Assembly: GCA_964625755.1 (NCBI GenBank)
Contig: CAZVBR010000004.1
Coordinates: 1 to 33,854, forward strand
Direction: 5' to 3'
Length of the DNA: 33,854 nucleotides
Source of the DNA: an uncultured Candidatus Saccharibacteria bacterium
GTDB lineage: Bacteria > Patescibacteriota > Minisyncoccia > Phycocordibacterales > XYD1-FULL-46-19
The notes beneath the pieces were generated by a model. The model searched no databases, was not told the origin of the DNA, and saw only the letters and a list, made by a program, of their open reading frames with translations. Positions 1 through 33,854 of this stretch are shown one piece after another. The translations under genes and the position numbers were made by a program. Numbering within the stretch: position 1 is the first letter of the stretch; every line of letters starts with the position of its first letter.

Positions 1-61
1 GGGATTTTCTAAAAAAGATTGGTTCGAACTTCCAAATCCAAAACCAAGCCGTTTCTTTTTC

Positions 62-137
62 GCCACGCGGAGCGTGGCAATCCGTTGCAAAATGGGGCTT
101 TGGCGCGCGAAGCGCGCCTGCCGAGCGGCGAAGCCGC
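62..137. repeat. Three GC-rich mini-hairpins with GNA triloops (62-78 GGA loop, 102-118 GAA loop, 125-137 GAA loop)
   Basis: Read directly from the sequence. The stems are GCCACGC/GCGTGGC, GGCGCGC/GCGCGCC and GCGGC/GCCGC, each closed on a 3-nt GGA or GAA loop. Two of them contain the exact heptamer GCGAAGC. Confidence 0.55.
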
Positions 138-173
138 GAGGCAATCTCTTCCCAAAAATTGAAAATTGTAAAT

Positions 174-263
<90 letters not shown>

Positions 264-319
264 AATTTAGAGTGATAATTACAAATTACCACATTAAAAA
301 AACCTGTCAAAATGCCTCT

Positions 320-1183
320 TTATTCCACCGGAGCCTCAACCGATAGATATCGCCTAAGATACCAGAGATTGATCATAGCCGAGCTTAGGGTCAAGATCGA
401 GAGAGTTCCAAGGGGTGGCAAAGAACCGGGTATAACCAACCAGACAACCGACACCATCAACCCTAAAGTTACAGCATGTAAAGTTACCTTGAACCCTTCA
501 ACATAACGACCCGGTAGTCCAAAAATTTTCAGGATAAAAAACACCGGCACCGCCAAAACCACAGAATAAAGCATAACAAACAAAGCTCCAAAAATACTGA
601 GCACAAAAGCCAGAACAGCCAACATCGGCGGCAAGATATTAAGACCGGAACTCAAACTTTGGTAAATCGAGACCAACTCCTGGCGGGAAATAGTCAGGTC
701 CTCAGGGATATCGGTCAGTGGTTGAACTTGATAATCCCCTCTTTCCGAGTCCACCAACTGCACCAAACTGGACTCTGTCAACAGAATCAAAGTACTATGG
801 TCCTGGAACCGATCTATCGCTTCCTCTGGGGGGTTCAAAGTATCTACCACCAGTATGTTATCCACCTCGAACGGCCAAGTCATCACCTCGCTCGGCCAAG
901 CCCAGTTGTAAACCCCCGGGACTTCGGTCGATGCCTGCCCGTCAATTATCTCAACTTCCAGATCTTCGGGAAAAGTAGTTACCACTTCTTGACCAAATTG
1001 GCGAATAATCGAATTCAACTGCGGAGCCCAGTACAGACCGACGGCCAGAGTAACCACCAAAGCTAAGGTGGCCGACAAAGCCGCATAATACTTGACCGAC
1101 TCCGACAAAGAACCGGTGATCACCTTTTGATAGAACTGCGGTTGAAACAGACTGGCCCAGATCAAATAAAAGTAATAAAACAT
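320..1183 (-). CDS. Polytopic membrane protein of unknown function (possibly DUF1189-like)
   Basis: 287-aa ORF with an N-terminal TM segment, a soluble middle part and about 4 C-terminal TM segments. It is the last gene of the lemA-htpX co-directional cluster, 8 nt after the upstream stop. The family assignment is from memory only. Confidence 0.7.
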   Translation of the reverse strand: MFYYFYLIWASLFQPQFYQKVITGSLSESVKYYAALSATLALVVTLAVGLYWAPQLNSIIRQFGQEVVTTFPEDLEVEIIDGQASTEVPGVYNWAWPSEVMTWPFEVDNILVVDTLNPPEEAIDRFQDHSTLILLTESSLVQLVDSERGDYQVQPLTDIPEDLTISRQELVSIYQSLSSGLNILPPMLAVLAFVLSIFGALFVMLYSVVLAVPVFFILKIFGLPGRYVEGFKVTLHAVTLGLMVSVVWLVIPGSLPPLGTLSILTLSSAMINLWYLRRYLSVEAPVE

Positions 1184-1191
1184 ACGTCAGT

Positions 1192-1554
1192 TTAATATAG
1201 ATAGCTCTGCATGCCCATTAAAACATTGGCCAAGTAATAAACGAAAAGGTCTCGATTTTTGTCCGACCGATCTTCAGCCTGGTACTTTCGAAACTGAGCG
1301 GCCAACTCCCTTAGCTTCTCTTGATCTTCGGGAGTAGCCTCTCCTTTTTCATCCAAATCTTCCTTCAGAGACATTATTTCATCAAACCAAAGCATATCCA
1401 CTCTCTTTAGTGAGCTCGGATCAAAATCCTCAAAATGAGCTGTGGGGCCGGTTTCTTGTTCTTGCTCAGTCAACGCCACCATTCTTTCTTTAAACCGCTC
1501 CAACTCCTGATCCTGACCTGATTGAAAATAAGAAAAATTTTCTTGCGAATTCAT
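1192..1554 (-). CDS. Hypothetical acidic soluble protein (120 aa)
   Basis: The ORF is tightly coupled to htpX: its start lies 1 nt after the htpX stop (TAA-C-ATG). It is E/D/K-rich and probably helical. I recognise no family. Confidence 0.65.
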   Translation of the reverse strand: MNSQENFSYFQSGQDQELERFKERMVALTEQEQETGPTAHFEDFDPSSLKRVDMLWFDEIMSLKEDLDEKGEATPEDQEKLRELAAQFRKYQAEDRSDKNRDLFVYYLANVLMGMQSYLY

Positions 1555-1555
1555 G

Positions 1556-2458
1556 TTACTTTTGACCCCGGAGAGCTTTTATCCTCTCCTCGACCGGAGG
1601 ATGAGTCATAAAAAAGCGATGAAAACCCTTTTCTTTTTTGGCCCCGAAAGGATTAACAATGTATAAATGAGCCGTAGCGTTACTGGCTTTTTCTACCGGC
1701 TCCCGGTTTTGACTTATCTTCTCTAAGGCACCGATCAGGCCAGCCGGGTAACGGGTCAAAAGAGCGGCAGTGGCATCAGCCTGAAATTCTCGCCGCCGAG
1801 AAATGGCCATATGAATAACGCTGGCCACTATCGGAGCCAAGATCATTAGAGCTATCCCAACAGCAAAAAGCACTATCTTAACCCAACCACCTCCTCGATC
1901 ACCGCCCCCCTGCAATCCTCCGAACAACATAAAACGGAAAAACAGATCAGATAATATCGCCACAAACCCCACCAAAGTCACCGCAATAGTAGAGATCAGA
2001 ATATCTCGATTGCCGACATGAGCCAATTCGTGAGCCACTACTCCTTCCAGCTCGGAGCGTTCAAGCCGCCTGAGCAATCCGGTGGTTACCGCCACGACCG
2101 CGTTTTCAGGGTTTCGGCCGGTGGCAAAAGCATTCGGGGCGCTGTCCTCGATGACATACAAGCCGGGCATCGGCAGACCGGCTGCGATCGCCAAATTCTC
2201 GGTTAGAGTATAAAGATCCCAGAATTCCTCTTTGGTAGCCGGCCGAGCCCCGGAAATTCTCAAGATTATCCGATCCGAAAACCAGTAACTAATAAAATTC
2301 ATCACAAGGCTGAAGATCACGGCTACATACAGAATAACTTGGTTATCCAAAATATAGCTAAACGCCCAGCCAACTCCGATCACCACAATCAAAAACCCGG
2401 CAAACAAAGCCCAAGTTTTATAAACATTTTTATCCTGTTGTGTGTACAATGAGGTCAT
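1556..2458 (-). CDS. htpX: Zn-metalloprotease HtpX (peptidase M48)
   Basis: HELAHV zinc motif (VVAHELAHVGNRD), N-terminal TM pair, mid-protein TM pair, downstream EFQADA glutamate motif, and a typical length of 300 aa. Confidence 0.95.
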   Translation of the reverse strand: MTSLYTQQDKNVYKTWALFAGFLIVVIGVGWAFSYILDNQVILYVAVIFSLVMNFISYWFSDRIILRISGARPATKEEFWDLYTLTENLAIAAGLPMPGLYVIEDSAPNAFATGRNPENAVVAVTTGLLRRLERSELEGVVAHELAHVGNRDILISTIAVTLVGFVAILSDLFFRFMLFGGLQGGGDRGGGWVKIVLFAVGIALMILAPIVASVIHMAISRRREFQADATAALLTRYPAGLIGALEKISQNREPVEKASNATAHLYIVNPFGAKKEKGFHRFFMTHPPVEERIKALRGQK

Positions 2459-2510
2459 AATTTTTTATTACTCCACCACTACTAACTAATAGTCAAACAC
2501 CTTTCCCTGT

Positions 2511-3185
2511 TTACTGACCGGGATCCTCGAATGAAAAACTCTCGATCACCGAGATCTCCTCCTCGGTCAGATATCTTCCGGGTTCCAACTCCAGGCCCAA
2601 CTCTTCTCTCACCGTCTCGATCAAGCCTCGCTGAAGAAAAGTAATTTCTGAATCAGAGATATTACGACCAGCCTCTTTACTCAACGCCTCTTTGTCACCC
2701 TTTAAGATGTAATTAATTATAGCCAGAGCTTTGTCTTCCTTAGATCTTTGGTCCGATTCAGAAGAAGGGGCCGAAGTCTCTAAATCGTGCCATTCGCCTC
2801 CGGCCGAATTTTCGACTGTCTCTGAGTCGCTCTCCCGGTTACCGGCAAAGTCAAGGGTTTCACTTCTCTGCCAAGTACCGCTTTCTGTCTCTTCTTCAAC
2901 CGGCTTTTCCTCATAACCCTCTTGGGCTTCATCTGATCTTTCCGGCCAAGCCGGAGCCCCGGCCAACTGACCATCGTCAGGAATATCATAAACCGGCGGA
3001 GCTTTAACTGAAAAATCGTCTTGTCTCAATCCTTCAAACCCACCGGTCAAAGATCCGGCTATCAAAACCGACCCGGTCAGCACAAAGAAAAAGGCCGAAA
3101 TTTTCAAACCCAGAAAATTACTTTTTTTCGGATCCAGATCCTCCGGATCCGAACCTTTGAGCATATCATCGTACTCGGACCTCAT
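2511..3185 (-). CDS. Hypothetical single-pass membrane protein with an acidic, probably disordered ectodomain
   Basis: 224-aa ORF with one TM segment (ISAFFFVLTGSVLIAGSL), then an E/D/S-rich low-complexity region and a short structured C terminus. It lies between lemA and htpX on the same strand. Confidence 0.65.
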   Translation of the reverse strand: MRSEYDDMLKGSDPEDLDPKKSNFLGLKISAFFFVLTGSVLIAGSLTGGFEGLRQDDFSVKAPPVYDIPDDGQLAGAPAWPERSDEAQEGYEEKPVEEETESGTWQRSETLDFAGNRESDSETVENSAGGEWHDLETSAPSSESDQRSKEDKALAIINYILKGDKEALSKEAGRNISDSEITFLQRGLIETVREELGLELEPGRYLTEEEISVIESFSFEDPGQ

Positions 3186-3231
3186 AACAACGCCATTTAA
3201 AATTATTTTTCCAACTTTCTCAAACTACCTC

Positions 3232-3798
3232 CTAGAATTCAACTTTTACCGGCTCTCTTTCAGCCTCATTCTCCAACTCGAAAAACTCTTGTTTTTTGAA
3301 GCTGAACATACCGGCGATCATGTTATACGGAAAAGATTCGATCTTGGTGTTTAAGTCACGGACATTGGTGTTGTAAAACCTTCTGGCCGCTTGGATCTTA
3401 TTTTCCGTATCCGACAGTTCTCGCTGTAATTCCAAGAAATTCTCATTGGCTTTCAAGTCCGGATAATTCTCCGCCACCGCAAACACACTTCTAAGAGCCC
3501 CGGTCAGAGCGTTTTCTGCTTCGGCGGTCTTTGCCGGATCCCCGGTTTGCTCAGCTGATACGGCATTGGCCCTGGCCTCGGTCACCTTCTCTAAAACCTC
3601 TCTTTCATGAGAGGCATAGCCTTTGACGGTGTTGATCAGATTTGGAATAAGGTCATACCGCCTCTTCAGCTGCACGTCAATATCGGCCCAGGCCTCTTTG
3701 GTTCGATTACGAAGTCTGACCAAGCCGTTGTATACCAAGATCACCCCCAGAACCAAGATCACCAGCGCCACAATAATAACAATATATATAGTTTCCAT
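3232..3798 (-). CDS. lemA: LemA family protein
   Basis: N-terminal TM segment followed by YNGLVRLRN...AWADIDVQLKRRYDLIPNL...ENYPDLKANENFLELQ..L...EN.I..AR..YN, the characteristic LemA signature. Length is 188 aa. Confidence 0.9.
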   Translation of the reverse strand: METIYIVIIVALVILVLGVILVYNGLVRLRNRTKEAWADIDVQLKRRYDLIPNLINTVKGYASHEREVLEKVTEARANAVSAEQTGDPAKTAEAENALTGALRSVFAVAENYPDLKANENFLELQRELSDTENKIQAARRFYNTNVRDLNTKIESFPYNMIAGMFSFKKQEFFELENEAEREPVKVEF

Positions 3799-3846
3799 AA
3801 TTATATTTTAACTGATAATAGACTATTATACCATTATTTCCTGACA

Positions 3847-3872
3847 AAATCCACCCGAGAACGGGTGGATTT
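3847..3872 (-). terminator. Intrinsic terminator downstream of groEL
   Basis: Hairpin AAATCCACCCG-AGAA-CGGGTGGATTT (11 bp). On the minus strand it runs into UUUUG, 30 nt after the groEL stop. Confidence 0.7.
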
Positions 3873-3903
3873 ATCAGGATCACTCTTTAACACCAAACCG
3901 GGG

Positions 3904-5920
<2,017 letters not shown>

Positions 5921-5986
5921 AAGCAATTTACAAGCCAACCAAATAAAAGGTCGGCAATCGTTAAACTAGTAATAATTTGTATCAAT

Positions 5987-6015
5987 AGTATAAATAACTG
6001 ACTAGCTAAAGTCAA
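5987..6015 (-). promoter_or_regulatory. Candidate sigma70-type promoter of groES-groEL
   Basis: On the minus strand it reads TTGACT-N17-TATACT (-35 at 6015-6010, -10 at 5992-5987), about 65 nt upstream of the groES ATG. Confidence 0.4.
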
Positions 6016-6277
6016 ACTACATAACAGCCCGCCCAAAACGCTCCCGAACCGAACTTTAACCCTGGGTATGTCAAGATCACCGATAGACAAAAAAGGTCAG
6101 AACCTCCAAAAGACCGAGCCAGATTCACCGCCGCTCTTGCCCCTTTATTAAAAATTTGATAGGCTTGGAGGTAAGTATATATCTCTAGAAGTCACATGCA
6201 GATGATCAGATCTTAGTTTTAGAGTATTATATAACGGTTGACAAAAAAGAAAATCCAAATAATGATACATAAATAAC

Positions 6278-6508
6278 ATGAATTTGTTGAGTACGATATT
6301 GCCATTTATTCAGATCGGATTGGCTGCTATTCTGATAACCCTGATCTTGATCCAGCAGAGTGATGCCGGGTTAGGGGCGGCTTTTGGTGGTGGTGATGCC
6401 AGTGGCTCATTTCGAAAAAAAAGAGGCCTGGAAAAAACTTTATTTCGTTCCACGATCGTGATCGCGGTTTTGTTTGTGGCCGCCGCCGCCTTGAATCTTT
6501 TCATTTAA
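6278..6508 (+). CDS. secG: Preprotein translocase subunit SecG
   Basis: 76 aa with two TM helices and a Gly-rich loop (LIQQSDAGLGAAFGGGDASGSF), typical of SecG. Confidence 0.88.
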   Translation: MNLLSTILPFIQIGLAAILITLILIQQSDAGLGAAFGGGDASGSFRKKRGLEKTLFRSTIVIAVLFVAAAALNLFI

Positions 6509-6605
6509 CAAAAGCATCATACCAACCGCTTACTGAAACCAAACAACGGAAAAGCCCAACTACTTAAAATTATGACCGTCGTTAAACTGGACAAAGAATT
6601 CTATC

Positions 6606-8441
6606 GTGTCAAAACTTCTTAATTTCATCTCGAGCGACAAAAGTCGGTGGCTAAAAGTAAAGCAATCCTTCGTCAAACCGATGAATGTACCGATCAATAT
6701 GATATGGGATCTGCCGTATCGAAGCTATACAACTTTACCTCTTAAGTTCAAGATGGTTTTTGTTGGTCTACTGTTGATCGGAACTTTATCTCTGTTTGCC
6801 GGCCTGTGGGAGATAAACAAAAAATACATGGTAGAAGTGATCACTCCCGGAGGGCAAATCACCGAAGGGATCCTGGGTTTCCCTCAGTTCATAAACCCCC
6901 TTCTGGCTGACTCCCGGGCTGATCACGACATGACCTCGCTTATTTTCTCAGGCCTGATGCGCCGGGACGAATCGGGCAACCTGATCCCCGACCTGGCCGA
7001 ATCTTACGAGATCTCAGAAGACGGCCTGGAGTACACCTTTACCCTCAGAGAAGATCTTTACTGGCATGACGGCACTCCATTAACGGCAAAAGATGTCGCT
7101 TTCACGATCGAACGCGCCCAAGACCCCCGAACCAGAAGCCCTCGACGGGCTAACTGGGAAGGAGTAGCAACCAAAACCAACGACGACCGAACTGTCACTT
7201 TTACCCTGGACCAACCATTCGGCCTGTTTCTGGAAAACACCACACTCGGAATAATACCCCGGCACATCTGGCGCCGAGTTCCTCCGGAATTATTTTTGTT
7301 CAACGAACACAATATTGCCCCGGTCGGGTCCGGGCCATACCAGATAAAAGAAGTGGGTCGAGACACTCAAGGAGTGATCGAGTACTACAACCTAAAAACT
7401 TTTTCTGACTTTGCCTTGGGCTCTCCGAACATAAAAGAACTTAAAATGAACTTCTACTCTAACGCCGATCAAATATTCGAAGCCTGGGACCGGGACGAAA
7501 TTGACAATTTAAGTGGTATCTCTCCCCAAAAACTCGATTACTTCCGCAAACGAGGAGCTAAATTGCGATCTCTACCCTTGCCTCGATTATTCGCCGTTTT
7601 CTTCAACCAGAATCAAGCAGATATTTTTACTGACCAAAACGTCCGAAAAGCCCTAAACCACGCCCTCGATCAAACCATGATCATTGAAAGAACACTAAAT
7701 GGTCACGGCCGGAAAGTAACCGGTCCAACTCTACCCGAAGCCCAAGATCAAAAAACCGACCCCTCAAAAAACCCAGAAATAAACGCCGAGGAAGAACTGA
7801 TCGATCGAATAACCGAAGCCCGGGATATTCTCACCAACGCCGGCTGGGAAAAGAATGAGGACGGAATTTTTGTCACCGAAAGAGATGGCGAGACATTGGT
7901 TTTAAGTTTCAACTTGGCCACCGCCCAGACCCCGGAACTCATCACCGCAGCTGAAATGGCAACTGAAGCCTGGCAAGAATTGGGGGCCGAGATAAATCTG
8001 CGGGTTCATGAACCCAACGATCTAAAACACCAGATCATCAGACCCCGAAACTACGAGGCCGTACTTTTCGGTCTTATGATCGGCCAAGATCAGGATCTAT
8101 ACTCTTACTGGCACTCGTCCCAACGTCAAGATCCCGGCCTGAATATTTCCATGTACACCAACATTACCGCTGACAATTTACTCGAAAAAACAAGGACCGA
8201 AACTGACCCGGACAAGAGACTGGATTTACTGGAAGAATTAACCGAAACGATCAGAGAAGATCACCCGGCGGCCTGGTTGTACGCTCCGAACTTCATCTAT
8301 CTGACCTCTCCGGACATCAAACACCTGACCCTGCCCCCGATCAACCAAAACCACGATCGATTCGCCACTATATTCAACTGGTACACCAACACCGAAAATG
8401 TCTGGCGGATATTCGCCAATGAACACAATAAAGTGAAATAA
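6606..8441 (+). CDS. ABC-transporter family-5 (peptide/nickel, OppA/DppA-like) substrate-binding protein, N-terminally membrane-anchored
   Basis: The segment GFPQFINPLLADSRADHDMTSLIFSGLMRRDESGNLIPDLAESYEISEDGLEYTFTLREDLYWHDGTPLTAKDV is a classic SBP_bac_5 core. A TM anchor (MVFVGLLLIGTLSLFAGLW) precedes it. The start is uncertain: GTG at 6606, or ATG at 6681, 6699 or 6753. Confidence 0.85.
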   Translation: MSKLLNFISSDKSRWLKVKQSFVKPMNVPINMIWDLPYRSYTTLPLKFKMVFVGLLLIGTLSLFAGLWEINKKYMVEVITPGGQITEGILGFPQFINPLLADSRADHDMTSLIFSGLMRRDESGNLIPDLAESYEISEDGLEYTFTLREDLYWHDGTPLTAKDVAFTIERAQDPRTRSPRRANWEGVATKTNDDRTVTFTLDQPFGLFLENTTLGIIPRHIWRRVPPELFLFNEHNIAPVGSGPYQIKEVGRDTQGVIEYYNLKTFSDFALGSPNIKELKMNFYSNADQIFEAWDRDEIDNLSGISPQKLDYFRKRGAKLRSLPLPRLFAVFFNQNQADIFTDQNVRKALNHALDQTMIIERTLNGHGRKVTGPTLPEAQDQKTDPSKNPEINAEEELIDRITEARDILTNAGWEKNEDGIFVTERDGETLVLSFNLATAQTPELITAAEMATEAWQELGAEINLRVHEPNDLKHQIIRPRNYEAVLFGLMIGQDQDLYSYWHSSQRQDPGLNISMYTNITADNLLEKTRTETDPDKRLDLLEELTETIREDHPAAWLYAPNFIYLTSPDIKHLTLPPINQNHDRFATIFNWYTNTENVWRIFANEHNKVK

Positions 8442-8465
8442 TTAATAAAATAAGATAAATCATCA

Positions 8466-10277
8466 ATGAATCAAAAAACAACTACTAAACGTGCTGAGAC
8501 CAAGCAGTCCCACCGGAAAAACAAAACAGTGTCAAAGAAAAACACCAACAACCGACGCAACAAAAACGATCAGCAGGAAAAACCGGAAAAAGTACCGAAG
8601 ATCGCCCCGGGAGTGATCAGGATCGTACCCCTAGGTGGCGTAGAGGAGATCGGGAAAAATATGACCGCGATCGAATTCGGCAACGATATTATCGTCATCG
8701 ACGCCGGACTACAATTCCCGGACGATGACTCACCCGGAATAGACTATATTTTACCGGACTCCGCCTATTTAGAAGAAAGGAAGCATAAGATAAGGGGTTT
8801 AGTGGTCACCCACGGCCACCTAGATCACACCGGCGGTATTCCTTATATCCTGCCCAAAATCGGCAACCCCCCGATCTACACCAGTCTGTTAACGGCCGTA
8901 ATGGTCAAAAAAAGACAAGAAGAATTTCCTCACTTACCGAAACCAGATATCAAAGTGGTGGACAAAGATGAGTCTCTCAAACTAGGCAACATGAGATTAA
9001 GATTCTTCGGTTCGACCCACACCATCCCGGATTCCCTGGGGGTAGTCATAGAAACCCCGTTCGGCAACATAATCTTTACCGGTGATGTTAAGATCGAGAA
9101 CAAAAAAGGCGTGCCGGAAAAATTCGAAAAAGAAACTTACGAAAAACTGGGCCGGGAAAAGAACCTGCTTCTGATCGCCGATTCCACCAATGTCGAAAAA
9201 CCCGGATTTTCTCTTCCGGAAAACGAAGTTCAGGAAAACCTAAAAAAGATCGTGGCCGATATTCCGGGTCGGATCATCTTCAGCACTTTCGCCTCCCTGT
9301 TCGACCGGATAATATTTTTAGTCAAAACCGCCGAAAGTTTGAACAAAAAGGTGGTCGTTGAAGGACGGTCAATGAAGAACAATGTCGAGATCGCCAAAGA
9401 ACTCGGTCTGTTAAAGATCAAACGGGACACCATTATTTCAGCCGATCAAATGGATAACTACCCAGACAACAAGATCGTGGTCCTGGCTACCGGCGCCCAA
9501 GGCAACGCCCTGGCCGCCTTGATGAGGATCGCCAACCAGGATCACAAGACCGTAAAGATCAAACCCGGAGACACGGTTCTTTTGTCCTCTTCGGTGGTAC
9601 CGGGCAACGAAAAGAGTGTTCAGAAATTAAAAGACAATCTCTCTCGCCAAGGGGCCAACATTGTTCATCACGGAGTCGCTGATGTCCACTCGTCCGGCCA
9701 CTCCTACCAAGATGAAGTAAAATGGATCCACAAAAAGATCAAACCAAAATTCTTTATTCCGGTTCACGGTCACCATTTCATGCTCCGGGTTCACGCCAAA
9801 ATAGCTGAGGAACTGAAAATGCCCAAAGAGAACATAGTTATTCCCGACAACGGCATGGTGATCGAAATAACCGACAAAGGTAAAAAGATCGCCTCGCGAC
9901 CGGAAACCGCCTCGAACAAGATCATGATGGTTGACGGTTTGGGCACCGGAAATGTTCAAGAGATCGTTATTCGGGACCGACAAATGCTGGCCCAAGACGG
10001 GATGTTCATTATTGTTGCCACCATTGATATCAATACCGGAAAAGTTCCCCGCTCTCCCGATATCATCTCCCGGGGCTTCATCTACCTTAAAGAATCTCAA
10101 GAATTATTGAAAAACACCCGGCACCTGATCAAAAGAGTGACCGAAGAAACGGCAAGTAATATGCACCCGATAAACTTTGACTACCTGAAAAATACCGTCC
10201 GGGAAGAAGTGGGTAAATACCTCTTCCAGAAAACTCACAAACGACCGATCATTTTACCGGTTTTGATCGAGGTCTAG
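8466..10277 (+). CDS. rnj: Ribonuclease J (metallo-beta-lactamase / beta-CASP)
   Basis: HGHLDHTGG motif, beta-CASP region, and C-terminal domain. The core begins at IRIVPLGGVEEIGKNM. About 50 aa of Lys/Asn/Arg-rich N-terminal extension precede it. Confidence 0.95.
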   Translation: MNQKTTTKRAETKQSHRKNKTVSKKNTNNRRNKNDQQEKPEKVPKIAPGVIRIVPLGGVEEIGKNMTAIEFGNDIIVIDAGLQFPDDDSPGIDYILPDSAYLEERKHKIRGLVVTHGHLDHTGGIPYILPKIGNPPIYTSLLTAVMVKKRQEEFPHLPKPDIKVVDKDESLKLGNMRLRFFGSTHTIPDSLGVVIETPFGNIIFTGDVKIENKKGVPEKFEKETYEKLGREKNLLLIADSTNVEKPGFSLPENEVQENLKKIVADIPGRIIFSTFASLFDRIIFLVKTAESLNKKVVVEGRSMKNNVEIAKELGLLKIKRDTIISADQMDNYPDNKIVVLATGAQGNALAALMRIANQDHKTVKIKPGDTVLLSSSVVPGNEKSVQKLKDNLSRQGANIVHHGVADVHSSGHSYQDEVKWIHKKIKPKFFIPVHGHHFMLRVHAKIAEELKMPKENIVIPDNGMVIEITDKGKKIASRPETASNKIMMVDGLGTGNVQEIVIRDRQMLAQDGMFIIVATIDINTGKVPRSPDIISRGFIYLKESQELLKNTRHLIKRVTEETASNMHPINFDYLKNTVREEVGKYLFQKTHKRPIILPVLIEV

Positions 10278-10280
10278 AAC

Positions 10281-11468
10281 ATGAAGCCCCTCCTCCTCCC
10301 TGCCGCCCAACCACGCCGAAGTGTCGTTTATTTAGCCGGCTTTCTCTTCTCGCTCCACTTGTCGCTGACCAACTACATCAACTCTTCTTTTTTGGCCCAG
10401 AACATACACGAAGAACTGGTCGGAGTGGTGTTTTCAGTAGCCGCCGGTTTGGCGATCATTGCTCTTCTGTTTACCCCCTCCCTGATCAAAAAATGCGGCA
10501 ACGTCCCGTTTGCCACCGCGATAACTTTTGTCACGATCCTGATCCTCCTGTCTTTGGTCAATGTTTTCGAGCCCTGGCTGGCGATCGGTTTGTTCATGAT
10601 GTACTACGTTTTAGGGTTGGTGATCTTCTACACCATAGACCTCCAGTTAGAAAGCCTCTCAGAAGACAAAGACACCGGGGGAATTCGCGGAACTCATCTG
10701 ACCGTGATCCACATAGCCATGATGATCTCTCTCATTTCCGCCGGTCTGATCTTGGGAGACGGCGAAAATTATCGTTTGGTTTATCTGGTGGCCGCGATCG
10801 CCCTTTTACCCTTTTGGTACATCACGGCTAATTTCTTCTCTCAGATCAAAATAAAGGACGACCGATCGTCTTTACTTGAAACCACAAAGTTGCTTTGGCA
10901 ACAGAAAAATCGGCGCGAGAAAGACCTCGCAAAGATTCTCGGAATCGATTTTTTGGTGAACTTCTTTTTTGCTTTTATGCTCGTTTACATGCCGATCTAC
11001 CTTCACTCCCACGTCGGCCTGTCCTGGACGGTGATCGGCTGGCTGTTTGCTTTCATGCTTCTGCCTTTTGTGCTGTTTTTGATCCCCCTGGGACGGCTGG
11101 CGGATAACTACCTCGGCGAAAAAGAGATCATGACCGCCGGCCTGATCATCACCGGTTTGGCCTGCCTGGTCATCGGCAACTACACCGCCCCGGAACCGAT
11201 AGTCTGGGCCGGATTGCTATTTACCACCCGCTTGGGAATTTCCGCGACCGAGACCATGAAAGAAAGCTATCTCTTCAAGCACATCTCCTCTGATGATGCC
11301 AATATCTTAAGTTTATCCCGAAACACTAGGCCCCTGGCTTATATCATCGCCCCCTTGGTTGCCAGTGCTCTTTTGATCTTCTTTGAATTTCAGTTTTTGT
11401 TCACCTTCCTGGGCGGAGTTATGATCTTGGGCCTTTGGTTCTCACTTGGGATCTTAGACACCAAATAA
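10281..11468 (+). CDS. MFS-type transporter
   Basis: 395 aa with about 11-12 predicted TM helices in two halves separated by a charged loop (KDDRSSLLETTKLLWQQKNRREKD). It starts 4 nt after the rnj stop. Confidence 0.75.
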   Translation: MKPLLLPAAQPRRSVVYLAGFLFSLHLSLTNYINSSFLAQNIHEELVGVVFSVAAGLAIIALLFTPSLIKKCGNVPFATAITFVTILILLSLVNVFEPWLAIGLFMMYYVLGLVIFYTIDLQLESLSEDKDTGGIRGTHLTVIHIAMMISLISAGLILGDGENYRLVYLVAAIALLPFWYITANFFSQIKIKDDRSSLLETTKLLWQQKNRREKDLAKILGIDFLVNFFFAFMLVYMPIYLHSHVGLSWTVIGWLFAFMLLPFVLFLIPLGRLADNYLGEKEIMTAGLIITGLACLVIGNYTAPEPIVWAGLLFTTRLGISATETMKESYLFKHISSDDANILSLSRNTRPLAYIIAPLVASALLIFFEFQFLFTFLGGVMILGLWFSLGILDTK

Positions 11469-11492
11469 ACTGATTTATTTGGCCGCGCTCGA

Positions 11493-14468
11493 TCATTTAA
11501 GCATCGCCCGTAACCCGCAATAATAACAACCGGGATCCTCGCAACGTCTATCCCAAAAATCAAGCGAGATGATCTCTCCGGCGACGGTTTTAACTAATTG
11601 GCTCAATTCATCAACTTCCTCCGATTCGATCACAAACTCCTCCCGCTTGTACTGACCCTTGTCATTAGGCTCAACAAAATCTATCATCCCCGATCTCATT
11701 TTATACCGCCCACCGTCATAGAGATCGAGCAATAAACGGTAAAAGATCAGTTGACGATAATAATCACCGTCCTCGCTTTTAGTCTCCCCCAAGATCGCCT
11801 TCCGGCTTTTCGGGCGTCCAGTCTTGTAATCAACCACCCGGACAGCCTGATCCTGTTCTAAAAACTCGATCTTATCAAGCTTACCGGTCAAACGTATCTC
11901 AGGCGTTAACAGTACTCCGGTAATATTGAATTCCGTTTTCGCTCGCTCAAGCCACGTCCCCTGATAAGTGTCATACCACCCGGCCAAGGCCTCGTTACCT
12001 CGTTTTAAGAATCGTTCATAGTCATTTTGAGTAAGAGGTTGAGACCGTAAATAGGTATCAAAAGCGGCCAAGAAACTGTCCTTTCCGAACTCCCGGTCAA
12101 CTTTGGCCCGAAAAAGATCCGCCAGAGCCTGGTGAACGGCCGTACCGTACATCTGAGGCTGTGACTGAGCCTCCGGCAGTCTGACCAAATTTCGATAAAA
12201 AAACCGCCAAGGGCAAACCAGATAATTATTCAAAGCCGAAACCGACAACCCTTGCTCGAAGAATACCTCCTGAACAAATTCCCGGCTGGCCAAACTGCGA
12301 CCGGTTTTCTCCGGCACGGTCAGTTTCAACTCTAAAGCGCTTGCCTCCGATAAAGACCGATCTTCCGGAACGATCTCTTCTAAATGATCTGAGCCCATCT
12401 CGGCAATAAAAGCACTCGGGAGTTGTTCCCGGCCGGACTGTCCGAATTGGCTGTAAGAGATCATTACCTTTTTCCGGGCCCGAGTTAAGGCCACATAAAA
12501 CAATCGCCTCTCATCAGCCAGATCATCCGACCCCGGGTCAAAATCCGAGCTATCAGCCTGATCATTCTCCACCCCGGACAACCGATAAACCTCCGGCAAC
12601 AATTTTAACAGTTCACGTCGCCGGCGACCGCCAAAATGACCGTCGTAAGCCCCGATAATATACACCTGATCAAACTCCAACCCCTTGGACCGATGAACGG
12701 TCATTAACCGAACTCGGCCAACTTGACCGGTGGTCTTGTTCCGTTTGATCAACAGATTATGTTTCCGGACCGTATCAAGATACCGGAAAAAATCACTCAA
12801 ACCGGCCTCCGGATCGGATTCCAGCAAGCCGGCCACCTCATCATAAAAACGGCTGATCGCCCCGAATCGCTCTTCTGCCTCCCCCGAGGCAATAATATCC
12901 TCAAAGACACCCGACCCCCGGATCATCCGCTCTAAGAAAGTCAGAAGATCAAGATTTTTTGACTCCTGACGCCACTGGGATAATTTTTGGTAAAACGAGG
13001 CTGTAGCCGGAGACTGAGACACCAGATCAACCAGCGGCTTTTTCAGTTGCTTGGCTTTTCGAACCAAACGATATACTTCCAAGGGATCCAGACCAAAAAT
13101 ATCGATGTGCATCACCGCGGCCAAGGGTTCGTCTTGCCCGAACCTCTCAACCGCTTCTAGGATCAAGAGCAACTTCCGAACATCTAACTGACTTAACAGA
13201 TCCTGGTCCGATTCGATCACGACCGCCACCGCTAGTTTTTCAGCCAAACGAGCCAAAGGTAGAGCGTCTTTATTGTCCCGATACAAAATCGCAATATTCT
13301 CCGGCGGCACCCCTTGGGCGATCTCGGATCGGATCTTAGACAGAACAAAATGATGTTCCGATAATTGATCATCAAAAGCCACCAAACGGATCGGCTCGGG
13401 GGCAAAACCGGCCCTTGGTTCCAAGGGCTTCGGCCCCGGGATAACATTTTCTGCCGCCGACAAAATGCTACCCGCGGACCGATAATTATCAGTCAAACTG
13501 ATCAAACGGGCCCCGGGAAATCGCCTCTGAAAGTACAAAAAATTCTCAAGCGAAGCCCCTTGGAACCTGAAGATGGCTTGCTTGTCATCCCCAACCACGA
13601 ACAAATTGGGATCTTCGTGAAAACTGGCCAACATCTCGACGATCCGGTTCTGGGCATTATTGGTATCCTGGTGTTCATCCAGTAGTATGTATTGGTATTC
13701 CTCTTGAAGCACTTGGAGTAAGTCATGATTCTCAGTTAGGGTTTGGAGAACTTCCATGATCATATCACTGTAATCATACAGACGATTCTCGGTTAAATAC
13801 TCCTCGTAGACGGCGTACAGCTTTGCCAGCTCGGTATTTTTCCCGAGATCTTTGAGCATTTTTTGGTACTTCCCCTTGATCCGGCCCTGATACGGCCCGG
13901 AGCGATGCCTCAGGTCGTCATTGGTTTCTAACTTTTGCTGCTCCTCTTCGACCAATTGACTAAAAGCCCCGGGAGTCCAACCCTCCCGCTTTAGATCATT
14001 AATAGCCGACAGAACCGGCCGGGTGTACAAAAGAGGCTCACCAAACGGACGCAACAACTCCAGTTCGGTCTCGGTTATCAACTTCTCTAAAATGGTTACC
14101 TGATCAACTTCCGTGATCGGCCGAGACCCGATGATCCGCGGAAAGTATTCCGGATAACTTTTGATGATATCATTACAAAAACTATGAAACGTATTAATAG
14201 TCACGGCATAGGCCGGACTGCCCACTATCTCGGCCAAACGACGGCGCATGGAGGCCACCCCGGACTCGGTAAAAGTCAGAGCCAGAATATTTTCCGGGGC
14301 AATATCGGTCACTCGTAAAATATTGGCGATCCGCAAAGTAAGTACCTGGGTTTTCCCGGTTCCCGGTCCGGCTGTTACCATAACGGTTCCCTCAACCGTA
14401 TCAACCGCCTCTTTCTGAGCGGCGTTCAACTGCTGATACGAGGCTTTGAATTTTTTCTCTCCGGCCAT
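11493..14468 (-). CDS. UvrD/PcrA-family SF1 helicase fused to a C-terminal RecB/Cas4/AddB-like PD-(D/E)XK nuclease with a 4-Cys cluster
   Basis: Helicase motifs are AGPGTGKT (Walker A), LLDEHQDTN, VGDDKQAIFRFQGA, DNYRS, TVHRSKGLEFD and YVALTRARKK. The C-terminal nuclease has CPWRFFY ... GKLDKIEF ... VVDYKTG ... YYRQL ... CEDPGCYYC. I prefer the start at MAGEKKF (14468); the track ORF extends to 14513. Confidence 0.9.
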   Translation of the reverse strand: MAGEKKFKASYQQLNAAQKEAVDTVEGTVMVTAGPGTGKTQVLTLRIANILRVTDIAPENILALTFTESGVASMRRRLAEIVGSPAYAVTINTFHSFCNDIIKSYPEYFPRIIGSRPITEVDQVTILEKLITETELELLRPFGEPLLYTRPVLSAINDLKREGWTPGAFSQLVEEEQQKLETNDDLRHRSGPYQGRIKGKYQKMLKDLGKNTELAKLYAVYEEYLTENRLYDYSDMIMEVLQTLTENHDLLQVLQEEYQYILLDEHQDTNNAQNRIVEMLASFHEDPNLFVVGDDKQAIFRFQGASLENFLYFQRRFPGARLISLTDNYRSAGSILSAAENVIPGPKPLEPRAGFAPEPIRLVAFDDQLSEHHFVLSKIRSEIAQGVPPENIAILYRDNKDALPLARLAEKLAVAVVIESDQDLLSQLDVRKLLLILEAVERFGQDEPLAAVMHIDIFGLDPLEVYRLVRKAKQLKKPLVDLVSQSPATASFYQKLSQWRQESKNLDLLTFLERMIRGSGVFEDIIASGEAEERFGAISRFYDEVAGLLESDPEAGLSDFFRYLDTVRKHNLLIKRNKTTGQVGRVRLMTVHRSKGLEFDQVYIIGAYDGHFGGRRRRELLKLLPEVYRLSGVENDQADSSDFDPGSDDLADERRLFYVALTRARKKVMISYSQFGQSGREQLPSAFIAEMGSDHLEEIVPEDRSLSEASALELKLTVPEKTGRSLASREFVQEVFFEQGLSVSALNNYLVCPWRFFYRNLVRLPEAQSQPQMYGTAVHQALADLFRAKVDREFGKDSFLAAFDTYLRSQPLTQNDYERFLKRGNEALAGWYDTYQGTWLERAKTEFNITGVLLTPEIRLTGKLDKIEFLEQDQAVRVVDYKTGRPKSRKAILGETKSEDGDYYRQLIFYRLLLDLYDGGRYKMRSGMIDFVEPNDKGQYKREEFVIESEEVDELSQLVKTVAGEIISLDFWDRRCEDPGCYYCGLRAMLK

Positions 14469-14573
14469 TAGGACCAATTGTACCACATTTCGACTCCGAC
14501 TCTTACCCCTCAAGAGAAAAAAACAAGATCTGACCCTTATTTTTTCTTCCGTGATCTGCTATACTAAGACCAT

Positions 14574-15026
14574 ATGAGCATTCAAGAAAAAATAAAAGAA
14601 GAGATCAAAAACTCCCTCCGAGCAAAAGACAGTTTAAGGCTGTCGGTAATGCGGAGCATATCAGCCGCTTTTACCAATGAATTATTAAACCTAAAAAGAA
14701 AACCGACCGAAGAATTAACCGACGATGAAGCTCTGGCGGTGATCAAAAAAACCGCCAAGCAGAGACGGGATTCGATCGAGCAGTACCAAAAGGGAAACCG
14801 AGAAGATCTGGCCGAGAAAGAAACTCAGGAACTTAAGATCATTGAAGAATTCTTGCCGGAACCTCTACCTTACGAGAAGATAAAAAATATTGCTCAAAAG
14901 AAAAAAGACGAACTGAATATAACAGACAGAAGTGATATCGGACGGTTGATCGGGGTAGTAATAAAAGAAACCAAAGACCGGGCATCCGGCCAAACAGTCA
15001 AACAGGCAGTCGAGGAATTATTCTGA
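14574..15026 (+). CDS. GatB/YqeY domain protein
   Basis: 150 aa. IKEEIKNSLRAKDSLRLSVMRSI...KKTAKQRRDSIEQYQKGNREDLAEKETQELKIIEEFLP is typical of the YqeY family. Confidence 0.9.
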   Translation: MSIQEKIKEEIKNSLRAKDSLRLSVMRSISAAFTNELLNLKRKPTEELTDDEALAVIKKTAKQRRDSIEQYQKGNREDLAEKETQELKIIEEFLPEPLPYEKIKNIAQKKKDELNITDRSDIGRLIGVVIKETKDRASGQTVKQAVEELF

Positions 15027-15118
15027 TCCTGGCCAGGGTCAAAACTTGCAACACAGCCCGACCTTTTGTTAGACTGAACTTGGTTAGAATTAATGGTCTA
15101 TCAAATGGAGGAGTGGCG

Positions 15119-15244
15119 ATGAATCTAATTTCCCAGTTACTATTATTAACCAGAAATATCTGGCAAGGCATTTACTGCCACCGTTGTGGTGGTCAGAATG
15201 TCAAAGAAGGTAGGTGCCTTAAGTGCGACCAATATGTAGAATAA
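15119..15244 (+). CDS. 41-aa zinc-ribbon microprotein (CxxC-N9-CxxC), not in the ORF track
   Basis: Translation is MNLISQLLLLTRNIWQGIYCHRCGGQNVKEGRCLKCDQYVE. A strong SD (GGAGGAG, 15107-15113) sits 5 nt before the ATG. A possible extended -10 promoter (TTGCAA-N18-TAGACT, 15046-15075) lies upstream, and a hairpin terminator follows immediately. Confidence 0.5.
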   Translation: MNLISQLLLLTRNIWQGIYCHRCGGQNVKEGRCLKCDQYVE

Positions 15245-15262
15245 GTCGGATCCCCCTTTAGG

Positions 15263-15294
15263 CCCCCTTTAGTTTACATACTGACTAAAGGGGG
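15263..15294 (+). terminator. Hairpin terminator after the zinc-ribbon microprotein gene
   Basis: CCCCCTTTAG-(12 nt)-CTAAAGGGGG is a 10-bp stem followed by CTTTCGCATTTT. The 5' arm is duplicated directly upstream (15252-15261). Confidence 0.6.
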
Positions 15295-15358
15295 CTTTCG
15301 CATTTTAACCACCAAACCTTAAAAATCGGTCAGTTTAAGTGCTTATCTTCTTTTTCTA

Positions 15359-16126
15359 TTAGGAACAATCCGGGTTGTCTCCCCGGGGAGACTCTTTTTT
15401 CGGCTGATCCTTAGCTACCACCTTGGCTTCTTGGACCGCCTGCTTCTGAATTTTTTCCTCCAATTTTTCTTCTACTATTTTTTGTTCCTCTAGCTCCTGC
15501 AAATCAGAAAACCCGAACAGAAAAAAGATCAAGATCGCCGAGGCAACGATCCCGATCAGATCGATCAAAAATACCGACATAGCCCCGGTCACGATCGCCG
15601 TATTCCCGAAAGCCAAACCGATCCCCGCAGCGGTCAGAGGCGGCACTAACGAAACCGATACCGCCACCCCCGGCAGAGCAGCCGACAGGTCTTGCTTGAT
15701 CCAGGTATAAGAGACCGCCGAACCGGCAGCCAAAGCAACAAAAAAGAAAAGCAAATTCGGCTCCACCCGGAAAAACATCTCCCCGAAAACATCGATCTCC
15801 TCCCAACCAGCTAATAAGGTAACAAAAAAAGACGCTAAGATTATCAACCCGGTAGCCCGAATAAGAGTAAAAATTGACCGGTACAAGGCCAAACGACTGA
15901 AAGTCACCACCGCCATAGCCAAACTAAGCACCGGGAACAAGATCGGGGCCACTAACATTCCACCGATCACAAACACCGGATTATTAACCAACAACCCGAT
16001 GGTCGCGATCACCGCCGAACAAGTTAACAAAAAATAAAAATTGCTTCGGCTACTGCTTTCCCGCAACAACTCACCGAGCACTCTTTGTTGATTATGATAA
16101 TCGATCAGAAATACCGATCCTGGCAT
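15359..16126 (-). CDS. DUF389-family integral membrane protein
   Basis: 255 aa with multiple TM helices. The IATIGLLVNNPVFVIGGMLVAPILFP motif is typical of DUF389. The C-terminal tail is a charged coiled-coil-like region. Confidence 0.75.
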   Translation of the reverse strand: MPGSVFLIDYHNQQRVLGELLRESSSRSNFYFLLTCSAVIATIGLLVNNPVFVIGGMLVAPILFPVLSLAMAVVTFSRLALYRSIFTLIRATGLIILASFFVTLLAGWEEIDVFGEMFFRVEPNLLFFFVALAAGSAVSYTWIKQDLSAALPGVAVSVSLVPPLTAAGIGLAFGNTAIVTGAMSVFLIDLIGIVASAILIFFLFGFSDLQELEEQKIVEEKLEEKIQKQAVQEAKVVAKDQPKKESPRGDNPDCS

Positions 16127-16130
16127 ATCG

Positions 16131-16658
16131 CTAGTTTAGCAAATTTTCCAGAAAAAAACGATACGGCTTATCCCGCCAGACCGCCGGTGCATAATTTATC
16201 CCGACCCGGGGAGCGGTTCTGATACTTCTCTTCAAGTCAACCGGCACCCCCGAAACATACAAGCCTCTCTCTTTAACAGCTTTTTGACCGTTGAACGACC
16301 GGTCGATCCCCCAAGCTTTAGTCAGTCTTCCCGGCCCCTCAATCCCCGCCACCGAACGGATCAACACCGCCGCCGGCCAACCCTCAGACCCGGTCACAAT
16401 ATTTAGCATATTGTGCATTCCATAAACCAAATAAATATACCACACCCCGCCGGGGCCGAACATAACCTGATTACGTGGCGTCGGACCCCGGCTGGCATGA
16501 CTGGCTTTGTCATCAGGTCCTTCATAGGCTTCAACCTCGGTGATCCTCGCTTGACACAACTTACCATCCGGGCCTTGGCAGACCAGGTATCGCCCTAACA
16601 GATCAGGAGCTACTTCCACCGCTGACCGCCGATAAAATTTTGCCGGTAGATCTATCAT
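16131..16658 (-). CDS. mpg: DNA-3-methyladenine glycosylase (Mpg/AAG family)
   Basis: FYRRSAVEVAPDLLGRYLV...ITEVEAYEGPDDKASHA...RNQVMFGPGGVWYIYLVYGMHNMLNIV is the Mpg signature. Its ATG overlaps the pcm stop (ATGA). Confidence 0.9.
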   Translation of the reverse strand: MIDLPAKFYRRSAVEVAPDLLGRYLVCQGPDGKLCQARITEVEAYEGPDDKASHASRGPTPRNQVMFGPGGVWYIYLVYGMHNMLNIVTGSEGWPAAVLIRSVAGIEGPGRLTKAWGIDRSFNGQKAVKERGLYVSGVPVDLKRSIRTAPRVGINYAPAVWRDKPYRFFLENLLN

Positions 16659-17344
16659 GGTGATTGCCGATCCTCATCCTCTGACACAAAAGGTACGAAA
16701 GCAAAACCGGGGTAATTCAGGAACTTCAACTCCCCGGAGGTTTTTTTCTCGCCCAAGACCAGGTTAGACCCGATCGGCATCACCAACCGACCCCCGACCT
16801 TAAGCTGTTCGATCCAAGCCGGAGGAACACTCTCAGAAGTCGCCGCTGATATGATCCGATCATAAGGAGCCTCAGGCGAATACCCGGACACGGCATTTAA
16901 ATTATGGACCGAGACAATATTCTGCTTCAAGAAATTATACTTGGCAAGATTCTTTCTGGCTTGTTTGGCCAATTCCGGGATCAACTCCAGACTGACCACT
17001 TTTCCCGCCTGCTCCGGCGGCATCTCCTGTCCGTCATCATTCCGGCCAACCACCACAGCCAACAACGCCGCTTGCCAACCGGACCCACAGCCAACATCTA
17101 AGACCTTTTGCCCGGGCCGGGCTTTAAGTAATTCAAGCATAAAAGCCACCGTCTGCGGCTGAGAAACGGTTTGCCCAAAACCGATCGCCAATGGGCGGTT
17201 TGAGTATGCCTGACCAGCCAGTTCCGGCGGTACGAAATCAGCCCGATCGATCAGCCGGAAGGCTAAAATATTTTTTCGACTGACCAGCTCACCGGAAGTG
17301 ATCAATTGATCAACCAGCTCTTTCTCGTAATTCATAACCATCAT
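16655..17344 (-). CDS. pcm: Protein-L-isoaspartate O-methyltransferase
   Basis: TVSQPQTVAFMLELL and the SAM motif VLDVGCGSGWQAALLA. I prefer the internal start (MMVMNYEKEL, 17344-17335) over 17401, which would overlap the divergent gene. Confidence 0.88.
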   Translation of the reverse strand: MMVMNYEKELVDQLITSGELVSRKNILAFRLIDRADFVPPELAGQAYSNRPLAIGFGQTVSQPQTVAFMLELLKARPGQKVLDVGCGSGWQAALLAVVVGRNDDGQEMPPEQAGKVVSLELIPELAKQARKNLAKYNFLKQNIVSVHNLNAVSGYSPEAPYDRIISAATSESVPPAWIEQLKVGGRLVMPIGSNLVLGEKKTSGELKFLNYPGFAFVPFVSEDEDRQSP

Positions 17345-17399
17345 AATACGCCTCCCGAAAATAGATGACAATAGAAGAAAAAAAAAGTAAAATGAGGTC

Positions 17400-18449
17400 A
17401 TGACGAAACAACTGACACACGCCTGGTTTTTCTACGGATTATTACTCGGGACAACCGCGGTAATGTTCCTGTTGATCCAACCCTTTCTGTCGGCTCTGGT
17501 TCTGGCTTTTACCCTGGCGATCGTCTTTGACCCGATCAACAATTACCTGGTTAAAAATCTCTGGGGTAACCGAACCCTAGCCTCGATCCTGACCCTGGCC
17601 CTGATCGGCCTGGTGGTGATCATTCCCTTATTCTGGTTTGGCTGGCAAATACTCGACCAAGGCCGCGAGCTATACGCCCAATATTTCACTACCGACTTTG
17701 AGACCCCGGGAACCGAAGCCGGAGCGATCATAGAGAACATAAGAGACCAGATCGACACTTGGATACCGTGGCTTGACTTAAGCTATGAAGGTCTGGATCA
17801 GGTTCAAGCCGAAGCTATGAAATGGCTGATCGCAAACTTAAACATCATATTCACCAACACCATCAAGATCGCCTTTAACGGTCTTATTCTGCTTTTGGCT
17901 CTGTTCTTCCTGTTAAGGGACATGCCAAGATTTTTTACCAACCTAGAAAAGATCAGCCCGCTTGGCAAAACCCAACACCAAGAAGTGATCGAAAAGATCA
18001 AGACCACCATTAATTCGGTTATGACCGGTTCATTACTGATCGCTTTTCTTCAAGGTCTGGCCGTAGCTTTAGGGTTTGCCATTTTCAATATCTCCCAACC
18101 GATTTTCTGGGGCGGTATCGGCATGGTTCTGTCATTGATCCCGGGTGTCGGCCCGATCATCGTTCTACTGCCGGCCGCCATTCTGCTGTATCTGGGCGGC
18201 AACACCTTCGGAGCGATCGGCATGATCATCTGGGCCATCCTGATAGTTAGTCTGATCGACAACCTGCTTCGCCCGATATTGATCGAACGGGACATCAAAC
18301 TCCACTCCTTTTTTATTCTTTTGGCCGCTTTGGGTGGTATCGGATTTTTCGGTCCGATCGGCTTTGTCCTCGGACCGGTGATCTTAAGCCTATTTTTTGC
18401 CCTGCTTGATATCTATATTAACTACGAAAAAGAACTCACGAGTAAATAA
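17400..18449 (+). CDS. AI-2E family transporter (PerM/UPF0118)
   Basis: 349 aa with about 8 TM helices and the typical architecture, including the C-terminal region DNLLRPILIERDIKLHSFFILLAALGGIGFFGPIGFVLGPV. Confidence 0.88.
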   Translation: MTKQLTHAWFFYGLLLGTTAVMFLLIQPFLSALVLAFTLAIVFDPINNYLVKNLWGNRTLASILTLALIGLVVIIPLFWFGWQILDQGRELYAQYFTTDFETPGTEAGAIIENIRDQIDTWIPWLDLSYEGLDQVQAEAMKWLIANLNIIFTNTIKIAFNGLILLLALFFLLRDMPRFFTNLEKISPLGKTQHQEVIEKIKTTINSVMTGSLLIAFLQGLAVALGFAIFNISQPIFWGGIGMVLSLIPGVGPIIVLLPAAILLYLGGNTFGAIGMIIWAILIVSLIDNLLRPILIERDIKLHSFFILLAALGGIGFFGPIGFVLGPVILSLFFALLDIYINYEKELTSK

Positions 18450-18527
18450 CAACCTGACAGACCTTACCCGAACCACAAACCCGCCCGAACCTTATCTTGA
18501 AAAATTACAAACTATAACCAAAAAAAT

Positions 18528-18881
18528 ATGACCAACGATCTTAGCAACAAAAGCTGTCAACCTCCCAAAAAGGGTTCCCTGCCGCTCTCCGGCAACAAGT
18601 TAAACGACCACCTGACGAAGGTGCCCGGCTGGCATCTAACACCGGACCATCTAATGATCGAACGGGAATTTCAGTTTGCTGATTTTGTTTCCGCTTTACA
18701 GTTCACCAACCGGGTCGGAGAACTGGCCGAGACCGAAAACCACCACCCCAACCTCTGTCTTCACGACTGGAATAAAGTGACCATTACCACCACCACCCAC
18801 TCGATCGGCGGTTTATCACAAAATGACTTCATCTTGGCCGCCAAAATAAACGAACTGGTCGACCAAATTCAGAATTCATGA
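18528..18881 (+). CDS. Pterin-4-alpha-carbinolamine dehydratase (PCD/DCoH family)
   Basis: IEREFQFADFVSALQFTNRVGELAETENHHPNL...WNKVTITTTTHSIGGLSQNDFILAAKI is the PCD signature, including the HHP motif. Confidence 0.9.
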   Translation: MTNDLSNKSCQPPKKGSLPLSGNKLNDHLTKVPGWHLTPDHLMIEREFQFADFVSALQFTNRVGELAETENHHPNLCLHDWNKVTITTTTHSIGGLSQNDFILAAKINELVDQIQNS

Positions 18882-19741
18882 CTCGGGCTCGGCGTCGTAT
18901 CATAAGATATCTGATCTATGCCGTAATAATTTTACTGGCTGTTTCTCTGCTTAATTTCTGGCAAGCCGTAAGGCCGCCACGGATCTCAGTTGACCGATCA
19001 CCGTCGGACTTCAATTTACCCGACCCGGAGGAAGTCACCCTGGTTGCCCGGGACGGAGTCCAATTATCAAGTTGGTACTTCCCCGCCTCGGAGGCCGAAA
19101 GTGTGATCATCTGGCTTCATGGTTACCCGGCCGAAAAGACGGATATGCTTTTTTTGGCGGCCGAACTTTGGCCGGATCACTCTCTTTTCCTTAAAGACTT
19201 CCGCTACTTCGGAGACTCCGAGGGCCGAGCCACCACTTTGGGCCTGAAAGAACCCGGGGACATTTCCCGAGCCGTCGACTGGGTGGCTGAAAAAAATTAC
19301 TCAGAAATCGCCCTGGCCGGTTTTTCCTACGGCGGCGCCCAGGCCATCCTGGCCGCCGGAAGTGATGACCGAATAAAAGCCGTAGCCAGTTACTCAAGCT
19401 ACTCAGATCTTCGGCAACTGGGTCAAGAGGTCGTACCGTTTAGCCCGATCCTCGGCCCGCCAATTGTCAGCCTGATGGAACTCTGGGCCCGAATTATCTG
19501 GCAAGATATTCCAACCCGAACAACTCCGGCGTCTATTATTACCGAACTTGATATTCCGATCTGGCTGGCCCACGACAGGAAAGACGACGTGATCGATTTT
19601 TCCCACGCCAAGCAGTTGGCCGAAGCCGGAGCCCAAAACCCGAACCTGGAAACCTTCTTTTTCTCTCACGGCCCACACGGCGCCCTACCTTTATCGGACT
19701 TTAACCGGGAGCTGGCAGAGTTTTTCAACCAAGCCTGGTAA
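18878..19741 (+). CDS. Membrane-anchored alpha/beta-fold hydrolase
   Basis: N-terminal TM segment, nucleophile elbow GFSYGG, and later Asp (HDRKDDVID) and His (SHGPHG) triad candidates. Its start overlaps the upstream stop (ATGA). Confidence 0.85.
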   Translation: MTRARRRIIRYLIYAVIILLAVSLLNFWQAVRPPRISVDRSPSDFNLPDPEEVTLVARDGVQLSSWYFPASEAESVIIWLHGYPAEKTDMLFLAAELWPDHSLFLKDFRYFGDSEGRATTLGLKEPGDISRAVDWVAEKNYSEIALAGFSYGGAQAILAAGSDDRIKAVASYSSYSDLRQLGQEVVPFSPILGPPIVSLMELWARIIWQDIPTRTTPASIITELDIPIWLAHDRKDDVIDFSHAKQLAEAGAQNPNLETFFFSHGPHGALPLSDFNRELAEFFNQAW

Positions 19742-19790
19742 TCAGAGCTCACCCGGAGCGGCTGATCATTTTTCTCAAAAAACCAACCAA

Positions 19791-19826
19791 GACCACCCGG
19801 TCAGACTCTAGTCTAACCGGGTGGTT
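19791..19826. terminator. Long hairpin between the convergent hydrolase gene and aspS
   Basis: GACCACCCGGTCAGACT-CT-AGTCTAACCGGGTGGTT forms a roughly 17-bp stem with one mismatch. The minus-strand reading is followed by a T-rich tract. Confidence 0.65.
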
Positions 19827-19850
19827 CGATCAAATGAATATTTGAACCAT

Positions 19851-21245
19851 TTATTCGCGATCAGTGATATCCAGACCGAGCTCCTTTAATTGCTCCCCGC
19901 TTAAGTCCTTAGGGGCCTTCATAACCGCTGTCTGTCCACTACGGGTCATCGGAAAAGCCTGAACCTCCCGGAGCTGAGCCTCACCGGTCAAATTCATAAT
20001 ATTGCGCTCGATTCCCAGAGCGATCCCGCCGTGCGGCGGTGCCCCGTAGGAAAAAGCTTCCAGCATATGTCCGACTTTTTCCTCGATCTCTTTATCAGAA
20101 AAACCCATCACTTTGTAGGTGGCTTTTAGGATCTCGGGACGATGAGCCCGGATACTGCCACCCCCGGCCTCAAAACCGTTACAGACCAGATCATACTGTG
20201 AGGTAATTATCTCGGCTATGTTCTCTCCATTCAACAGCCAGTCCACGTGTTCTTGAATCGGCATCGAAAAAGGATTATGGGTAAAAGTCCATCGGCCGTC
20301 ATCGGTTTTCTCAAATAACGGAAAATCAAGAACCCAGGCATAAGCCAAAACATTTTCCCGTTTCTCGTCTTCAGTTCGAAGATCAAATTTATCCGCCCCG
20401 TACTTGTCCATCGCCTCCTTGAAAGTAACTCGAGGGAAAGGCTTGGTTTTAACGGTAAAACCCAAACTCTCCACCGTCTCGATGATCATCGCCTCGATCA
20501 CTTGCAGTATATCTTCCCGCTCAACAAAAGCCATTTCCAGATCAAGTTGGGTGTGTTCAAACCCCCGATCGGCCCTCAGGTCTTCATCCCGAACCGCTCT
20601 GGCGATCTGAAAATACTTTTCAAAACCGCCGGTCATCAAAAGCTGTTTATACTGTTGAGGCGATTGAGGTAAGGCGTAAAAATTACCCGGATGGAGACGA
20701 GACGGTACCACGAAATCCCGCGAACCTTCCGGCGTCGATTCCGTCAGTATCGGGGTTTCGATCTCGGTAAAATCCTGACGGAACAAAAATTCCCGGCACT
20801 TTTGAACGAACCGGCTCCTCATTCGGAGATTTTTCTGCATTCTCGAACTGCGCAGGTCAAGATATCGATACTTAAGCCGGACCGACTCCTCAATATCAGA
20901 AGTGTCTTCTGTTAGATCAAAAGGCGGAGTCTGAGCTTCATTCAAAACTTCAAACTCAAAAACCTCCAATTCCAGATTTCCGTTAACCTCATCCGGGTTA
21001 ACCATTTTTTCCGGTCGTTGTTTGACAAGGCCCTTGATCCGAACCACCCACTCAGATCTGACCTGACCGGCCAGGTTGTGTGCCGTCGCCTGCCCCGGCA
21101 AAACCACTGCCTGGATCTTTCCGGTTTCATCTCGAACATCAAGAAAGATCAATTTTCCGTGGTCACGTCTGGTATCGATCCAACCGGCGATCGTTACCTC
21201 TTCTTCTCGGTGATCATTTAGATCTTTGATATAAATTCTTTTCAT
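19851..21245 (-). CDS. aspS: Aspartyl-tRNA synthetase, bacterial-type core lacking the GAD insertion domain
   Basis: OB-fold N terminus (GWIDTRRDHGKLIFLDVRDETGKIQAV), FYALPQSPQQYKQLLM, ARAVRDEDLRADRGFEHTQLDLEMAF, and class II motif 3 (GGIALGIER). It is only 464 aa. Confidence 0.95.
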   Translation of the reverse strand: MKRIYIKDLNDHREEEVTIAGWIDTRRDHGKLIFLDVRDETGKIQAVVLPGQATAHNLAGQVRSEWVVRIKGLVKQRPEKMVNPDEVNGNLELEVFEFEVLNEAQTPPFDLTEDTSDIEESVRLKYRYLDLRSSRMQKNLRMRSRFVQKCREFLFRQDFTEIETPILTESTPEGSRDFVVPSRLHPGNFYALPQSPQQYKQLLMTGGFEKYFQIARAVRDEDLRADRGFEHTQLDLEMAFVEREDILQVIEAMIIETVESLGFTVKTKPFPRVTFKEAMDKYGADKFDLRTEDEKRENVLAYAWVLDFPLFEKTDDGRWTFTHNPFSMPIQEHVDWLLNGENIAEIITSQYDLVCNGFEAGGGSIRAHRPEILKATYKVMGFSDKEIEEKVGHMLEAFSYGAPPHGGIALGIERNIMNLTGEAQLREVQAFPMTRSGQTAVMKAPKDLSGEQLKELGLDITDRE

Positions 21246-21301
21246 ACCTTATTTATAACACAACCCAAACCTCCGGGCAATTATCGTCTAATTTACCGGC
21301 C

Positions 21302-22441
21302 CTAGCGCCGGATCACTTCCCGTTTTTCAATTTGACTGACCTGATCAACCACAAATGATTCTCGGCCGATCACCTGGCCTCGCTCGGTCTCAATGTTGAC
21401 CCGCCAACGGCCGGCCTCCGGCCCGGTCAAAAAGGAGTATCCCCGGTAACCGCCGTCCCGGCCCCCGATCAGATCATAACTAACTCGAGCCCGACTTTGC
21501 CAATTGCCGGTTTCCGGATCACGATACTGCCAATGGTGCACCACCACAATATCAAGCCGGGTCGGGGCAAAAACCGAAGCGAAAACATACACCGGCTCCC
21601 CGGCCAAGATCTCGATAGTCGGCCGCCAAAACACTCCTTGCCACCATGGCCGATCGGATGCCACGATCTCATAATCACCAACCCCGCTTCGACGAACCGA
21701 GTGATAGACACCGGCCTCCCGCAAAGACAGCGGGACCGGAGGGATAATATTGGTAAAATACAAAAAGTTGATCCCGAGAAATATCCCGGCCAGCAACCCG
21801 ACCAAAAACCGCTTACGGTCTCCCACGGCCGGCACATACCGAACCATTACATACATATAGCCGGCCATAACCGCCAAACTGACCACCCCGGAAAGAAAAA
21901 ACACCCAAACCTCGATACTCCGAAACAAAAACGGCAGGACCAATACACAGTACGAGAACACAATAAAGTAATACACTCCGAGTTGAATGTTCAGCCATAG
22001 ATAATACTTCTTCAGCAGATCGTTGGAAACCATCAAAAAAACGATCAGGGCAATAAACGGCCAACTGGCGGTAAACGAACTCGAGAACCAGTAAAATATC
22101 AAAAAACCGGACAACAGAGCCCCGAAAGTGTACTGCAGCACCAAAGGAGCAAATAGACGGAGATAGCGCCACCGCTTTTGCTCACCCGGAAATCGCCCGG
22201 CATCATAGCTTTGGATGAAAATAATGGTCAGACCGGACAGGAACAAATGCCAGGTTAAGATCGAAAAAGCCAGGTTAAGATTTATATTCTGAAACAAAAG
22301 AGCGTCGGTGGTCACTCCGATCAACAACGCCCCGGGGATCAAATATCGCTCATATTTCTCATAAAAACGACGTACGACCCCAAACCAGCGTGTGGGGTAA
22401 TTACTGTCCCGACCGAGAAAAAAACCTGTCTTGGTATTCAT
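21302..22441 (-). CDS. Polytopic membrane protein with a C-terminal soluble beta-rich domain (DUF2914-like)
   Basis: 379 aa with about 8 TM helices, then HHWQYRDPETGNWQSRARVSYDLIGGRDGGYRGYSFLTGPEAGRWRVNIETERGQVIGRESFVV, which resembles DUF2914 as I remember it. A candidate promoter (TTGACA-N17-TTCAAT) lies on the minus strand about 22500-22528. Confidence 0.75.
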   Translation of the reverse strand: MNTKTGFFLGRDSNYPTRWFGVVRRFYEKYERYLIPGALLIGVTTDALLFQNINLNLAFSILTWHLFLSGLTIIFIQSYDAGRFPGEQKRWRYLRLFAPLVLQYTFGALLSGFLIFYWFSSSFTASWPFIALIVFLMVSNDLLKKYYLWLNIQLGVYYFIVFSYCVLVLPFLFRSIEVWVFFLSGVVSLAVMAGYMYVMVRYVPAVGDRKRFLVGLLAGIFLGINFLYFTNIIPPVPLSLREAGVYHSVRRSGVGDYEIVASDRPWWQGVFWRPTIEILAGEPVYVFASVFAPTRLDIVVVHHWQYRDPETGNWQSRARVSYDLIGGRDGGYRGYSFLTGPEAGRWRVNIETERGQVIGRESFVVDQVSQIEKREVIRR

Positions 22442-22804
22442 AATAACCGTTATTTTTAGACCGGATCGCGATCACTTTAAAAGGTATTTAATTGAAATAC
22501 ATTTTCTGCGGTGTGTCAAATATATCATTCCGGGGCACCAGCTTCCAACCAAAACCGCCTTAAAAATAAATAGCCGAAACCGCCAACAGTCCCCCGACCA
22601 CTGCCATCAAAAACAAAAGGAGCAAAAACAATATTTTATTCTTTTTCATACTAAAACCGATCTTTATTTACAATATGATCATTATAATATATTTCCCCAA
22701 CTACCGACATATCCACAAATCCAAGCCCGGCTTGAACTCAATCCCCAAAACAAAACCGCCCCGAAACAACCTTCCCAAATCCTTAAACGCAAAAGCTCAC
22801 CAGA

Positions 22805-22832
22805 TTGACATTTATTCAGCAACCTTTATAAT
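22805..22832 (+). promoter_or_regulatory. Near-consensus sigma70 promoter driving the PEP-CTERM gene
   Basis: TTGACA (22805-22810), a 16-nt spacer, then TATAAT (22827-22832), in an AT-rich intergenic region 235 nt upstream of the ATG at 23067. Confidence 0.6.
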
Positions 22833-22894
22833 TTTGATAATATTGCTCTTAAAAGTTAAAGTGGTAGGTCTTTGACAATTGAATAAATTTATAC

Positions 22895-22966
22895 ATATGA
22901 GTGGCCGTCTGAATTGATCAGGCGGTAAACGATAAAAGCAGTCGGCCGCTCATATCACAGGCGGCC
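22895..22966 (+). promoter_or_regulatory. Structured 5' leader element with mutually exclusive helices
   Basis: A 13-bp helix pairs 22895-22907 with 22943-22955 (one G-U). A competing 9-bp helix pairs 22904-22912 with 22918-22926. A third option pairs 22903-22911 with 22958-22966. A 3' hairpin pairs 22944-22950 with 22960-22966. Confidence 0.4.
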
Positions 22967-23066
22967 AACCAACAGCCACCCCAAAAAAGAAAGGAGGGTA
23001 AAGAAAAAACACTTGAAAAAAACTTAACCCGAGCAAATCTAAACAGAAGGAAAGGAGACTGAAAGC

Positions 23067-23831
23067 ATGAAAATCGCAGTTGCGGTTGCGGCCGCGATAA
23101 TTTTGGCCGCTCCGGCTGGTGCCCTGTACATTGAGGGCACCCACGAAATGGAGAAGGGGCCAGACGGGGTCTGGTCCCACTTCACCGAAGAGGGGCTCGG
23201 GGCTGAAGTAACGTTCAGCGCCGAACCCCAAAATGAGTGGACCCTTGTGAGGGCCCACCTGGAAAACACAAGCACCCCCGGGCTATCAGAAAAGCCCGAG
23301 GGGCTGCTCCAAGGGGTGTTTTTCAATGCCCCGGAACTCACCCCCTTAGGAATCAATCTCGCCGATGGTGGCGGGATAATTGGGGACACCACTCCTGGCC
23401 GATACGAAATTCTCGGTGGCTGGGCGTACCGGGGCGACATCGAGGACCCCGACAACCCGTTTCGGCGGGTGTACGGGGTTAACTCCGGAATAGCCAACCC
23501 GGGGTTGGACACCTTCGGGAAATTTGACACGTTTGGGTACATCCTGGAGGGGAACGATGAGCTGTGGCCCACCCACAACCCAAAAGGGAGAGGTGGGATC
23601 GCCTCTCCCGGCGGAGGCACGCCCGACAGCGAAGTGTCGTACCTGGCCTCGCCGGGGATCGTGATCGATTTCGGGGCCCCTCTGGGGTTTAACCCCGACG
23701 AGTCGATCAGTGGGCTACACGCCCATTATGGAACCTCCGCGAAAGTCATCCCGGAACCGGCAACGATTACGTTGCTAGGAGTGGGATTGACATTCTGGGG
23801 GGCGAAAGCCCTCCGGCGCCGTCGCCATTAA
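23067..23831 (+). CDS. Secreted protein with a C-terminal PEP-CTERM (exosortase) sorting domain
   Basis: Signal peptide MKIAVAVAAAIILAAPAGA. The C terminus VIPEPATITLLGVGLTFWGAKALRRRRH* has PEP, a hydrophobic helix and an Arg cluster. SD AGGAG lies 9 nt upstream. GC is about 60% against the high 40s in neighbouring genes. Confidence 0.9.
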   Translation: MKIAVAVAAAIILAAPAGALYIEGTHEMEKGPDGVWSHFTEEGLGAEVTFSAEPQNEWTLVRAHLENTSTPGLSEKPEGLLQGVFFNAPELTPLGINLADGGGIIGDTTPGRYEILGGWAYRGDIEDPDNPFRRVYGVNSGIANPGLDTFGKFDTFGYILEGNDELWPTHNPKGRGGIASPGGGTPDSEVSYLASPGIVIDFGAPLGFNPDESISGLHAHYGTSAKVIPEPATITLLGVGLTFWGAKALRRRRH

Positions 23832-23856
23832 CACCGGCGCCGGCAACACAAACCAA

Positions 23857-23879
23857 AGGCAGCCCCTCGCGGGCTGCCT
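23857..23879 (+). terminator. Hairpin after the PEP-CTERM gene (weak U-tract)
   Basis: AGGCAGCCC-CTCGC-GGGCTGCCT is a 9-bp GC-rich stem, followed by TAAATCTT rather than a clean T-run. Confidence 0.55.
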
Positions 23880-23955
23880 TAAATCTTACCTGAACCTCTC
23901 GATTAGAACTCTCCGGAAATTATCTCTGTTTAACTTTTAAGATAAACTGTTGATT

Positions 23956-24429
23956 TTAATCTAAGTCATCGCAGAACTTTGGTACATCACTATCTTCACT
24001 GGCTGGATTGGGAACTGACCCGGCAAAGCCATCGGAATCAACGCACCAATATTTATCGCCCTCATCTTCAAGATTCAATTTCGCGGTCACGACCCATCTA
24101 CGGGAATCAGAACGACATGCTATATTGTCATTATTAGGACCATTTGCATCAATTGCTTCTTGCAATCTGTTAATAGTGCTATCATCTATGTTATCATCAT
24201 CATCAACAGTAAAACTTCCATCATCACTACAAATATCTGCAAAACTACCTTCCCTCATACCACGAACTTCCATAGCCGACCGCAAACTGCTCATCTCCGA
24301 CCTGGTATTCGCATCCCGAGCTTCGTCCCGGGACTCCCCCATAGAAGTCAAAACCACTCCGGCCAAGATCCCGATGATCGCGATCACCACCAAAAGCTCA
24401 ATTAACGTAAACCCTTTTTGCTTTAACAT
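23956..24429 (-). CDS. Type IV pilin (prepilin-type N-terminal cleavage/methylation domain)
   Basis: MLKQKG/FTLIELLVVIAIIGILAGVVL is the class III signal peptide with Glu+5. The acidic C-terminal globular domain has 4 Cys. Confidence 0.92.
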   Translation of the reverse strand: MLKQKGFTLIELLVVIAIIGILAGVVLTSMGESRDEARDANTRSEMSSLRSAMEVRGMREGSFADICSDDGSFTVDDDDNIDDSTINRLQEAIDANGPNNDNIACRSDSRRWVVTAKLNLEDEGDKYWCVDSDGFAGSVPNPASEDSDVPKFCDDLD

Positions 24430-24464
24430 ATAAATTGATCACTTAACTTTATAATTCCCTACCA

Positions 24465-24501
24465 CCGGTTTTGACGATCCCTTAAACCGGTTTTGTTTTT
24501 T
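24465..24501 (+). terminator. Plus-strand-oriented intrinsic terminator with no plus-strand gene upstream
   Basis: CCGGTTT-(12 nt)-AAACCGG is followed by TTTTGTTTTTT on the plus strand. The minus-strand reading has no U-tract. It lies 36 nt beyond the pilin start codon. Confidence 0.5.
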
Positions 24502-24629
24502 ATCACTCCAACCTGGAAATTGATCCGGCTCGCTCCCATATCTATATAATAACAAAATCAACCAAAAAAACAATTTTCACTTTCCTCCACCCGGGCTCTC
24601 ATCCAAAGGGAATTAACCTCCCGGCTAAT

Positions 24630-25655
24630 TTAAGATACCCCCAAAAGCATCAGAACAAAAAGAACGTACAAAACCAAGTAAAAAGCCCCTTCCCACATAT
24701 GGATCCGCCGGGAGATCCCGGAGATCACAAACAAAAAGGTCACCACCCCGAGAACCGGCAAACCGACCGAGTAAGTGACCTCGTCCAGACTGGCTCCATA
24801 AAACAGAGCCGGCAGTCCGACTACGATCATCATATTAAAGGCGTTCGACCCGAACACATTCCCCAAGGCCACCTCGGGCTTGTTCCTTAACGCCGCCTTG
24901 ATCGAAACCAGCAATTCCGGCAGTGATGTTCCGATCGCCACCGCCAAGAGAGTGATCACTCCGACACTGATCCCCAACCCCTTCATCAGCTCCATTTCAG
25001 ACAGCCCGACCACCGAATCAACCAGATACCGAGATCCGAGAAACAAAAAAAGAGCTCCGAGTACAAACCATATCAGGTCCCGAAGCAAAACCTTCCGTTG
25101 GTCGATCTTTGCCTCCCCGACCAATCCGGAACCGGCTTGCTCTCGACGCTCTTTCCGGGACGGCAAGGCTTCCGGACTTGCCTCTCTTTCGCCCTCATCG
25201 TAATGAAAGAAAGTGTAGAAGATATAAATAACATAAACCAAAACCATCAGAGCCGCCTCCAGAAAAATTATCTCGCCGTTCCAGGTCACCCCCAAAAAAA
25301 GCACTGTCCCCATAGCCAACAGAGGCAACTCAACATCGATCAGGTCTCTTGTGACCGTCAACCGGCCGGCCACCAAAGCCGATATCCCGACCACCAACAG
25401 TATATTGGCCAAATTCGAACCGACGGCATTGGCCGAGGCAAACTCGGTCAACCCCTCCGAAGCGGCAAAGAAAGAAGCTATCAGTTCCGGAAAAGAAGTT
25501 CCGAGACTGACCATCAACACTCCGATAATAAACGGCGGCAGACCGATCGCCAGACCCAATCTTTCAGAAGCATAAAGCAGCCAGTCAGCTCCCTTGACCA
25601 AAAAAAACACCGAAACAATAAATACCCCTATCCAATACCCTAAAACAAGATCCAT
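24630..25655 (-). CDS. Ca2+/cation antiporter (CaCA family, YrbG-like)
   Basis: Two alpha-repeat signatures (GTSFPELIAS and GTSLPELLVS) in a roughly 10-TM protein with a central charged loop. Confidence 0.9.
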   Translation of the reverse strand: MDLVLGYWIGVFIVSVFFLVKGADWLLYASERLGLAIGLPPFIIGVLMVSLGTSFPELIASFFAASEGLTEFASANAVGSNLANILLVVGISALVAGRLTVTRDLIDVELPLLAMGTVLFLGVTWNGEIIFLEAALMVLVYVIYIFYTFFHYDEGEREASPEALPSRKERREQAGSGLVGEAKIDQRKVLLRDLIWFVLGALFLFLGSRYLVDSVVGLSEMELMKGLGISVGVITLLAVAIGTSLPELLVSIKAALRNKPEVALGNVFGSNAFNMMIVVGLPALFYGASLDEVTYSVGLPVLGVVTFLFVISGISRRIHMWEGAFYLVLYVLFVLMLLGVS

Positions 25656-25802
25656 ATTTAATTTCCGACTAATTTGAAGGCCCGAACCCGGGCCAGACTC
25701 ACGATTACTTTTCTCTAATTATACTGGGTCTGTTGTCGATTAACAACCCCGACCCTCCGAACCGCACTTGCCAAAAAAACTTTAAAAGTTCAAGATAGGT
25801 TT

Positions 25803-26558
25803 ATGCCTTCAGACAAACAACCCCGCCTTTTGATCTCCGGACACCATGTTCTGACCGAAGCCTTAAACGGAACACCCGAGGCCGTCACACGGGTGTTTCT
25901 TGACCCGACCTCTCCGGACCGGGAGCTAATAAAGAAATTAAAACAAAAAAATATCAAGATCGATCATCTCAGAACCTCCGGATCCCGAGAGAAATCAAAA
26001 ACCATCAAAGCCGAACTCGATCCAACTAAATTGATCTTGTCCGAATCGGAATTCTTCTCTTCACTTGACCCCAAGCCGGAGACCGGCCTCTTGTTGTTAG
26101 GTGAGATCCAAGACCCTCAGAATGTCGGAGCGGTTATTCGGTCAGCCGCCGCCTTTGGTTTTTCCGGCATCCTCTTCCCCCGACACAATCAAGCCCCGAT
26201 CACCGACACCGTCCTGAAAGTCTCAGCCGGGATGGCGTTTCGGGTACCCTTAGTGTCTATCGGAAACGTAAATCAGACCTTAAGAGATCTTCAAAATCAG
26301 GGGTTCTGGATTTACGGCCTGACTCCAAACGGAGACCGGGACCTCAACAAGGAAGATTTCGACCGACCCTCCGTTCTGGTGATCGGAAATGAAGCCTACG
26401 GGATCCGCGAAAAAACCCTTAAACACTGCGATTTCCAATTAACGATCCCGACCCACCCGCGCTGCCAATCCCTAAACGCCGCTGCCTCATTTGCAATCGT
26501 CGGTTATGCCTGGAGTCGGCACCACCCGGAAGCACTCCGGAAACCATCCCAAAACTGA
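25803..26558 (+). CDS. SpoU-family RNA 2'-O-methyltransferase (RlmB/TrmH-like)
   Basis: N-terminal substrate-binding-like domain and SpoU motifs: QDPQNVGAVIRSAAAFG, VLVIGNEAYGIR and IPTHPRCQSLNAAASFAI. Confidence 0.88.
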   Translation: MPSDKQPRLLISGHHVLTEALNGTPEAVTRVFLDPTSPDRELIKKLKQKNIKIDHLRTSGSREKSKTIKAELDPTKLILSESEFFSSLDPKPETGLLLLGEIQDPQNVGAVIRSAAAFGFSGILFPRHNQAPITDTVLKVSAGMAFRVPLVSIGNVNQTLRDLQNQGFWIYGLTPNGDRDLNKEDFDRPSVLVIGNEAYGIREKTLKHCDFQLTIPTHPRCQSLNAAASFAIVGYAWSRHHPEALRKPSQN

Positions 26559-26585
26559 GCTAGGTCGTCAGACCCCTTAAGCCGT

Positions 26586-26852
26586 CTAGAGCTTATCCCG
26601 AAAATAGACAAATATCCGACCGGAATTGGCAAAGTCTTTTTTGATCCGATAGTACTGTTTTTTAATATCGTCTCGTTCAAGAAATTTCAAAACCCGTTTT
26701 TTGAGCTGACCGCTCCCTTTCCCGGTGATTATCTCAACCTCCCGGATATTTTCTTGAACCGCTTTGGCCACCATATCTTGAAGCGCCTGATCGATCAGGT
26801 CTCCTTGATCATATACCGGATGAAGATCGAGTTTTAATTTTCCGGACGACAT
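26586..26852 (-). CDS. Smr-domain protein
   Basis: 88 aa. LDLHP...ALQDMVAKAVQENIREVEIITGKGSGQLKKRVLKFLE matches the Smr (MutS2 C-terminal) fold signature. Confidence 0.75.
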   Translation of the reverse strand: MSSGKLKLDLHPVYDQGDLIDQALQDMVAKAVQENIREVEIITGKGSGQLKKRVLKFLERDDIKKQYYRIKKDFANSGRIFVYFRDKL

Positions 26853-26902
26853 AAATGACCTTGTTTAATTAACAAACGACCCCGATCGGCCGATCACTGA
26901 TT

Positions 26903-27883
26903 TTAGACCCAGGAAATAACCACCGGTGTCATATTTTTCCGGTCATTGATCTTTTGCTCCTCGACCAAAAGATCTCGGTACCGACCGGAAAGACTGGATA
27001 ACTTTTTTATCCGACCGCGACTCAACACTTCCGGATCAACATACCGGAACTTTTTCGGCAATTTCACCGCCTGACCGGCGCCCGTCTCCTTTACCTCGAG
27101 ATCCTTTCTCAACATCCCGATCCCCTTTTTGATACCCGGGGATCGAGAACTTTCCAGAATATCCATAACTTCCTGATCAGTGGCAAAGAAGTCGTCCCGA
27201 GACAGACACCCTTCAGATAAAGCGGTTTTCAAAACCCGGGACAGAACATAATACCGCGCTCTTTGTTTATCACCCGCCCAGTGCTCTCTTTGGAGTTTGG
27301 CAAACCACTGACCAAACTCTTCGGCTACCTCGGCCGACCGGAACACGATCTGATCATCCTCGACCGTCAGATCTTCCAGTATCCGCAATATTTGCTCTTG
27401 ATCACAAATACCGGCCATCTCGCGCAAGGCATAATCAATTCGATCAGCGCACAAACTCGGAAGCTCTCTTTCCAATAAAGAAAAACCGGTCAGGTCATAA
27501 AACTGCTCACTTTGAAGATCATTCCTTCCCAAGATCGCCGGGATCTCGGAGTTCTTAAGATACTCGGAAAAAATACTGTCCTGGTGATCCTCTTTACTCG
27601 GATCCCCGATCACCCAGTCGACAACGTGTGAGAAAGCGGTATGGGAAACATCATGCAATAGTCCGGCCACCTGTTCTTCCAAACCGGCCTCTAATCTCCG
27701 TAACAACAAGAACACCCCGACCGAATGATCAAACCGAGAGAAAACCTCCTGGTGATAATAGGCCCGGGGCATTCCTTGCTGGGTAACACCTTTGAGTCTC
27801 TGTAAACTGGAACTTTCTGACAATTCAGCAAAGACCGGGTCTTTGGCCGTCACCACGCCGTATATTTTATCTTCCACAACCAT
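26903..27883 (-). CDS. HD-domain metal-dependent phosphohydrolase (COG1078-like)
   Basis: QRLKGVTQQG...FDHSVGV...LLHDVSHTAFSH...ADRIDY is the HD superfamily motif series. Confidence 0.85.
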   Translation of the reverse strand: MVVEDKIYGVVTAKDPVFAELSESSSLQRLKGVTQQGMPRAYYHQEVFSRFDHSVGVFLLLRRLEAGLEEQVAGLLHDVSHTAFSHVVDWVIGDPSKEDHQDSIFSEYLKNSEIPAILGRNDLQSEQFYDLTGFSLLERELPSLCADRIDYALREMAGICDQEQILRILEDLTVEDDQIVFRSAEVAEEFGQWFAKLQREHWAGDKQRARYYVLSRVLKTALSEGCLSRDDFFATDQEVMDILESSRSPGIKKGIGMLRKDLEVKETGAGQAVKLPKKFRYVDPEVLSRGRIKKLSSLSGRYRDLLVEEQKINDRKNMTPVVISWV

Positions 27884-27955
27884 AGATCTGCTTTTTTGGA
27901 ACTTTCATCAACCCAAACTCCGATCACCAAGACCTTTACCTCTTTCACTTTAATA

Positions 27956-29407
27956 TCAGTAGGCCCTGGCAAAGAGCACTCGCTTGCCGGACGGCCGGCC
28001 GGTTTTGACACACTCCCCTTCCTCTTCTTCTTGGTCAAACGGCAAGCACCGGATCGTCGCCCCGGTCTCCTCTTTTATCTTCAATTCCACCTCTTCCTCT
28101 CCGGACCAATGAGCCAACACGAACTTGTCCGACTCGATCGCCTCCCGGAATTGATCCCAATTCTCGACCGATACGGTATTTTCCTTCAGACGGTCTTTGG
28201 CTCTGGTGTACAGATCGGTCTGGATCTCTCCCAAGAGAGAGCAAACTCTCTCGGCCAGAGAATCAAGCGGGGCCTTTATCTTCTCACCGGTATCCCGTCG
28301 TACCAGGATCGCCGAATCATCTTCTATATCCTTAGGCCCAAGCTCAACCCGAACCGGTACACCCTTTTTCTCCCAGTCATAATACTTCTCTCCCGGTCTC
28401 ATATCCCTGGTGTCCGCCTTAGCTCTTACCCCCTTTTCTTCCAAAACAGATCTCAAGTGCTCGGCTTTTTCATTGACCATTTCCTTACTCTCCTCCGATC
28501 CGGCAATCGCCGTAACTACCGCCTGGATCGAGGCCATCTTCGGTGGCAATACCAATCCCTTGTCATCACTATGGGCCATGATCAGCCCTCCGATCGTTCT
28601 GGTGCTAAACCCCCAGCTGGTCTGCCAGCCGAACTCTTTCTCGCCGTCTCGGCCCAAAAAAGTCACTTCAAACGCCTTGGCAAAATTCTGACCCAAATTA
28701 TGAGACGTCGCAAACTGGAGAGCCTTTCCGTCTTGCATCATAGCTTCAATGGTGTAAGTATAAAGTGCTCCGGCGAATTTTTCAGCCGTTGATTTCATGC
28801 CGGCGATCACCGGTATCGCCATTTCATTTTCAGTAAAATTCTTGTAAACCTCAAGCATCTGTCGAGCTCGGTCATCGGCCTCTTGTTCCGTCTCATGAAC
28901 CGTATGGCCTTCCTGCCACAAGAACTCGGTCGTTCGCAAAAAAAGCCGAGGCCTCATCTCCCAACGCACCACATTTGACCACTGATTAATCAACAGGGGC
29001 AGATCGCGATAGGAATGAATCCACCGGGAAAAAGAATCGTAAATGATAGTTTCCGAGGTCGGACGGACCACGAAAGGCTCCTCCAGTTTCTTTCCGCCGG
29101 CATGGGTCACCACTGTCACCTCCGGGGCAAAACCCTCCACGTGTTCTTCCTCTTTTTTCAAAAACTTCTCCGGAATAAAAAGCGGAAAGTAGGCATTGGA
29201 AACTCCGGTTTCCTTGAATTTTTGATCCAGATTTTTCTGAATATACTCCCAAAGAGCGTAGCCGTAAGGCTTAATGACCATGGTTCCCCGAACTGATCCG
29301 TAATCAGCCAGCTCCGCCGCCGAGATCACATCCAAGTACCACTGAGAGTAATCAACCGCCCGAGAAGTAATAGATTTTTCAAAATTTTTATTATTTTCTT
29401 TAGCCAT
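27956..29407 (-). CDS. proS: Prolyl-tRNA synthetase, archaeal/eukaryotic-like type
   Basis: YSQWYLDVISAAELADY..., class II motifs, a C-terminal Zn-binding-like domain, and a terminal ...ARAY. I chose the start at MAKENNK (29407); the track ORF (to 29536) adds 43 implausible residues. Confidence 0.95.
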   Translation of the reverse strand: MAKENNKNFEKSITSRAVDYSQWYLDVISAAELADYGSVRGTMVIKPYGYALWEYIQKNLDQKFKETGVSNAYFPLFIPEKFLKKEEEHVEGFAPEVTVVTHAGGKKLEEPFVVRPTSETIIYDSFSRWIHSYRDLPLLINQWSNVVRWEMRPRLFLRTTEFLWQEGHTVHETEQEADDRARQMLEVYKNFTENEMAIPVIAGMKSTAEKFAGALYTYTIEAMMQDGKALQFATSHNLGQNFAKAFEVTFLGRDGEKEFGWQTSWGFSTRTIGGLIMAHSDDKGLVLPPKMASIQAVVTAIAGSEESKEMVNEKAEHLRSVLEEKGVRAKADTRDMRPGEKYYDWEKKGVPVRVELGPKDIEDDSAILVRRDTGEKIKAPLDSLAERVCSLLGEIQTDLYTRAKDRLKENTVSVENWDQFREAIESDKFVLAHWSGEEEVELKIKEETGATIRCLPFDQEEEEGECVKTGRPSGKRVLFARAY

Positions 29408-29554
29408 AAAATATATCAACAAAAAATCACTATTAATACCCGATAACACAAATTTACCGTATTGTACCAAAAAAACAACCGGCCGCCTAAAACGCAGCCA
29501 ACCAAAAGCCCCGCCCCGCGAGTCAAACCGGGACAAAAACGCCGACTACCCCGA

Positions 29555-29938
29555 TCAAAGATTTTGATCCAGGAACCGTTTCAGCTTAACAAGATCCCGC
29601 TGATCGTTATCATAATGATATGATTTGATCCCCGAGATATTCGCACTTTCTACCGCCACCGGATTATGTTCAAAACACAAGACCTCTTCACTTTCAAGAC
29701 CGTATTTTGCCAAAAGCTTCTCGTAATACTCCGGACTGTCTTTTGCCGGATTACCTTTCAAAGTAAACACCTCGTACGGCACCTTATCCAAACCGAACCG
29801 GTGCATTTTTTCAGCATCGGCATTAGTCACTATGATCTTTTTATTCGGGTAACTCTTCAACAAAGAATACATCTCTTCAAAGATCCGGCCCTCTTTGTCG
29901 ACAAAACAACCCATAGCATCCACCAAAATAGTTTTCAT
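29555..29938 (-). CDS. Small HAD-like protein with a degenerate motif I
   Basis: 127 aa. ILVDAMGCF aligns to HAD motif I (hhhDxDG), but the second Asp is Met. IVTNA resembles motif II. The assignment is weak. Confidence 0.55.
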   Translation of the reverse strand: MKTILVDAMGCFVDKEGRIFEEMYSLLKSYPNKKIIVTNADAEKMHRFGLDKVPYEVFTLKGNPAKDSPEYYEKLLAKYGLESEEVLCFEHNPVAVESANISGIKSYHYDNDQRDLVKLKRFLDQNL

Positions 29939-30081
29939 GTTTTTGTTATTTAAAATTTATAATATTTCAACCTTGGAAATTTTGATCAAAATACAAACCC
30001 TAAATACCTAAAAACATCTCTGTTCACTATAACACTTTTTAAATTTAAAGTAAGACCCGGAAGATCAAAACTCAAAGACTC

Positions 30082-30110
30082 AAAAAACGGGCCCGGTGCC
30101 CGTTTTTTTT
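30082..30110. terminator. Bidirectional intrinsic terminator
   Basis: AAAAAACGGGC-CCGGT-GCCCGTTTTTTTT has a 6-bp GC-rich stem flanked by an A-run and a T-run. It lies 20 nt downstream of the minus-strand gene ending at 30130. Confidence 0.8.
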
Positions 30111-30129
30111 GACCCGTTTTGAAACAAAA

Positions 30130-30927
30130 CTAGGGCTGCAGAATATCTTCGGTTTCCCCGTCGATCGAGATCTCAACTTCCTCGATGGAATCAAATTGCA
30201 GAAGCGTGTTTTCTATCTGATCTCGAATCATAGCCACCGTAGCACTACCGGCCGCCTCCAGCCGTTCGTCAAAATCGGCAAATGCCACCCCGTCTTCGAT
30301 CAAAAAGGAATTCAAGGTCGTCCCTTCTTCAATGGCGGTTGACAGCTCATTGTCTTCCGGTCTCTCTAAAAGCTCAAGCAAAGCTGATTCTTCTTTATTC
30401 TCCGCCAGTACCTCTCTTTCAACCGGGACCACCGACTCCATCCCGTCTTCAACAGCCACAAAATAAACGTCAACCTCTGCCCTTTCATCATCGGGCTCAT
30501 CGTCCTCCATAACTGCCCGGTATTCATCATAAGTACCGTCAATAACCGCTCCGGCCACTTGACCGTCAACCACCTCAACCGAGATCGTGCGCAATCTCAT
30601 CTCTTCATCTTCCATATCCTCTTCACTCAACTCGCCAAAACCTCCGTACATCGTCTCGAACTCAAACTCCACTTCATACACCCCGTCATCGATCGGCCAA
30701 GCATCAAACGGCATTAGGTAATCACTTTCCCTTTCATTAAAGGTCACCGAATTATCCCGTATCCACTGCTCGGCCACTTCAATTGCTTCCTGTTCAGCCT
30801 CCATCTCGGCCACCCCATTTTCTTCCTCAACTTCAAGCGGTTCATCATTTTCCATACCGACAATTATAATACCGACTATCACGATCACGATCACAAGTAT
30901 TATTCCGGTTATAAATTTTTTATTCAT
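30130..30927 (-). CDS. Membrane-anchored GerMN-domain protein
   Basis: N-terminal TM segment (FITGIILVIVIVIVGIIIVG), an acidic linker, and a C-terminal GerMN-like region (VYFVAVEDGMESVVPVEREV...SATVAMIRDQIENTLLQFDSIEEVEISIDG). I prefer the start at MNKKF (30927). Confidence 0.8.
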   Translation of the reverse strand: MNKKFITGIILVIVIVIVGIIIVGMENDEPLEVEEENGVAEMEAEQEAIEVAEQWIRDNSVTFNERESDYLMPFDAWPIDDGVYEVEFEFETMYGGFGELSEEDMEDEEMRLRTISVEVVDGQVAGAVIDGTYDEYRAVMEDDEPDDERAEVDVYFVAVEDGMESVVPVEREVLAENKEESALLELLERPEDNELSTAIEEGTTLNSFLIEDGVAFADFDERLEAAGSATVAMIRDQIENTLLQFDSIEEVEISIDGETEDILQP

Positions 30928-31039
30928 ATTACTATTTATATTAACTTTTAATGCCCCCTTATTCCGTGTAACTGCCAAAAGGGTATCACGAAAAACTCCT
31001 TTTTACCAGACCCTAAAAACAACCCTTATTCAAACACTT

Positions 31040-31068
31040 AACCCCGGCACCCTCAAGGTGCCGGGGTT
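31040..31068 (-). terminator. GC-rich hairpin downstream of the DHOD-like gene
   Basis: AACCCCGGCACC-CTCAA-GGTGCCGGGGTT is a 12-bp perfect stem, 12 nt after the stop. The U-tract is weak. Confidence 0.6.
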
Positions 31069-31079
31069 AGTAGATTTGT

Positions 31080-31976
31080 CTACGACATCTTGACCATCAT
31101 TTTGGTTGGCCCCCGGGGGTTGAACAGATGAATAACCCCGAAGGAAATGGCACTGGCCCCCAGATCTCTTACGGCGACCAGGTCCTCCTCGTCCATAACG
31201 CTCGGTGCGATCACCGGGAGGCACCCCTGGATCGCAAGGCTTTCCACTGCCGCCCAATTATACTCCTGGGCCGGCTTTCCGGACACCCCTCCGCCGCCTC
31301 CGCCGACTCGACTCTGAAGAGAAAACAGGGGCGATCTTTGTCTGGGGAACACCATCTCCCACGGTACACTATTCAGGGAGATCGCTTCCGCCTCTCCTGC
31401 GATCTTCTCGGCGATCGACAGATAATCTTGTGCTACTGATAACTTTGCGATCACCGGGTGAAGCGACACATCCCGAACCGACTTAACGTCGTCGACCACC
31501 TTCTCAACTTCCTCCACCAAACCCCCGGCCAAATTGGGACAGGACAGATTCAGCTCGATCGCGGTCAGATCAAGATCATTCAAGACCTCGGTGGTCATCT
31601 CGATCAATTCCTCGCGTTCCCCGTAGATCGAAACCACTATCTGTCTTGAGAAGTCGATCCGGGGCACAAAGAACCTATTCCAGTGGACGATTCCGGGGTT
31701 ACTCAGCCCTATTTTGTTGACAGCTCCCCCGGAGATCAAACGGACACTTTCCCGGGGTTTATACCACCGGAAATTCCCGGCCCGTTTATAACGGGTGAGA
31801 GTTTTGGTAACGACGGTAAACATCTCGGGCTTGATCAAACCCGCAGCCACCAGGGGTCTCTCCCAAAACCACCCCTTGCCGTCATATGCCAAACCACCGC
31901 TGGCCACGACATTGTTGATCATGCGACCGTTTGATAGTGCGATCATAGTATTTCCTCCGTGTGCGTTGTCCACCAA
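31080..31976 (-). CDS. Dihydroorotate dehydrogenase family protein (class 1-like TIM barrel)
   Basis: IELNLSCPN signature, GGGGGVSGKP FMN/phosphate-binding loop, and a length of about 290-298 aa. An alternative start is at 31946. Confidence 0.82.
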   Translation of the reverse strand: MVDNAHGGNTMIALSNGRMINNVVASGGLAYDGKGWFWERPLVAAGLIKPEMFTVVTKTLTRYKRAGNFRWYKPRESVRLISGGAVNKIGLSNPGIVHWNRFFVPRIDFSRQIVVSIYGEREELIEMTTEVLNDLDLTAIELNLSCPNLAGGLVEEVEKVVDDVKSVRDVSLHPVIAKLSVAQDYLSIAEKIAGEAEAISLNSVPWEMVFPRQRSPLFSLQSRVGGGGGGVSGKPAQEYNWAAVESLAIQGCLPVIAPSVMDEEDLVAVRDLGASAISFGVIHLFNPRGPTKMMVKMS

Positions 31977-32109
31977 ACACTAAACCTATTGACAAGAGCA
32001 AGCTACCAAAAAACTACCACAGGTCTCACTTAAAATAAAGACCCGGACTGAAACTTCGACCGGCGCCTGAAATTAATAAATCCATCATTACCCTTAGTCA
32101 CTTCACCGT

Positions 32110-32550
32110 TCATTCTTGCTTAAGAACTAAATTCAACATACTTTTGGTGTTTTCGCCCATCTGTGGCAGATTTTCCGGGTCATACCAATCAGCCTCGATC
32201 ACTTCCTTGCCGTCAATAAAAATTGCCGGATTTGTTGCTTTAGCTCTAAAAACCGAGACGGTATCTTTTTTATACTGCTGCTCTAGATACAAAGATCCCA
32301 CCCGCTCAAGATCCTGAAGAACAATTCCGACCTCTTCTCGGCACTCACGTATCGCCGCCTCTTCAGGAGTCTCTTTTTTATCCAAAGCCCCACCCGGAAA
32401 AGTCCAGGTATCAGGATAGTAAGAAAGGCGGACCAAAAGGATCCTACCCTCACAAAATATACCCACTTTAGCGCCACGGGTATTCGGCCTTGCGATAAAA
32501 CAATATGCAATATATAAATTTCTTATCAAAATAGCCAGTCGAGTATTCAT
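32110..32550 (-). CDS. NUDIX hydrolase
   Basis: The Nudix box GGALDKKETPEEAAIRECREEVGI matches GX5EX7REUXEEXGU. I prefer the start at MNTRLAIL (32550) over the upstream extension to 32679. Confidence 0.88.
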   Translation of the reverse strand: MNTRLAILIRNLYIAYCFIARPNTRGAKVGIFCEGRILLVRLSYYPDTWTFPGGALDKKETPEEAAIRECREEVGIVLQDLERVGSLYLEQQYKKDTVSVFRAKATNPAIFIDGKEVIEADWYDPENLPQMGENTKSMLNLVLKQE

Positions 32551-32885
32551 GTTTTCAAGAATATCATATCTCAAACACAACGGGATACTCAAAGAACTAA
32601 CATAAATCACAAAAACACCCATCAAAGAATTTAAATTCCGAGAGCAAATCGACCCCGAGCCAGCAAAACAACAAGTCAAACAATATGAAATAAACTATCT
32701 TAAGGTTAAAAGGAAAAAATACATCAACTCCCTGGTTATTTAAATAACTACCCTCATCAAACCAGGAAACCTTATGTCAACTTTAAATAACAATGGGAGA
32801 TATAATTTCTGGGGAATTATAATACTAGCGACAAGTAAGTCCGACCAGCCCAAGAGTGTAACGGCAATAATTGTCACACTCTTTT

Positions 32886-33695
32886 CTACTTTGCACCTTT
32901 AAGAAAAACTCGCGAATCTCTTTTTATGATTTCATCCCAAGAAAGTTCCGGATTTCTCTCAATGTAGTTTTTTACCAACCAATATCCGACCGAATATCCT
33001 GTCCATCTTTGATACTTGTCATTTCCAAACAAAAATTCTTTGATGACTTTCTGGTCTCTGGATTCAAGAATGTCTTTTGACTCCTTCAATACATCAAATG
33101 CCTGATCTTTGGTTAAGGCTCCAGCCCACTTGCTTACTTCAGGATCAAAATACTCCTCTCTAAAGTTTTCCGCCAAACCTTCCAGCAAGACTTCATCTAA
33201 AAGAGTGTAGTTATTGAAATCATCATAATGGTGGTAATAATAGATCGTATGATTCAGTTCATGAGCCACAGTATTTTCGATAGATTTTTTTGAGTATTGA
33301 TCCAAATTTACAAACAAATGAAAAACGCAACTGTAGACTGCTACGCCCATTACACCGTCAAAAACTTTGTCGTCTTTAGTAGTAAGGTAAGGATGAACAA
33401 AAATAAAATTTTTAGTTGGAACAGGCAACTTTTCATTGCACTTCTCAATGGTTTCTGAAATTATTTTTTCTATTTCCATCTTCTGCCCTTCAGAGATCTC
33501 TTTATATTGCTCAACACTTCCATCTCCAATGTGGTCTAATAAACCCTGTTTTAGCGAATCGACATCTGCATAACCGGAATAACCAACGCTCTCATTCTCT
33601 TTTATTAGAGAAACAATTGAATCCGCTATTTCTTTTTTGTCCTTAAACTCTCCGCTTGGAAAATAAAATTCAATTTGTGACAAGTCCTTATTCAT
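32886..33695 (-). CDS. Putative Zn-metalloprotease with an HExxH motif (DUF2268-like)
   Basis: 269 aa with a VAHELNHTIYYYHH motif followed by LLEGLAENF. GC is about one third, clearly more AT-rich than the rest of the window. Confidence 0.75.
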   Translation of the reverse strand: MNKDLSQIEFYFPSGEFKDKKEIADSIVSLIKENESVGYSGYADVDSLKQGLLDHIGDGSVEQYKEISEGQKMEIEKIISETIEKCNEKLPVPTKNFIFVHPYLTTKDDKVFDGVMGVAVYSCVFHLFVNLDQYSKKSIENTVAHELNHTIYYYHHYDDFNNYTLLDEVLLEGLAENFREEYFDPEVSKWAGALTKDQAFDVLKESKDILESRDQKVIKEFLFGNDKYQRWTGYSVGYWLVKNYIERNPELSWDEIIKRDSRVFLKGAK

Positions 33696-33854
33696 AGCTT
33701 TATACTAACAAAATAAAAAAGGGGCGGGAACTTGGTTAGAGCCCGTTACAAGAGTCAAAATCCTCTGAATCGCTGAGCATATTCGCTCCGTAGCCGCTGG
33801 TTCCCCAATACCCGAAAACCATCGGCGCAAGACCGGAGCAATTAAGCGGACAAT

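What the first reader, a model, noticed from the sequence alone, without database searches (positions are those of the whole stretch)
23067..23831. Exosortase-type (PEP-CTERM) cargo protein in a CPR-like genome context, with no exosortase nearby
The 254-aa protein has a Sec-type signal peptide and ends ...VIPEPATITLLGVGLTFWGAKALRRRRH*. That is a PEP tripeptide (nt 23751-23759), a roughly 17-residue hydrophobic helix and a terminal Arg cluster, which together are the textbook PEP-CTERM sorting signal. PEP-CTERM signals only function with an exosortase (EpsH/Xrt family). They are classically found in multiple paralogous copies in diderm, exopolysaccharide-producing bacteria. Every other gene in this 34-kb window looks like a minimal-metabolism Patescibacteria-type organism, and none of the roughly 34 neighbours is an exosortase or an EPS gene. 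I do not recognise the roughly 200-aa G/P/D-rich mature domain as any family. The gene has the strongest promoter in the window and a long structured leader, so it looks expressed and regulated rather than decaying. Three readings are possible: an undescribed sorting system in this lineage, a cargo hijacked from a host or partner organism, or a surface protein reusing the tail as a plain membrane anchor.
Basis: partly seen in the sequence, partly recalled or inferred. Interest (0 to 1): 0.72.

Follow-up and report, generated by a model that had tools for sequence, protein, structure and literature searches.

The report
Borrowed PEP-CTERM surface protein in CPR bacterium
A tiny symbiont-type (CPR, Vogelbacteria-like) bacterium from soda-lake sediment carries one surface-protein gene of a known family (XDD4, PEP-CTERM tail), apparently picked up from a Hydrogenedentota-like neighbour and re-fitted with a standard promoter; whether its sorting tail is still processed could not be tested.

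Summary
ORF 23067-23831 (+) encodes 254 aa: a signal peptide, a ~200-aa domain and a C-terminal PEP-CTERM tail that passes both curated HMM cut-offs. The "unrecognised" domain is a known family, XDD4 exosortase-dependent surface protein (NF045504): 39.8 bits against a cut-off of 40, and all 120 homologues scanned match that model.

The host is a CPR bacterium. AspRS and GroEL give only Patescibacteria as named best hits. A 99%-identical GroEL lies in MAG PWLU01, "Ca. Vogelbacteria bacterium CSSed10_250", from soda-lake sediment. The join is real: an independent assembly, 99.0% identical over 11 kb, has the same arrangement.

The gene looks horizontally acquired. It has the highest GC and GC3 of 31 window genes. 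Its closest relatives (38-44% identity) are in Ca. Hydrogenedentota, one from the same soda-lake study. Those relatives carry sigma-54 promoters; this copy has the window's only perfect sigma-70 consensus. Two strain alleles differ by 12 synonymous and 2 non-synonymous changes, so the gene is maintained.

No exosortase is in the window, but canonical hosts also scatter these genes far from the exosortase. Most likely it is a membrane-tethered surface protein. Exosortase processing remains untested.

The parts
22805..22832 (+). Sigma-70-type promoter, TTGACA-16 nt-TATAAT (12 of 12 matches).
   Evidence: it is the only perfect match in the 33.8-kb window, with 0.01 expected by chance. It is identical in the second strain, L001.
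22840..23066 (+). Inferred 5' leader of about 227 nt (start is approximate). It contains a strong 13-bp-stem hairpin at 22895-22955.
   Evidence: MFE -54.7 kcal/mol against a shuffle mean of -41.2, z = -3.2. There is no Rfam match. The only comparison sequence is a near-identical strain, so covariation cannot be assessed.
23053..23057 (+). Shine-Dalgarno AGGAG, with 9 nt between it and the ATG.
   Evidence: Read directly from the sequence.
23067..23831 (+). CDS of 254 aa, a divergent XDD4-family PEP-CTERM surface protein.
   Evidence: GC is 0.605 and GC3 is 0.698, the highest of 31 window genes. Comparison with the L001 allele gives pN/pS = 0.056.
23067..23123 (+). Sec signal peptide, residues 1-19 (MKIAVAVAAAIILAAPAGA). 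The predicted signal peptidase I site is AGA|LY.
   Evidence: Inferred from the sequence by the -3/-1 rule. The AlphaFold model has a helix at residues 2-13. The motif A-L-Y-I-E is conserved in P0002 and P0003 after their PAWA site.
23190..23741 (+). XDD4 domain, residues 42-225 (NF045504). The predicted fold is a beta-sandwich and the domain is acidic (pI 4.4).
   Evidence: E 4.5e-10. (all 121 alignment members match NF045504). (pLDDT 88.6, pTM 0.83). (pI).
23748..23825 (+). PEP-CTERM sorting domain, residues 228-253. It consists of PEP (23751-23759), a hydrophobic helix and an RRRR cluster.
   Evidence: both curated cut-offs are passed. Between the two strains this stretch has 4 synonymous changes and no amino-acid change; the one nearby replacement, H254Q, is the terminal residue just past it.
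23856..23880 (.). GC-rich hairpin AAGGCAGCCCCTCGCGGGCTGCCTT between the convergent XDD4 and pilin genes. It is terminator-like.
   Evidence: the scan flags it on the minus strand. On the plus strand no T-run follows, so its function is only inferred.
22847..22860 (.). Left arm of a perfect 14-nt inverted repeat, TCTTAAAAGTTAAA. With the right arm it brackets the leader plus the gene.
   Evidence: A perfect 14-nt inverted repeat occurs in 2.3% of block shuffles of the 4.6-kb region.
23929..23942 (.). Right arm of the same inverted repeat, TTTAACTTTTAAGA.
   Evidence: This arm has one mismatch in strain L001, so it is not strictly conserved. It may be an insertion scar or a chance match.

Best explanation
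The gene encodes a divergent member of the XDD4 family of PEP-CTERM ('exosortase-dependent') surface proteins. A soda-lake Paceibacteria-class CPR bacterium, near-identical to MAG 'Ca. Vogelbacteria bacterium CSSed10_250', acquired it horizontally from a higher-GC diderm lineage, most likely Ca. Hydrogenedentota. After transfer, the sigma-54 promoter seen in the donor-type genes was replaced by a consensus sigma-70 promoter. The gene has since been kept under purifying selection.

Inferred mechanism: the protein is exported by Sec and its signal peptide is cut at AGA|LY. The acidic ~200-aa beta-sandwich domain is then displayed outside the cell. It stays tethered to the single cytoplasmic membrane by the PEP-CTERM helix plus the Arg cluster, which acts as a stop-transfer anchor. 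It probably serves as a surface or adhesion protein. Within this explanation I consider it more likely than not (about 2:1) that the genome has no exosortase and the tail is not cleaved.

Shown: family membership, CPR host, a real genomic join, foreign composition, the promoter difference and purifying selection. Inferred: the donor identity, the topology, the absence of an exosortase and the adhesive role.
For: - Family: NF045504 XDD4 at E 4.5e-10. A profile of the protein and its two closest homologues finds 384 representatives, and all 121 sequences of alignment A5 (the window protein plus 120 homologues) match XDD4.
- Tail: both curated cut-offs are passed.
- CPR host: the 80 best AspRS loci carry almost only Patescibacteria or unclassified titles, at up to 70-77% identity. 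All named GroEL top hits are Patescibacteria. A 99%-identical GroEL lies in PWLU01 = Ca. Vogelbacteria CSSed10_250, which the authors flagged as CPR (PMC6146748 supplement 4).
- Real join: contig k141_977207 from ERZ27266011 is 99.0% identical and colinear over 11,145 nt across both junctions.
- Foreign origin: GC 0.605 and GC3 0.698, against roughly 0.49 and 0.55 in typical neighbouring genes. Relatives sit on contigs of 57-61% GC.
- Donor: the closest relatives P0004 and P0005 are in Ca. Hydrogenedentota/Hydrogenedentes MAGs. P0005 comes from the same soda-lake study.
- Rarity in CPR: no homologue and no PEP-CTERM-like tail was found in 1.24 Mb from 80 related CPR loci. The regex used is 78% sensitive on the family and finds 3 tails in 20 kb of Hydrogenedentota DNA.
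- Promoter swap: TGGCAC-N5-TTGC lies at -86 to -109 upstream of all four closest relatives and is absent here even with one mismatch allowed. The window's only perfect sigma-70 consensus is upstream of this gene.
- Maintenance: 12 synonymous against 2 non-synonymous differences between strains.
- Structure: pLDDT 88.6, with a beta-sandwich plus a C-terminal helix at residues 232-253.
Against: - Only 34 kb of a genome whose MAG is 0.63 Mb in 108 contigs was seen, so absence of an exosortase is not shown.
- The tail is as well conserved as in bona fide exosortase substrates. That fits continued processing as well as it fits anchoring.
- Identity to the nearest Hydrogenedentota proteins is only 38-44%. 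The true donor is therefore unsampled or the transfer is old, which sits uneasily with the strong GC3 contrast.
- The high GC is partly driven by the Gly/Pro-rich composition.
- The XDD4 HMM score is 0.2 bit below NCBI's cut-off.
- No function of any XDD4 protein has been tested. There is no structural analogue in the PDB.
Confidence: 0.55

Rival explanations
1. This is a functional exosortase substrate. The CPR genome encodes an exosortase-family enzyme, or an unrecognised analogue, elsewhere. That enzyme cleaves at PEP and transfers the protein to a lipid or envelope acceptor. This would be an exosortase system in Patescibacteria.
For: The tail passes both curated HMM cut-offs and matches the family consensus. 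It carries 4 synonymous changes and no internal replacement between strains. In canonical hosts, PEP-CTERM genes lie far from the exosortase, so a 34-kb window says little. From general knowledge, exosortase/archaeosortase relatives do work in cells with a single membrane (archaea; XrtG in Gram-positives).
Against: No exosortase hit in the window, even at E<=1 for the ten proteins re-scanned with NCBIfam. The gene is a single copy, with no other PEP-CTERM tail in the window or in 1.24 Mb of related CPR DNA. No sigma-54, PrsR or EPS-export genes are present, unlike the canonical locus L087. No paper in the library links exosortase with Patescibacteria; the few papers that mention exosortase or PEP-CTERM alongside the candidate phyla radiation are not about it.
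Confidence: 0.27
2. This is a recently acquired passenger gene with no role in the CPR cell. It is tolerated foreign DNA on its way to decay.
For: Foreign GC and GC3. The gene is absent from related CPR loci. A possible insertion scar, the 14-nt inverted repeat, brackets it.
Against: The ORF is intact in two strains, with 12 synonymous and 2 non-synonymous differences (pN/pS 0.056). It has a perfect sigma-70 promoter and a good Shine-Dalgarno sequence in place of the donor-type sigma-54 promoter. It sits in a streamlined genome where useless DNA is rarely kept (general knowledge).
Confidence: 0.1
3. This is an assembly or binning artefact. A fragment from a diderm organism was joined to a CPR contig, or the contig is not from a CPR bacterium at all.
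For: GC jumps from about 0.38 in the upstream intergenic region to 0.605 in the gene. The other assembly breaks inside the neighbouring pilin gene.
Against: An independent assembly from another sample, of a different strain (90 mismatches in 11 kb), has the same order DUF2914 - 625-nt spacer - XDD4 - pilin. Two marker genes on the same contig are CPR.
Confidence: 0.03

Closest known systems
XDD4 family exosortase-dependent surface protein (NCBIfam NF045504)
   Same: It has the same architecture: signal peptide, a ~200-aa domain and a PEP-CTERM tail. The HMM match covers residues 42-225 and model positions 24-200 of 202. All 120 homologues retrieved with its profile and scanned are XDD4 matches. 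NCBI names the 42%-identical P0004 as XDD4.
   Different: The score is 39.8 bits against a cut-off of 40. With four other 50%-identity clusters it forms a small, divergent subclade. The host is a CPR bacterium, whereas the named hosts sampled were Hydrogenedentota or Phycisphaerae. It has a sigma-70 promoter where its closest relatives have sigma-54 promoters. It is a single copy rather than tandem or clustered paralogues.
PEP-CTERM/exosortase (EpsH, Xrt) protein-sorting system of EPS-producing diderm bacteria (Haft et al. 2006, 2012; cited from memory)
   Same: The C-terminal tripartite signal, PEP + helix + Arg cluster, is intact and passes TIGR02595 and PF07589.
   Different: The window holds no exosortase, EPS-export gene, PrsK/PrsR-type regulator or sigma-54 promoter. 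From general knowledge, the host lineage lacks an outer membrane. No other PEP-CTERM genes were seen.
Flocculation PEP-CTERM protein PepA of Zoogloea (NF033554; Gao et al. 2018, as cited in PMC11393006)
   Same: Both are small secreted PEP-CTERM proteins thought to act in the cell-surface matrix. In both cases expression in the typical hosts depends on sigma-54 (the Zoogloea case is from memory).
   Different: Only the tail matches (16.7 bits against a cut-off of 80, residues 228-253). The mature domains are unrelated.
JDVT-CTERM sorting signal with a CPBP-type intramembrane protease, described by NCBI curators for CPR lineages including Vogelbacteria (from memory, not verified here)
   Same: It is a C-terminal sorting signal on surface proteins of CPR bacteria.
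   Different: No such model appears among the NCBIfam hits of this protein at E<=10. No CPBP/CAAX protease was found in the window. The tail here is a classical PEP-CTERM.

Membership tests
PEP-CTERM sorting domain (TIGR02595 / PF07589) | The HMM score is above the curated cut-off. | tested here: met
   TIGR02595 scores 19.6 bits (cut-off 16). PF07589 scores 22.4 bits (cut-off 20.7).
PEP-CTERM sorting domain (TIGR02595 / PF07589) | The signal lies at the extreme C terminus and consists of a PEP motif, a ~17-20-residue hydrophobic helix and a basic cluster. The protein also has an N-terminal signal peptide. | tested here: met
   Residues 229-231 are PEP, 232-249 are hydrophobic and 250-253 are RRRR, followed by the stop codon. 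The N terminus is MKIAVAVAAAIILAAPAGA. The AlphaFold model has a helix at 232-253.
PEP-CTERM sorting domain (TIGR02595 / PF07589) | It co-occurs in the same genome with an exosortase (EpsH/Xrt family). | not testable with these tools
   There is none in the 33.8-kb window. The rest of the genome (MAG GCA_003558395.1, 108 contigs) could not be fetched.
PEP-CTERM sorting domain (TIGR02595 / PF07589) | The genome holds several to many PEP-CTERM paralogues. | tested here: inconclusive
   There is no second PEP-CTERM tail in the window or in 1.24 Mb of 80 related CPR loci. The regex used is 78% sensitive. Only about 5% of this genome was seen.
XDD4 family (NF045504) | The whole-protein HMM score is at least 40 bits. 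| tested here: inconclusive
   The score is 39.8 bits, 0.2 bit short, with E 4.5e-10 and 177 of 202 model positions covered. Reciprocally, 121 of 121 sequences of alignment A5 (the window protein itself plus 120 homologues found with its profile) match NF045504, best E 3.2e-72. I treat it as a divergent member.
XDD4 family (NF045504) | The domain is followed by an exosortase-type C-terminal signal. | tested here: met
   The PEP-CTERM signal follows directly after the domain. 123 of the 151 proteins then held (the listed homologues) have P[ED]P in the last 32 residues.
Canonical PEP-CTERM/EPS regulon | The gene has a sigma-54 promoter, with PrsK/PrsR-type control and neighbouring EPS export genes. 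| tested here: not met
   No TGGCAC-N5-TTGC motif occurs in the window, even with one mismatch. No Sigma54_activat or Poly_export domains were found. Relatives L002, L083, L084 and L091 have the motif, and L087 has the regulator and export genes.
Patescibacteria (CPR) genome context | Marker proteins on the same contig are closest to CPR genomes. | tested here: met
   The 80 best AspRS loci have almost only Patescibacteria or unclassified titles, up to 70-77% identity. All named GroEL top hits are Patescibacteria, at 72-78% identity. A 99% match lies in Ca. Vogelbacteria CSSed10_250.

The most novel reading that the evidence does not exclude
A CPR episymbiont (soda-lake Vogelbacteria) has captured a matrix or surface protein from the Hydrogenedentota-type bacteria it lives with. 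It displays that protein, with no exosortase, as a membrane-anchored mimic that docks into the partner's PEP-CTERM/EPS surface layer. This would make it a host-derived adhesin and a genomic pointer to the unknown host. Alternatively, the lineage has the first exosortase-type sorting pathway seen in Patescibacteria.
Probability: 0.15. Interest if true: 0.75.

Novelty: new member of a known kind. Interest (0 to 1): 0.42.

Why it matters
PEP-CTERM proteins are regarded as a hallmark of outer-membrane-bearing, EPS-producing bacteria that have an exosortase. A maintained, strongly promoted copy in a CPR bacterium is an out-of-place case. It can test whether the tail works without its sortase. It also shows inter-phylum transfer into a streamlined genome, with a promoter change from sigma-54 to sigma-70. 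Finally, it offers a concrete, checkable hint (Hydrogenedentota in the same soda-lake sediments) about the partner of an abundant uncultured CPR lineage. If an exosortase turns up elsewhere in the genome, the finding shrinks to a taxonomic range extension.

Tried and rejected
- A word-index protein search found only 2 homologues. The exhaustive HMMER search was needed to see the family.
- Searches of JGI metagenome contigs, IMG/VR viral contigs and PLSDB plasmids for relatives found nothing. The first alignment was too divergent for pattern design.
- Synteny with the closest GTDB CPR genomes does not extend beyond AspRS, so there is no empty-site comparison.
- Genome walking from the window ends failed. 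The right-end protein lies on a 10-kb contig that stops at the same place as the window, and the left-end protein is not on record.
- An exosortase-like motif scan (CSG...NxxR in multi-TM ORFs) over all fetched loci gave 0 hits. This is a weak test.
- Rfam found nothing in the leader or intergenic regions, so a known riboswitch is rejected.
- Foldseek against the PDB (best E 0.03, TM <= 0.26) and a PDB sequence-profile search gave no analogue. The weak leukocidin and cohesin rows are not evidence.
- Literature searches for exosortase or PEP-CTERM together with CPR/Patescibacteria, and for 'XDD4', found nothing relevant.
- I considered the neighbouring DUF2914 membrane protein (21302-22441, divergently transcribed) as a hidden exosortase. 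I rejected it because it has no exosortase-family hit at E<=1.

Full report
**1. Observation**

The ORF at 23067-23831 (+) exists as described. It is 254 aa and ends ...VIPEPATITLLGVGLTFWGAKALRRRRH*. The tail passes the curated cut-offs of both sorting-domain models. TIGR02595 scores 19.6 bits against 16, and PF07589 scores 22.4 bits against 20.7.

The N terminus, MKIAVAVAAAIILAAPAGA|LY, reads as a Sec signal peptide with an AXA-type site. This is an inference from the sequence. The AlphaFold model has a helix at residues 2-13.

The promoter claim holds as a consensus match. TTGACA-16-TATAAT at 22805-22832 is the only perfect match in the window, with 0.01 expected by chance. An AGGAG lies 9 nt before the ATG. 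The roughly 227-nt leader folds more stably than shuffles (z = -3.2), mainly through one hairpin at 22895-22955. It matches no Rfam family.

**2. What the protein is**

It is a named family. Residues 42-225 match NCBIfam NF045504, 'XDD4 family exosortase-dependent surface protein', at E 4.5e-10 and 39.8 bits against a cut-off of 40.

An exhaustive HMMER search with a profile of the protein and its two closest homologues found 384 representative proteins at E<=1e-3. Of these, 33 were at <=1e-10 and only 4 at <=1e-30. Nearly all are 230-290-aa proteins with the same three-part build. All 121 sequences of alignment A5 (the window protein plus 120 homologues) match NF045504, with a best E of 3.2e-72. 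So this is a divergent member of a known family.

AlphaFold2 with that alignment gives a confident model (pLDDT 88.6, pTM 0.83). It shows a beta-sandwich over residues 25-221 followed by a helix at 232-253. Neither Foldseek nor a sequence profile finds a solved analogue. The mature domain is acidic (pI 4.4) and has no cysteine.

**3. Whose genome it is**

- AspRS (19851-21245) has its 80 best matches among GTDB species genomes almost only in Patescibacteria or unclassified MAGs: Zambryskibacteria, Parcubacteria, Campbellbacteria, Paceibacterota and others. Identity is up to 70%, or 77% for a partial match.
- All named top hits for GroEL (3904-5604) are Patescibacteria, at 72-78% identity.
- A 99%-identical GroEL lies on PWLU01000100.1 of GCA_003558395.1, with the same GroES-GroEL-LemA order.
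- Supplement 4 of PMC6146748 lists PWLU as 'Candidatus Vogelbacteria bacterium CSSed10_250'. It is 0.63 Mb in 108 contigs, flagged CPR, and comes from hypersaline soda-lake sediment.
- The remaining window genes are housekeeping or small-genome genes, including a type IV pilin directly downstream. None is an exosortase, an EPS gene or a sigma-54 activator.

**4. Is the join real?**

Contig k141_977207 of ENA assembly ERZ27266011 is colinear with the window over 11,145 nt. The identity is 99.0%, with 90 mismatches. It runs from the AddA-like helicase gene, through DUF2914 and the 625-nt spacer, through the XDD4 gene, and into the pilin gene. It is a different strain in a different assembly, so a chimera is very unlikely.

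**5. Origin**

The gene has the highest GC (0.605) and GC3 (0.698) of 31 window genes. Typical neighbouring genes are near 0.49 and 0.55. It is flanked by AT-rich non-coding DNA of 0.38 GC upstream.

Its only close relatives, at 38-44% identity, are P0002-P0005.

- P0004 is in a Ca. Hydrogenedentota MAG.
- P0005 is in PUMX01, 'Ca. Hydrogenedentes bacterium B1Sed10_210R1'. That MAG has GC 59.4% and comes from the same soda-lake study as the CPR MAG.
- P0004 and P0005 share their upstream neighbours, a ~375-aa protein and a SIS-domain protein.
- Other family members sampled are in Hydrogenedentota or Phycisphaerae.

Among 80 related CPR loci (1.24 Mb) there is no homologue. There is also no PEP-CTERM-like tail. 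The regex used recovers 78% of the family and finds three tails in 20 kb of a Hydrogenedentota contig.

I conclude that the gene was horizontally acquired from a Hydrogenedentota-like, higher-GC diderm. The modest identity means the actual donor is unsampled or the event is not very recent.

**6. Rewiring and maintenance**

All four closest relatives with enough upstream sequence carry a sigma-54 promoter motif, TGGCAC-N5-TTGC, 86-109 nt before the start codon. The window has no such motif anywhere, even with one mismatch. Instead it has the perfect sigma-70 promoter.

A canonical XDD4 locus (L087) also has several PEP-CTERM genes, a sigma-54-dependent response regulator and polysaccharide-export genes.

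Between the two CPR strains, the gene differs at 13 codons. There are 12 synonymous and 2 non-synonymous changes, giving pN/pS = 0.056. The PEP-CTERM stretch has 4 synonymous changes, and the only replacement near it is the last residue, H254Q. The gene is therefore expressed from a host-type promoter and kept under purifying selection.

**7. The exosortase question**

No exosortase is in the window. This is weak evidence, however. In Hydrogenedentota contig L086, three PEP-CTERM genes lie among pantothenate, GlnRS, UvrA and ABC-F genes, and none of the called genes in that 20-kb locus carries an exosortase Pfam family.

I could not reach the rest of this genome. Walking from the window ends failed. 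No paper in the library links exosortases with Patescibacteria.

The points that make me favour 'no exosortase, tail used as a stop-transfer membrane anchor' by about 2:1 are:
- the gene is a single copy;
- the whole regulatory and EPS context is missing;
- the tail type is rare or absent in sampled relatives;
- the genome is small.

This is an inference, not a result.

**8. Verdict**

This is a real gene and a member of a known family (XDD4/PEP-CTERM) in an unexpected host. There is a clear horizontal-transfer signature and a promoter swap. It is a new member of a known kind and of moderate interest.

The interest would rise if a complete genome shows no exosortase, or if Hydrogenedentota prove to be the physical partner of this CPR lineage. 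It would fall if an ordinary exosortase is found on another contig.

Noticed in passing
window 22847-22860 and 23929-23942: A perfect 14-nt inverted repeat (TCTTAAAAGTTAAA / TTTAACTTTTAAGA) brackets the leader, the XDD4 gene and its hairpin. It starts 15 nt after the -10 box and ends 13 nt before the pilin stop codon. It occurs in 2.3% of block shuffles. The right arm has one mismatch in strain L001. It may be an insertion scar or a chance match.
   Followed up: partly
window 22560-22649 (-): A small ORF of 29 aa, MKKNKILFLLLLFLMAVVGGLLAVSAIYF, encodes a single hydrophobic helix. It lies in the long spacer between DUF2914 and the XDD4 gene. It is called as a gene in the ENA contig (L001 9494-9583) and is identical in both strains.
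   Followed up: no
window 23729-23828 compared with L001: Of the 14 nucleotide differences between the two strains in the XDD4 CDS, 11 fall in the last 34 codons and are mostly synonymous. That is about 11% divergence locally, against 0.8% over the 11 kb. It suggests a recombination tract or a locally older allele at the 3' end.
   Followed up: partly
window 23956-24429 (-); L001 10888-11142; L092 9498-9974: The type IV pilin gene next to the XDD4 gene is very acidic. It appears strain-variable. The other sample's assembly breaks inside it, and L001 diverges from the window right after the pilin stop region.
   Followed up: no
L002 43-57, L083 847-861, L084 9892-9906, L091 about 9915: Textbook sigma-54 promoters (TGGCAC-N5-TTGC) lie 86-109 nt upstream of XDD4 genes in Hydrogenedentota-type contigs. 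L083 also shows two XDD4 paralogues in tandem, separated by about 690 nt.
   Followed up: yes
window 22895-22955 (+): A 61-nt hairpin with a 13-bp GC-rich stem lies in the leader of the XDD4 gene. No T-run follows it and it matches no Rfam family. Its role (attenuator, RNA stability element or repeat element) is unknown.
   Followed up: partly
L013, L036, L038, L045: GTDB-collection MAGs titled 'Gammaproteobacteria', 'Bdellovibrionales' or 'archaeon' carry AspRS genes 54-62% identical to this CPR AspRS. They sit among Patescibacteria hits, so the record titles are probably mislabelled.
   Followed up: no
window 174-263 (-) and window ends: A tRNA-Ser(GGA) lies at the left edge of the window. 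Independent assemblies stop within about 230 nt of the window's right end (L092). This hints at a repeat or a variable region just beyond 33.85 kb.
   Followed up: no
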